Source: an uncultured Candidatus Rokubacteria bacterium
GTDB lineage: Bacteria > Methylomirabilota > Methylomirabilia > Rokubacteriales > CSP1-6
DNA length: 64,000 bases
Direction: 5' to 3'
NCBI GenBank assembly: GCA_963789955.1
Contig: CAWBMV010000034.1
Span: forward strand, 1,024,001-1,088,000
Shown: positions 1 to 64,000 of the stretch, in pieces
Layout of the letters: each line of letters begins with the position of its first letter
Position numbering within the stretch: the first letter of the stretch is position 1
Translations under genes and position numbers: made by a program
Notes under the pieces: model-generated
Databases searched by the model: none
The model's input: the letters and a program-made list of their open reading frames with translations, nothing else
Told to the model about the DNA's origin: nothing

Positions 1-1025
<1,025 letters not shown>

Positions 1026-1213
1026 GCGTCGCGGCTGCCGCCGCCGCCCCGTCGGATCACCGCAATTCTTGTCCGCCGCGCGGCGAGTCGACGGCTCGCC
1101 GAGAAAGATGGTACGATAGGCACGTCGCGGGCGCTCTCGGGCCGAAGTGCCTTTCGGAGTTGGCGTTTCTCTTCCGTGTCTCAGCGCTGTCGCGATTGCT
1201 GTCGGCGTTCGGA

Positions 1214-1240
1214 GTTCTAGAACACTGAGGTTCTATGAAC
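1214..1240. promoter_or_regulatory. Candidate GntR/HutC operator palindromes
   Basis: Perfect palindrome GTTCTAGAAC (1214-1223) and near copy GTTCTATGAAC (1230-1240) at the start of the GntR gene. Confidence 0.35.
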
Positions 1241-1984
1241 GGCAGGATGAAGCTGAACAGTCGAGTGCCCCGCTACCACCGCATCGCGGAGACCTTGCGC
1301 GAACGAATCCGCGGCGGCGAGCTCGCTTCCGGCGCACGGCTCGACAATCAGCGCCAGCTCGCGAAGAGCTTCGGCGTGACCTTGATGACCCTCCGTCAGG
1401 CGCTCGAGCTCCTCGAGCGCGAGCACCTCATCACGCGTCGCCACGGGCTCGGCACGTTCGTCGCCGCGCCGTCGATCGACTACGACATCCTGCAGCTTCG
1501 CCGCTTCGCCGGCGATCTCTCGGCCAAGGGCGAGCACGTCGCGACCCGGCTGCTGGGCACGCGGTTCGCGGCGCCTGACCGGCGCGTCGCCGAGGCGCTG
1601 CGCCTCTCCGGCCGGCCGCGCGTGCTCGTGCTCGATCGGCTCCGCCTGGTCGATGCGCATCCGATGAGCCTCCAGCGGTCGTTCCTGCCGTCGCCGCTCG
1701 GTGACGAGGTCGTCCGCGCCGATCTCGCGCTGACGCCGCTGCACCAGGTGCTCGAGTTCAAGCTGGGCGTGATCATCACGCGCGCGCACGAGAGCGTCTC
1801 GGCGGTGCGCCTGGGCCGACGCGAGGCTCGCGATCTCGGCTGCGGCGCCGGCGAGCCGGCGTTCGAGTCCGAGCGCGTCTCGTACGACGCCGGCGGCGCG
1901 CCGGTCGTCTTCGATCGAGTCTTCATCCCGGGCGACCGCTTCCGGATCACCCGCGAACTTCACTACGAAGGAGCGACGTCATGA
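1235..1984 (+). CDS. GntR family transcriptional regulator (HutC/UTRA subfamily)
   Basis: N-terminal wHTH (PRYHRIAETLRERI...FGVTLMTLRQAL...RRHGLGTFV) plus UTRA-like C-terminus; start may be ATG 1247. Confidence 0.92.
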   Translation: MNGRMKLNSRVPRYHRIAETLRERIRGGELASGARLDNQRQLAKSFGVTLMTLRQALELLEREHLITRRHGLGTFVAAPSIDYDILQLRRFAGDLSAKGEHVATRLLGTRFAAPDRRVAEALRLSGRPRVLVLDRLRLVDAHPMSLQRSFLPSPLGDEVVRADLALTPLHQVLEFKLGVIITRAHESVSAVRLGRREARDLGCGAGEPAFESERVSYDAGGAPVVFDRVFIPGDRFRITRELHYEGATS

Positions 1985-2760
1985 AGATCGTTGTCACCAT
2001 CAAGCAGGTGCCGGACACGGCCACCCAGGTGAAGATCGCGGCGGACGGGAAGTCGATCGACACCACGGGCATCACGTGGATCGTCTCGCCCTACGACGAG
2101 TTCGCCGTGGAGGAGGCGCTCCGGATCAAGGAAAAGCGCGGCCAGGGCGAGGTGGTGGCGGTTTCCCTCGGCCCGGATCGCGTGAAGGAGGCGCTGCGCT
2201 CCAGCCTCGCGATGGGATGCGATCGCGCGATCCACCTGAACGATGCCGCGTGGTCGGCGGCGGACACCCTGGCGACCGCGAAGGCGCTGGCCGCCGTGAT
2301 CAAGCAGGAAGCGCCGCAGCTCGTGCTGTGCGGCCGTCAGGCGATCGACGACGACATGGGCGCCGTGACGGCGCAGCTCGCCGAGCTGCTGGGCTGGCCG
2401 TGCGCCTACTGGATCATGGAGGAAACGATCGACGCCGACGGCAAGTCTGTCCGGGCCGCGCGCCAGGTCGAGGGCGGCCTCGAGGTCTTCGACCTGCCGC
2501 TGCCCGCCGTGCTGGCGGCGCAGAAGGGGCTCAACGAGCCGCGCTACCCGACCCTGAAGGGGATCATGGGCGCCAAGAAGAAGGAGATCAAGGACGTGAA
2601 GGCGGCCGACCTCGGGATCTCGGCCGAGCCGTCGCAGCTCTCGATCGTCGGACTCGAGGCGCTGCCGGCGCGTCCGCCGGGACGCATCATCCAGGGTGAC
2701 GTGCCCACCGCGGTGAAAGAGCTCGTCCGCGCCCTGCGCGAAGACGCCAAAGCGATTTAG
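1981..2760 (+). CDS. etfB: Electron transfer flavoprotein beta subunit
   Basis: MKIVVTIKQVPD, PYDEFAVEEAL, GRQAIDDD, LNEPRYPTLKGIM. Confidence 0.96.
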   Translation: MKIVVTIKQVPDTATQVKIAADGKSIDTTGITWIVSPYDEFAVEEALRIKEKRGQGEVVAVSLGPDRVKEALRSSLAMGCDRAIHLNDAAWSAADTLATAKALAAVIKQEAPQLVLCGRQAIDDDMGAVTAQLAELLGWPCAYWIMEETIDADGKSVRAARQVEGGLEVFDLPLPAVLAAQKGLNEPRYPTLKGIMGAKKKEIKDVKAADLGISAEPSQLSIVGLEALPARPPGRIIQGDVPTAVKELVRALREDAKAI

Positions 2761-2772
2761 CGAGAGGACACC

Positions 2773-3754
2773 ATGCCCAACGCGTTCTGGTGCATCGTCG
2801 AAGACGATCGAAACGGCTCGCCGAAGAAGGTCATGGCCGAGGTGATCGGCGAAGCCGCGCGGCTCGCGCCCGGCCGGGTCGAGGCGGTGTGGCTCACCGA
2901 CAAGGCGAGCGACGCCGGCTTGAAGCAGCTGGGCGAGTGGGGTGCCGGCAAGGTGCTGCTGCTCGAGAACGCCGCGTTCGCGCCGTACCGCAGCGAGGTC
3001 TGGACGGCGGCGGCCGCGGATCTCGCGACGAAGGAGTCGCCGGCGGCGATCTTCGCGCCGGTCACGAGCCGTCAGCGAGAGTTCGTCGGCGCGCCTGGCC
3101 GCGCGGCTGGGGGTGGGGCTCTCGGCCGACTCGGTCCGGTTCGCGATGGAGGGCGACAAGCTCGTCGCGACCCGTCCGGTCTACGCGGGCAAGCTGCTCT
3201 CGAAGGTGACGTGGGCGAAGTCGCCGTGGGTCGCGACCCTGAGACCCAACGTGTTCCGTCCCGCCGAGAGCCAGCCCGGCAAGACCGCGTCGGTCGAGCG
3301 GCCGAGCCTCACCGCGGCGGGCGCGCAGATGAAATTCGTCGAGCGCCGCGAGGAAGTCTCGACCGGGCTCCCCGAGCTGACCGAAGCGGAGACCGTCATC
3401 TCCGGCGGGCGCGGCATGAAGGGCCCGGAGAACTACGTGATCCTGGAAGAGCTGGGCCGAGTCATCGGCGCGGCGGTCGGCGCGTCGCGCGCGGCCGTGG
3501 ACGCGGGCTGGCGGCCGCATCGCTTCCAGATCGGCCAGACCGGGCGGACGATCTCGCCCAAGCTCTATCTCGGCTTCGGCGTGTCGGGCGCGATCCAGCA
3601 CCTGGCGGGCATGCGGACGTCGAAGGTGATCGTGGCGGTGAACAAGGACCCGGAGGCGCCGATCTTCAAGATCGCCGATTTCGGGATCGTGGCCGATCTG
3701 TTCGAGGTCGTGCCCGAGCTGACGAAAGAGTTCAAGAAGCTCCTGGAGAAATAG
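2773..3754 (+). CDS. etfA: Electron transfer flavoprotein alpha subunit (frameshift near 3085)
   Basis: ORF 2773 N-terminus joins ORF 2942-3754 with [45 protein letters not shown]. Confidence 0.93.
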
Positions 3755-3764
3755 GAAGACAGGC

Positions 3765-4922
3765 GTGACGTTCGATCTGACGTCCGAGCAGCAGCTGATC
3801 CAGGCCACGGCGCGGGAGTTCGCCGAGACCCAGATCAAGCCCATCGCCGCCGAGATCGACCGCGACTCGCGCTTCCCGCACGAGACGATCAAGCGGATGG
3901 GCGAGCTCGGACTCATGGGCATCGTCATTCCCGAGCAATGGGGCGGCAGCGGCGCCGGCGCGGTCGCCTACGTGGTCGCGCTCGAAGAGATCGCGCGGGT
4001 GTGCGCGAGCCACGCCGTGGTCATGTCGGTCAACAACTCGCTCTACGGCGACCCGCTCGCGCGGTTCGGCACCGACGCTCAGCGCGAGCAGTTCCTGACG
4101 CCGGTCGCCTCGGGTCACGCGCACGGATGCTTCGCGCTCACCGAGCCGCAGGCGGGCTCGGACGCGACGAACCAGGCGACCCTGGCCGTGCGCGACGGCG
4201 ATCACTACGTGCTGAACGGGCGCAAGCGCTTCATCACGAACGGGCGCGAGTCGTCGTTCGCGCTCGTGTTCTGTCAGACCGATCGCGCCAAAGGCCACCA
4301 CGGCATCACCGCCTTCGTGGTCGAGAAGGGCACGCCGGGCTTCACGGTGGGAAAGACCGAGGACAAGCTCGGCATCCGCGCCTCGGACACGGCCGAGCTG
4401 CTCTTCGACGACTGCCGCGTGCCGGTGCTGCACCGCATCGGCGACGAGGGACAGGGATTCAAGATCGCCATGACGGCGGTCGACGGCGGGCGGATCGGGA
4501 TCGCCGCGCAGGCGGTCGGGATCGCGACCGGAGCCTACGAGCGCTCGGTGGCGTACGCGCGGGAGCGCAAGGCCTTCGGCGTGATCATCGGCGAGCACCA
4601 GATGGTCCAGTGGATGCTGGCCGACATGGCCGTGGCGATCGACGGCGCGCGGCTCCTGACGCGCAAGGCCGCCGCGCTCAAGGATGCCGGCCGGCCGTAT
4701 CGCACCGCCGCCGCGATGGCCAAGCTGTTCGCCGCCGAGACGGCGATGAAGGTCACGACCGACGCGATCCAGGTTCACGGCGGCTACGGCTTCATCAAGG
4801 AGTACGAGGTCGAGCGTGCCTTCCGCGACGCGAAGATCACGCAGCTGTACGAGGGGACGTCGCAGATCCAGAAGCTGGTGGTCGCACGCCACCTGCTGCG
4901 AGGTGACCATGGCCGAGCCTGA
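3765..4922 (+). CDS. Short/branched-chain acyl-CoA dehydrogenase
   Basis: [58 protein letters not shown]. Confidence 0.95.
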
Positions 4923-6523
4923 GCGCGGGCCCGAGCGCCCGGTGCGGTTCGAGACGTTGTCGGGGATCCCGATCGAACCGCTCTACACGCCCGAGAGCCT
5001 GCAGCAGTGGTCGCCCGAAGAGAAGCTCGGGCGCCCCGGCGAGTACCCGTTCACCCGCGGCGTCTATCCGACGATGTACCGGGGTCGGCTCTGGACGATG
5101 CGGATGTTCGCCGGATTCGGCCGGCCGGAGGACACGAACGCCCGCTTCAAGTACCTGCTCGAGCAGGGACAGACGGGGCTCTCGACCGCGTTCGACATGC
5201 CCGCGCTGATGGGCTACGACGCCGATCACCCGCGGGCCCGGGGCGAGGTCGGCAAGGAAGGCGTGTCGATCTCGACCCTGGACGACTTCGAGCGGCTGTT
5301 CGCGGGGATCCCGCTCGGCGACGTCACGACGTCGATGACGATCAACTGCACGGCGTCGGTCGCGCTCGCGATGTACCTGGCCGTCGCCGAGAAGCAGGGC
5401 GTGTCGTGGAGCCGCGTCGGCGGCACGATGCAGAACGACATGCTGAAGGAGTTCATCGCCCAGAAGGAATGGATCTGTCCGCCCGATCCGGCCGTCCGGA
5501 TCGTCGTCGACATGATCGAGTTCACGGCGAAGCACGTCCCGCGCTTCAACCCGGTCTCGATCTCGGGCTATCACATCCGCGAGGCGGGGGCGACGGCGGT
5601 GCAGGAGCTCGCGTTCACGCTGGCCGACGGGCTCGGCTACGTCGAGGCGGCCTGCGCGCGCGGCCTGGACGTCGACAGCTTCGCGCCGAGGCTCTCGTTC
5701 TTCTTCGACATCCACAACGACTTCTTCGAGGAGATCGCCAAGCTCCGGGCGGCGCGGCGCCTCTGGGCGCGGTTCATGAAGGAGCGGTTCGGCGCCAAGA
5801 AGCCGGAGTCGATGCGGCTCCGGACGCACACGCAGACGGCCGGCGTCTCGGCGACCGCGCAGCAGCCGCTCAACAACGTCGCGCGCGTCGCGATCCAGGC
5901 GCTGGCGGCGGTGCTGGGCGGCGCGCAGTCGCTGCACACCAACTCGTACGACGAGACGTGGGCGCTGCCGACCGAGGACGCCGTGACGGTCGCGCTCCGG
6001 ACGCAGCAGATCATCGCCGAGGAGTCCGGCGTCGCGCTGACGATCGACCCGCTCGGCGGCTCGTACTTCCTCGAGACGTTGACGGACCAGATGGAGGCGG
6101 CGCGCGCTCGAGTACATCCGGAAGATCGACGCGATGGGCGGCATCGTCCGGGCGATCGACACGGGCTATCCGCAGCGCGAGATCGCCGACGCCGCGTATC
6201 GCTATCAGCTGATGGACGACCGGCGCGAGAAGGTCGTGGTCGGCGTCAACAAGTACGTGATGACCGAGGAGCGGCCGATCAACTTCCTGAAGATCGACGC
6301 GGCGGTCGAGCACGAGCAGATCGAGCGCGTCGGGCGCTTCAAGGCCGCGCGCGACGGCAGCAAGGTCGAGCGGCGGCTCAAGCAGCTGGCCGAGGCGTGC
6401 CGCGAGCAGCGCAACGTCATGCCGGTCTTGATCGATGCGGTAAAGGACTACGTCAGTCTCGGAGAAATCTCAGACGTCTACCGCCAGGTGTTCGGGCTCT
6501 ACCGCGAGCCGATCATCTTTTAG
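4909..6523 (+). CDS. icmA: B12-dependent acyl-CoA mutase large subunit, isobutyryl-CoA mutase type (frameshift near 6100)
   Basis: [29 protein letters not shown] (Phe where MCM has Tyr), [14 protein letters not shown] (Gln where MCM has Arg), [20 protein letters not shown]-terminus in ORF 6134-6523. Confidence 0.85.
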
Positions 6524-6595
6524 AGGCGGCAGATGAATGTGGATTCCGGCACGGGTGAATGACGCCGTAGCGGCCGCGTAAGGGAGAGAGATGAA

Positions 6596-7665
6596 ATGAC
6601 TGAGCCGATCCGGATCGCGCAGTCGACGGTGAAGAAACAGAAGCCCAAGGACAGTGAGCTCACCTTCGGGACGGTCTTCACGGACCACATGTTCGTGATG
6701 GACTTCCAGGAAGAGAAGGGATGGTACGACCCGCGCATCGAGCCGTACGGGCCGTTCCCGATGGATCCGGCGACGGCCGTCCTGCACTACGCGCAGGCCG
6801 TCTTCGACGGGCTCAAGGCGTTTCGCCAGCGCAACGGCAAGGTCGGTCCTCTTCCGGCCGCAGAAGCACGTCGCGCGGTTGATCGAGTCGTCGAAGCGGC
6901 TCTGCATCCCGCCGCTCGATCCGGAGCTGGCGCTGAAGTCGCTGGTGACCCTGGTCGGGATGGAGAAGGACTGGGTGCCGTCGACTGTCGGGACGTCGCT
7001 CTACGTGCGGCCGACGATCATCGCCAACGAGGCGTTCCTCGGCGTGCGGCCGGCGAGGTCCTACATCTATTACGTGATCCTCTCGCCGGTCGGCGCCTAC
7101 TATCCCGAAGGCATGAACCCGGTGAAGATCCTCGTGGTCGACAAGTACGTGCGCGCGGTCGAGGGCGGCGTGGGCGGTGCTAAGACCGGTGTGAACTACG
7201 CGGCGAGCCTCTACGCCGCGGAAGAAGCCAAGCACGCGGGCTTCACGCAGGTGCTGTGGCTCGACGGCGCGGGAGCGCAAGTACATCGACGAAGTCGGCA
7301 CGATGAACATCATGCTGAAGATCGGCGACGAGATCATCACGCCGCCGCTCAGCGGCACGATCCTGGCCGGCGTGACGCGCGACTCCGTGCTGACCTTGAT
7401 GCGCGAGTGGGGGCTGCGCGTCTCCGAGCGCCCGGTGACGATCGACGAGGTCGCCGCGGCCGCGCACAAGGGCAAGCTCGAGGAAGTCTGGGGCACCGGC
7501 ACCGCCGCGGTCATCTCGCCCGTGGGCGAGCTCTCCTACAAGGGCGAGCGGATCGTGATCAACGGCGGGCGCATCGGCCCGCTGACCCAGAAGCTCTACG
7601 ACACGATCGTCGGCATCCAGTACGGCACGGCGCCGGACACGCACGGCTGGACGGTGCCGGTCTAG
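6596..7665 (+). CDS. ilvE: Branched-chain amino acid aminotransferase (frameshifts near 6845 and 7270)
   Basis: FGTVFTDHM, LHYAQAVFDGLKA, LYVRP, AKTGVNYAASL, EVGTMN, ILAGVTRDS, GTGTAAVISPV across three frames. Confidence 0.93.
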
Positions 7666-7674
7666 GCGATCACG

Positions 7675-8097
7675 ATGAGCGACTGCGTCTTCTGCAAGAT
7701 CCGCGACGGACAGATTCCCTCGACGAAGGTCTACGAGGACGAGCGGACCCTCTGCATCATGGACATCAACCCGCTCAACGCCGGGCATTGCCTCGTGCTG
7801 ACCAAGACGCACGTCGCCACGATCTTCGACGCCGAGCCGGCCGACCTGCAGGCGGCCATCACCACGGCCAAGCGTGTCGCGACCGCCCAGCGCGCCGCGC
7901 TGAAGCCGGACGGCTTGAACATGCTCCAGGCCAACGGGCCGGCGGCGTTCCAGTCGGTGCCGCACTTCCATCTGCACCTGATCCCGCGCTGGACCAATGA
8001 CGGCAAGGGGTTCGACTGGAAGCTCGTCCCGGGCGACCGGGACCGTATCGCGAAGGCGAGCGAGCAGATCCGCGCCGCGCTCGCGGGAGGCAAGTGA
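7675..8097 (+). CDS. HIT (histidine triad) family protein
   Basis: DCVFCKI N-terminus, [17 protein letters not shown] triad. Confidence 0.95.
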
Positions 8098-8501
8098 TGG
8101 CCGAACGATCGATCCGCGTCGTCGTCGCCAAGCCGGGGCTCGACGGGCACGACCGCGGCGCGAAGATCGTGGCGCGGGCGCTGCGCGATGCCGGCTTCGA
8201 GGTGATCTACACGGGTCTCCATCAGACGCCCGAGCAGATCGTCGCCACCGCGGTCCAGGAAGACGCGGACGCCATCGGACTCTCCGTGCTCTCCGGCGCC
8301 CACAACTATCTCTTCCAGCGCGTCCTCGAGCTGCTCGCCGAGCAGGGCGCGGGCGACGTCGCGGTGTTCGGCGGCGGGATCATCCCGCCCGAGGACATCG
8401 CGTCGTTGAAGGCGATGGGCGTCAAGGAGCTGTTCACGCCGGGCACCTCCACGCAGGACATCGTCCGCTTCGTCCGCGAGCACATTCGCGCGGCGGTCTG
8501 A
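8097..8501 (+). CDS. icmB: Cobalamin-binding small subunit of acyl-CoA mutase
   Basis: [13 protein letters not shown] (DxHxxG), [19 protein letters not shown]. Confidence 0.88.
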
Positions 8502-8504
8502 GTC

Positions 8505-9650
8505 GTGGACTTCGACCTCACGCCCGAGCAGCAGCAGGTGCGGGACGTCGCGCGACAGTTCGCGGAGGCCGAGCTCGGCGACAAGATCGCGCCGTTCGAC
8601 GAGCGCCACGAGTTCCCCCACGCGATCGTGGCCAAGCTCGGGCCGCTCGGCTTCCTCGGCGTGGTGGTGCCCGAGGAGCTCGGCGGCGCCGGCCTCGACT
8701 ACGTGTCCTACGCGCTGATCGTCGAGGAGCTGTGCCGCGGCGACGCCTCGGTCGGCATCACGATGTGGGCGCACAACTCGCTCTGCACCAACCACATCGC
8801 GAGCTTCGCGTCGCCGGCGCTGAAGCAGAAATATCTGCCCGATCTCGTCAGCGGCCGCGTGCTCGGCGCCTGGGGCCTCACCGAGCCGGGCTCGGGCTCC
8901 GACGCGGCCGCGCTCGCGACGCGCGCCGAGCTGCGCGACGGGCACTGGGTCCTGAACGGCAGCAAGGCGTTCATCACCAACGGCTCGGTCGGCTCGACCG
9001 CCGTCGTCATGGCCCGCACCGATCCCGAGCGCAAGACCCGGGGCATCTCCGCCTTCATCCTCGACAAGAGCACGCCGGGCTTCATCCGGGGCAAGCCGTA
9101 CCGGAAGCTCGGCCTGCACGCGTCGGACACCGCCGAGATGATCTTCGAGGACGCGCGCGTCCCGGCCGAGAACCTCATCGGCGAGCGGGGCAACGGCTTC
9201 GTCCAGGCGATGCAGGTGCTCGAGGGCGGACGGATCGCGATGGCGGCCATGGGCGTCGGCATCGCCCAGGCGGCCGTCGACCAGGCGGTCAAGTACATGA
9301 AGCAGCGCAGCGCGTTCGGCCGCACGCTCGCCGAGTTCAACGGCCTCCAGGGCATGATCGCGGAGGTCGCGACCGAGGTCGAGGTGTCGCGCCTGCTCAC
9401 CCTGCGCGCGGCGCACTTGAAAGACACGGGTCGGCCGGCGATGCACGCGGCCGCGATGGCCAAGCTGTTCGCGTCGGAGACCGCGATGAAGGCGGCGTCG
9501 AAAGCGGTGCAGATCCACGGCGGCGCGGGCTACATCACGGAATTCCCCGTCGAGCGCATCTTCCGCGACGCCAAGCTGACCGAGATCGGCGAGGGCACCT
9601 CCGAGATCCAGCGCCTCGTCATCGCCCGGGAGATCCTCCAGCTCACGTGA
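8505..9650 (+). CDS. Acyl-CoA dehydrogenase
   Basis: [46 protein letters not shown]. Confidence 0.95.
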
Positions 9651-10426
9651 GCGCTCGCCCCGAGCTGATCGTCGTCGAGGGCGTGACCAAGCGCTACCTC
9701 ACCAGCTCGGGCCCGGTGGAAGCGCTCCACGACGTCTCGCTCGCGGTCGAGGAGGGCGCCTTCTGCACGCTCATCGGGCCTTCCGGGTGCGGCAAGTCCA
9801 CGCTCCTCGGCATGCTCGGTGGCCTCGTCGCCCCGGATCAGGGGCGGCTGCTCGTCGACGGCCGCCCGGTGACCGGCCCCGATCCGCGGCGCGTCGCGAC
9901 CGTGTTCCAGGAGGCCGGTCTCTTTCCGTGGCGGACGACGCTTCAAAATGTCGAATTCGGCCTCGAGCTCCAGGGCGTGCCGGCCGAGCGGCGCCGCCGA
10001 ACGGCGACCGACCTGCTGGGCCCGCTCGGGCTCTCCGGCTTCGCCGAGAAGTATCCGCGCGAGCTGTCCGGCGGGATGAAGCAGCGCGTGGCGATCGGGC
10101 GCGCGCTCGCGCTCGACGCGAAAATCCTCTTGATGGACGAGCCGTTCGGCGCGCTCGACGAGCAGACGCGCGTCCTCATGGGCGAGTGGCTGCTCGACAT
10201 CTGGCGGCGCACCGGCAAGACCGTGATCTTCGTCACGCACAGCCTCCACGAGGCGCTGTTCCTCTCGACCCGGGTGGCCGTGATGACCGCGCGGCCCGGG
10301 CGGATCAAGGCGGCGCTCGACCTGACGATGGAATACCCGCGGTCGATGGAGTCGCCGGAGATGGTCGCGCTTCGCGCCAAGCTCTGGAGCGAGATCCGTG
10401 AGGAGTCGCTGAGAGCGATGCGATGA
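9647..10426 (+). CDS. ABC transporter ATP-binding protein (NitT/TauT family)
   Basis: [33 protein letters not shown] start overlaps upstream stop. Confidence 0.93.
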
Positions 10427-11181
10427 CGGCCCGCGCGACGGTCGTCGGCCTGCGGCTGGCGCTGCTCGCGCTCCTCCTGGTGATCTGGGAGGTCGCGGGC
10501 CGGGCCGTGAATCCGCTCCTCGGCGTCCCGCCGTCGGCGGTCCTGCCGGCGCTGCGCGACCTGGTACTCCTGCGCTCGTATCCCGATCTTCCGGCGAGCA
10601 TCCTGCTCACGTTGCGCGAGATCGGCACCGCCTACGCTCTGGCGGTCGCGGCCGGGCTCGCCTGCGGATTCATGCTCGGCATGCATCGGCTCGTCGGGCG
10701 CGTGTGGGGGCCGATGCTCGCGGCGCTCTACGCGGTGCCGGCGGTCGTCTGGTATCCCTCGCTCATGCTCTTCTTCGGCCTCGACGCCGCCTCGAAGATC
10801 GCCTTCGGCTTCCTGCTCGGCTTCTTTCCGATCGCGCTCGCGGTGCTCGCCGGTATCCGCCAGGTGAACCCGCAGCTCGTCGTGGTCGCGCGCGCGTACG
10901 GCGCGGGCACGGTGACCGTCTTTCGTCGGGTGATGCTGCCCGCGATGCTCTTCACGCTCGTCGGCGGGCTCAGGACGGGGCTCGCGCTGTGCGTGATCGG
11001 CGTGGTCGTCGGCGAGATCCTCGGCTCGAAGGCCGGCATGGGCGCCCTCATCAATCACGCCTACGGGCTCCTTCGCACGGGAGACTACGTCGCGCTGGTG
11101 CTCGTCACCCTCGTCATGGTCGTGGGCTCCGATGTGCTGGCGAGTCTGCTCGAGCGCCGCGCGCGGCGGTGGTCGGAATGA
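10423..11181 (+). CDS. ABC transporter permease (NitT/TauT family)
   Basis: Multiple TM segments, EAA-like loop VVARAYGA...RRVMLPA. Confidence 0.9.
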   Translation: MTARATVVGLRLALLALLLVIWEVAGRAVNPLLGVPPSAVLPALRDLVLLRSYPDLPASILLTLREIGTAYALAVAAGLACGFMLGMHRLVGRVWGPMLAALYAVPAVVWYPSLMLFFGLDAASKIAFGFLLGFFPIALAVLAGIRQVNPQLVVVARAYGAGTVTVFRRVMLPAMLFTLVGGLRTGLALCVIGVVVGEILGSKAGMGALINHAYGLLRTGDYVALVLVTLVMVVGSDVLASLLERRARRWSE

Positions 11182-11915
11182 GGGTCAGAGCTCTCCAGCT
11201 CGTGACCGTGATCGTCGGGCTCGGCGCCTGGGAGCTGGCCGCGCGGATGGGCTGGGTCGACCCGCTCTTCGTCCCCGCGCCGAGCGCCATCGCGCCGGCG
11301 CTCGTCAGAATCAGCGGCGGAGCTCTCGCCGGGCTCGCCGATACGCTCGGCAAGACCGCCGTCGCCTACGTGCTGTCGGTGGTGCTCGGCGTCTCCGCGG
11401 GTGTCGCCGTCGGCTCGGTGCGGCTCCTGCGCGACGTCCTGTCCCCGTACGTGATCGCGCTCTACGGGATGCCGAAGATCCTGGTGCTGCCGTGGATCGT
11501 CCTCTTGCTCGGCTACGGCACGACCCCGGCGGTCTTCTACGGCACGCTCCACGGCTTCTTTCCGATCATGGTCCTGGTCATGGGGGCCGTGCGCGACGTC
11601 GACCGGACGCTCGTGACGGTCGCGCGCTCGCTCGGCGCGACGACGTGGCAGCTCTACTGGAAGGTGCTCCTGCCGGCGATCGTCCCGTCCGTGCTGGGCG
11701 GCATGCGTCTCGGCGTCGTGTTCTGCCTGCTCGGCGTCCTCGTGGTCGAGATGTTCGCCGGGGTTCGCGGGATGGGCTACGTGCTGGGCTCCTACGCCAA
11801 CGGTTTTCAGGCGCCCGAGCTGTTCGCGGCGACCGCGCTCGTCTCGGCCGCGTCGATCGCGATCGTCCTGACGCTCGACCATCTGAACGACAAGCTCTCG
11901 CGCTGGCGCGGCTAG
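11178..11915 (+). CDS. ABC transporter permease (NitT/TauT family)
   Basis: ATG 11178 within ORF 10704-11915; DPLFVPAPSAI, VARSLGA...KVLLPA. Confidence 0.9.
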   Translation: MRVRALQLVTVIVGLGAWELAARMGWVDPLFVPAPSAIAPALVRISGGALAGLADTLGKTAVAYVLSVVLGVSAGVAVGSVRLLRDVLSPYVIALYGMPKILVLPWIVLLLGYGTTPAVFYGTLHGFFPIMVLVMGAVRDVDRTLVTVARSLGATTWQLYWKVLLPAIVPSVLGGMRLGVVFCLLGVLVVEMFAGVRGMGYVLGSYANGFQAPELFAATALVSAASIAIVLTLDHLNDKLSRWRG

Positions 11916-12035
11916 CTCTCCGGGCCGGTCCAGGGCTTCCCAGTCACCGCCCAGTTCTTGAACACCGGGCCCTGCCTGGCTGCAACAGCCGCCTTATATT
12001 CCATCGGGTTGCAGCGCACTCGAGACCGCCGTTCG

Positions 12036-12052
12036 CTGGAATGCGGATTGCT
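12036..12052 (+). promoter_or_regulatory. Putative sigma54 (-24/-12) promoter
   Basis: CTGGAATGCGGATTGCT: GG-N10-GC with TTGCT, upstream of RBS GGAGG and ATG 12081. Confidence 0.55.
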
Positions 12053-12080
12053 CTTATTCAAGGGCAGGAGGGCAACGGCG

Positions 12081-12299
12081 ATGAGCTCGGATTCCGACGT
12101 GGCGACGGCAACGGAAGTCATGACCGTGTACATGGCGCTCGACGGTGGGCTGCACCACGCCCGCTGCAACCAGCGGCTCTCGCTCCACGGGCAGCGCGCG
12201 GGGCTCGAGCTGGATTTCTACTGCCTCACGTGCACCGAGAGCGTGACGATTCCGTTCTGCGTGGTCGAGCGGATCCCGGTCGCGGATTCGGCCTGCTAG
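12081..12299 (+). CDS. Small hypothetical Cys/His protein (72 aa, zinc-ribbon-like)
   Basis: RBS GGAGG at 12067; HHARC...YCLTC...C pattern; GC-rich codon usage. Confidence 0.6.
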   Translation: MSSDSDVATATEVMTVYMALDGGLHHARCNQRLSLHGQRAGLELDFYCLTCTESVTIPFCVVERIPVADSAC

Positions 12300-12342
12300 C
12301 GCGACCGGGCCCGTCCGACTTCGATGGACGACTCGCAGCAGA

Positions 12343-12900
12343 TCATTTGGCGATCTTGCTGATCTTCGATCCTTGTAGTCCGGCTCCGGCCATCAGGCCC
12401 TTCTGGTCGAAGATGAGCGCGTAGATGTCTTGCGTCACGGTCGAGCTCGTCGTCGACTTTCCCGCGCCCTCGTCCAGCACGACGATGCTCGGCCCCAGTC
12501 CGACCTCGAAGCCGTCGCTCTTGTCCAGGTAGCTGAGCGCGGACTCGTTCATGAAGAAGAGCGCGTACCCGAACGCCTGAGCGCCCGCCTGCCAGCCGTA
12601 CGACGCCGCCACCGTGTTGTAGTAGCCGACGTTCTTGTTCCCCTTGCGAAGGACGCCCTCGCCGTACTGGGCGCCGAACATGAACCCGGCCTTGTAGATA
12701 CTCGGAAAGATGAGAATCGCCTTGGCCTGAGACGCCAGCTTCTTGGCCTCCGGCTTGTGTGCGTAGAGCTTGGCCAGCACCGCGTTGGCGTCGCGGTTGA
12801 TGTCCGCGGCCGATGCCGCCAGCGCGGGTCGAGTGTTCACCGAGGACGTCGCGGCCAGGGCCACTGCCAGCAGGGCGGCTACGAGCCGTGCTTTCAGCAT
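12343..12900 (-). CDS. Exported lipid-binding SYLF/Ysc84-like protein
   Basis: Signal peptide; AKAILIFPSIYKAGFMFGAQYGEG, ASYGWQAGAQ, QKGLMAGAGLQGSKISK. Confidence 0.85.
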   Translation of the reverse strand: MLKARLVAALLAVALAATSSVNTRPALAASAADINRDANAVLAKLYAHKPEAKKLASQAKAILIFPSIYKAGFMFGAQYGEGVLRKGNKNVGYYNTVAASYGWQAGAQAFGYALFFMNESALSYLDKSDGFEVGLGPSIVVLDEGAGKSTTSSTVTQDIYALIFDQKGLMAGAGLQGSKISKIAK

Positions 12901-12967
12901 TGTTCGCTCCCTCCAATCGTGCGCGATGAGATCCGGACGCCCAGCGTCTCCACGGTCCGTCGCTGAC

Positions 12968-13448
12968 CTATTTGACGAGCGGGATGCCGCGCGCGAGCTC
13001 GTAGTTCACGAGGGCCCGAGCCTTGTTCTCGATCTGGTACAGCTTCGCGACCTTCATGCGGCGGCAAGACTCTACTGAAGCGCGGCTGGTACGACGTCAG
13101 TATCGCGACGTGATCGCGCTCGATGGCCAGGTACTGCTTGACGAGGGTCGTCGCCTGCTCGTCGGTCATCGACTGGTACGTCTTGGCGTAGGTGTCGAGG
13201 AATTTCAACACACGGTCGTAGTGACTGACCATGTCGCTCTGATAGGCGTTGTAGACCGGCCAGAATGCCTTGGCCTCGCCTTCGGTGAGCTCGAGCACCG
13301 CGGCCACCACGGCCTTCTTGTCCGCTCGCAGCTTCTCGCGCAGGACTTCCATATCGTCGGCGGGCTTGTCCTGCGCGACGGCCACGCCACCCACGAGACA
13401 GGCGAGGACGCTTCCGAACGCGAACAGATTCCTTCGCGCATACCTCAT
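12968..13448 (-). CDS. Exported alpha-helical hypothetical protein, Spy/CpxP-like (frameshift near 13060)
   Basis: Signal peptide MRYARR...AVAQ; LELTEGEAKAFWPVYNAYQ; rejoined C-terminus KVAKLYQIENKARALVNYELARGIPLVK. Confidence 0.7.
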
Positions 13449-14420
13449 GGGCCGTTGGCTCCTTTCGGCTGGCTGCGGCACATCGCGGTACGATACCCGA
13501 CCTTCGCGGTCTCCGCTACAGGACCACCGACTCTCCCGTCGAGTGCGGCGACACCGACGTCGCGCGGCTACTCCCCCCGCAGGGTCGGGTCGAGGAGATC
13601 GCGGAGCCAGTCGCCGGTGCGGCTCACCACGATCGAGGTGAGCATGAGCACGATCCCCGGCGCCGTCGAGATCCACCACGCCGAGTCGAGATACTCGCGC
13701 CCCTCTTGCACCATGCCGCCCCACGAAGGCGTCGGCGGCTGGACGCCGAGGCCGAGGAACGAGAGCGTCGCCTCCAGCACGATCGCGCGCGCGAGCTCGA
13801 GCGTGGCGATGACGACCAGCGACGAGAGCACGTTGGGCAGCACGTGCCGGGCGATCACGCGCAAGACCGAGCCGCCGAGCGCGTGGATCGCGTCGACGAA
13901 CTCGCGTGAGCGCAGCACCAGCACCTGCGAGCGGAGCACGCGCGCGTAGGTCACCCAGCCCGACAGCCCGATGACGACGATCAGGGTGGGCAAGCTCGGG
14001 CCGAGCACGGCGATGATCCCGATCGCCAGGAGGATGAACGGGAACGCGAGCTGGGCGTCGGCGAGCGTCATGATCGTGCTGTCGGCCCAGCCCCCGCGGA
14101 ACCCGGCCAGCAGTCCGAGCGAGGCGCCGAGCAGCCCGCCCACGATCACCGCCGCGAAGCCCACCAGCAGGGACACCCGCGCGCCGAAGATCACGCGCGA
14201 GAGGACGTCGCGCCCGAGGTGGTCGGTGCCGAGCAGATGGGCTTTGCCGTCGGCCCCGGCGAACGTAGGCGCCGAGAGCCGGCCCCGGAGGGACTGGCGA
14301 ATGGGATCGGCGGGCGCGATCAACGGCGCGGCCAGCGCCGCCAGGATCAAGAGCGCGACGAACACGGCGCCGCCGATCGCGAGGCCGCGGGTCCGGCGCG
14401 CGCGGCTCGCCGGCGCGCGC

Positions 14421-15348
<928 letters not shown>

Positions 15349-15355
15349 GGGCAAT

Positions 15356-15382
15356 GGGGCGGAGCCTCGCGGGCTCCGCCCC
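15356..15382. repeat. Perfect 11-bp GC hairpin between SBP and permease genes
   Basis: GGGGCGGAGCC-tcgcg-GGCTCCGCCCC; a typical position for an mRNA-stabilising or attenuating stem after an SBP gene. Confidence 0.75.
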
Positions 15383-15393
15383 GGGAAACCGGT

Positions 15394-16943
15394 CTACGCG
15401 CGGCGGAACTTGAAGTTGAAGCGACGGATCTCGAGCTGCTGGAGCGGATCCGGCGTCCACTCCACGTACTTCTGAAGGCCGTAGTCCTCGTACGGCTGGA
15501 TCACCGGGACCCACGGGAAGTGCTCGAGGAAGAGCTGCGTCATCTTCTTGTACGCGTCGGCGCGGAACTTCTCGTCGACCGAGAACCGCGCGGCGTTGCC
15601 CAGCTCGTCGAACTCCGGGTGGCGCCAGTAGTCCTGAGGACGCGCCCGGACCGAGGAGCCGCCACATCATGCCGTCCGGATCTCGCAAGGTCGAGGTGGG
15701 ATCCGACCACCAGAGCTCCCTTGAAGCTCTTCTCGCGGATCCGCTGGGCGCGGACCGAATACTCGAGGACCTCGACCTTCGAGTTGACGCCCACGTCGCG
15801 CCACATGGCCTGGATCGCCTCGGCCATCGGCTTGTCGCCGGCCATGTAGCCCACGGTGGTCTCGATGACGATCTCCTCGCCCTTGTATCCAGCCTTCTTC
15901 AGCCGCGCCTTCGCCTCGGCCGGATTGAAGGCCAGCGGCGGCAGCGAGGCGTCGAAGTGATTGTCGCCCTTGGCGATCATGCCGTTCGGCACGACGCCGC
16001 GGCCGCGCCACAGCTCCTTCACGATGGCCTCGCGATCGATGGCCAGCGAGAGCGCCTGCTTCACGAGGGGATTGTCGAGCGGCGGCCGCTTCGAGTTCAC
16101 GGCGAGGACGTAGAGCCCGCCGTAGAGCGCTCCGCTGACCACGCGTGCCGGCATTGCCCTTGACCCGCTCGCCCTGGTCCGGCGGTACCTGCGTGATCAG
16201 GTCGACCTCGCCCTTGAGCAGCGCCGCGACGCGCGGCGCCATCTCGGGCAGCGCCCTCACGATGAGGCGATCGAAATCCGACGCGACCGCCCCAGTAGTC
16301 GGGGTTCGACTCCAGCACGAGCTTGTCGTCCTTCGTCCACGAGACGAAGCGTGTCGGCCCGGTGCCGATCGGCTTCAGGTTGAAGGCGTCCGGGCCGACA
16401 CGTCTCGACGTACTTCTTCGGGATCATCTGACCGCCGTAGAAGCCCAGCCGCGCCGGCAGCAGCGGATCGGGCTTCTTGGTATGGACGACGGCGGTGCCG
16501 GGGTCGGGCGCCTCGACTCGCTCGACCGTCGAGAGGACGGTGGTCACCCGATTGCCCTTGAGGCTGGTATCGAGCGAGCGATCGATGCTGAATTTCACGT
16601 CGGCCGACGTGAAGGGGTCGCCGTTGTGGAATTTGACGCCGGAGCGAAGCTTGAAGACCCACGCCGTCTGGCCCTGGAGCTTCCACTCTGTGGCGAGGCT
16701 CGGCGCGAGCTTGCCGTCAGGGCGCCGGCTCGTCAGGTTGTCGAAGATATTGAACGAGATGCGGATGTCGTTCGACGACGTGCTCAGATGCGGGTCCAGC
16801 GCGGCGATGTCACCGCCCTGCGCGACGACGAGCTCGCGCTTCTGGGTGGTCTGGGCCCGCGCGGGCTGCGGCAACACGGGGAGCGAAGCGGCGGCGCCGG
16901 CTGCCGCGATCTTGAGCACGTCACGTCGAGTCATCTCTGCCAT
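15394..16943 (-). CDS. Peptide ABC substrate-binding protein (family 5), Tat signal, several frameshifts
   Basis: MTRRDVLK Tat motif, LDPH, FKLRSGVKFHNGDPFTSADVKFS, PIGTGP, ALSLAIDREAI; C-terminus ...FNFKFRRA stop at 15394. Confidence 0.9.
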
Positions 16944-17011
16944 GGTGGCCTCCTGGTTCGCGGATCAGTGCGGGTCTATATGGGGAGCTTTGCCAATCCT
17001 GTCAAGCGCCA

Positions 17012-17295
17012 CTACGTCGCGGGCGCGGCCTCGGGTTGAGCGAGCGGCGAGCGTCGTACCCGCGCCTGCACGTCGCTGACGACGTCGCGCGCCATTCGTA
17101 TTCGGGGGGATCACGAGGCTCCAGAGGACGTCGAGGGTCACGACTTCTGTGTCGGGCGTGACCGTGGCCCGGGATGAACAGGGGACCGATCGTGAACTCG
17201 GGATTCGGGCGCGAGGCGAGGAAGACCTGACCACACGCAACGTCGGGCGCCGCCGCGGCCAGCACCAGCGCGAGGGTCCAGGCGGCGCGTCTCAT
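17012..17295 (-). pseudogene. Internally deleted paralog of the adjacent 17309-18683 protein
   Basis: N-terminus GQVFLASRPNPEFTIGPLFI..ATVTP..LDVLWSLVIP matches GQVFIARQPKPEFTVGPLFVRANVGP; it is followed directly by DVVSDVQARVRRSPLAQPEAAPAT*, matching the neighbour's C-terminus DRVLDVQAQVNRSKLTQPGPA. Confidence 0.8.
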
Positions 17296-17308
17296 CCGCC
17301 CGATTCGT

Positions 17309-18683
17309 TCAGGCCGGCCCGGGCTGGGTCAGCTTGCTCCGGTTGACCTGCGCCTGGACGTCGAGGACGCGGTCGCCGTCGATCTCGATCTCGACCTCGT
17401 GGTGCTCGATGTCCCAGCGGTTCACGGTGGCGAGCCATCCGAACCGGCGGCGGCGATGCGGTACCACGCGACGCCCGCGGTAGACCAGCGTGCGGCGTCC
17501 GGGCTTGCTCAGGCGCTCGCGCTCCTCGGGATCGGGCCCGCAGAGATCGAGCACCTGGGCGTGCGTCGTTTCCCCGGGCGCGATCCGCGCGAGCGCCTCG
17601 CGCGGGACGATCGTGCCGGTCTCGCGCGGCCCCGGCGCTCCGCTCGAGGGCCCGAACTGGATGCGTCCCTGCAGTCGGGCCGCGACGGTCTTGACGAGCA
17701 TCGTGACGAGCGGGCCGGCGAGATTGCCGAGCACGAAGAAGAGCGTCGCGAAGAGGAGCGGAGACCACGCCTTCCAGCCCGTGAAGTACCCGTATTGCAC
17801 CGACAGCACCTGAGGCCGGACGCCCTCGGACGGATCGAGATAGACGGACACGATCTCGGTCGCGCGTCGCGTCTCGCTCGTGCGCCGCTGGCTCGAGCCC
17901 GGATAGACCTCGTGGATCTTCAGATGGTCGGCGTCGGCGAAGTTGACGGTGAGCTGCGAGGGATCGTCGGCCAGGTGGACGACGCGGTCGCGGTACGCCA
18001 GATACATCGGAAAGAGCGCCCGCGTCCGCACGTCGTTGAAGCTCAACGTGAGGATCTGACGCTCGCCCCACAGCGTGTTCTCGAGCCAGGTGGCTCGCTT
18101 CTGTCGCCGCAATCCGGTCAGACGCATCTGGAGCTCGATGAGCCACGTCCGGTCGGCGAGCCGCGGCGTCCACGGGATCCGGATCCAGCTGGCCGGCGTG
18201 CCCTGCCCGAGCGGCCCGGGTTCGCGCGTGTACGTGACGTAGGGAGCGCCGCCGGCAATCCGCTCGGGTTTCGGCCGGTCGCGCCCGACGGCGATCGCGC
18301 GCGCCGTCAGCGGCAACCGTCCTTCACGCTTCACCTCGAAGCCGCGGCCCTCGATGGTCTTGCGGAGCTCGGGATCCGGCGCTCCGGCCACCGCCTCGCC
18401 GTCCACCTCGCCGGGCCACAGAAGGTAGAGGTCTTGCGCGAGCGCGTCGCTCTTGGCCGTGGCCGGCACGACCAGGCCGAACAGCACGCTGACCTCGATC
18501 GGTCCGTGCCCGGGTCCGACGTTGGCCCGCACGAAGAGCGGACCGACCGTGAACTCGGGTTTGGGCTGGCGGGCGATGAAGACTTGCCCGTACGCGGCGG
18601 CCGGCGCCACTGCGAGCGCCAGCACCGCGAGGAGCCGGGCGGCTAAATCCGAACAGGCGTGAACTCTCGCGTGTAGTGCGCAT
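17309..18683 (-). CDS. Uncharacterised exported/membrane protein (~450 aa; start uncertain, possible frameshift near 18640)
   Basis: Signal-like LLAVLALAVAPAAAYG, large soluble domain, TM WSPLLFATLFFVLGNLAGPLV, C-terminal IAPGETTHAQVLDLCGPDP segment. Confidence 0.8.
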
Positions 18684-19615
18684 CGAGCGGAAGCTTCTTC
18701 TTGATCAGGCCGTACTCGAGCAGCGTGTCTTGCATCACGGCCAGCGCTTCCACGTTGATGCTCCCATCGACCGGCAGCAGGGGACCCGAGATCTTGTGCG
18801 CGCCGAGCACGGCCTCCGGGGTCCAGCCGAGCTTCTTCGACACGAGCTGCGCGGCCTCCTTGGGGTTGTCGCGCATCAGCTTGATCGCGCGGAAGAGGGC
18901 CTTCTGGCTCTTCCGGATCGCATCGGCCTGCTTGGCGATCGCGTCCTCCGACGCGTACTGGATCTGGCTGATCCACTTCGGCGTCACCGAGTCCAGGCGC
19001 ATGAGCACCTTGGACTTGCCCTGCAGCTCGGTCACGGCGCCGCCGTCGCCCCAGACGTAGGCGGCGATCTCCTTGCGCGCCATCGCCGCGAGCTGAGCGT
19101 CGAGGCCGCCGAGGCCGACGATCTGCACGTCCTTGTCCGGATCCCAGCCCTCCTTCTTGGCGACCATGCGGGCGAAGACCCACGTGGTCGCGCCCACGCG
19201 GGTGACGCCGATCGTCTTCCCGCGGAGGTCGGCGACCTTCTGAATGCCGGGCGCCACGTTCAGGGTGAAGTGGTTGCCCTCGGTGTGAGTCGCGATCATC
19301 TTGATCGGCGAGCCGGCTTCGCGGAAGACGAAGATGTCGGTGCTGCCGGTGATCCCGATCAGACAGTCGCCCGCCATCACCGCCTTGAGGAGATCGGGGC
19401 CGCCGCGAAAGGGCACGTACTCGGCGGCGAGGCCCTCGGTTTTGAAGTAGCCCTGATCGAGGGCGACGATGACCGGCCCAGCCATCGAGTAGTCGCCGAG
19501 CACGGCACTCCCGATCTTGACCGCGGTCTGCGCGCGAGCGACGCGCGCGAATAGCGGCGTCGCTCCGGTCGCGAGAGCGGTAGCTGAGGAACCGGCGACG
19601 CGTGGTGACGGGCAT
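18643..19615 (-). CDS. NitT/TauT (SsuA/THI5-like) ABC substrate-binding protein, Tat signal (frameshift near 19570)
   Basis: MPVTTRRRFL; ALDQGYFKTEGL, ADLRGKTIGVTRVG, DNPKEAAQLV. Confidence 0.88.
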
Positions 19616-19765
19616 GGGCGATGGCTCCTTTTGCCTCAAGGGTCGACGCGCCTGGCGGCCTTGACATTCCACCAGCACGCGGTGATCGTACAACTTCGTG
19701 AGTCTCATCGACAATTTGTCGTCTCAGTGTCGTGGGCGAGTCGCGGAACGCGACGGAGCGTCTCG

Positions 19766-20546
19766 ATGACCGAATCACCCGTTACCTACGAAGCACGGGA
19801 CGGAGTCGGCTGGATCACCTTGAACCGACCGGCCGTACTCAACGCGCTGTCCACCGAGCTCGCGAGCGCACTCGCCGAGCACGCGGAGACCGCCGCCGCC
19901 GACCCGCGTGTGATGCAGGTGATCGTGCGCGGCGCGGGGCGCGCGTTCTGCTCGGGCATGGATCGGACCGCGCTCGCCGCGGGCACGATCGGCGAGGCGT
20001 TTTTCCGGCACTGGACCCGTGCGCTCGACTGTCTCGAGGACATGCCGAAGATCACGATCGCCGTCCTGCACGGCTACTCGATCGGCGGCGGCTTGCAGCT
20101 GGCGCTCGGCTGCGACCTCCGGCTCGCCACCGAGGACGCCGTGCTCGGCCTGGGCGCCACGCGCCACGGGCTGGTGCCGGACGGCGCGGTGCTGCGGCTC
20201 GCGCGCGTGATCGGCCTGGGACGCGCCAAGGAGCTGGCGCTCCTGAACGATGACGTGAGCCCGGCCGAGGCGCGGGCGATCGGCCTGATCAACTGGGTGT
20301 GCGCGCCGGCCGACCTCGACCGGACGCTCGCGTCGGTCCTCGAGAAGGCGCGCAGCGCCGGCGCCCACCGCGACCGCCCACACCAAGCGCCTGCTCCACG
20401 CCTCGTTCCACCACGACCCGCGGACGATTCTCGAGGACGTGCTGCGGGCCCAGGCCGACTGCGCCGCGTCGTGGGAGATGGGCGAGGCCAACCAGGCCTG
20501 GCGCGAGAAGCGCGACGCGCGCTTTTATCCGCCCGAGCCCCGGTGA
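19766..20546 (+). CDS. Enoyl-CoA hydratase/isomerase (crotonase) family protein (frameshift near 20360)
   Basis: ITLNRPAVLNAL, RAFCSGMD, HGYSIGGG, GLINWV. Confidence 0.88.
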
Positions 20547-20558
20547 GTCGGAGGCCCC

Positions 20559-21355
20559 ATGGCGTACACGGACATCCTCTACGAGAAGAAACGCGGCGTC
20601 GCCTGGATCACGATCAACCGGCCCGAGGTGCGCAACGCGTTCCGCCGACGGACCGTCGACGAGCTGATCGACGCGTTCCGCGACGCGCGCTGGGACCGCG
20701 GCGTCGGCGTCGTCGTGCTCACCGGCGCCGGCGACAAGGCCTTCTGCTCCGGCGGCGATCAGAAGGAGCGCGGCGAGGGCGGCTACGCGCGGCGCGGCCG
20801 GCGCGGCGAGCATCGGCCGATCGACGTCGCGGCGCTGCACAGCGTGATCCGCAACATCCCGAAGCCGGTGATCGCCATGGTGAACGGCTACGCGATCGGC
20901 GGCGGCCACGTGCTGCACGTGCTCTGCGATCTCTCGATCGCCGCCGACACCGCGATCTTCGGCCAGACCGGGCCGCGCGTCGGCAGCGTCGATCCGGGCT
21001 TCGGCACCGCCTACCTCGCGCGCGTCGTCGGCGAGAAGAAGGCGCGCGAGATCTGGTACCTCTGCCGCCAGTACTCGGCGCAGGAGGCGCTCGCGATGGG
21101 ACTCGTCAACAAGGTCGTCCCGCCGCGGAGCTGCGCGCCGAGGTCGAGACGTGGTGCGCGCGAGCTGCTCGAGAAGAGCCCGACGGCGCTCACGCTCGCC
21201 AAGCACTCCTTCAACGCCGACACCGACCACGCGCGCCGGCATGGCGCAGTTCGGAGCACGCGCTCGAGCTCTACTACCAGACCGCCGAGGCGAAGGAAGG
21301 ACGCAACGCGTTCGTCGAGAAGCGGCCCGTCGATTTCAAGAAGTTCCGAAAATGA
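20559..21355 (+). CDS. MenB/BadI-like crotonase (naphthoate synthase or 2-ketocyclohexanecarboxyl-CoA hydrolase type); 3' frameshifts
   Basis: [76 protein letters not shown]. Confidence 0.85.
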
Positions 21356-21464
21356 CAAAAGGGGCAGGACGAGTCGGCCCGGTGTCGTCAGGCTGACACC
21401 CCGGCGGGTGCGGCCGAACGCCGATAGGCCGAGCTTTTCAACGATCTAAGCCGCCTCCGCGACC

Positions 21465-21480
21465 TGGCAGGGGGATTGCC
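21465..21480 (+). promoter_or_regulatory. Putative sigma54 promoter with upstream candidate enhancer
   Basis: TGGCAGGGGGATTGCC (GG-N10-GC); inverted repeat GTGTC-N8-GACAC at 21382-21399. Confidence 0.55.
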
Positions 21481-21492
21481 CCATCGAGGGAC

Positions 21493-21747
21493 ATGACGTG
21501 GCGAGCGATCATGTCCTTCGTGGTGACGCCGGCCGCGCTCGCGCTGGTCGCGGCTCTGGCGCTCGGCGCGGTCGTCGCGACCGGCGAGGATTCCACGGTG
21601 CGTCCGGCGGTTCTGGTCGGCGACGATCTGCTTCGCATCTTCCAGGAAGGCAAGGACGCCGCCGAGCAGGCGGACCCGCCCGAGATCAGTCTCGGCACCG
21701 CGTTCGACCCGCAGCCGCCGCCGCCGACTCCGTCGGACTACCGATAG
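21493..21747 (+). CDS. Small hypothetical exported/membrane-anchored protein (84 aa)
   Basis: Hydrophobic N-terminus ALALVAALALGAVVA, acidic/Pro-rich tail; alternative ATG at 21511. Confidence 0.5.
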   Translation: MTWRAIMSFVVTPAALALVAALALGAVVATGEDSTVRPAVLVGDDLLRIFQEGKDAAEQADPPEISLGTAFDPQPPPPTPSDYR

Positions 21748-21779
21748 CGCCCCCCTCGATGTAGACTGCCGCCCGGCAC

Positions 21780-22040
21780 ATGGCCGGGCTCCTCTCCCGC
21801 TACTTCGCCTTCAGAGAGCGATCGACCGATCTCGCGGACCGAGGTTCGCGCGGGTGTCACGACGTTCACCTGGTCGATCACCAACGGCGATCGGCGCGGG
21901 ATTCGTCACGTACACCGCGATCAAGCTGCGACGCGGGCGCGGCCACCAGTTGAGCTGGATGGTCTACCTCGCGTGCGCGGCGTTCATCGTGTACTTCTGC
22001 CTGCCGTTGATCGAGGGCGCCGGCCAAGTGGGGGAGCCGG
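21780..22040 (+). pseudogene. NCS2/AzgA-family purine permease remnant with large internal deletion (3' end approximate)
   Basis: N-terminus MAGLLSRYFAFRERSTDL.TEVRAGVTTF fused directly to C-terminal TWSITNGIGAGFVTYTAIKL..GRGHQLSWMVYLACAAFIVYF. Confidence 0.75.
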
Positions 22041-22103
22041 TGCGCGCGCGGCGTTCCACCAGGGGACACGCGTCGCGTAAGTCCTCGTTATCCCGGCAAT
22101 TTC

Positions 22104-22133
22104 TTGACACAACCGCCACGCTTCGGCTAGACT
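22104..22133 (+). promoter_or_regulatory. Putative sigma70 promoter for the ligase/ABC operon
   Basis: TTGACA-N18-TAGACT about 105 nt upstream of 22239. Confidence 0.65.
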
Positions 22134-22238
22134 CGCGCCACCGGGAGCGGGTCTGCGCGCCGGGGCTCGAGCCGGCATGGGCCCGCTCGGATCTGCCCTC
22201 CCTCGAGGCAGTAAACCCTGACTGATCGCGGAGGCGAA

Positions 22239-24180
22239 TTGAAGGCAGTCTCGGACCACGACACGTTTCCCAAGCTCGTGCGCGAGAATGCGCGGCGCCT
22301 CGCCGACAAGGTCGCGATCCGCGAGAAAGATCTCGGCATCTGGCAGTCGTCCACGTGGTCCGAGTATTTCGAGCAGGCGCGCCTCATCGCGCTCGGCCTC
22401 GCCTCTCTCGGCTTCGCGCGCGGCGACCGCGTGGCGATCGTCGGCGACAACCGCCCGCAGCTCTACTGGGCGGTGATGGCGGCGCAGGCGCTCGGCGGCG
22501 TCCCCGTGCCGATCTATCAGGACTCCATCGAGCGCGAGATGGAGTACATCGTCGAGCACTCCGAGGCGCGGTTCGCGATCGTCGAGGATCAGGAGCAGGT
22601 CGACAAGCTCCTGGGTGTCCGGGCCCGCTGCCGTCACCTGCAGCACCTGGTCTACGACGATTCGCGCGGCCTGCGCGGCTACCGCGAGCCCGGGCTCATG
22701 AGCCTGGCCGAGCTGACCGAGCAGGCAAAGAAGTTCGACGCGACCCACCCCGGGCACTTCGACCTCGAGCTCGGCCGGGGCGCCGCCGACGACACCGCGA
22801 TCATCTGCTATACCTCCGGGACCACCGGCGCGCCGAAGGGCGCGATGCTCTCGCATCGGAACTTGATCGCGACCGCGCGCAACGCGGCGACGTTCGAGGG
22901 GCTACGCCAGGACGAAGAGGTGCTCTCGTATCTGCCGATGGCGTGGGTGGGCGACCACGTCTTTTCCTATGCGCAGGCGATCGTCACCGGGTTCACGATC
23001 AACTGTCCGGAGAGCGCGGCGACGGTGCTCGCCGATCTGAAAGAGATCGCCCCGACTTATTTCTTCGGGCCGCCGCGCATCTGGGAGAGCATCCTGACCG
23101 GCGTGATGGTGCGAGTCGAGGACGCCGCGCCGCTCGAAGCGCGCGCTGGTCCACTTCTTCCTGCGCCTGGCCCAGGACATCGAACGCAAGCGCCTGGGCC
23201 GTCAGCCGATCCCGCTCTGGCAGCGCCTGCTATACCCGTTGGGAAGCCTGCTCGTCTACGGGCCGCTCAAGGACAATCTCGGCTTCTCGCGCGTGCGTCG
23301 CGCCTACACCGCGGGCGAGGCGATCGGCCCGGAGATCTTCCTGTTCTTCCGCGGGCTCGGCGTCAATGTCAAGCAGCTCTACGGCATGACCGAGGCCAGT
23401 GTGTTCGTGACGATCCAGCGGGACGGCGACGTGCGGCTCGATACGGTGGGCACGCCGATCACCGACGTCGAGGTCCGGATCTCCGATGCCGGCGAGGTGC
23501 TGTTCCGCGGCCCCGGGGTGTTTCAGGGCTACGCCAAGAACCCGGAGGCCACCCAGCAAACGCTCGACGAGGGCTGGATCCACTCGGGCGACGCCGGCTT
23601 CCTCGATCGCGATGGCCATCTCGTGATCATCGATCGGGCCAAGGACGTGAGCCGCCTCGCGGACGGCACGATGTTCGCGCCCAAGTTCATCGAGAACAAG
23701 CTCAAATTCTCGCCCTACGTCCGCGAGGCGGTGTGCATCGGCCAGGCCCGCCCGTGCGTGACCGCGTTCATCAACATCGATCTGGCGGCCGTCGGCAGCT
23801 GGGCGGAGCGGCGGAACATCGCGTACACGAGCTATGGCGATCTCGCGCAGAAGCCGGAGGTGTACGAGCTGATCCGCCGAGAAGTCGAGCGCGTGAACGC
23901 GAGCCTGGCCGAGGACGACGTCTTGCGCGGGGCGCAGGTCAGGCGGTTCCTGATCCTCCACAAGGAGCTCGATCCGGACGACGAGGAGATCACGCGCACC
24001 CGCAAGGTGCGGCGCGGGTACATCGCGCAGAAGTACGCGGCGCTCATCGACGCGCTCTACTCGGGGCAGGATCGTGTGCAGGTCGAGGCGAAGGTGACCT
24101 ACGAGGACGGCCGCACCGGCACCATGCGGGCGGACGTGGTGATCCGCGACGTCGGGGCGCCCGTTCCGGTGGCGCGATGA
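22239..24180 (+). CDS. Long-chain acyl-CoA synthetase (AMP-forming) (frameshift near 23135)
   Basis: YTSGTTGAPKG, YGMTE, WIHSGDAG, IIDRAKD, ITRTRKVRR. Confidence 0.92.
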
Positions 24181-24962
24181 ACGAAACCGGCGGGCCGCTG
24201 CTCGAGGTCGAGGGTGTGAGCGTGCGGTTCGGCGCGCTGCTCGCGGTCCACCAGGTCGGCCTGAGCGTCCGGCGGCGGGAGATCGTGGCGATCATCGGAC
24301 CCAATGGCGCCGGCAAGACCACCTTGCTCAACGCCGTGAGCGGGTTCTATCACCCATACGAGGGGCGGATCGCCTTCGAGGGCCGCGATCGCACGCGCCT
24401 GTCACCGCCGGACGTGGCCGCCCTCGGCATCGCCCGCACGTTCCAGAACGTCGCCCTGTTCAAGGGCATGAGCGTGCTCGACAACATCATGACGGGCCGG
24501 CTCCTGAAGATGCGCGGAAGCTTCCTGATGGAGGCGCTCTACTGGGGCCCGGCCAAGCGCCAGGAGCTCGAGCACCGGGCCGTCGTCGAGCGGATCATCG
24601 ACTTCCTGGAGATCCAGGCGATTCGCAAGACGCCGGCGGGTCGCCTGCCGTACGGCCTGCAGAAGCGGGTCGAGCTCGCCCGGGCGCTGGCCGCCGAGCC
24701 CAAGCTCCTGCTGCTCGACGAGCCGATGGCCGGGATGAACGTCGAGGAGAAGGAAGACATGTGCCGCTTCATCCTCGACGTCAATCAGGAGTTCGGCACG
24801 ACGATCGCCCTCATCGAGCACGACATGGGCGTGGTCATGGACATCTCCGATCGCGTGGTGGTGCTCGATTACGGCCGCAAGATCGCCGACGGCCCGCCGG
24901 CGCAGGTGCGGAGCGACCAGGCGGTGCTCGACGCGTACCTGGGTGTCGCGCATGAATCTTGA
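24177..24962 (+). CDS. Liv-type ABC ATP-binding protein (LivG-like)
   Basis: GPNGAGKT, ARTFQN, LPYGLQKRVE, LLLDEP, IEHDM. Confidence 0.93.
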   Translation: MNETGGPLLEVEGVSVRFGALLAVHQVGLSVRRREIVAIIGPNGAGKTTLLNAVSGFYHPYEGRIAFEGRDRTRLSPPDVAALGIARTFQNVALFKGMSVLDNIMTGRLLKMRGSFLMEALYWGPAKRQELEHRAVVERIIDFLEIQAIRKTPAGRLPYGLQKRVELARALAAEPKLLLLDEPMAGMNVEEKEDMCRFILDVNQEFGTTIALIEHDMGVVMDISDRVVVLDYGRKIADGPPAQVRSDQAVLDAYLGVAHES

Positions 24963-24983
24963 TCGAAGGGGGCCTCGACCGCG

Positions 24984-25922
24984 ATGCTAGAGCTCCTGTA
25001 CGCGGTGGCGGTCGCGCCGTTCAAGGACATGGCGGGAGCGCCGGCGTTCCTCGTCGAGGTGCTGATCGGCGGGATCTTCGCCGGTCTCATGTACTCGCTG
25101 GTGGCGCTCGGCTTCGTGCTGATCTTCAAGGCGTCCGGAGTCTTCAACTTCGCGCAGGGCGTGATGGTGCTGTTCGCCGCGCTCACCCTGGTCGGGCTGC
25201 TGGAGCGCGGCGCGCCCGTGATCGTCGCGCTCGTGCTGACGACCGGCGTCATGGTGGCGCTGGCGTTCGCGATCGAGCGGCTCGTGCTGCGTCCGCTCGT
25301 CAACCAGGCGCACATCATCCTGTTCATGGCGACGATCGGCCTCAACTTCTTCCTCGAGGGCTTCGGCGAGATGTTGTGGGGAGCCAACGTCAAGAAGCTC
25401 GACATCGGGATCCCCGATCGCTCGTTCATCGTCCGCGGCGTGCAGATCAACCAGCTCGAGCTGACGGCGGCGATCACCGCCGCCGTGCTGGTCACCGTGC
25501 TCGCGCTGTTCTTCCAGCGGACCCGCATCGGCCGCGCGCTCCGCGCGGTCGCCGACGACCACGAGGCGGCGCTCTCGATCGGTGTCCCGCTCAAGACGAT
25601 CTGGATCGTGGTGTGGTCGGTGGCGGGTGTCGTGGCGATGGTCGCCGGGTTGATGTGGGGCGCCAAGAGCGGCGTGCAGTTCAGCCTCTCGCTCATCGCG
25701 CTCAAGGCGCTGCCCGTGCTCATCCTGGGCGGTTTCGAGTCCGTGCCGGGCGCGATCGTCGGCGGGCTCATCATCGGCGTCGGCGAGAAGCTCGGCGAAG
25801 TCTACTGGGGGCCCCTCGTGGGCGGCGCCATCGAGAACTGGTTCGCCTACGTGCTCGCCCTGGGCTTCTTGCTGGCGCGGCCGCAAGGATTGTTCGGCGA
25901 AAAGATCATCGAGCGCGTATGA
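24984..25922 (+). CDS. Liv-type ABC permease (LivH-like)
   Basis: YSLVALGFVLIFKASGVFNFAQG, GRALRAVADD, RPQGLFG. Confidence 0.93.
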   Translation: MLELLYAVAVAPFKDMAGAPAFLVEVLIGGIFAGLMYSLVALGFVLIFKASGVFNFAQGVMVLFAALTLVGLLERGAPVIVALVLTTGVMVALAFAIERLVLRPLVNQAHIILFMATIGLNFFLEGFGEMLWGANVKKLDIGIPDRSFIVRGVQINQLELTAAITAAVLVTVLALFFQRTRIGRALRAVADDHEAALSIGVPLKTIWIVVWSVAGVVAMVAGLMWGAKSGVQFSLSLIALKALPVLILGGFESVPGAIVGGLIIGVGEKLGEVYWGPLVGGAIENWFAYVLALGFLLARPQGLFGEKIIERV

Positions 25923-25958
25923 CACTCGTACTCGCTTTCCTGCTGGTTCAGCGCGTGA

Positions 25959-26042
25959 CGCCCCGGAGGGCGGGTGGGGTGTTGAGGTCAATCCTGACAA
26001 CACGGGTCGCCAGGGGCACCCCCACGCCCGCCCTCCGGGGCG
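25959..26042. repeat. GC-rich long imperfect hairpin in livH-livM intergenic region
   Basis: CGCCCCGGAGGGCGGGTGGGGTG ... CACCCCCACGCCCGCCCTCCGGGGCG, ~23-bp stem with bulges. Confidence 0.8.
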
Positions 26043-26114
26043 CGCTGGCGGTGATTCAGGCATGACAAGCGGGTTTTCAGGCGTCAGCGATGATTCACAC
26101 GGGGTGAGTCGGTC

Positions 26115-27191
26115 GTGATCTACAGGGAGGCGGGGCAGTTCAAGACCACGTATGGCGCCGATCAGGCCGTCTTCCCGATTCTGCAGGATCGCATCGTCGT
26201 CGCGGTGGCCGTGGTGGCCGCGTTCGTGGTGCCACCGCTCGTCGCGAGCGAGTACTGGCTGCAGGCGGTGCTGATCCCGTTCCTCGTCTACGCACTGGCC
26301 GCCATCGGGCTCAATCTCCTGACGGGCTACGCCGGGCAGCTCTCGCTCGGCACCGGCGGCTTCATGGCCGTCGGCGCCTACTCGGCGTTCAAGCTCGCGA
26401 CCGCGTTCCCGCACCTCAACATTATCGTCGTCTTCCTGCTCTCGGGCGTGGTCGCCGCGGGCGTCGGGCTCTTCTTCGGTATCCCCAGTCTCCGGATCAA
26501 GGGCTTCTACCTGGCGGTCGCCACCCTGGCCTCGCAGTTTTTCCTGATCTGGCTCTTCAACAAGGTCGCGTGGTTCACCAACTACGCTTCATCGGGCACC
26601 ATCACCGCGCCGGACCGGACCGTCTTCGGCGTCGTCGTGACCGGCCCGAACTCGGCGGCGTCGGCGCGATACCTCATGGCGCTCGGGCTGGTCGCGGTGT
26701 TCGCGGTCGTCGCCAAGAACCTGGTGCGGGGACGCGTCGGCCGCTCGTGGATGGCCATCCGCGACCGCGACATCGCCGCCGAGATCATCGGCGTGCGGCC
26801 GCTGCGCACGAAGCTCCTCGCCTTCGCCATCAGCTCGTTCTATTGCGGCGTGGCCGGCGCCGGGCTCGTATTCCTCTATCTCGGGACCGCCGAGACCCTG
26901 GCCTTCGACATCAGCATCTCGTTCCTGGTGCTCTTCATGGTGATCATCGGCGGTCTCGGCAGCATCCTGGGCTCGTTCCTCGGCGCGGCGTTCATCGTCC
27001 TGGTCCCGATCGTCCTCAGCAACGCGCCTCACGCCGTCGGGCTCCAGCTTCCAGTGGCGCTCCAGAAACAGATCGAGCTGATGGTGTTCGGCGGACTGAT
27101 CATCCTCTTCCTGATCGTCGAGCCGCGCGGACTGGCGCGGCTGTGGCAGATCTCGAAAGAGAAGCTGCGACTCTGGCCGTTTCCCCACTGA
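26115..27191 (+). CDS. Liv-type ABC permease (LivM-like)
   Basis: GLNLLTGYAGQLSLG, PSLRIKGFYLAVATLA, AIRDRDIAA, IIGGLGS. Confidence 0.93.
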   Translation: MIYREAGQFKTTYGADQAVFPILQDRIVVAVAVVAAFVVPPLVASEYWLQAVLIPFLVYALAAIGLNLLTGYAGQLSLGTGGFMAVGAYSAFKLATAFPHLNIIVVFLLSGVVAAGVGLFFGIPSLRIKGFYLAVATLASQFFLIWLFNKVAWFTNYASSGTITAPDRTVFGVVVTGPNSAASARYLMALGLVAVFAVVAKNLVRGRVGRSWMAIRDRDIAAEIIGVRPLRTKLLAFAISSFYCGVAGAGLVFLYLGTAETLAFDISISFLVLFMVIIGGLGSILGSFLGAAFIVLVPIVLSNAPHAVGLQLPVALQKQIELMVFGGLIILFLIVEPRGLARLWQISKEKLRLWPFPH

Positions 27192-27213
27192 ACGTGGTCG
27201 AAAGGAGAATGTC

Positions 27214-28527
27214 ATGAGGATACGAGGGTTCTGGATCGCGCTGCTGACCGCGCTGGTGATCTCGACGCCGCTGCTGGCCGCGGCCCAATCGAAGGAGATC
27301 TTCATCCCGCTCCTGGTCTATCGGACGGGCCCGTACGCGCCGAGTGGCGTCCCGATCGCCGACGGCTTCGTCGACTACTTCAGGCTCCTGAACGAGCGCG
27401 ACGGCGGTATCAACGGCGTCAAGATCGCATGGGAGGAATGCGAGACGCAGTACGACACCAAACAGGGAGTCGAGTGCTACGAGCGGCTGAAGGGCAAGAG
27501 CCCGGTGCTCGTGAATCCGTACAGCACCGCGATCACCTATTCGCTGATCCCCAAGGCACCGGTCGACAAGATCGTGGTGTTCTCGATGGGCTACGGCATG
27601 AGCGCCGCCTCCGACGGACGGTGGTTCCCCTGGGTGTTCAACTTTCCGACCAACTACTGGAGCCAGGCTTCGGCCGTCATCCGCTACATCGGCCAGCAGG
27701 AGGGCGGGCTCGAGAAGCTGAAGGGCAAGAAGATCGCCCACATCTTCCACAACAGTGCCTACGGCAAGGAGGCCAACCCGACCCTCGAGGAGCTCTCCAA
27801 GAAGTACCAGTTCGAGCTCTCGCTGCTGGCGGTCGACCACCCGGGCCAGGAGCAGAAGGCGACGTGGCTCCAGGTGCGACGGCTGAATCCGGACTGGATC
27901 TTCATGTCCGGCTGGGGCGTCATGAACCAGGTCGCCGTCAAGGAGGCCGCGTCGGTCGGCTTCAAGATGGACCATTTCATCGGTAACTGGTGGTCGGCGA
28001 ACGACTCGGACGTCGTCCCGGCCGGCGAGGGCGCCAACGGCTACAAGGGCGCCACGTTCCACGCCCCGGGCACCAACTTCAAGGTGCACGCGGACCTCCT
28101 CAAGTTCGTGTACGACAAGGGCAAGGGCTCCGGCAAGAAGGAAGACATGGGCGCCCCGCTCTACAACCGCGGGCTCGTCAACGCGATGTTGTCGGCCGAG
28201 GCCATTCGCACCGCGATGGCGAAGTACGGCAACAGGTCGCTCACCAGCGAGCAGGTGCGGTGGGGCTTCGAAAATCTCAACCTGACCGAGCAGCGGCTCG
28301 AGCAGGTCGGCATGAAGAGCTTCACGCACCCCATCAAGGTCAGCTGTGAGGACCACGAGGGGAGTGGCCCCATCCTGATCCAGCAATGGAATGGCAAGAA
28401 GTGGAACGTCGTCTCCGACTGGATCGCGCCGATGCGCGACGTGGTCCGGCCGAAGATCGAGGCGGCGGCCATCGAGGAGTCGAAGAAGCTCGGCTACACG
28501 ATGCGCGACTGCGCGAAGGAGAAGTAG
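27214..28527 (+). CDS. Liv-type ABC substrate-binding protein
   Basis: Signal peptide; YRTGPYAPSG, DGGINGVKI, ECETQYD, SCEDHEG. Confidence 0.92.
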   Translation: MRIRGFWIALLTALVISTPLLAAAQSKEIFIPLLVYRTGPYAPSGVPIADGFVDYFRLLNERDGGINGVKIAWEECETQYDTKQGVECYERLKGKSPVLVNPYSTAITYSLIPKAPVDKIVVFSMGYGMSAASDGRWFPWVFNFPTNYWSQASAVIRYIGQQEGGLEKLKGKKIAHIFHNSAYGKEANPTLEELSKKYQFELSLLAVDHPGQEQKATWLQVRRLNPDWIFMSGWGVMNQVAVKEAASVGFKMDHFIGNWWSANDSDVVPAGEGANGYKGATFHAPGTNFKVHADLLKFVYDKGKGSGKKEDMGAPLYNRGLVNAMLSAEAIRTAMAKYGNRSLTSEQVRWGFENLNLTEQRLEQVGMKSFTHPIKVSCEDHEGSGPILIQQWNGKKWNVVSDWIAPMRDVVRPKIEAAAIEESKKLGYTMRDCAKEK

Positions 28528-28536
28528 AGGCGCGCG

Positions 28537-29355
28537 GTGGCGAGCGAGACGCCGCGGCCGCTCCTGGCGGTGAGCAACATCGAGGTCATCTACGATCACG
28601 TGATCCTCGTGTTGAAGGGCGTGTCGCTCGCGGTCGCCGAGGGGGGCATCGTCGCCCTCCTCGGCGCCAACGGCGCGGGCAAGTCCACGACGCTCAAGGC
28701 CATCTCGGGACTTCTGCGCACGGAGCGCGGTGAGGTGACAAAGGGCACGATCGAGCTCGCGGGCAAGGCGATCCACCGGCAGGACCCGTCCGAGGTCGTG
28801 AAGCACGGCGTCGTGCAAATCATGGAAGGGCGGCACGTGTTCGAGCACCTGACGGTCGAGGACAATCTTTTGACCGGCGCCTATACGCGGCGCAACGGCC
28901 AGTCCACGCGCGGCGATCTCGAGCGCGTCTACCACTATTTCCCGCGGCTGACCGAGCGCCGCCTGTTCAAGGCGGGTTACGTCTCGGGCGGCGAGCAGCA
29001 GATGGTCGCCATCGGCCGCGCGTTGATGGCGCGACCGACGTTGATGCTCCTGGACGAGCCGTCGATGGGCCTCGCGCCGAAGCTCGTGACCGAAATCTAT
29101 GAGATTGTTACGCGGCTCAACCGCGAGGAGCGGGTCGCGGTGCTGTTGGCCGAGCAAAACGCGACCATGGCATTACAGGTTGCTCAACATGGCTATGTCA
29201 TGGAGAATGGCCGGATCGTACTGGACGGGGATGCCCGGACGATCAGCCAGAACGAGGACATCAAGGAGTTCTATCTGGGCCTGACGGGTGTTGGCCAGAG
29301 GAAGAGTTATCGGGACGTGAAGCACTACCGACGACGAAAGCGGTGGCTGTCATGA
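28537..29355 (+). CDS. Liv-type ABC ATP-binding protein (LivF-like)
   Basis: GANGAGKS, SGGEQQM, LLDEPSMGLAP, YRDVKHYRRRKRWL. Confidence 0.93.
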   Translation: MASETPRPLLAVSNIEVIYDHVILVLKGVSLAVAEGGIVALLGANGAGKSTTLKAISGLLRTERGEVTKGTIELAGKAIHRQDPSEVVKHGVVQIMEGRHVFEHLTVEDNLLTGAYTRRNGQSTRGDLERVYHYFPRLTERRLFKAGYVSGGEQQMVAIGRALMARPTLMLLDEPSMGLAPKLVTEIYEIVTRLNREERVAVLLAEQNATMALQVAQHGYVMENGRIVLDGDARTISQNEDIKEFYLGLTGVGQRKSYRDVKHYRRRKRWLS

Positions 29356-30146
29356 GCGCGCTTCTGGAGATCCGCGAAGCGTCCAAGGCGTTCGGCGGCG
29401 TCCAGGCCGTCAGCCGCGTCTCCCTCGAAGCCCAGAAGGGCGAGATTCTCTCGGTCATCGGGCCCAACGGCGCCGGCAAGACCACGGTCCTTAACATGAT
29501 CAGCGGCTTCTACCATCCCGACACCGGCCGGATCGTCCTCGAGGGGCGTGACGTGACCGAGTTGGCGCCGAGCAAGATCGCCGAGCTCGGCATCGCTCGA
29601 ACCTTCCAGAATATCGCGCTGTTCCGGGGCATGACCGTCCTCGACAACCTGCTTCTCGGCCGCCACGTCCACATGAAGACCGGGGTACTAGGAGCCTTCG
29701 CCTACTGGGGATTCGCCCAGAAGGAAGAGGTCGCCCACCGGCGGCGCGTCGAGGACATCATCGACTTCTTGCGAATCCAGGACTTGCGCCGCCGGCCGAC
29801 CGGCTCGCTGGCCTATGGTCTCCAGAAGCGCGTCGAGCTCGGCCGCGCGCTGGCGCTCGACCCGAAGATCCTGCTGCTCGACGAGCCGATGGGCGGATGC
29901 AATCACGAGGAGAAGGAGGACATGGCGCGCTTCATCCTCGACGTGAACGAGGAGTGGGGGGTCACCGTGATCCTGATCGAGCACGACATGGGCGTGGTCA
30001 TGGACATCTCCGACCGCGTCGCGGTGCTGGACATGGGCCAGAAGATCGCCGACGGCACGCCCGACGAGGTTCGGGCCAACCCGCGCGTCATCAAGGCGTA
30101 CCTCGGAGAGACCAAAGCCGACGCCCCGGGAGGTTCCCGTGGTTGA
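29352..30146 (+). CDS. Liv-type ABC ATP-binding protein (LivG-like), second module
   Basis: GPNGAGKT, ARTFQN, LAYGLQKRVE, LLLDEP. Confidence 0.93.
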   Translation: MSALLEIREASKAFGGVQAVSRVSLEAQKGEILSVIGPNGAGKTTVLNMISGFYHPDTGRIVLEGRDVTELAPSKIAELGIARTFQNIALFRGMTVLDNLLLGRHVHMKTGVLGAFAYWGFAQKEEVAHRRRVEDIIDFLRIQDLRRRPTGSLAYGLQKRVELGRALALDPKILLLDEPMGGCNHEEKEDMARFILDVNEEWGVTVILIEHDMGVVMDISDRVAVLDMGQKIADGTPDEVRANPRVIKAYLGETKADAPGGSRG

Positions 30147-32055
30147 AACCACGCTCGCCCGCCTGCTGCAGCGCAACGCACGTGACCTCCACGACAAGCC
30201 GGCGATCCGCGAGAAGGATCGCGGGATCTGGCAGACCTGGACGTGGCGTCAGTACCACGACGAGGTCCGTGATTTCGCCCTCGGCCTGGCCGCGCTCGGC
30301 TTCAAGCGCGGCGAACGGCTCTCGGTCATCGGCGACAACCGTCCGCGACTCTATTGGGCACAGGTCGCCGCGCAGACGCTCGGTGGAGTGCCGGTGCCGG
30401 TTTACCAAGACTCGATCGCGAAGGAGCTCGCGTTCGTCTGGAACCACGCCGAGTGCGCGGTGATCGTGGCCGAGGACCAGGAGCAGGTCGACAAGGTGCT
30501 CAGCCTCCGGGCCGAGCTCCCGGCGCTGCGTCTCGTCGTGTACGACGACGCGCGCGGAATGCTCCATTACAAGCACGACTGGCTCCGCTCCTATCAATCC
30601 GTCCAGGAGCTCGGGCGCGAGTTCGCCGCCAAGAACCCCGGCTATTTCGAAGTCGAGGTGGACAAGGGCAAGTCCGAGGACGTCGCCATCATCTGCTACA
30701 CGTCTGGCACCACCGGCAACCCGAAGGGCGTCATGCTGACGCACGCGAACGCCATCGCCATCGCGGACGCGTTCCGCAAGGCCGACGACGTCCGCCCCGA
30801 GGACGACGCGCTCGCGTACCTGCCGATGGCGTGGGCGGGCGACGCTGCCTACACCCTGTTCCTCAGCCTCGTGGTGGGCTTCTGCTCCAACTGCCCGGAG
30901 AGCCCGGAGACGGTCCAGCGTGACTTGCGCGAGCTGGGGCCGACGACCGTGCTGGCGCCGCCCCGCATCTGGGAAAACATGTTGACGAGCATCCAGGTGA
31001 AGGCCGCCGACGCGCCCGCGCTCAAACGGTGGGTCTTCGAGACCTTCCGGTCGGCCGCCGAGCGGGCGGAGATCCTTCGCGCCGACGCCAAGCCGATTCC
31101 GCTCGCCCTGCGCCTGGCGTGCATGCTCGGCAACGTGCTCGTGTACACGCCGATCCGCGATCAGCTCGGCCTGCGGCGCGCCAAGTGGGCGCTGACGGGT
31201 GGGGCACCACTCGGACCGGACACGTTCCGCTTCTTCCGGTCGATCGGCGTCAACCTCAAGCAGGTCTACGGCTCGACGGAGACGACGGGCCTGGTGTCGC
31301 TGCAGCCGAGCGACGAGGCCAACCCGACGACCGCCGGCCGGCCGTGTCCAGGCATCGAGGTCAAGATCGCCGAGCGCGGCGAGGTGCTGGTCCGCGGCCC
31401 TGTCGTCTTCAAGGGTTACCTGAAGAACGACGAGGCCACGCGCGAGGTCATCGATTCCGACGGCTGGTTCCGGACGGGGGACGCGGGGTTCGTGGACCCG
31501 CGCGGCCACCTCGTCATCATCGATCGGGCCAAGGACGTCGGCGCCCTCCACGACGGCACGCCCTTCGCGCCGCAGTTCATCGAGAACAAGCTGAAGTTCA
31601 GCCCGTTCATCCGCGAGGCGGTGGCCTTCGGCAACGACCGCGCATTCGTCACCGCGATGATCGCGATCGATCTGAACACCGTCGGGAACTGGGCCGAGCG
31701 CCGCGGGATCGCCTACACGAGCTACGCGGACCTCAGCCAGAAGCCCGAGGTGTCCGACCTGATCCGCGAGGAGATCGGCAAGGGCAATGAGACGCTGCCG
31801 GAGTCGACGCGGATCCGCCGATTCCTGCTCCTCACCAAGGACCTCGAGGCCGACGACGCCGAGATGACGCGCACGCGAAAGGTACGCCGACGTTTCGTGG
31901 CCGAGAAGTACGCCCCGGTCATCGACGCTTTCTACTCGGGCGGTCACGCGGTCGAGTTGGAGGCGACCATCACGTACGAGGACGGCCGTCAGGCCGTCAT
32001 GAAGTCGCGCGTGCGGGTCGAGGACGTCGACGCTGCGGCCGTGGCCCATGTCTGA
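30139..32055 (+). CDS. Long-chain acyl-CoA synthetase, second paralog
   Basis: YTSGTTGNPKG, YGSTE, WFRTGDAG, IIDRAKD, MTRTRKVRR. Confidence 0.93.
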   Translation: MVETTLARLLQRNARDLHDKPAIREKDRGIWQTWTWRQYHDEVRDFALGLAALGFKRGERLSVIGDNRPRLYWAQVAAQTLGGVPVPVYQDSIAKELAFVWNHAECAVIVAEDQEQVDKVLSLRAELPALRLVVYDDARGMLHYKHDWLRSYQSVQELGREFAAKNPGYFEVEVDKGKSEDVAIICYTSGTTGNPKGVMLTHANAIAIADAFRKADDVRPEDDALAYLPMAWAGDAAYTLFLSLVVGFCSNCPESPETVQRDLRELGPTTVLAPPRIWENMLTSIQVKAADAPALKRWVFETFRSAAERAEILRADAKPIPLALRLACMLGNVLVYTPIRDQLGLRRAKWALTGGAPLGPDTFRFFRSIGVNLKQVYGSTETTGLVSLQPSDEANPTTAGRPCPGIEVKIAERGEVLVRGPVVFKGYLKNDEATREVIDSDGWFRTGDAGFVDPRGHLVIIDRAKDVGALHDGTPFAPQFIENKLKFSPFIREAVAFGNDRAFVTAMIAIDLNTVGNWAERRGIAYTSYADLSQKPEVSDLIREEIGKGNETLPESTRIRRFLLLTKDLEADDAEMTRTRKVRRRFVAEKYAPVIDAFYSGGHAVELEATITYEDGRQAVMKSRVRVEDVDAAAVAHV

Positions 32056-32944
32056 CGACTTCGGATTCTTCTTGCTCCTGGTGTCGAACGGGCTCCTGAC
32101 CGGCCTGATGTACTCGCTGATCGCGCTCGGGTTCGTGCTGGTCTACAAGGCCACCGACGCCATCAACTTCGCCCAGGGCGAATTCGTGATGATCGCGGGC
32201 TTCGTGGCGGCCGGTGGCCTCATGGTCTGGGGGGCGCCTCTCTGGCTGGCCATCGCGATGGCGATCGCGAGCCTGGTCTTGTTCGGCTTCGTCCTCGAGC
32301 GCGTGATGCTGCGCAAGCTCATCGGCCGGCCGGTCATCGCCGTGGTCATGGCCACGATCGGCCTGGCGTCGATTCTGCGCGGCATCGGGCCTTTCACCAT
32401 CTTCTCCGGGAGCCAGCCGCTGCCGCTGCCCATCCGCGACGAGCCGTTCGTGCTGGGCCCGCTCTTCATCCCCCCGATCCAGTTGCTGGGGGCCGCGGTC
32501 AGCCTGGCGTTCCTCACCGGGTTCGGCTGGTTCTTCCTGAAGTCGCGCAAGGGCATTGCGATGCGGGCCGTCGCCGACAACCAGCAGGTCGCCATGGCAA
32601 TGGGTATCGACGTCGAGCGCTACTTCGGGGTGGCGTGGGCCATGACGGGCATCGTCTCGGCCCTCGGTGGGATCCTCTGGGGCAATCTGCTCGGTGTGGA
32701 CGTGAACCTGGCGCTTGTCGGGTTCAAGGTGTTTCCAGTCGTTATCCTTGGCGGTCTCGATTCCATTCCCGGTGCGATCCTCGGAGGCCTGATCGTGGGT
32801 GTCGTCGAGAACATCGCGGCTGGCTACGTCGATCCCTACGTCGGGGGCGGCACCAAGGACTTCGCGCCCTACGTCCTCATGATTCTCGCGCTGATGATTC
32901 GCCCCTACGGCATGTTCGGCAAACGCATCATCGAGCGAGTCTAA
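32048..32944 (+). CDS. Liv-type ABC permease (LivH-like), second module
   Basis: YSLIALGFVLVYKATDAINFAQG, AMRAVADN, RPYGMFG. Confidence 0.93.
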   Translation: MSDDFGFFLLLVSNGLLTGLMYSLIALGFVLVYKATDAINFAQGEFVMIAGFVAAGGLMVWGAPLWLAIAMAIASLVLFGFVLERVMLRKLIGRPVIAVVMATIGLASILRGIGPFTIFSGSQPLPLPIRDEPFVLGPLFIPPIQLLGAAVSLAFLTGFGWFFLKSRKGIAMRAVADNQQVAMAMGIDVERYFGVAWAMTGIVSALGGILWGNLLGVDVNLALVGFKVFPVVILGGLDSIPGAILGGLIVGVVENIAAGYVDPYVGGGTKDFAPYVLMILALMIRPYGMFGKRIIERV

Positions 32945-32950
32945 TGGTCT

Positions 32951-33118
32951 GGCTTGGGGCGGCGGGGGGAGGCGGGGGGAGGGGTGCTGGGACCACGCGG
33001 CACGCGTTCGGGATTCCCGGGGCGGCTGGGCTCCATCTGGGCGCGCCACTCCCGCATTCGACTTGGAGGGAACGGGTCCCAGCACCCCTCCCCCCGCCTC
33101 CCCCCGCCGCCCCAAGCC
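32951..33118 (+). repeat. Long-stem hairpin element, copy A (44-bp perfect inverted repeat around 80-nt core)
   Basis: 32951-32994 is the exact reverse complement of 33075-33118. Confidence 0.95.
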
Positions 33119-33258
33119 CTCGGATGATTTGCTTAGGGCAATTCGAAGCGTCGGCTCCCGCGCCGGTCGCTTCGCTCCGGCGCTGCTATGCATCCCGACC
33201 TCACGTGCCGCGCATGCTTTTGTGCTTCGCCTACGTCGTAGGCCAAGAGTCGGCGGGG

Positions 33259-33434
33259 CACGCGTGGAGCCCGCGGGGGCGGAGTGGTGCGGGGGGTGTC
33301 GGGACCCGTTCCCTCCTAGCGAGCGGCGGATCGAGTGCGCCGGGATGGAGCCCAGCCGATATGGAAAATGCGCACGCGTGCCGCGTGGTCCCGACACCCC
33401 CCGCACCACCCCGCCCCCGCGGGCTCGACGCGTG
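33259..33434 (-). repeat. Long-stem hairpin element, copy B, inverted relative to A (48-bp inverted repeat with 2 mismatches, 80-nt core)
   Basis: 33259-33306 pairs with 33387-33434; the reverse complement of core 33307-33386 aligns without gaps to core A (56/80 identical by hand count). Confidence 0.95.
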
Positions 33435-33443
33435 GAGAACTGT

Positions 33444-34511
33444 GTGATTCAGCGAGAATGCGGAGTCCTGAAGACGACGTACGAAGCGGATATGGGCCTC
33501 TATCCGCTGCCGATCGCGCGGTGGACCGTCGCAGCGCTGGGCGTGGTGTTCTTTCTGGTCATCCCGCTCTCGCTCCACGAGTACTACCTGTCGGTCGCCA
33601 ACCTGGTGTGGATCGCGATCATCGGCGCGCTCGGCCTCAACATCCTGGTCGGCTACACGGGCCAGGTGTCGATCGGCCACGGCGCGTTCATGTCGGTCGG
33701 GGCCTACACGGCCGCCAACCTCGCCAATCGCCTGGGCTCGCCGTGGCCCGTGAACCTGCTTGCCGGCGGCTTGATGGCGGCGCTGATCGGCGCCATTGTT
33801 GGTATCCCGTCCCTGCGCATCAAGGGGCTCTACCTGGCCATCGCCACCCTGGCCGGTCAGCTCATCATCGAGTGGACGATCAACCACGTGACGTTCATCA
33901 GCGGGGGCGTGCAGGCCTCGATCGAGGTGGCCCGGCCGCGGGTGGGCGCGTACGTCATCGACAGTCAGCGGGACATGTACTACTTCCTGCTCGTGTTCGT
34001 CGTCCTGGCCATCGTGGCGACGATGAACCTGATGCGTACGCGAGTCGGGCGCGCGTTCATCGCGATCCGCGATCAGGACATCGCGGCGGAGATCATCGGC
34101 ATCAACATCTTTCGCTACAAGCTCCTCGCGTTCGCCATCTCGTCCTTCTTCGCCGGGGTGACTGGCGTGCTCTACACGTACTTCCTCGGCATCGCCAACT
34201 ACGAGCAGTTCCAGATCGGCGTGTCGATCGATTACCTGGCGATGATCATCATCGGCGGGCTCGGGTCCGTGCTCGGCTCGATCTTCGGCGCGATCTTCGT
34301 GACCCTGCTGCCGATCGTCATCCGGTACGCCATGGAGTCGTTCGGTGGGTTGTTCTTCAGCCAGTCAACCGTGCTCAACCTGATTCCCAACCTCCGCCTG
34401 ATGATGTTCGGCGCCCTCATCATCTTCTTCCTGATCGTGGAGCCCGATGGGCTGAACCGTCTCTGGCGGAACATTCGAAGCTACTTCAGAGTCTGGCCGT
34501 TCGCGTACTGA
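33444..34511 (+). CDS. Liv-type ABC permease (LivM-like), second module
   Basis: GTG 33444 (VIQRECGVLKTTY parallels MIYREAGQFKTTY), RBS GGAGA; GLNILVGYTGQVSIG, PSLRIKGLYLAIATLA. Confidence 0.92.
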   Translation: MIQRECGVLKTTYEADMGLYPLPIARWTVAALGVVFFLVIPLSLHEYYLSVANLVWIAIIGALGLNILVGYTGQVSIGHGAFMSVGAYTAANLANRLGSPWPVNLLAGGLMAALIGAIVGIPSLRIKGLYLAIATLAGQLIIEWTINHVTFISGGVQASIEVARPRVGAYVIDSQRDMYYFLLVFVVLAIVATMNLMRTRVGRAFIAIRDQDIAAEIIGINIFRYKLLAFAISSFFAGVTGVLYTYFLGIANYEQFQIGVSIDYLAMIIIGGLGSVLGSIFGAIFVTLLPIVIRYAMESFGGLFFSQSTVLNLIPNLRLMMFGALIIFFLIVEPDGLNRLWRNIRSYFRVWPFAY

Positions 34512-34533
34512 GTACGCGAGCAAGGAGGAGCAG

Positions 34534-35787
34534 ATGAGACAGTTCCTGGTCATCGCGATGGCAGTGATCGTGGCGGCGGGCAGCCTGCTGACGGCGGGTT
34601 CGTCGCTCGCCCAATCGAAGAGCGAAATCGTGATCGGCGTGCAGTGTGACCGCACCGGACCGACCCAGGTCGTGGGCACGGTCCTGTGCCCGGGCGAACA
34701 CGACTACATCGCCCTCGTCAACTCCAAGGGCGGCGTCGAGGGGCATCACATCAAGGACCTCGAGATCGATCACGAGTACAAGGTGCCGCCGGCCGTCGAG
34801 TCCTACGAGCGTTTCAAGAAGGAAGGCGCCGTGTCGATTTCGGTGTACGGGACGCCGCAGATCTACGCGCTCGCGGCGAAGCTCACCGAGGATCGAATCC
34901 CCGGCACCTCGCCCGGCTTCGGGAGCGCCGCGGCCGCCGACGGCCTCCGGTACCCGTACATCTTCCCGATCGCCGCCACCTACTGGTCGCAGGCCGCCGC
35001 GGCGGTCGATTTCGTGAAGAAGCAGCTCGGCGGCAACATCAAGGGTAAGAAGATCGCGTTCATCTTCTATGACAATCCCGCCGGCCGGGAGCCGATCGAG
35101 GTGCTCGAGGCGCTTGCGGCCAAGGAGGGCTTCCAGCTCAGGACCTTCGCGGTGCCGCCGCCCGGCGTCGAGATGGGCGCCCAGGTGCTCGACATCGCCC
35201 AGCGGTACCGGGCGGACTTCGTCATCGGACACCTGTTCGGCGGCGCGCCGCAGGTGTCGATCAAGGAGTTCAAGCGGGTCGGGTATCCGCTCCGCAAGTT
35301 CGTGTCCTTCGTGTGGGGCGGCGGCGAGGCCAACATCGAGGGCGCCGGAGGCTTCGGGGTCGCCGAGGGATATTACGTCATGCAGTTCGCCGGCGTGGGC
35401 AGCGACTACCCGGTGCTCAACGAGATCCGCGAGATGTACAAGAAGCAGGGCAAGGAGCCGCCGAAGGAAATGGCCTCGACGGTGTTCTACAACCGGGGCG
35501 TGCTGGTCGCCGCGCTGCACGTCGAGGCGATTCGCAACGCGCTGAAGGCGAAGCCCGACGGCAAGATCACCGGCGAGGACGTGAAGAAGGGCTTCGAGAA
35601 GATTTCCGGCTTCACCCTGGGCGGGCTCGTGCCGCCGCTCAAGATCACCCCGACCGACCACGAGGGCGGCGGGCTCGTGCAGATCTGGCAAGTGAAGGGC
35701 GGCAAGTTCGTGAAGGTGACCGACTGGTACGCCGCCTACCAGGACGTGGTGGCCAAGCAGATCAAGGAGGCGGCTGCGAAGAAGTAG
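34534..35787 (+). CDS. Liv-type ABC substrate-binding protein, second module
   Basis: Signal peptide; DRTGPTQ, SKGGVEG, ITPTDHEGGG. Confidence 0.92.
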   Translation: MRQFLVIAMAVIVAAGSLLTAGSSLAQSKSEIVIGVQCDRTGPTQVVGTVLCPGEHDYIALVNSKGGVEGHHIKDLEIDHEYKVPPAVESYERFKKEGAVSISVYGTPQIYALAAKLTEDRIPGTSPGFGSAAAADGLRYPYIFPIAATYWSQAAAAVDFVKKQLGGNIKGKKIAFIFYDNPAGREPIEVLEALAAKEGFQLRTFAVPPPGVEMGAQVLDIAQRYRADFVIGHLFGGAPQVSIKEFKRVGYPLRKFVSFVWGGGEANIEGAGGFGVAEGYYVMQFAGVGSDYPVLNEIREMYKKQGKEPPKEMASTVFYNRGVLVAALHVEAIRNALKAKPDGKITGEDVKKGFEKISGFTLGGLVPPLKITPTDHEGGGLVQIWQVKGGKFVKVTDWYAAYQDVVAKQIKEAAAKK

Positions 35788-35798
35788 GGCGGGCGGCC

Positions 35799-36593
35799 AT
35801 GCTGAGCCTCAACAACATCGAGGTCATCTACGACGGCGTGATCCTCGTCCTCAAGGGCGTGTCGCTCAACGTCCGCGAGGGCGGGATCACGACGTTGCTC
35901 GGCGCCAACGGCGCCGGGAAGACCACGACGCTCAAGGCGATCTCGGGCCTCTTGCGGTCCGAGCGCGGCGACGTCACGAAGGGCTCGATCGAGTTCAAGA
36001 ACGAGCGGATCGACCGCCTGCCCCCGCACGCGGTCGTCCGTCACGGCATCGTGCAGGTGTTCGAAGGCCGCCGGGTCTTCGAGCACCTGACGACCGAAGA
36101 AAACCTGATCGCCGGCGCGCACATCCAGAGGGACCGGCATCGCGTCGCGGCCGGGATCGAGCGCGTCTACGGCTACTTTCCGCGTCTCAAGGAACGGCGC
36201 GGCGTCCAGGCCGGGTACCTGTCCGGCGGCGAGCAGCAGATGCTGGTCATCGGCCGCGCGCTGATGGCCGATCCCCACGTGATACTCCTCGACGAGCCGT
36301 CGCTCGGCCTGGCGCCGATGCTCGTGGAGGAGATCTTCGCGATCGTGCAGCAGCTGAATCGGCAAGAGAAGCTCACCGTGCTGCTGGTCGAGCAGAACGC
36401 CTCGCTGGCGCTGACCATCGCCGAGCACGGCTACGTGATGGAGAACGGGCGGATCGTGCTCGACGGCACCGCCGCGATGCTCACGCAGAACGCCGACATC
36501 AAAGAGTTCTACCTCGGCCTCACCGAGGTCGGCAGCCGCAAGTCGTACCGGGACGTCAAGCACTACAAGCGCCGCAAACGTTGGCTCTCTTGA
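35799..36593 (+). CDS. Liv-type ABC ATP-binding protein (LivF-like), second module
   Basis: GANGAGKT, LSGGEQQM, LLDEPSLGLAP, YRDVKHYKRRKRWL. Confidence 0.93.
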   Translation: MLSLNNIEVIYDGVILVLKGVSLNVREGGITTLLGANGAGKTTTLKAISGLLRSERGDVTKGSIEFKNERIDRLPPHAVVRHGIVQVFEGRRVFEHLTTEENLIAGAHIQRDRHRVAAGIERVYGYFPRLKERRGVQAGYLSGGEQQMLVIGRALMADPHVILLDEPSLGLAPMLVEEIFAIVQQLNRQEKLTVLLVEQNASLALTIAEHGYVMENGRIVLDGTAAMLTQNADIKEFYLGLTEVGSRKSYRDVKHYKRRKRWLS

Positions 36594-36608
36594 GAGGAGC
36601 GAACTTCG

Positions 36609-37061
36609 ATGGGTCTGAGGCGAGGGATTGGACTGTGGATGATTGTGGTCGTCGCGACGCTGAACCTCGCGGCGTGCGCGACGATGGGCGATCCGCCGCC
36701 GACACTCTACAAGCGGCTGGGCGGGCGCGAGGGTATCGCGCTCGTGGTCGGCGACTTCGTCACCAACATGGCCGGCGACAGCCGCGTCAATGCGCGGTTC
36801 AAGGACATGAAAGGTCCGGACGTCGAGAAGCTGAAGTCCAACCTCGCCGACCAGATCTGCGACGCGACCGGCGGGCCCTGCTCCTATCTGGGGCGCGACA
36901 TGAAGACGAGCCACAAGGGCATGAAGATCACCGACGCCGAGTGGAACGCGACCGTCGAGAATCTCACCAAGGCGCTCGACAAGAACAAGGTCGCGGCCAA
37001 GGACCAGAGCGAGCTGCTCGGTCTGCTCGGGCCGATGAAGGCGGACATCGTCGGCCAGTAA
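36609..37061 (+). CDS. Group I truncated haemoglobin with lipoprotein signal
   Basis: LYKRLGG, TGGPCSYLGRDMKTSH (proximal His), lipobox LAAC. Confidence 0.88.
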   Translation: MGLRRGIGLWMIVVVATLNLAACATMGDPPPTLYKRLGGREGIALVVGDFVTNMAGDSRVNARFKDMKGPDVEKLKSNLADQICDATGGPCSYLGRDMKTSHKGMKITDAEWNATVENLTKALDKNKVAAKDQSELLGLLGPMKADIVGQ

Positions 37062-37069
37062 GTAAGTAG

Positions 37070-38594
37070 ATGAGCGCCCAGGCGTTCACGGTCTACGACC
37101 TGCTCGTGCGGGGTGCGTCGCTGCTATGGCGACGCGCCGGCGCTGATCCAGTCCACGCGGCAGTGGACCTTCCGTCAGCTCCTGGAGCGCGCCGACCGGC
37201 TCGCCGCCGGGCTGGTCGGGCTCGGCCTGTCCCGGGGCGATCGAATCTGCATCCTCGCCCAGAACGACGTCGGCTACGTCGATCTGTACGGCGCCTGCGC
37301 CCGCCAGGGCATCATCGCGTACCCGATCAACTGGCGGCTCACGGCGCCTGAGGTCGAGCGCGTCCTGGAGCGGGCATCGCCCGTGATGATGGTCGCGGAC
37401 GCGTCCACCCTGCCGGTCGTCGGTGAGTGGCCGCGCTCCAAGCGCGGCATCGCGCACTGGTACCAGCTCGGCGAGGCGCCGCCGGCGCCCGGCTTCGCGG
37501 CGCTGTCGAGCCTCTACCGCGACGGCGAGGCGCCGCCGGTCGCCGAGGTGGGCGGCGACGATCCCTTCGCGGTGATCTCCACGGCGGCGGTGGACGTGAT
37601 CCCGCGGGGCGCCGTGCTCACGCACACGAACATGATCACGGCGTCGCTCGTGGTCGTTCAGAGCCTCGGGTTCACGGCCGTCGATCGCTATCTGCTCGCG
37701 CTGCCGCTGTTTCACATCACGGCGCTCGGCAACTTCGTGGCGCACCTGCACGCGGGCGGCGCCTGTGTGCTGGTCGCGCGCTATGACGCCGAGGAGGCGG
37801 TGCGCCTGATCGACGCGCATCGCATCACACACCTCTCGGACTTTCCGCCGGTGCTCGTCAACCTGCTGGACGCCGCGCAGAAGCTCGGGAGCAAGCTGTC
37901 GAGCTTGAAGCACGTGTCGGGCCTCGACGCGCCGCCGACCATCCAGCGGCTGCACGATGAGACGCAGGCGCAGTTCTGGACGGGCTTCGGACAGTCCGAG
38001 ACCACCGGGTTCGTCAGCATCCAGCGCGTGCGCGACAAGCCCGGCGCCGCCGGCCGGCCGATTCCCGTGTGCCGGGTGCGGCTCGTCGACGACTACGACC
38101 GCGAGGTGCCGGCCGGCACACCCGGCGAGATCGTGGTGCGCGGGCCGGTCGTGTTCCAGGGCTACTTCGGCCAGCCCGACGTGACCGCGTACACCTTGCG
38201 CAACGGCTGGCACCACACCGGCGACGTGGGCCGCTTCGACGACGAGGGCTGGCTCTACTACGTCAAGCGCAAGCCCGAAAAGGAGCTGATCAAGCCCGGC
38301 GGCGAGAACGTCTATCCGGCCGAGGTCGAGTCGGTGATCGTGCAGATGGACGGGATCGGCGCGGCATGCGTCTACGGGATCCCCGACGTCAAGTGGGGCG
38401 AGTCGATCAAGGCGGTCGTCGAAGTGCGGCCGGCCGACCGCTATACCGCTCAACAAGTCATCGACTTCGTGGGCTCGAAGATCGCGCGGTTCAAGCGCCC
38501 GCATGCGGTCGCGTTCACCGACGCGCTGCCCCGGACCGCCGACGGCGCCGTGGACCGCGAAGCGGTGAAGGCCCGGTGGGGCGCCGGAGCATGA
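37070..38594 (+). CDS. Adenylate-forming (acyl-CoA ligase-like) protein with degenerate motifs (frameshift near 37115)
   Basis: GFGQSET, GEIVVRGP, WHHTGDVG, ELIKPGGENVYPAEVE; P-loop reads STAAVDVIPRG. Confidence 0.88.
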
Positions 38595-38622
38595 AGGTCG
38601 AGAGCTCAAGCAATTTCCCGGC

Positions 38623-39465
38623 GTGAGCTCGCCTGACTTCGTCGCCATCGGGCACGTCACGCTCGACCGCTTCGGCGAATCCACGCGTCCCGGCGGCTCC
38701 GCGCTCTACGCCGCCGTCACCGCCTACCGTCTCGGCCTGTCCGTCGGTCTCCTCACGAGTCACGGCGACGATTTTCCGCTCGCGGTGATTCCGCCGAAGA
38801 TCGAGGTCATCAGCATTCCCGCCGACGAGACGACCGTGTTCGAGCACCGGCACGAGCCCGGCGGCCGCGTGTCCCACGTGCGCTCGGTCGCCAGCCCTCT
38901 GACGACGGCCGACGTGCCCGAAGACTGGCGCGACGCCGCGCTGACTTTGCTGGCACCGGTGGTCGACGAGGTCGATCCGATGATCGCGACGCTCTTCACG
39001 GACGGCGCTGTCGGCGCGGCCGCGCAGGGCTGGGTACGCCAGGTGACGCCGGACGGGCTCGTCGTCCCGCGTCCCTGGCAGTCGCCCGAGAGTCTGCTGC
39101 AATCGGTCCAGGCACTGTTCCTGAGCCGCGAGGACATCCTCGGCCAGGAAGCCGAGGTGATCGAGTGGTTCCAGCGCATGCCCGTCGGCGTGCTCACGGC
39201 CGACCGCGTCGGCGCCCTCTTGTTCGTGAACGGCGAGCGGTACGAGGTTCAGCCGCGCCCGGCGCGCGAAGTCGACCCGACCGGCGCCGGCGACGTGTTC
39301 GCCGCAACCTTTCTCATCCAGTACCAGCGTGACGGCGACGCCTGGCAGGCTGCGGCCGCCGCGGCCTGCGCGGGCTCGCTCGCGGTGGAAGGTGAGGGGT
39401 GGTCGGCGGTCGCCGATCGCGCCGCGCTCGATGCGGCGCTCCTCGAATATCAACTGAGCCAGTAG
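38623..39465 (+). CDS. PfkB/ribokinase family carbohydrate kinase
   Basis: GHVTLD, PGGSALYAA, DPTGAGDVFAA. Confidence 0.9.
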   Translation: MSSPDFVAIGHVTLDRFGESTRPGGSALYAAVTAYRLGLSVGLLTSHGDDFPLAVIPPKIEVISIPADETTVFEHRHEPGGRVSHVRSVASPLTTADVPEDWRDAALTLLAPVVDEVDPMIATLFTDGAVGAAAQGWVRQVTPDGLVVPRPWQSPESLLQSVQALFLSREDILGQEAEVIEWFQRMPVGVLTADRVGALLFVNGERYEVQPRPAREVDPTGAGDVFAATFLIQYQRDGDAWQAAAAAACAGSLAVEGEGWSAVADRAALDAALLEYQLSQ

Positions 39466-39474
39466 GAGACGTTC

Positions 39475-39504
39475 TTGACACTCGTCGAAGGCGGAGCCTA
39501 CCCT
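39475..39504 (+). promoter_or_regulatory. Putative sigma70 promoter (likely leaderless transcript)
   Basis: TTGACA-N18-TACCCT ending 7 nt before ATG 39512, with no RBS. Confidence 0.55.
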
Positions 39505-39511
39505 GGGCTCG

Positions 39512-39883
39512 ATGGACCGCGCGATCCGGATCACCGCAGGCGCCGTCTCGGCCGAAGCACGGCTCAACGATTCGAAGACGGCGGGCGCGATCTGGGATGC
39601 GCTGCCGATCGAGGCGAAGGGCCAGACGTGGGGCGACGAGATCTATTTCGACATCGGCGTGACGGCGCCTCCCGAGGAGGCGCGCGACGTCGTGGACGTC
39701 GGCGACCTTGCCTACTGGCCGCCCGGCCAGGCTTTTTGCATTTTCTTCGGTCGGACACCGGCGAGCCGGGGCGACGAGTGTCGCGCAGCGAGCCCGGTGA
39801 ACGTCGTCGGCAAGATCGTGGGCGACGCCCGGATGTTCACGAAGGTGCGCTCGGGCTCGCGCGTGACGATCGAGCGGCAATGA
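39512..39883 (+). CDS. Cyclophilin-like fold protein (DUF369/TM1367-like)
   Basis: TAGAIWDALP, WGDEIYF, GDLAYWPPGQAFCIFFGRTP, ASPVNVVG. Confidence 0.85.
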   Translation: MDRAIRITAGAVSAEARLNDSKTAGAIWDALPIEAKGQTWGDEIYFDIGVTAPPEEARDVVDVGDLAYWPPGQAFCIFFGRTPASRGDECRAASPVNVVGKIVGDARMFTKVRSGSRVTIERQ

Positions 39884-39916
39884 CCCGGCCGGCTATTCAC
39901 TGAGAGGGAGGGCGCG

Positions 39917-40567
39917 ATGAAGATCTTTCTCGACACGGCGAGCATCAGCGAGATCAAGGAAGGCGTGGCGCTGGGCCTGGTCGACGGCGTGACCACCAAT
40001 CCGTCGCTGATCGCCAAGGAGAAGCGTCCGTTCCGTCCGCTGGTCGAAGAGATCTGCGCGGCCGTGCCCGGCGACGTGAGCCTCGAAGTGGTCGCGACGG
40101 ACTTCGAAGGCATGGTGAAGGAAGGCGAGGAGCTCGCGCAGGTCGCGCCGAACGTCGTCGTGAAGTGTCCGCTCACCAAGGACGGCCTCAAGGCGGTGAA
40201 GTACCTCTCGGGCAAGGGCATCCGCGTGAACCAGACCTTGTGCTTCTCGGCGACCCAGGCGCTGCTCTCCGCCAAGGCGGGCGCCGTCTACATCAGCCCG
40301 TTCCTCGGACGCCTCGACGACATCGGGCACGTCGGCATGGACCTGGTCCGCGACATCTGCGAGATCTACCGCGTCCAGGGCTTCAAGACCCAGGTGCTCG
40401 CGGCGTCGATCCGCAACCCGATCCACGTCATCGACGCCGCCAAGGCCGGCGCGCATGTCGTGACGCTCCCGTTCGCGGTGCTCGAGCAGCTCATGAAGCA
40501 TCCGCTGACCGACATCGGGCTCAAGAAGTTCCTCGAGGACTGGGCGAAGCTCGGCGAGAAGATCTGA
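39917..40567 (+). CDS. tal: Transaldolase (short TalC/FSA-family)
   Basis: [34 protein letters not shown] (Phe and Glu of transaldolase type), AASIR. Confidence 0.9.
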
Positions 40568-40684
40568 ACCGGGCACTCAGCCCGGCGTAGCCCGTTAGTC
40601 CCGGACTTACACCGCCCTGGAGAAGCTACACGCTTCTCGAGCGCGCATGGCGCGCGAAACCCGCAAAAAACCTATTCCTCCAAG

Positions 40685-40700
40685 TGGCAGAAGGCTTGCT
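40685..40700 (+). promoter_or_regulatory. Putative sigma54 promoter upstream of thioredoxin
   Basis: TGGCAGAAGGCTTGCT (GG-N10-GC), then RBS AGGAGG at 40731 and ATG 40747. Confidence 0.65.
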
Positions 40701-40746
40701 CCACACGTGTGTCGCAGTGCGCGAGATCCCAGGAGGAATAATCCAG

Positions 40747-41148
40747 ATGCCACAATTGGGGACGTTCTCAGGCAAGGGCCCGCTGACGATCGAAGGTGGC
40801 CCCCGTACGGTGACCGACGCGAGCTTCGCGGCCGACGTCGAGCGATCGCCGCTCCCGGTGCTGCTCGACGCGTGGGCGCCCTGGTGCTGGCCTTGCCAGA
40901 TCATCGGGCCGCTGGTCGAGGAGATCGCGCTCGAGATGGCGGGCCGATTGCGCGTCGGCCGACTCAACGTCGACGAGAATCCGTCGACAACCGCGCGCTT
41001 CGAAATCAACAGCATCCCGACCTTGCTGCTCATCGAGCGCGGACGCGAGATCGATCGGATCAGCGGAGTTCAGACCAAGGCCGAGATCGCGCGGAGGATC
41101 ACGCGGATCCTTCGTGATTCGCCGTCGCGCCCGGTGAGTTCTCTATAG
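40747..41148 (+). CDS. Thioredoxin family protein (WCWPC active site)
   Basis: VTDASFAADV, PVLLDAWAPWCWPC, LNVDENP, SIPTLL. Confidence 0.85.
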   Translation: MPQLGTFSGKGPLTIEGGPRTVTDASFAADVERSPLPVLLDAWAPWCWPCQIIGPLVEEIALEMAGRLRVGRLNVDENPSTTARFEINSIPTLLLIERGREIDRISGVQTKAEIARRITRILRDSPSRPVSSL

Positions 41149-41172
41149 AGAAACTACCCAGAGAAACTACCC
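41147..41172. repeat. 13-bp tandem direct repeat AGAGAAACTACCC x2
   Basis: 41147-41159 and 41160-41172 are identical. Confidence 0.9.
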
Positions 41173-41225
41173 GCCTGCCGCGGGAGCCCGGGCGGAACCT
41201 CACGACTTTCCTGATCGCTCGATCA

Positions 41226-41241
41226 TGGCAGGCTGCTTGCT
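41226..41241 (+). promoter_or_regulatory. Putative sigma54 promoter upstream of lipoprotein gene
   Basis: TGGCAGGCTGCTTGCT (GG-N10-GC); RBS GGAGG before ATG 41301. Confidence 0.65.
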
Positions 41242-41300
41242 CCTAGCAGAGGTTGGCGCACTCGGCGGGAGCTCTGCGGTGAGCGCGCCGGGAGGCAGTC

Positions 41301-41750
41301 ATGCTGAGTCGAGGTCGTGTTGCCGGCTTTGCGTGGGGATTCCTTGCCGTGGCCGCCGTGGCGGGCTGTGCGACTCAACGTAGCGCCGTCGCGGATAGCG
41401 CCTCGATCGCGGGCGTCTGGGAAGGCGAAGTGTGGGAGATGCCTACGCACTACATCCAGGGTGTCCGCCGCATCACGTTGAACGTCAACAAGGACGGCTC
41501 GTGGACGGCGACGAGCGCCGGAGCCCAGTGTGCATCGGGCACCGCGTCGGTCTACGGCGGCCTGGTCGTGCTCGCCGGAACGCGGACGGGCCCGGATTAC
41601 TGCATGCCGTATTCGCTCGCGTCGAAGGACGGGCGCATGAAGGCCGTGTTCGACACCTCGTTCAAGGCGCGTGAGACGTCGGCGATGATCGATCTCAAGC
41701 GCGTCCAGGAGCCGCTGCCCGCGGCGGCGCAGGCGCCGACCCAGCCCTAG
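41301..41750 (+). CDS. Hypothetical lipoprotein
   Basis: Lipobox VAGC, IAGVWEGEVW beta-rich domain, good RBS. Confidence 0.75.
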   Translation: MLSRGRVAGFAWGFLAVAAVAGCATQRSAVADSASIAGVWEGEVWEMPTHYIQGVRRITLNVNKDGSWTATSAGAQCASGTASVYGGLVVLAGTRTGPDYCMPYSLASKDGRMKAVFDTSFKARETSAMIDLKRVQEPLPAAAQAPTQP

Positions 41751-41874
41751 CGCTCGATCGAGCAGCCGCCAGGCCGAGCACGCTCCGCCGAGGCGGCAGG
41801 TCATCGCCTCGGCGTCGACATCATTCTCGGTCGCCTCGCGTCGCCTGCCGTAGAATGCCTAGCGGTCACGACGA

Positions 41875-43377
41875 ATGGTTTCCCGCCGAGAGGAAGCGCT
41901 CATCTCTACTGCGCCCGCAAGGCTCACACGCCGCGAATTCGGCGGCGGACTCGTCGCGACGCTGGCCGTTCTGGGCGGTGGCTGCGCGACCATCTCGCCC
42001 AGCGAGGAGCGCAAGCTCGGGGAGGAGGCCGCCGAAGAGGTCGAGCGCACGGTCGGGCTCGTCAGCGATCCAAAGCTCGTCGGCTACGTCCGGCAGGTGG
42101 CCGGCCGGATCGCGGCGGCGGCGAAGCGCCCCGACGTGACCTGGGAGTTCAACGTGACGGACGACGTCGAGCCGAACGCGTTCGCGCTTCCCGGCGGGTA
42201 CGTCTACGTCACACGCGGGCTGGTCGCGCTCCTCAACAGCGAGGACGAGCTGGCCGGCGTGCTCGGCCACGAGATGGCGCACGTGCTGGAGCGCCACGCC
42301 GCGCGCCGCGCCGGCGCCGCGACCCCGTTCGCGCTGCTCTTCGGGGTGCCCGCGGGAATCCTCGGCGCGATCAGCCCGACGCTCGGCGGCATCATCGGAG
42401 GCACGGGAGAGCTCGCCTCGGGAATGGTCCTGGCGTCCTACAGTCGCGACCAGGAGCGTGACGCCGACCAGCGCGGCATCGGGCTGGCCGCCCGCGCCGG
42501 CTGGGACCCTGCCGGCCTCGCCAGCTTTCTCCACACGCTCCAGCGCGAAGAAGCGCTGACCGGCCACGACCCGAATCGTCCCGGCTTCTTCGCGACGCAC
42601 CCGGCCACCCCCGAACGGGTCGGGAACGTGCGCTCGGCCGCGCGCGCGCAGACGCGGGCGCCCGCGACGCCGATCGCCGGCACGCGCGGCGCGTTCCTGC
42701 GAAAGCTGGAAGGGCTCGTGGTGGGCGACAACCCGGCGTCCGGCGTGTTCCTGGGGTCGGTCTTCGTGCATCCCGGCTTCGACGTGGCGCTCGAGATGCC
42801 GGCGAAGTGGAAGACCATCAATACCGCCGAAGCGGCCGGCGCGGTCGCGCCCGACGGCGATGCGGCCGTCGTCCTCAGCCTCACCGGCCCTGGCGACGAT
42901 CCGATCGCCGCGGCTCGGGCCGACGGCCTTTCCGAGGCGCAGATGAAGCAGCTGCAGCGCACGCGCGTCTCGTCGCTTCCGGCGGCGCGGCTGGTCGCCG
43001 ACACGCGCGGCGGGCAGCGGGCCGTGCTCACCTGGATCGCGCATCGCCAGCGTGTGTTCCGCGTGACGGCCGTGGCGCGCGTGCGCGACTGGGGGCGCTA
43101 TGGCTCGGTCCTCGAACGAACCGCGGGAACCTTCCGGCCGATGCTCTTGAGTGATTACGAGCGGCTCGTCGAGAGCCGGCTGCGCGTCCGTGCGGCGGTC
43201 GCCGGCGAAACCGTCGCCGAGGTGCTCGCGCGGGGCGGGGGAGCCTGGAACGCGGCGCAGATGGCGGTGGCGAACGGAGTCACGCCCGACGCGAAGCTCG
43301 AGCCGGGCTGGCCGGTGAAGGTGCCCGTCTCCCGGCGCTACGACGGAAGTCGGGGTGAGGCGATGAGCGGCACGTGA
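41875..43377 (+). CDS. M48 family zinc metallopeptidase (BepA/YfgC-like), Tat/lipoprotein signal
   Basis: TRREFGGG..GGC, PNAFALPGG, GHEMAH, YSRDQERDAD, FATHP. Confidence 0.92.
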   Translation: MVSRREEALISTAPARLTRREFGGGLVATLAVLGGGCATISPSEERKLGEEAAEEVERTVGLVSDPKLVGYVRQVAGRIAAAAKRPDVTWEFNVTDDVEPNAFALPGGYVYVTRGLVALLNSEDELAGVLGHEMAHVLERHAARRAGAATPFALLFGVPAGILGAISPTLGGIIGGTGELASGMVLASYSRDQERDADQRGIGLAARAGWDPAGLASFLHTLQREEALTGHDPNRPGFFATHPATPERVGNVRSAARAQTRAPATPIAGTRGAFLRKLEGLVVGDNPASGVFLGSVFVHPGFDVALEMPAKWKTINTAEAAGAVAPDGDAAVVLSLTGPGDDPIAAARADGLSEAQMKQLQRTRVSSLPAARLVADTRGGQRAVLTWIAHRQRVFRVTAVARVRDWGRYGSVLERTAGTFRPMLLSDYERLVESRLRVRAAVAGETVAEVLARGGGAWNAAQMAVANGVTPDAKLEPGWPVKVPVSRRYDGSRGEAMSGT

Positions 43378-44077
43378 GCGTCATGCCAGGGCGCGCCACG
43401 TTCGCTCCCGGCCGCTTCCGTCTGCTTCTGGTGTCGCTGCTCGCGTTCATCGTCGGGACCGGCGGGGTCCCGGCGAGGCAGGCCGGGCGATCTCACCGAG
43501 TTCTTCCTTCTCGCGATGACGCTCACCGTCGCCGTCGTCGATCTGCGCGCGCACGGAGAGCACCGCTTCGTCCCCATCGCCGTGGCGGTATCCGTGATCT
43601 TCGTGAGCGTGGTGGACTACGCCGTGCGGCTCCGGCACCTGCCGTTGATCGCTAGCGCCGTCGTCGCCGTCTTCGCCGGGATCGGTGATCTGGCTCACCT
43701 ACGACGTCGGTGATGCGCCCGGACAGGCCGGTCGGCGACCGTATCGTCGGCGCGATTTGCGTCTACCTCATGATCGGGCTCGGCTGCGCAGCGTGTACGA
43801 GACGCTCGACGGCGTGATGCCGGGCTCGTTCCGCTTTCCCGCCGACACCGCCTGGAGCAGCACCGAGCACACTCCGCTACCGCTATTTTTCGTTCGTGAC
43901 GCTCGCGACCCTCGGCTACGGCGACGTGACCCCGGTGATCGGCGCTCGATGGGGACCCTGGCGTCGATGGAGGCCATCGCCGGCCAGCTCTACGTCGCGA
44001 TCACCGTCGCCCGCCTCGTCGCGCTCTCGATCGTTGATCGCGCCGACGCGGACCGGAGGCCGAAATCCGACGTCTGA
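43374..44077 (+). CDS. Two-TM potassium channel family protein (several frameshifts)
   Basis: GAICVYLMIGL, TLATLGYGDVTP selectivity filter, EAIAGQLYVAITVARLV. Confidence 0.8.
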
Positions 44078-44170
44078 GCCGTCGGTTCGCGTGGCGTACG
44101 GGAGCAGGACCGCTCTAGGGTCAAGCGTCGATTTCGAAGACGGAGAGCTCAAACCGGAAGGAGAGCGACG

Positions 44171-44294
44171 GTGGACGAGAACTCGAGCGACGACGAGCCC
44201 CGGCCTCGGGGCGCGCTCATTCTCATCCTGATCTATCTGCGCGCTCCTGGCGGCGTTCTGGCTCAATACCTACCTGCGCATCTGGAGGAGCTGA
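44171..44294 (+). CDS. cbaD: Cytochrome ba3 oxidase subunit IIa-like peptide (frameshift near 44240)
   Basis: Rejoined MDENSSDDEPRPRGALILILIYL.LLAAFWLNTYLRIWRS resembles Thermus CbaD (PKGALAVIL...FWLGVY); lies just upstream of subunit II. Confidence 0.7.
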
Positions 44295-44297
44295 GCC

Positions 44298-44793
44298 ATG
44301 GCGACGGGCCGACCCTCGACGGTGTACCTCTGGGAGCTCGCCTGGATCCTGCCGAGCATCGCCCTGCCGGTCGGCATGCTCGCGGCGCTCGCCGTGACCG
44401 CGTTCGGCGCCGGCATCAACGTCGCGGGTGATCAAGGCCGAGTCGACCCGACGAAGGTCGCCGAGCACGCGCTCTTCAAGGATCCCGGCGTCGGCCGAGA
44501 TCGCGCCGGGACAGTACGAAGTCCGGATGACCAGTCAGATCTGGGCGTTCGCGCCGGCCGAGATTCGCGTGCCGGCCGGCTCCACGGTCCACTTCTGGGC
44601 GACCAGCAAGGATCTGGTCCACGGGCTCTTCGTCCCGCGCCACAACGTCAACGTGATGCTGCTGCCCGGGCAGATCGCGCACGCCCAGGCGCGCTTCGAC
44701 ACGCCGGGCGAGTATCCGATCATCTGCCACGAGTACTGTGGCATCGCCCACCACACGATGGCGGGCAAGATCATCGTCGAGGCCAGGCGATGA
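44298..44793 (+). CDS. cbaB: Cytochrome ba3 oxidase subunit II (CuA) (frameshift near 44490)
   Basis: One TM helix, WAFAPAEIRVPAG, TSKDLVHG, CHEYCGIAHHTM. Confidence 0.92.
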
Positions 44794-46417
44794 CCCGGGT
44801 CGAAGAGCGCCTCGCCGCGGCGAACGTCATCGTCGCCCTCGTCGCGCTCTTCGGCGGCGTGGTGACCGGGCTCTTCCAGGCTCTGGAGTACGCGGGCGTC
44901 GAGATCTACCCCTTGCTGGCGCCGGTGATCCGCTCCCACTACCACAGCGTCACGATGCACGGCGTGCTCAACGTCCTCGTGTTCACGACGTTCTTCATCT
45001 GCGGCTTCCTGCCCTTCATCTTCAGCCGGTCGCTGCAGGCGCCGCTGGCGAGCGCGCGCCTGGGCTGGGTCACCTTCTGGGTCATGGTGGCGGGCCTCGT
45101 GCTGGCGGCGATTCCGCTGGTCGGCAACGCGGCGACGGTCATGTTCACGTTCTATCCGCCGCTCAAGGCGCACTGGGCCTTCTATATCGGGCTGACGCTC
45201 GTCGTCGTGGGCACCTGGCTGGTCACCCTGAATCTCGTGCTCACGTGGCGCGCCTGGCGCGCGCGCAATCCCGGACGACGGACGCCGCTGGCGGCGTTCA
45301 TGTCGCTCGTCACGTTCGCGATGTGGACGATCGCGTCGATCGGCCTCGCGGCCGAGATGCTCGCTGCTCCTCATCCCGTGGTCGCTCGGGCTCGTCGGCG
45401 GAACCGACGCGCTGCTGGCGCGGACGCTCTTCTGGTTCACCGGCCACCCGATCGTCTACTTCTGGCTCCTGCCCGCGTACGTCTCGTGGTACACGCTGGT
45501 GCCGCGGCAGGCCGGCGGCAAGCTCTTCAGCGATCCGATGGCGCGGACCTCGTTCATCTTGTTCCTGATCCTCTCCACGCCGATCGGCATCCACCACCAG
45601 TACGCGGATCCCGGCATCCATCAGGCCTGGAAGCTCCTGCACGCCCTCCTGACCTTCGCGGTCTTCTTTCCGAGCCTGCTGACGTTCTTCAATGTCACCG
45701 CCTCGCTCGAGACGGCCGGACGGGCGCGCGGCGGCCGGGGATGGCTCAGCTGGTTCACGAAGCTCCCGTGGGCCGATCCCTCGGTCGCGGCGCAGGTGCT
45801 GGCGATGGTGCTGTTCGCGTTCGGCGGGATCGGCGGCCTGATCAACGCGTCCTTCAACGTGAACATGGTCGTGCACAACACGGCGTACATCGTCGGCCAC
45901 CTCCACCTCACGGTCGGGACGGCGGTCGCGCTGACCTTCATGGGGATCAGCTACTGGCTGGTGCCGCACCTCGCGGGGCGCGCGCTGTTCAGCCGGCGCT
46001 CGCGCTCGCGCAGGTCTGGCTCTGGTTCGGCGGCATGCTGATCTTCTCGCCGACCCTGCACGAGCTCGGGCTGCGCGGCATGCCGCGCCGGACCATGATC
46101 GGCCACGTCTCGTACATGCAGCCGGAGTGGAAGACCTTGCTGCCGCTGGTGGGGATCGGCGGCGCGATCCTCTTCGTGAGCGCGATCTCTTCTTCCTCAA
46201 CATGATCCTCACGGCGACGGTCTCGCGACGCGTCCCGCAGCCGGTTCCCGAATTCGCCGACACGGTGTCCGGACCGGATCACGCGCCCGCGTTCGTGGAT
46301 CGCTGGCAGCCCTGGCTCGCGGCGGCCGTCATCCTCATCGTGATCGCCTACGGGCCGACCCTGGTTCGGCTCGCCGTCACGACGCCGCTGACGACGCCGG
46401 GTCTTCGAGTCTGGTAA
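44790..46417 (+). CDS. cbaA: B-family (ba3-type) heme-copper oxidase subunit I (frameshifts near 45362, 46000, 46187)
   Basis: TMHGVLN, FTFYPPL, FWFTGHPIVYFWLLPAYVSWY, GIHHQYADPGI, PSLLT, HNTAYIVGHLHLT, GMPRRT. Confidence 0.92.
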
Positions 46418-46480
46418 GCCTTCGATACGACCAAGGTCGCATAGGCACACGTACACGATCGCGAGTATCGTCGGGCCGCG

Positions 46481-46888
46481 ATGAAGGTCTTGCGGGTCGG
46501 ATTGTCCGCGCTCTTGCTGCTGGCCGCTGCGGTCGCTGTCGCCGGCGCCGCGCCACCATACGACGGCTCGAAGCCGATGCAATGCTCGATCGAGACCGTG
46601 ATGGTGTGCAGCGATCCCAACGTCTGCGTGCGCGGATCCGCGGCGACCGTCAACCTGCCGCCGGTCCTCAACGTCGACGTCGGGAAGCGTCTGATCAGCG
46701 GGGCCGCGACCGGCCGCACCATCAAGATCGCCTGGGTCAACAACGACGGCGGGCGGCTCCTCGTCGGTGGAACGGAGCTGGCCGGCGGCTGGACGATGTC
46801 GGTCGCCGCGGAATCGGGCGTGATGTCGAGTGCCGTCATCGTCCGCAGCGGCGGTTTTCTCCTGTTCGGCACCTGTTCGGCGAACTGA
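46481..46888 (+). CDS. Hypothetical exported protein with Cys cluster
   Basis: Signal peptide; CSIETVMVCSDPNVC and C-terminal FGTC. Confidence 0.7.
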   Translation: MKVLRVGLSALLLLAAAVAVAGAAPPYDGSKPMQCSIETVMVCSDPNVCVRGSAATVNLPPVLNVDVGKRLISGAATGRTIKIAWVNNDGGRLLVGGTELAGGWTMSVAAESGVMSSAVIVRSGGFLLFGTCSAN

Positions 46889-46948
46889 TCGAGCGCGGTC
46901 AGCGCGGACAGCCCGCAGAAACCTTCCAGTCCGCAGTCGAGGTGAGCC

Positions 46949-47815
46949 ATGAGCATGCTCAGGACCGTTGCGTTGGCGATCGTGCTGGTCTGCGTGGTCC
47001 CGGCTCCGGCGCCGGCCCAAGATCTACAGGGCACCCTGAAGAAGATCAAGGACAGCGGGACGATCGTCATCGGGTATCGCGAGCAGTCCCTGCCGTTCTC
47101 GTTCCGCGGCGACGACGGCAAGCCCACCGGCTATTCGATCGACCTCTGCCAGCGGATCGTGACGGGTGTCCAGCAGCAGCTCAAGCTGCCGAAGCTCGAC
47201 GTGAAGTGGGTGGCGGTGACGGTCGACACCCGGATTACGGCGGTCGTCAACGGGACGATCGACCTCGAGTGCGGCTCGACGACGAGCTCACTCGGCCGCC
47301 AGGAGCAGGTCGACTTCAGCAACATGACCTTCGTCGACGGCGGCAGCCTTCTCGTCAAGACGACCAGCAACTTCGCCACGTTTCAGGATCTCGGCGGCAA
47401 GAAGATCGGCATCATTCCCGGCACCACCACCGACGGAGCGCTGCGCACGGTGCTCCAGAAGACGTCCGTCACCGCGACGATCGTTCCGGTGACGGACCAC
47501 CTCGGAGGTCTGGCGGCGCTGGAGAGCGGGAGCATCGACGCGTATGCATCCGATCGCGTCATTCTCATCGGGCTCGCGGCGACCGCCAAGAACCCGGGGC
47601 AGTTCGCGATCGCCGAGCATTATCTATCCTATGAGCCCTACGGCTTCATGATGCGGCGCGGAGACGCGCCGTTCAGGCTGGCCGTCAACCGCGTCCTGTC
47701 CAGCCTCTACCGGTCGGGTGAGATCGTACAGATCTACGGCCGCTGGTTCGGCAAGCTCGGTCCTCCACCGAAGATCCTGATCGCGATGTACGCGCTGTAC
47801 GCGCTGCCCGAATAG
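46949..47815 (+). CDS. Amino acid ABC substrate-binding protein (GltI-like, family 3)
   Basis: TLKKIKDSGTIVIGYREQSLPFSF, GYSIDLC, IDLECGSTT, EPYGFM. Confidence 0.9.
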   Translation: MSMLRTVALAIVLVCVVPAPAPAQDLQGTLKKIKDSGTIVIGYREQSLPFSFRGDDGKPTGYSIDLCQRIVTGVQQQLKLPKLDVKWVAVTVDTRITAVVNGTIDLECGSTTSSLGRQEQVDFSNMTFVDGGSLLVKTTSNFATFQDLGGKKIGIIPGTTTDGALRTVLQKTSVTATIVPVTDHLGGLAALESGSIDAYASDRVILIGLAATAKNPGQFAIAEHYLSYEPYGFMMRRGDAPFRLAVNRVLSSLYRSGEIVQIYGRWFGKLGPPPKILIAMYALYALPE

Positions 47816-47858
47816 CCGTCGTCGGGCCGGATCGCGGCGGCGCGCGGTCCGACGGCGG
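47816..47858. terminator. Hairpin between convergent genes (possible terminator)
   Basis: CCGTCGTCGGGCCG / CGGTCCGACGGCGG 14-bp stem with 2 G-U pairs; no U-tract. Confidence 0.4.
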
Positions 47859-47862
47859 ACCG

Positions 47863-50241
47863 CTACGGACGAGAAGACGCGGCCGGCGCCGGTGTGCGCA
47901 TGGGCACCACGATCTCGACCAGCTCGTCCGGCCGCCCGGCCTTCAGGGCGCCAGCCCGGCGACGCCTGCAGATCGCTCCATCGCAGGCGGCCGTGGACAC
48001 CCCACGGGAGCATCCTCACACGACCGGCCGAGGGCTCGACGCGTACCTCGACGAAGCTCTGGAAGAACGGCGCCACGTTGTAGTCGAAGGCCGCCGACAG
48101 CCACTCGACGGAGAACGGCCAGGCTCCGAACTGCTTGGTCCACACCCAGAACGGCCACTTCCAGCCTGGGGTGTGTGAAAGTCGATCTTCGCGGTCAGAG
48201 CCGCGGTGCTCGGGTGAAACGCCCACTGCGGCACGGCGGGTGAAGCCGGCCACGCCAGCGCCGTCCCCGACGAGAGGTAGGCGCCCCCGCCGCCGTTGAC
48301 CACGTGGTACATCACGCGGTCCGCTCCCTCGGCCTGATAACGCTCGACGTAGAGCTCGAGGTCGTGCGTGTCGCCGGCCATCACGATCTCGACCCTGAAC
48401 TCGTGCATGAGCTCGTGGAGAACGGTGAAGTCCGGATCGCCGGCGGCCTGGTAGTTCCCGCCCGCATACAGCGGATGTCCGAGGATCGACCATCGTGAAC
48501 TTGCCGCGCGATTGCTCGAGCGCCGCGCGGAGCCACGCGAGCTGATCGGCATCGACGCGCCGGAGCACGCCGGTGTCGACCGCGATGAGCGCGAAGCGAT
48601 CGGTCTGGATCTGGAAGTAAGGCGCGCGCTGGAACCCGGTGGGCATCCCATACTCGCGTCGGAGGCGCGCGGCCTCACCGATCAGCCACCCGATGCGATC
48701 GTCGGTCGTGCTGGTGAGCCGGTTGTCGGCCTCGACCCGCGCGCGCATGGCGACCCTGGCGGCCTCGGGCGTGAAGAACGTCGCCACGAAGCCTTCGAGG
48801 GCGTCGTACCAGTCATGGTTGCCCGGGATCGCGTAGACGGGCTTGTCGAATCCCTTGAACGGCAGCCAGAAGTTCGCCTCGTAGTCCTTCATCGCCCCGG
48901 TCGGATAGATGACATCGGACGAGATGACCATGAAGCGCACGTCGGCGGAGTGCCGGCCCGGATGATCTGATCGCGCAGGACGTGCTGCGAGGCGTCGCCC
49001 TCGCCCGGGTCGCCGATCACCAGGAACGCGAAGTCTCCGCCGGTTCCCGGCGGCTCGATCGCGAGCGCGCCGGCGGATCCGCTGCGGCGCCGTCGAGGCA
49101 AGGACCGCACGCGTCATCGCGACACGCCAGGTGTCGGTCCGGTGCTCGGCCCAGGAGTTGTAGACACTGGCCGCCCAGTTCTCGGAGTTGAAGTACCAGC
49201 TCATCCCCCAGATCGGGACCGTCGCCACGAAGACCGCGACGACCGGCAGGCCCATCTGCACGCCGCGCTCGATGACGAACGGCAAGGAGTCGCGCATCTG
49301 ATGGAAGCGGATCCAGATCCGGAGGCTCCGGACGAGATAGCGCCGAAGCAGTCGGTCGAGGAGCCGCGGCGACGGCTCGACGGAGCTCGCAACGAGCCGG
49401 GCCCACCCCCGGCGCTCCAGCGGCCACGTGGCACGCCGCAGCGCGAGTCGGTGGGGCCCATCACGCCGAGGGCCAGGAGCATGGCCGCCACGAGATCGCC
49501 CAGCACCGCGAAGACCGGCGCGACCAGACCCACGATGGTCCACTCGGCTTCCATGCGACCGACGTGGGTGGCGAAGAGGATGGCCACGATCGCGGCGATC
49601 CAGCGCCGGTCGTAGGGCCGGCGCGCCGTCTCCTCTCGAGTCAGACGCTCGCCGAGTCGGATCAGATCGGGACTGTCCGGTAAGTCAAAGCTCTGCATCA
49701 GGGTCGCGGCGTCGCGGGAGGGCGGCGGCGACGTGACCATGTTCCATCCCACCCCGACGATGCGCAGCGCGCCGGCGATCGCGATGGCCCACAGGGTGGT
49801 GCGTCTCCACAGCAGCGAGGAGGAAGATGGCCATCGCGACGTCGCCGGCGATGGCCAGGGCGATCATCAGTCGTCGTTCGACGATCCTGACCGCGGCGGA
49901 GCTCGACGGCCCGCTGCACGGCGTCGATCACGAACGACGCGCCGAGCAGCCACGTCAACGCGGTCTCGGCCAGCGCCGGCGCGCTGACGACCAGCAAGCC
50001 CCATCAGAAAGGTGAGGCCGGCGCTCGAATACGCCGATCGCTGGATGTCCTCGCGGACGCGCCGGAACGCGTGCAGCGCTTCGAGCAGGCCCGCGATCAT
50101 CAGCAGCGTCCCGACGAGTCGCAGGGCGCCCGGCCCCACGAGGAGCGGCGCGGCGGCGGCGAGCCCCGCGAGCACGAGCGCGAAGGTTCCGAGGCCGAAC
50201 CGCTCGCGCTGGACCTCTTGCGGGGAGAGCGAAGCGGTCAA
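47863..50241 (-). CDS. Membrane-anchored metallophosphoesterase with N-terminal HdeD/DUF308-like TM region (many frameshifts)
   Basis: N-terminal LLMIAGLLEALHAFRR-type helices; IGDPGEGD, SSDVIYP, IPGNHDWYD, ILGHP, AGDTHD calcineurin-like motifs. Confidence 0.8.
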
Positions 50242-50254
50242 CGGCTCACGGCGG

Positions 50255-51423
50255 TCACGGTCGGGCCCAGGCGCTGCCGACCTGGATGTAGACCGCGGTG
50301 TTATCCGGGGCGAACGCGAGATCGATGCCCATGTGAATGCCGTACTTGCGCGCGATCTCGTAGCGAACGCCGAAGCCGCCGGTCACGATCGTCTGCGTAT
50401 TGTGCAGTCGTTCGAAGTCGTTCCACGCCGCGCCGAAGCCGGCGAAGCCCACCGCGCTGAAGCGATTCCAGAACTGCCAGCGGAGCTCGGCCTCGATCTG
50501 CGCCACCTCGTCGCCCTGATAGCGCATGATCGGCGCGCCGCGGAGCGTGATGAAGGGCCGCAGATAGAACGGCGCGTCGCCGAAGATCGCCGCGCCGTCG
50601 GCGCGGAGCCCGAGATAGAGCGTGCGGAGCAACGGGACGTACTGGATCGCGATCAGCTGCACGCGCTGAAACTCGTCGTCCGCGCCCAGCGCGGGGTCGA
50701 ACACACCCACCAGGGCCTCGACGAACGTGCCCCGAAGCGGCGTGAACAGGTTGTCTCGCGTGTCGTAGGTGAAGGACGGCGTCAGCCCGCCCACGTTTGA
50801 ATCGCGCGTGAAATCCGGCAGCCCCGGCGTTCCGGCGGGCGCGTCGAACGTGACGCGCGTCACGGCGAAGGCGTACCCGAGACCTGCCCAGAAGGTCGAG
50901 TCGCCCAGCCGGTACTTGGCCCGCACGACCCCGCCGGTGGGCTCGAGGTTGTACCGAAGAGGGTGGTCGTCCAGTCGCGCGTCCTGACCGATGCCGTGGA
51001 AGTCGAGATTGGCCGACATATGGGTGAACCCCACCTGCGTCTCGAGCCGGTCATCGAACCAATGTCGCACGTCGCCGACCAGAACGCCCCACGAGCCATT
51101 CTCGGTTCCGAGTCCCCCGCGATCGTGATGTCCGGCCGGCCGAAGCCTGCTCGTGCCTCTCCCAGCGGCCGGCTGAGAAACGCCAGCCCCACGGCCGCGC
51201 CGTACCCGACGGCGGGCTCCGTGATCGGAATGAGGACCGGAAGAAATCCGTACTTCTCGTCGAGGAAGCCACTCACGTCGGGCCATCCGTCGTCCGCGGA
51301 GCGAAACTTCGACGGCGCCGGCGTCGTGTCCGAAGGTTTCTCGATGGTCATCTGCGCCGCGGCCGGCGATGCGCACAAGGTCAGGGCGGCGATCAAGGTC
51401 GAGATCGCGTGAATGGCCCGCAT
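50255..51423 (-). CDS. Omp85/BamA-TamA-like outer membrane beta-barrel lacking POTRA domains (frameshift near 51115)
   Basis: Signal peptide MRAIHAI...AAAQ; PITEPAVGYG, YDTRDNLFTP, LRGAPIMRYQG, C-terminal YIQVGSAW. Confidence 0.8.
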
Positions 51424-51866
51424 CGAGTGGACGACCGCTTGCCTTACCTTTCGTGTCCCGCGAAGCCCATCGGCCGACGCGTTCATGAATTAGCGTACAG
51501 ATCCACCCCCCGCGGCGTGGCGCGTTCAACGCGAGGATTTTACCGCCTGAGACTGGATCGGCCTGACGCTCTATAAGGCGTATGTCCCTAGGACTACGGT
51601 CGCAGTCGCCGCGCTCGGGTGAGGCGAATCGGGTCGCCGAACCGATTTTCGGCCCCGCGGCGGCAAAGGGTCGATCGGCTCTCGCGGCGCTGTCCCGCGA
51701 TCGCGAACGGCTCCGTCTCGGGGATGAGCCCAAGGTCGCATATCCACACGGCGAACTTGAAGTTAAAAGGGGCGGCGGGGCAGGCGAACGGTCGGCAACG
51801 ACGGTCGCTCCGCGACGAAGGAGGCCACCACGAATGATGACCACACGCCGGACACACCGCGTCCGA

Positions 51867-53171
51867 ATGCAGGCGATCGCCCTTACTCTACTGGCATCGG
51901 CCGCCTGGTGGCCGATAGCGGCATCCGCCGAGGACGCGCCGCCGCCGCCGCTGGCGCCGGCGCTCGAGCGGCTCATTCCCCAGTCTCAATGAAGAGCGGA
52001 AGACGTGGACGCCGTTCTTCCGGGACGCCGATCTCACCTTGCATCTGCGGACCTACTACTTCAATCGGACCAAGCCCGACGATTCCGTCAACGAAGCCCT
52101 GGCTTTCGGAGGTTGGATCGGCGTCAAGTCCGGCTGGCTCTTCGACACGTTCGCGATGGGCGCGACCCTGTACGGCTCGGCGCCTCTGTACGCGCCCGAC
52201 GACAGGGACGGTACGACGCTCCTCAAGCCGGGACAGAAGGGCTACTACGTCCCGGGTGAGGCGTGGGGCGCGCTCCGATACAAGGACTACGCTCTGCTCA
52301 CCGGCTATCGACAGCTGGTCGACCAGGCGTACATCAACCCCCAGGACAACCGGATGACGCCCAACACCTTCGAGGGCGTGACCCTCGGAGGCAAATTCGA
52401 CTGGGTCAGATATCTCGTCGGGTATCTCTGGAAGATCAAGCCTCGCAACTCCGACGAGTTCATCAGCATGTCCGAGCAGGCCGGCGCGGCAAACTCGAAC
52501 GACGGCGCCGGCCTGGCCGGCGTCACCCTGACGCCATTGAAGGGGCTGAAGTTCAATCTGGCCAACCAGTACGGGGTCAACACCTTCAACACGATCTACG
52601 CGGACGCCGACTATCTGTACCCGCTGAGTGATGCCTGGAAACTCCGGCTCGGCGCCCAGCTCACGGACCAGCGCGCCGTGGGCGACGGGCTCGTGCCGGT
52701 CTCGAAACGGTACTGGGTGACGCAGCAAGGCGGCGGGCGCGTCCAGCTGATCTACCAGGATCTCACGCTCACGACGGCCTTCTCGATCACCGGCGCCGGC
52801 AACACCATCCAGAACCCCTGGGGCAGCTTTCCTGGATATCTCTCGTGATCGATCAGGACTTCGACCGCGCCAACGAGAAGGCCTGGTTGGTCGGCGCGGC
52901 TTACGATTTCTCGAAGGTCCTGACCGAGGGGCTGAGCGGGAACTTCAACTTCGTCTGGGGCACCGACGCCATCAACCCGACGACGCGGCAGAAAGCCCCG
53001 AATCAAGGCGAGTACGACTTCACCGTCGACTACCGGCCACCGTGGATCACGCCCACGCCCTTGCGCGGGCTCTGGTTCCGCGCGCGAGCCGCGGTTCTCG
53101 ATCAGCAGAACGCCGCCACGACGGGCTATCAGTTCCGAATCATCATCAACTGGGAGCGGGATCTGTTCTGA
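51867..53171 (+). CDS. OprD-family outer membrane porin (frameshifts near 51990 and 52845; start may be 51834)
   Basis: Signal peptide; LHLRTYYFNR, GYRQLVD, DNRMTPNTFEG, DFDRANEKAW, C-terminal FRIIINWERDLF. Confidence 0.8.
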
Positions 53172-53199
53172 TCCCGGTCCGTTAGAAGGAGATTTTCGA

Positions 53200-55948
53200 A
53201 TGAGCACGACATCGGGCGATCGGGCCCTCAGCCTGAATCAGTTCTTCGCCGCTTCGGAAGCACGCGTGGACCGCTGGCGCACGCTGAACCGCGTCGCGAG
53301 AGCGCTCACGGCGACAGGCCCGGGTTCGGCGGGTACCTTGCGTCTGGACCCCAAGGAGCTGCTCGCCGAGCTCGCGCCGCTGGAGGGGTTCTGCGCGTAT
53401 CCCGGACCCGGGTTGATGGGCCAGGTACACGAGCGCCTGCAGACCGGGGACCGCACCGGCTTCGCGCGTCTGGTCCAGCGGATCAGCAACGCGCTACTCA
53501 GCAACAGCTATCGAGACGACGTGGAGCCCTGGAAGGCCGAGGAGGAGAGCGATGGCCGCGTGCCCGACGTCCTGCCGCCGTCAATGGGCCGCGGCCAGGC
53601 GCGACGGCCGTACTTCGAGGTCCTGTACGTGTCGCCCGCCGACCGCGTCATGTGGCCCGATATCCGCGAGACCTTCCGCCGGCTCCGGCGCGTCGAGGAC
53701 GAGTTCGTCTACGAGCCCGTCGTCGTCGGCAGCTTCGAGGACGCGGTCCTCGCCGTCGTCTTCAATCCTAATTTCCAAGCGGTCGTGATCAGCGACGGCT
53801 TCGGCTACGCGTCGCAGTACACGCTGCCGGCGCTGCGCGAGATCCTCACGCGCCAGGTCCAGCTCGCCGACGGCGCGCGCGAGCGGGGATCTCGGGACCC
53901 TCCTGGCCACGCTGGTGCGCCGGTGGCGGCCGGAGCTCGATGTGTATCTCACGACCGACCGCGACGTCGCCCAGCTGGCCGGCTCCGACGAGGCCGCGCC
54001 GATCAGGCGGATCTTCTACGGCGTCGAGGAGCCGATGGAGATTCACCTGGCGATCCTCGACGGCGTGAAGGATCGATACGAGACGCCGTACTTCGACAAT
54101 CTCAAGCGCTACGCCCAGCGTCCGATCGGCACGTTCCACGCGCTGCCGGTGGCCCGCGGGAAGTCGATCTTCAAGTCGAACTGGATCCGCGACATGGGCG
54201 AGTTCTACGGCGCCAACTTGTTCCTCGCCGAGTCGTCGGCGACGACCGGCGGCCTCGACAGCCTTCTGGAGCCGACCGGCAACATCAAGGTCGCGCAGGA
54301 CAAGGCGGCCCGCGCCTTCGGCGGCGACCGCAGCTTCTTCGTCACCAACGGCACGTCGACGTCGAACAAGATCGTGCACCAGGCGCTCCTGCGGCCGGGC
54401 GACATCGTCCTGATCGACCGCGACTGCCACAAGTCGCACCACTACGGGCTCGTGCTGGCCGGGGCCCAGCCTCTCTACATCGACGCCTTTCCGCTCACCC
54501 AGTACTCGATGTACGGGAGTCTCGCGATCAAGCCGCTCAAGAAGGCGCTCTTGCAGCTGAAGGCCGAGGGCAAGCTGGATCGCGCGAAGCTGGTGGTGCT
54601 GACCAACTGCACCTTCGATGGTCACGTGGCCAACGTCAAGCGAACCATGCTCGAGTGCCTCGCGATCAAGCCGGATCTCATCTTCCTCTGGGACGAGGCG
54701 TGGTTCGGGTTCGCGCGCTTCTCACCGTTCTTGCGGCGGCGCACGGCAATGGGCGCGGCCGCGGCCATCCGCGAGCTGGTGCGCGACCCGGAGTACCGCA
54801 AGCGCTACGAAGCGTTCAAGAGCAGCGTCGGCAAGATGGACCCGAGCGATCCCAAGCTCCTGGACATGGAGCTGCTGCCCGACCCCGACCAGGTTCGGGT
54901 GCGGGTCTACGAGACCGACTCCGTGCACAAGTCGATGTCGGCGCTCCGCCAGGGCTCGATCATCGTCGTCGCCGACCAGGACTTCCACACCGTCGAGGCC
55001 TCGTTCAAGGAGGCGTTCTTCACCCACACCTCGACGTCGCCGAACCTCCAGCTCATCGCGTCGCTCGACGTGGCGCGCCGGCAGATGGAGCTCGAAGGCT
55101 ACGAGCTGGTCGGACGGGCGACCCAGCTCGCGATCGAAGCCCGGCGCCAGATCAACGGACATCCGTTGATCTCGAAGTACTTCCGGGTGGCCACGCCGGC
55201 CGAGATGATCCCCGCCGAGTACCGGAAGTCGGGCTTCACCGACTGGGGCGCGCCGGGGTGGACGATGACCGACACGATCGCCGCGCTGGACAACGACGAG
55301 TTCTATCTCGACCCCACGCGCATCACGTTGCTCTGCGGCGGCGCCGGCTACGACGGCACGCAATTCAAGGGCTTGCTCGCCAGCGAGCACGACATCCAGA
55401 TCAACAAGACCTCGCGCAACAGCGTGCTGGTCCAGATCAACATCAACAACACCCGCAGCGACCTGGCGCACCTCATCAAGGCCCTGGCCGACATGGCCCG
55501 CGCGATCGACACGCGGCTCGCCCAGGGTGGCGACGAGGAGAAGGCGGCGTTCAAGGCCCGGGTGAAGTCGCTGGTCGAGGACGTGCCCGACCTGCCGGAC
55601 TTCCAGCGCTTCCACGACGCGTTCCGCGACGACCCGAAGAGCGCCACGCAGGAAGGCCACATGCGCGAGGCGTATTACATGGCCTACGACGCCGCGAACT
55701 GCGAGTACGTCAAGCTCGACAGCAAGGCGATCGACGAGCGGCTGGCCAAGGGCCCGGAGCTGGTCTCGGCGAAGTTCGTGATCCCGTACCCGCCGGGCTT
55801 TCCGATCATGGTGCCGGGCCAGGTCGTCACGAAGGAGATCATCACGTTCATGCGCAAGCTCGACGTGAAGGAGATCCACGGCTACGACGCGCGAAAGGGT
55901 CTCGAGCTGCTGAAACCCGACGCGCTGACCAAGCACAAGAGCAGGTAG
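53200..55948 (+). CDS. Large PLP-dependent Orn/Lys/Arg decarboxylase-family protein (frameshift near 53890)
   Basis: GLDSLLEPTGNIK, FVTNGTSTSNK, DRDCHKSH, WDEAW, TDSVHKS, HTSTSP, DPTRITL, VIPYPPGFP. Confidence 0.9.
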
Positions 55949-55957
55949 GGGGGCGAC

Positions 55958-57650
55958 ATGTTTGAATGGTTCTTTGCGACCTTGCGCCAGTACCCGGAGA
56001 TCGCGATCTTCCTCGCGCTCGGCCTCGGGTACTACTTCGGCGGCTTCACCTTCAAGGGCATCGGTCTGGGCTCGGTCACCGCGACCCTACTGGCCGCCGT
56101 CATCATCGGGCAGATCGGGATCACGATTTCCACGCCGCTCAAGGCGACGGTCTTCCTGATGTTCCTGTTCGCGGTCGGCTACGGCGTCGGCCCGCAGTTC
56201 GTCCGCGGCGTGGCCAAGGACGGTTTACCGCAGGCGATCTTCTCGGTGGTCCAGTGCGTGTTCTGCCTGGCGGTTCCCGTCGCGATCGCCAAGTTCGTCG
56301 GCTACGACCTCGGCTACGCCGCGGGGCTCTTCGCGGGATCACAGACCATCTCCGCCTCGATGGGTCTTGCCACCGACGCGATCAACCGGCTGGGGCTGCC
56401 TGCCGAGCAGGCGAAGAGCTACCTCGATTCGATGCCGATCGCGTATGCGGTGAGCTACATCTTCGGCACCGTCGGGTCGGCGATCGTGATCGCGCTGGTC
56501 GGGCCGCCGCTCCTCCGGATCAATCTCGTCAAGGCGTGCAAGGAATATGAGGAGAAGTACGGCGGCACGAAGGAAATGGGTGGCGCGGGCTCGGCGTGGC
56601 ACCGCTGGGTGGTGCGTGCGTTCCGCGTGCAGCCGGGCGGGAAGGCCGTCGGCCTTCGAGCGGCGGAAGCCGAGGCCATGATCCCCGACGCGCGCGTCTT
56701 CGTGCTACGAGTGCGACGCAACGGGGTGATCGAGGAGGCGAGCGCCGATACCGTGCTTCGTGAGGGCGACGTCCTGGCCGTGGCGGGCGCCCGCGACGTG
56801 CTCGTGAGGCTCGTCGGCGAAGGCGCCAAGGAGGTCGACGACCCCGAACTGCTGAACGTCCCGGTCGAGGGCGTCGACGTCTTCGTGACCAACAAGGCGG
56901 TCGATGGCAAGACGCTCGCCGAGCTGGCCCAGCGGCCCAGCGCCCGCGGCGTCTTTCTGCGGAAGATCACCCGCGGCGCGACCGCGACCGACATTCCGGT
57001 GCTGCCGAACACGACGATCCAGCGGGGCGACATCCTCACCCTCGTGGGCCGCACGCAGGACACGACGGCGCGCCGCCAAGGACCTGGGTGTTCTCGATCG
57101 GCCGACCGACGTCGCCGACGTCGCGTTCATCGGCGGCGCGATCACGATCGGCGCGCTGGTCGGCGCGCTGGTCTGGAAGGTGGCGGGGATCCCTCTGACC
57201 TTGTCGACAGCCGGCGGCGCGTTGATCTCGGGGATCGTGTTCGGCTGGCTGCGCTCGACCCGGCCGACCTTCGGGCGTATCCCGTCCTCGACGGTCTGGT
57301 TCATGAACTCGGTGGGCCTGAACATCTTCATCGCGGTGGTCGGCATCTCGGCCGGGCCGGGCTTCGTCAACGGCCTCAAGACGCAAGGTATCGGCCTGTT
57401 CCTGTGGGGCGCCGTGGCGACGACGGTCCCCATCATTCTCGGCATGTTCGTCGGCAAGTTCATCTTCCGCTTTCACGACGCGCTCCTGTTCGGCATCATT
57501 TCCGGGGCGCGCACGACCACGGCGTCGCTCGGCCTGGTCTGCGACGCCGGCCGCAGCCAGGTGCCGGCGCTCGGCTATACCGTCACCTACGCCGTCGGCA
57601 ACACGCTGCTCACGGTCTGGGGCATGATCGTCATCATGCTGCTGTCATGA
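55958..57650 (+). CDS. aspT: Aspartate:alanine antiporter (AAE family) (frameshift near 57070)
   Basis: [36 protein letters not shown], two TrkA-C-like domains, [20 protein letters not shown]. Confidence 0.9.
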
Positions 57651-57879
57651 TGCAGCGCGCTCGCGAGGAGACTTGAGCCGACCGCGCCTGCTCGATATTT
57701 TTGTTTCGGTCGGGGGGCTCGCCGAGTGACGGCGGGCCCGCTCGGCAGAAGCTCGACCGTGAGCCGGGCTCCGGAATCTTCGACGGCTACCCGTTCGTTG
57801 ACCTGCCTTCGGTGCTACGCGTCGGTGTCTGGCGCCTAAAAATAGAATCCGAGACAACTAACACAGGGAGACGACCGTA

Positions 57880-59497
57880 ATGAGCGACATCATGACCCTT
57901 CGAAAGTTCGAGACCCTGAGTCCGTTCGAGATCAAGGACGAGCTCATCAAGCTGGCGAAGAAGACCTCGCGCACCACGCAGTCGGCGTTTCTCAACGCGG
58001 GCCGCGGCAATCCCAACTGGATCGCCACGACGCCGCGCGAGGGCTTCTTCCTGCTCGGCCAGTTCGCGATCACCGAGAGCAAGCGGGTGATGGAGCACCC
58101 GGCCGGCCTCGGCGGTATGCCCGCGGCGCCGGGCATCGCCAACCGGCTGGCGGCGTACCTCTCCAAGAACAAGGAGATGCCGGGCGCTGAGTTCCTGGCC
58201 GCGATGGTGCCGTTCGCGCGTGAAGCTGTTCGGGTTCGAGCCCGACGCCTTCGTGCACGAGCTGGTCGACTCGATCATCGGCGACAACTATCCCGTGCCC
58301 GACCGCATGCTCGTGCACAACGAGCGGATCACCCACGAGTACCTGATGTGGGCGATGTGCGGCAGCCCGCACCCGAAGGGCAAGTTCGATCTCTACGCGG
58401 TCGAGGGCGGCACCGCGGCGATGTGCTACCTCTTCAAGTCGCTGAAGGCCAATCGGCTGCTCAAGCAAGGCGACACCATCGCGCTCGCCACGCCGATCTT
58501 CACGCCCTACATCGAGATGACCCACCTGGAAGACTACGCGCTCAACGTGGTCAATATCGAGGCGAAGCGCGAGGACCTGTTCCAGTTCACGGATGCCGAG
58601 CTCAAGAAGCTCGAGAATCCGGCGGTCAAGGCGTTCTTCGTCGTGAACCCGGGCAATCCGACGGGCGTGGCGCTCAGCAAGGAGACGATCGGCAAGATCG
58701 CCAATCTGGTCAAGACCAAGCGCCCCGACCTGATGCTGCTGACCGACGACGTGTACGGGACGTTCGTCCACGGCTTCCGGTCCCTGCTCGGCGAGCTGCC
58801 GCACAACACGATCGGCGTCTACTCGTACTCGAAGTACTTCGGCTGCACCGGCTGGCGGCTCGGCGTGATCGCGGTCCACGAGGACAACCTCTACGACAAG
58901 ATGATCGCCAAGCTTCCGGACGGAGAGCTGAAGGCGCTCGACAAGCGCTACTTACCGATAACCCTCGAGCCGCGCAAGCTGAAGTTCATCGACCGCATCG
59001 TGGCCGACAGCCGCGACGTCGCCCTCAACCACACCGCCGGGCTCTCGCTGCCGCAGCAGGTCATGATGAGCCTGTTCTCCCTCTGCCGAGCTGATGGACG
59101 CGGCCAAGGCGTACCAGGCCGCCTGCATGGAGATCGTCCACCGGCGCGCGAAGGCCATGATCGAGGGGCTCGGCATCGACGCGCCGACGAGCGACCCCTC
59201 TACGACGCCTACTACGGCCTGATCGACTTCGAGTTCTGGGCGAAAAAGAACCTCGGCGAGGAGGCGGTCCAGTACCTGAAGAAGAACATCCATCCGCTCG
59301 ATCTGGCCTTCCGCCTGGCCGAGCAGCACGGCATCGTGCTGCTGAACGGCGGCGGCTTCGACGCGCCCGACTGGTCGTTACGGGTCTCGCTCGCCAATCT
59401 GGCCGACGACGTGTACGACGACATCGGACGCGGCGTCCGCTCGATCGCGCGCGGCTACCGGGACGCGTACGAGGCCTCGAAGAAGGCGCCGAAGTAG
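57880..59497 (+). CDS. aspD: Aspartate 4-decarboxylase (frameshifts near 58220, 59085, 59190)
   Basis: LSPFEIKDELI, LNAGRGNPNW, EGGTAAM, VNPGNP, TDDVYGTF, YSYSKYFGCTGWRLG, VALNHTAGLSLPQQ. Confidence 0.93.
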
Positions 59498-59516
59498 GGG
59501 GCGCTGCGCTCGTCAT

Positions 59517-60092
59517 ATGCGTCATCGCCGACCACGGCCGTCCGTTCGCGGCGCCACACCGGCCGCGCCGCGGCCGTGGCTCGGCGTGGCGCTCATCATA
59601 TTGCTCGCGGCCGGGTGCTCCGGGCAGGCCAACGATGCCCGGAGCGCGCCGGCCCCCGGTGAAACGCGCACGTTCGAAGGCACGTGGTCGGCATCGGGAT
59701 CTCGCCGCACGCTCGATCTGGAGCCCGGCCACAAGGCCTCGATCTTCAGCTTGACCGGGTCTCTGCTGTTGACCGGGGAGCGCGGCCTCGGCGTCGGTTT
59801 CCAGGGCGACGTCATCGGGTTCTCCGACAATCTGGCCGGCGGCACGGGTCAGAGCGTGTGGACCGACGAGCGCGGCGACAAGGTCTTCAGCCGCCTGCGC
59901 GGCGAATCGCTCGGCACCGGCAGCCACGTCGTCGGCACGATCACCGGAGGCACCGGACGCTGGGCCGGATTGACGGGGGAGTACGAGCTCCGGTGGCAGT
60001 ACGTGATCGAGGGTGACGACGGCACGATCAGCGGACGCGCGGTCGGGCTCAAAGGTCGCGTGACCCTGCCTGGGGGAGGTCCCCGCCAGTGA
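59517..60092 (+). CDS. Hypothetical lipoprotein (beta-rich, AOC/dirigent-barrel-like motif)
   Basis: Lipobox [22 protein letters not shown]. Confidence 0.7.
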
Positions 60093-61528
60093 GCGCCTCC
60101 GTCGCGACCACGGCCGTCGGTGCGGCGTTCCCGCGTCGCGCGCTGCTGGTCGCATCGCGACATTCGCCCTCGCGCTCGGCCTCTGGGTCGTTCCGATCCC
60201 GGAGGGGCTGACCGCTCAGGCGTGGCACCTCTTCGCGATCTTCGCCGCGGCCATTTTCTCCGTCATCGTGGCGGCCTTTCCACTGCTGACGTCCGCGATG
60301 CTGGCGGCCGGCGCCGCGGTGCTCACCGGGACGATCGCGCCCGCCAAGGCGTTCGCCGGCTTCGCCAACGGCAGCGTGCTCCTCGTGGTGGTGGCGTTTC
60401 TCGTCGCCAGCAGCGTCGTGAAGTCCGGACTCGGACGCCGCATCAGCTTCCTGGTGGTGAGCGCGTTCGGGCGTTCGACGCTCGGGCTGGCCTACAGCAT
60501 CTTTCTCACCGACGCGGCGATCGCGCCGGCCTTCCCGAGCAACACCGCCCGGAGCGGTGTGCTCTTTCCGATCGTCCTCTCGCTCGCCCAGGGCGCGGGC
60601 TCGAAGCCGGACGACGAGAAGACGCGGCGGGTCGGCGGCTATCTCATGTTCTGCGGCATGGCGAGCCTCGCCGTCTCCTCGGCGCTCTGGATGACGGCCA
60701 CGTCGGTGAACCCGATCGGCGTCGAGATCGCGCGCCAGTTCGGCCTGAAGATCAGCTTCGGCTCGTGGCTTCTCGCCGCGTCCGTTCCGGCGCTCGCGGC
60801 CGTCCTCCTTCTGCCCCTGGTGCTGTACTGGCTGTTCCCGCCGGGCGTGCGCGGAACTCCCGACGCGCCGGCGGCCGCCCGCGCCGCCCTGCGTTCGATG
60901 GGGCCGTTGAGCCGAGACGAGAAGGTGGTGGCCGTGGCGTTCGTGCTGATGGTCACCGGATGGGTCTCGGCGGGCGCGCTGAAGCTCGATCTCACCGCGG
61001 TCGCCTTCGCCGGTCTGGGCACCCTGCTGGCCACCAGCGTGCTCACGCTCGATGACATCAAGAAAGAGGGCGGAACGCTCGAGACCTATCTCTGGCTCGC
61101 CGTGCTCTTCGCGATGAGCGGCCAGCTGAACGAGCTCGGCTTCATGAGCTATGTCGGGCGGACGACTGTCGGCCGCGCTGGCGGGCGTCTCGTGGCCCGC
61201 CGCCTACGTCGCCCTGCTCGTGCTGTACGTGCTGATGCACTATCTGTTCGTCAGTCAGTCCTCGCAAGTCCTGGCTCTGTTCGGCGTGTTCGTGGACGTC
61301 GGGGTGCGGGCCGGGGTATCAGCGCCGCTGATGGCCTTCGCGTTGCTGTTCGCCAGCAGCTACTTCTCGACGATCACGCCGCAAGGCGGCAGCCAGAACG
61401 TGATCTTCGTGGGCAGTGGCTACATGACGCAAGGCGAGCTGTACAAGCTCGGGGCGCTCACCACCCTCTTCTGCCTGCTCGTCTTCTTGCTGGTGGGCAC
61501 GCCGTGGCTTCTCCTCGTCGTCCGCTGA
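60089..61528 (+). CDS. DASS family di/tricarboxylate transporter (CitT-like) (frameshifts)
   Basis: [56 protein letters not shown]. Confidence 0.88.
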
Positions 61529-61538
61529 GGAGCGCGCG

Positions 61539-63224
61539 ATGGAATATTTGCGTCACGGCCCTGCGAGAGCATCAAGAGCTGACGATCTTCCTGACCCTGG
61601 CGGTCGGCTTCTTCATCGGCCAGCTCCGGATCGGCACGTTCAGTCTCGGCACCGTCGTGGGAACCTTGCTGGCGGGCGTGCTCATCGGGCAGCTCGACAT
61701 CAAGGTGCCCGGTGATCGTGAAGAACGTCTTCTTCGATCTGTTCCTGTTCACCATCGGGTACAAGGTCGGGCCTCAGTTCTTCCGCGGCCTCAAGAAAGA
61801 CGCGATGCCGCAGCTGGCGGTCACCGTGGTCCTGTGCGTCACGTGCCTGGTCAGCGCTTTCACCGCATCGAAGCTCCTCGGGTACGACATGGGAACCGCG
61901 GCCGGGCTCCTGGCCGGAGCCTTCACGGAGTCGACGGTCATCGGCACCGCCGGTGACGCGATCAACCGGCTCGCGCTGCCGGCGGACGGAGAAGACCGCG
62001 CTGGTGAACAACATCCCGGTCGCGTACGCCGTGACGTACCTGGTCGGAACCGCGTTCATCGTGTGGTTCCTGCCGAACATCGGACCCCGACTGATGGGCA
62101 TCGATCTGAAGGAAGAAAGCCGGAAGCTGCAGGCCCAGGTGGTTGGCGGCAGCGAGGCGGAGCCGGGCGTCGTATCTGCCCTCCAGAGGTTTGCGGTTCG
62201 TGCGTACCGTGTGACGAACGATCGATTACTGAACCGAACCGTCGCCTCGCTCGAGGCGCTGCCGGTGGGCCAGCGTGTCTTCATCTCGAGGATCCGTCGC
62301 GGCGGCGCGATCATCGAGCCCGAGCGGGACACGATCATCCGTCCGGGCGACGTTCTGGCGGTGATGACTCGCTCCGAGCTCTTGATGGCGCGTGGTGTCG
62401 AGATCGGCCCCGAAGTGAACGATACCGAGCTGCTCGACTTTCCGGTCGAGGTCCTCGACGTGGTCGTCACGAGCCGGGCGATAGCCGGCAAGACAATGAA
62501 GGAGCTCGCCGCCCTCGAGTCCGCGCACGGGGTCTTCTTGCGCAAGCTCGAGCGGCTCGGGCAGCCGATGCCGTTCACTCTCGAGACCAGGATCGATCGG
62601 GGCGACGTCCTGAGCCTGATCGGGGCCAAGCCCGACGTCGAGCGCGCGGCGAAGGACCTCGGCTACCCGGATCGGCCGACGGTCGCCACCGACATGATCT
62701 TCGTCGGCCTCGGGATTTTCATCGGTGGACTGGTCGGGCTGCTGACGGTCGTGGTCGGCGGACTGCCGCTCACGCTCACGGCGAGTGGCGGCGCGCTCAT
62801 CATGGGCCTCGTGTTCGGCTGGCTTCGCGCCGTGCGGCCGACGTTCGGGCGTATCCCCGAAGCCGCCATGTGGGTATTCGAGACGGTCGGGCTCACCGTC
62901 TTCATCGGCGTGGTCGGTCTCAGCGCGGGCCCGAGCTTCGTCACGGGGTTACAGAAGTCGGGCGTGAGCTTGATCCTCGTGGGTCTGGTCGTGGCCGTGC
63001 TGCCCCACACCGTCGCGATTCTCTTCGGCCGGTTCGTCCTGAGGATGAATCCCGTGATCCTCCTCGGGGCCTGCTGTGGAGCGGGCACCATCACGGCGGG
63101 CCTACGCGCCGTGCAAGAGAAGGCGGAGAGCACGCTTCCCGCGCTCGGCTATACCGTCCCGTATGCGCTCGGCAACATCGTGCTGACCGCGTGGGGGCCG
63201 GTCATCGTGGCATTGATGCGATAG
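61539..63224 (+). CDS. aspT: Second aspartate:alanine antiporter family protein (frameshifts)
   Basis: [58 protein letters not shown]. Confidence 0.85.
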
Positions 63225-63264
63225 AGCGATCATCGATGGAGGTCAGCGGGCGAGTGGAGGAGCG

Positions 63265-64000
63265 ATGGAGCGCTGATCCCAGCACGCGGTCGGCGATCCA
63301 GCGCTTCTTGAGCTGGGAAGCGGCGGGCGGTCTCACCCTGGTCGCCGCCGCCGTGGCGGCGATCGTCTGGGCGAATTCCCCACTCGCGGAGCTCTACGAG
63401 GCCGTTCTCAGAACCCCGGCGGCGGTGCAGCTTGGAGGCTTCCAGATCGCCAAGCCGCTGCTGCTGTGGATCAACGACGGACTCATGGCGATCTTCTTCT
63501 TGCTCGTAGGTCTCGAGATCAAGCGCGAGCTCCTGGAGGGGGAGCTCGCCCGGCCGGGTGCGGTCGCCCTGCCGGGCATCGCCGCTGCGTCCGCGATGGC
63601 CTTGCCGGCCGCCATCTACCTGGCATTCAATCGCATGGGCCCCCATGCGATGGGCTGGGCCATCCCGACGGCGACCGACATCGCCTTCGCCCTCGGTGTG
63701 CTCGCGCTGCTGGGGACGCGCGCGCCGAATTCCCTGAAGGTGTTCCTGTTGGCTCTTGCCATCATCGACGACCTCGGGGCCATCGTCATCATCGCGCTGT
63801 TCTACACGACAGACCTCTCGACCGAATCGCTGGTGCTGTCTGGTGCCGCCATCGTGCTGTTGATCGTGCTCAACCTTGCCGGTTGCGCCCGTGTGGCCGC
63901 CTACGTCCTGGTCGGCGTCTTCTTGTGGATCTGCGTCCTCAAGTCCGGCGTGCACGCCACCCTGGCCGGTGTCGCGTTGGGGTTCGCGGTTCCTCTCCGC
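63265..64000 (+). CDS. nhaA: Na+/H+ antiporter NhaA (start approximate; 3' end outside window)
   Basis: Read from sequence: [73 protein letters not shown]. Confidence 0.92.

What the first reader, a model, noticed from the sequence alone, without database searches (positions are those of the whole stretch)
32951..33434. Inverted doublet of a ~170-nt long-stem element with covarying arms and a block-conserved 80-nt core
Seen: the ~500-nt gap between livH2 and livM2 holds two hairpins. Copy A has a perfect 44-bp stem and copy B a 48-bp stem with 2 mismatches. The arms differ between copies yet each copy still pairs, e.g. stem base GGGTGCTGGGACC/GGTCCCAGCACCC versus GGGTGTCGGGACC/GGTCCCGACACCC, a compensatory swap. 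Both enclose exactly 80 nt. Core B reverse-complemented aligns to core A without gaps (56/80 by hand). Identical blocks ACGCGGCACGCGT, CGGCTGGGCTCCATC and GGAGGGAACG are separated by variable segments of equal length. Inference: fixed length, constant blocks, variable slots and arms that stay paired do not look like a decaying duplication. Candidates are a non-autonomous mobile element family (REPIN/MITE-like, mobilised in trans) or a structured ncRNA/ssDNA recognition site; the variable slots could be guide-like, which is speculative. No transposase is in the window. The right arm of B abuts the livM2 RBS, so it could also affect translation.
Basis: partly seen in the sequence, partly recalled or inferred. 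Interest (0 to 1): 0.8.

Follow-up and report, generated by a model that had tools for sequence, protein, structure and literature searches.

The report
Stranded mini-transposon hairpins with polar core
The two hairpins are old copies of a small repeat of soil Rokubacteria whose complete form in related genomes carries transposon ends; here the ends are no longer recognisable, yet the centre stays almost unchanged and single copies sit beside a one-sided loss of cytosine, so the cell likely keeps them as sites that briefly open the neighbouring DNA.

Summary
Observation confirmed. The doublet is two of 36 copies of a dispersed repeat in this Rokubacteriales genome. In other genera the same core and arms lie inside a 239-264-bp MITE. 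Both its ends copy the right end of a 1,145-bp IS630 element, and it inserts at CTAG (empty sites found). Copies in this genome have no recognisable ends and are locus-fixed. At livH-livM, invariant core columns differ by 0.7-2.5% between species, against 31-35% for variable columns, which is about the silent-site rate. That points to selection in place. Arm changes are mostly compensatory and arm mismatches are strand-biased. Single copies have a one-sided, ~300-nt cytosine loss (24 of 28), absent beside end-bearing copies. Doublets are mostly tail-to-tail. Guide-like slots, RAYT mobilisation, an Rfam match and core covariation were tested and not supported. Best reading: a likely MITE-derived, host-retained polar site that makes adjacent DNA single-stranded (RRS-like gap or R-loop; untested). 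Whether the ends or the hairpin came first is unresolved. The scan had already noted this family, its IS630 link and the cytosine loss on other DNA; I retested each.

The parts
32048..32944 (+). livH-like ABC permease gene; its stop codon lies 6 nt before arm A
   Evidence: best NCBIfam match LivH, 107.9 bits, below the curated cut-off
32951..32994 (+). Copy A, G-rich 5' arm (44 nt; matches a four-G3-run motif)
32995..33074 (+). Copy A conserved core (80 nt), core-forward strand = +
33075..33118 (+). Copy A, C-rich 3' arm, perfect complement of the 5' arm
33119..33258 (.). 140-nt spacer facing the 3' sides of both copies; single-copy in the genome; where the inner MITE ends would have been, no significant remnant; one weak terminator-like site at 33204-33216
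33259..33306 (-). Copy B, 3' arm in core-forward orientation
33307..33386 (-). Copy B conserved core (80 nt), core-forward strand = -; tail-to-tail with copy A
33387..33434 (-). Copy B, 5' arm in core-forward orientation; its outer base is the first G of the GGAG before livM
33444..34511 (+). livM-like ABC permease gene (GTG start)
   Evidence: best NCBIfam match LivM, 135.1 bits, below the curated cut-off

Best explanation
The two hairpins are old, locus-fixed copies of a repeat whose complete form in related genomes is an IS630-type miniature transposon (MITE); they likely lost their transposon ends and are likely kept by the host as polar sites that transiently make about 300 bases on one side single-stranded. 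Step 1 (shown in relatives): the complete 239-264-bp element has two IS630 right ends and sits in CTAG sites. Mobilisation in trans by the cognate DD35E transposase is inferred. Step 2 (inferred): in this genus the outer ends eroded, leaving core plus about 44-bp arms. Step 3 (shown): arms keep pairing by compensatory change. Template-switch copying plus single-strand selection is the inferred cause. Step 4 (shown): fixed core positions are conserved in place while the slots drift at the silent-site rate, which implies sequence-specific recognition by a host factor (inferred). Step 5 (polarity shown, cause inferred): DNA 3' of the core-forward strand loses C and gains G. The most likely cause is a recurrent single-stranded gap set at the folded element during replication, as at E. 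coli RRS; an R-loop from a core-directed transcript is the close second. The tail-to-tail doublet points both affected zones into the spacer rather than straight into livH and livM (geometry shown, benefit inferred).
For: Family: 36 full copies in G000; core pattern in 32 of 183 order genomes, all in one family. MITE form: 24 distinct complete copies; 48 of 48 ends closer to the IS right end (mean 26.8/32) than the left (22.0/32); 15 of 24 with CTAG at both ends. IS: 1,145-1,146 bp with CTAG at both ends, NF033545 259 bits against a cut-off of 100, DD35E. An 82%-identical intact copy lies in same-genus G007. Empty sites with a single CTAG: L226 versus G104, L152 versus G021. End remnants inside the genus: G016, G003. 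In G000 flanks GTYAAS occurs at 8 of 72 sides against 0.8%, and CTAG at 9 of 72 against 3.3%. Selection in place: 37 invariant columns differ 0.025 (8 A copies) and 0.007 (8 B copies), 25 variable columns 0.354 and 0.309; 4-fold sites average 0.67 identity. Arms: 135 compensatory against 47 one-sided changes in 22 pairs; pairing 0.96 in G000 against 0.89 in end-bearing copies. Strand bias of mismatches: 38 versus 10 copies, p=6e-5. Cytosine loss: 24 of 28 single copies with 3' GC skew above 0.1, against 4 of 28 on the 5' side. It holds at 4-fold sites for genes on either strand. It is absent beside 16 end-bearing copies (mean 0.008) and present beside 65 end-less copies (0.087). Families B and C in G000 show the same one-sided skew, and family C has IS1380-type ends in other genera.
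Against: No recognisable end in G000 copies by two profile tests. The remnant motifs were chosen after viewing the data, GTCAA can be a native -35 box, and three other end motifs were not enriched. Only 2 of 17 stop codons next to copies read CTAG, no more than the genome's 542 of 4,188. End-less copies also stand at livH-livM in genomes that hold end-bearing copies (G081, G111) and in other genera. A sister core (family E) showed no IS630-type end in any copy printed. So the hairpin may predate the ends. No close IS630 was found in G000 or in G081, G090, G059, G104 and G075, where the youngest copies lie (MAGs are incomplete). Complete copies were found by searching for the end, so their share is not a census. 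Family E shows the mismatch bias (27:0) but no cytosine loss (23 copies, p=0.92). A strictly fork-dependent gap should spare about half the copies, and fork direction could not be read. The mismatch bias puts wobble pairs on the strand opposite the one that loses C, so which strand is exposed is open. Orthologous pairs are not independent. No RNA or ssDNA data.
Confidence: 0.55

Rival explanations
1. Hairpin first: an older end-less family of arm-plus-core elements already existed, and IS ends later captured it (IS630 for this core, IS1380 for core C). A fold-back copy of one IS right end would have made a young MITE. The window's copies would then never have had ends. The polar function would be the same.
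For: Both ends are right-end-like, as a fold-back or two-IS capture would give. The core is not found in the IS. End-less copies occur in genera g1, g6, g9, g39, g50, g54 and g26. Sister core E lacks these ends and also forms a tail-to-tail pair at livH-livM in G067. IS1380-type ends enclose several unrelated cargoes. Stop codons beside copies are not CTAG-enriched.
Against: End-bearing or end-remnant copies exist within the genus. CTAG and GTYAAS are enriched at the expected distance in G000. No other mobiliser was found. Family C shows the same with-ends and without-ends split.
Confidence: 0.25
2. RNA-level element: the copies act as long mRNA stem-loops or as a small transcribed RNA (ERIC, Correia or REP-like processing or stability signal). 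The cytosine loss would be a by-product of transcription or an R-loop starting at the core.
For: Copies sit mostly between genes, often just after a stop codon. Wobble-type mismatches favour one strand. The effect is seen in 24 of 28 copies, as a fork-independent process predicts. MITE RNAs are known RNase III/E substrates (PMC2229807 first third, PMC10969869 passages).
Against: The bias follows the core, not the neighbouring genes. No covariation in the core. No Rfam family. No sigma-70 promoter in the region, and inward -10-like hexamers are not enriched (28 versus 20). No RNA contig covered the element (uninformative, not absence).
Confidence: 0.25
3. Neutral MITE fossil: the arms are kept by template switching alone, and the core only looks conserved because of gene conversion or low mutability.
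For: Template switching can perfect stems (PMC8794818, abstract and section 8). Copies are lost at some loci, and coreless palindromes exist.
Against: The same 37 columns stay fixed across loci and genera while neighbouring columns drift at the silent rate. Variable columns keep an orthology signal (0.31-0.35 against 0.49 between paralogues), which argues against homogenisation. It does not explain the one-sided cytosine loss.
Confidence: 0.1
4. REPIN moved by a RAYT (HUH Y1) transposase, or a guide-bearing RNA whose variable slots pick targets.
For: Long extragenic hairpins that occur in doublets.
Against: No PF01797 match in G000, in 8 of 8 same-genus genomes searched, or in the core-bearing genera g6, g9 and g39. 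No core in 29 Y1 loci. Arms vary and the loop is conserved, the reverse of REPs (recalled). Slots do not match a copy's own flanks (13, 18 and 13 of 36).
Confidence: 0.03

Closest known systems
IS630-family MITEs, e.g. RUP of Streptococcus pneumoniae with IS630-Spn1 (PMC2229807, first third read); IS630 mechanism from ISY100 (PMC2170065, passages)
   Same: Non-coding, under 300 bp, terminal inverted repeats shared with an IS630 element, TA within CTAG at both ends, empty sites, intergenic, long stem-loop.
   Different: Both ends copy the IS right end. The interior is not IS-derived. It is GC-rich, not AT-rich. In the window's genus the ends are gone while the interior is conserved in place. 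No one-sided base loss beside such MITEs appeared in the passages I read.
ERIC/IRU and Correia/NEMIS elements (PMC2229807 first third, PMC10969869 passages)
   Same: Dispersed imperfect palindromes near gene ends, with TA-type ends and an internal motif that can bind a host protein (IHF in Correia).
   Different: No sequence match was found in E. coli genomes or plasmids. Their described roles are in RNA processing, whereas here the polarity follows the core, not the neighbouring transcript.
E. coli Replication Risk Sequences, RRS (PMC11194060: abstract, sections 20 and 21 read)
   Same: GC-rich, about 200 bp, extensive secondary structure, G-run motif, conserved sequence and position, and a one-sided effect on flanking DNA that falls off with distance.
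   Different: No sequence match. RRS are two copies with G4 on one strand and gaps up to 2 kb shown by experiment. Here there are dozens of transposon-spread copies with G-rich arms on both strands, a ~300-nt compositional signal only, and no test of gap formation or fork dependence.
REP/REPIN with RAYT
   Same: Extragenic hairpins, doublets, and a target for an IS110 element (IS621 in REP, PMC11208160 passages; one IS110 in this core).
   Different: No RAYT in the carrier genus; conserved loop with variable arms; IS630 ends in complete copies.

Membership tests
IS630-type MITE | Terminal inverted repeats shared with an autonomous IS (family level) | tested here: met
   24 complete copies; ends average 26.8 of 32 nt identical to the IS right end
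IS630-type MITE | Terminal inverted repeats in the two copies of this window | tested here: not met
   Profile scores not above intergenic null; G000 2 and 2 of 36 sides above the 95th percentile, 3 and 3 of 36 with a relaxed profile. These two copies are therefore filed as end-less derivatives, not as intact MITEs.
IS630-type MITE | Target duplication (TA) and empty sites | tested here: met
   Of 5 filled loci tested, 2 gave clean empty sites with one CTAG (or CTAC) where the filled site has CTAG at both ends. A 2-bp TA and a 4-bp CTAG duplication cannot be told apart from sequence.
IS630-type MITE | Cognate DDE transposase | tested here: met
   P0001: NF033545 259 bits, PF13358, DD35E; 80% or more identical in 11 of 183 genomes, one of them same-genus G007; none found in G000
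IS630-type MITE | Short, multi-copy, no transposase of its own | tested here: met
   239-264 bp; 36 copies; 1-nt indels in the core break any frame
IS630-type MITE | Mobilisation in trans shown | not testable with these tools
   Needs a transposition assay
REPIN/RAYT | RAYT (Y1) gene in carrier genomes, flanked by the repeat | tested here: not met
REPIN/RAYT | Conserved REP arms (definition recalled) | tested here: not met
   Arms 0.69 identical between paralogues, core 0.81
RRS | Sequence homology to the 222-bp E. coli element | tested here: not met
   No match in 20,395 E. coli records
RRS | G-quadruplex motif on one strand | tested here: inconclusive
   Four-G3-run motif in 22 of 36 5' arms, but equally on both strands; motif only
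RRS | Triggers ssDNA gaps on the lagging strand | not testable with these tools
   Only an indirect compositional signal; contig GC skew too flat to orient forks
Known structured RNA (Rfam) | Match at gathering score | tested here: not met
   Only generic miRNA-hairpin hits far below cut-off
Structured ncRNA (new) | Covariation inside the core | tested here: not met
   163 cores: only columns 31:58 and 32:57 covary weakly; pairing equals the independence expectation in all candidate stems
Guide-bearing RNA (bridge-like) | Variable slots match target or donor | tested here: not met
   Own-flank matches no better than other flanks; only flanks within 200 nt were tested

The most novel reading that the evidence does not exclude
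Rokubacteria carry several unrelated, transposon-spread hairpin cores that the host has kept, after the transposon ends were lost, as dozens of polar sites that open about 300 nt of neighbouring DNA as single strand. They would be a dispersed, portable class of RRS-like gap or priming sites read by an unknown host factor, which slowly rewrite silent sites of the adjacent gene and pair up tail-to-tail to contain the damage.
Probability: 0.3. Interest if true: 0.85.

Novelty: new variant of a known kind. Interest (0 to 1): 0.62.

Why it matters
An IS630 MITE alone is ordinary. What is not ordinary is that immobile, end-less copies keep 37 core positions fixed across species while everything around them drifts, and leave a strand-specific base-composition mark on the next gene. 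The RRS paper notes that no screens exist for sequences that trigger transient gaps (PMC11194060 abstract). Here a compositional mark points to dozens of candidate sites per genome, in three unrelated families, with natural controls: young end-bearing copies lack the mark and empty orthologous sites exist. A 170-bp fragment can be tested directly in laboratory E. coli. If true, it shows a route from selfish MITE to chromosome-structure element and a local mutator acting on genes.

Tried and rejected
Rfam: only miRNA-hairpin noise. RAYT/Y1: none in G000 or the genus sample. Viral contigs, phages, plasmids and E. coli: no match. Short direct repeats at the ends of the 44-bp arms: none seen; the real ends lie about 40 nt further out in complete copies. 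Core as a piece of the IS630: no hit. Core as a captured gene: 22-nt hits in family f7 lie in an arsenate-reductase-like coding frame (label recalled) and are chance. Core as a peptide: some variable columns fall on third positions, but 1-nt indels and invariant 4-fold positions rule it out. Sigma-54 promoter: the GGCACG block resembles the -24 element but the GC is one base off the spacing (consensus recalled, not tested by a tool). Own inward promoter: TAnnnT 28 versus 20, not significant; CTAGnCT 10 versus 2, p=0.04, post hoc. Guide slots. Core covariation on both strands. Fork orientation: core-forward strand was the G-rich strand in 14 of 30, on nearly flat skew. Expression: three RNA runs held 5-6% of words; the two laid gave only contigs under 90% alike on livH/livM relatives and none on the element, which is no evidence either way. 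part 4 (arm pairing and G content of end-bearing copies) had a faulty cut point; it was discarded and redone. The filled-versus-empty substitution count gave only a mild 3' excess of C loss (357:311 against 356:411 further away, p=0.008), because local alignment drops diverged stretches. The metagenome scan, structure prediction and complex prediction were not used.

Full report
1. Observation. The arms, loops, blocks and 56/80 identity are as described. The doublet is real: it recurs with diverged but paired arms on a second G000 contig and in six same-genus genomes, and DNA contigs of run X2 match parts of it.

2. A dispersed family. A profile of the core finds 36 copies in G000, all near full length, with no fragments at E<0.01. 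Cores are 77-81 nt. Arms are about 40-48 bp, G-rich on the 5' side and locus-specific. By my own gene caller 33 of 36 are intergenic, and 17 start within 20 nt of a same-strand stop codon. The named records that share the pattern are almost all Rokubacteria or Methylomirabilota MAGs. The exact pattern occurs in 32 of 183 order genomes, all in one family and including 16 of 16 same-genus relatives. Diverged cores occur in further genera. Rfam, viral contigs, phages, plasmids and E. coli give nothing.

3. The complete element. CTAG is enriched 50-100 nt outside the core on both sides. In some relatives it begins a conserved outer inverted repeat. A search for that repeat hit 24 of 183 genomes and returned two kinds of locus: the repeat family itself, and insertion sequences. 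The IS is 1,145-1,146 bp with CTAG at both ends. It encodes an IS630 transposase (NF033545, 259 bits; DD35E), about 50% identical to annotated IS630 proteins on plasmids. I recovered 24 distinct complete copies of 239-264 bp. All 48 ends are closer to the IS right end than the left, and 15 of 24 copies have CTAG at both ends. These were found through the end motif, so they are not a census. The core has no match in the IS. Of five filled loci tested, two gave clean empty sites: L226 against G104 (CTAG) and G021 (CTAC), and L152 against G021 (CTAG). One orthologue was also filled, and two gave no joined orthologue. This fits the TA duplication known for IS630 (PMC2170065, passages). CTAG is three-fold depleted in G000 and lies mostly at stop codons (710) or between genes (1,056) of 2,114 sites, which would steer insertions to gene ends. 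Close IS630 relatives (80% or more) occur in 11 of 183 genomes, including same-genus G007. They were not found in G000 or in the five genomes with the youngest copies.

4. The window's copies have no ends. Two profile tests find no end signal in G000. Traces remain: GTYAAS at 8 of 72 sides against 0.8%, and CTAG at 9 of 72 against 3.3%. The windows were chosen after viewing, and three other motifs were not enriched. G016 and G003, of the same genus, keep recognisable ends. No two unrelated G000 copies exceed 0.874 identity (median 0.75), against 0.90-0.95 among G081 copies, so G000 copies are old. Against simple erosion: stop codons beside copies are not CTAG-enriched (2 of 17). End-less copies also occupy livH-livM in G021, G081, G082 and G111, and a sister core without these ends does so in genera g45 and g20. 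The junction is only 7-13 bp in G009 (same genus) and five others. The order of events is therefore open; I put end loss ahead of end capture, about 2 to 1.

5. Selection in place. Over 37 orthologous pairs, mean identity is 0.83 for the core, about 0.80 for arms, 0.56 for the outer tail and 0.67 for 4-fold sites of the flanking genes. I defined invariant and variable columns from copies at other loci. At livH-livM the 37 invariant columns differ by 0.025 (A, 8 copies) and 0.007 (B, 8 copies), and the 25 variable columns by 0.354 and 0.309, against 0.49 between paralogues. Slots drift like silent sites and keep orthology; blocks do not move. For copies that have stayed at one locus this implies host-level constraint. 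The core shows no convincing covariation, so the constraint is on sequence. Slots do not match flanks.

6. Arms. In 22 pairs, 135 arm changes are compensatory, 47 one-sided and 14 break both sides. Old copies pair better than end-bearing ones (median 0.96 against 0.89). Template switching can do this (PMC8794818, abstract and section 8). The residual mismatches are not symmetric: on the core-forward strand A.C/C.A number 61 and G.T/T.G 25 in 109 end-less copies (38 versus 10 copies, p=6e-5). The direction is the same whichever way neighbouring genes point, though each subset alone is not significant. Family E gives 27:0 and family C 1:11 in its written orientation. One strand is thus treated differently, and the core sets which.

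7. One-sided cytosine loss. On the core-forward strand, C falls to 0.23 and G rises to 0.43 at 100-200 nt 3' of the arm, back to normal by 400 nt; the 5' side is flat. 24 of 28 single copies have skew above 0.1 against 4 of 28 (p=2e-8). At 4-fold sites the shift holds for genes on either strand: C 0.29 / G 0.63 for 5 same-strand genes and the mirror image for 12 opposite-strand genes, against about 0.48 / 0.44. It is absent beside 16 end-bearing copies and present beside 65 end-less ones (p=0.004), so it likely builds up after insertion. Families B (15 copies) and C (10) in G000 show it too; for C its side relative to the mismatch bias is the same as for this family. Family E does not show it. 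All 4 doublets in G000 are tail-to-tail, two of them paralogous. Other loci gave 6 tail-to-tail, 2 tandem and 0 head-to-head, but 5 of the 6 are this junction. Shielding is not complete or proven: the last 300 nt of livH have G 0.28 at 64 4-fold sites, which could be leakage from copy B.

8. Mechanism. Shown: family, ends and target in relatives; no ends here; constraint on the core; compensation; polarity. Inferred: mobilisation by IS630, end loss, a host reader of the core, and single-strand exposure as the cause of the base shift (C loss on exposed strands is established knowledge, recalled). For the exposure I favour a replication gap set at the folded element. It is GC-rich and G-run-rich (four-G3 motif in 22 of 36 arms), like RRS, which triggers gaps that trail off with distance (PMC11194060, sections 20 and 21). 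The geometry also fits: the strand that tolerates wobble pairs has the affected zone on its 5' side, where a polymerase blocked on that template would leave a gap. Two things weigh against it: the base lost from that strand is G, not C, and most copies are affected although forks should meet them from both sides. An R-loop from the core fits those two points but has no promoter support.

9. Known systems and novelty. At family level it is an IS630-type MITE like RUP (PMC2229807, first third). The window's copies fail the end test and are end-less derivatives. It is not a REPIN, not an RRS by sequence and not an Rfam family. Searches for Rokubacteria with repeat and intergenic, Methylomirabilota with MITE or insertion sequence, IS630-MITE-CTAG, IS1380-MITE-hairpin and domesticated bacterial MITEs listed no paper on this family; I saw listings only, and the library lacks most subscription journals. 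A genome-wide MITE census used RefSeq bacteria and does not name this group in its main text (PMC11602168, passages; supplements not read). Earlier AI notes of this scan describe the family, an IS630 link (seen only) and the base shift on other DNA. Verdict: new variant of a known kind, interest 0.62.

Noticed in passing
L172:1613-2725 (G059:C35): An IS110-family element (NF033542, 209.7 bits) is inserted in the core of an end-bearing copy, with CT on both sides. Its left non-coding end has slots that match the core on both sides of the insertion point and vary among homologues, as a bridge RNA aimed at this repeat would. Two homologues sit just inside a CTAG-ended repeat of the IS1380 end type (L316, L320). 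One case only.
   Followed up: partly
G000, e.g. C34:1162833-1162981, C37:381822-381985, C1:182905-183001: At least three other families with the same G-rich/C-rich ~44-bp arms and unrelated cores: B (15 copies), C (10), and a short-loop type D (3 seen). B and C show the same one-sided base shift.
   Followed up: partly
L253, L426, L427, L433, L443; IS at G067:C91:10868-12559: Family C and several other cargoes lie between CTAG-bounded ends shared with an IS1380 element (NF033539, 361 bits); up to 86 such ends in G126.
   Followed up: partly
L354, L367, L381, L382, L388-L417: Sister core E (84-85 nt, same first and last bases as this core, different middle) in genera g45 and g20; 20 copies in G067; also a tail-to-tail pair at livH-livM; strong mismatch bias but no base shift.
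   Followed up: partly
livH-livM junction in L357, L359, L361, L362, L375-L379, L383-L387: The junction is a hot spot: other lineages hold unrelated palindromic or tandem repeats there.
   Followed up: no
G000 C26:5370-5417 and C37:356899-357001: Perfect palindromes without a core at sites where a paralogue or orthologue has a full copy, suggesting core deletion. In G013 (L350) the doublet has collapsed into one hybrid hairpin.
   Followed up: no
G000 C23 versus C34 (window 32048-39465): Contig C23 repeats this liv region at about 89% identity, with extra copies of the element. It is probably a second strain or species in the bin (contamination 5.14%), so a few of the 36 copies may not be from one organism.
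   Followed up: partly
L226 / L306: G081 and G090 (different genera) both have an end-bearing insert at the same CTAG, while G021 and G104 are empty: independent insertion at a hot spot or precise loss.
   Followed up: no
window 33204-33224: A weak terminator-like hairpin with a T run in the spacer (1 found, 0.3 expected).
   Followed up: no
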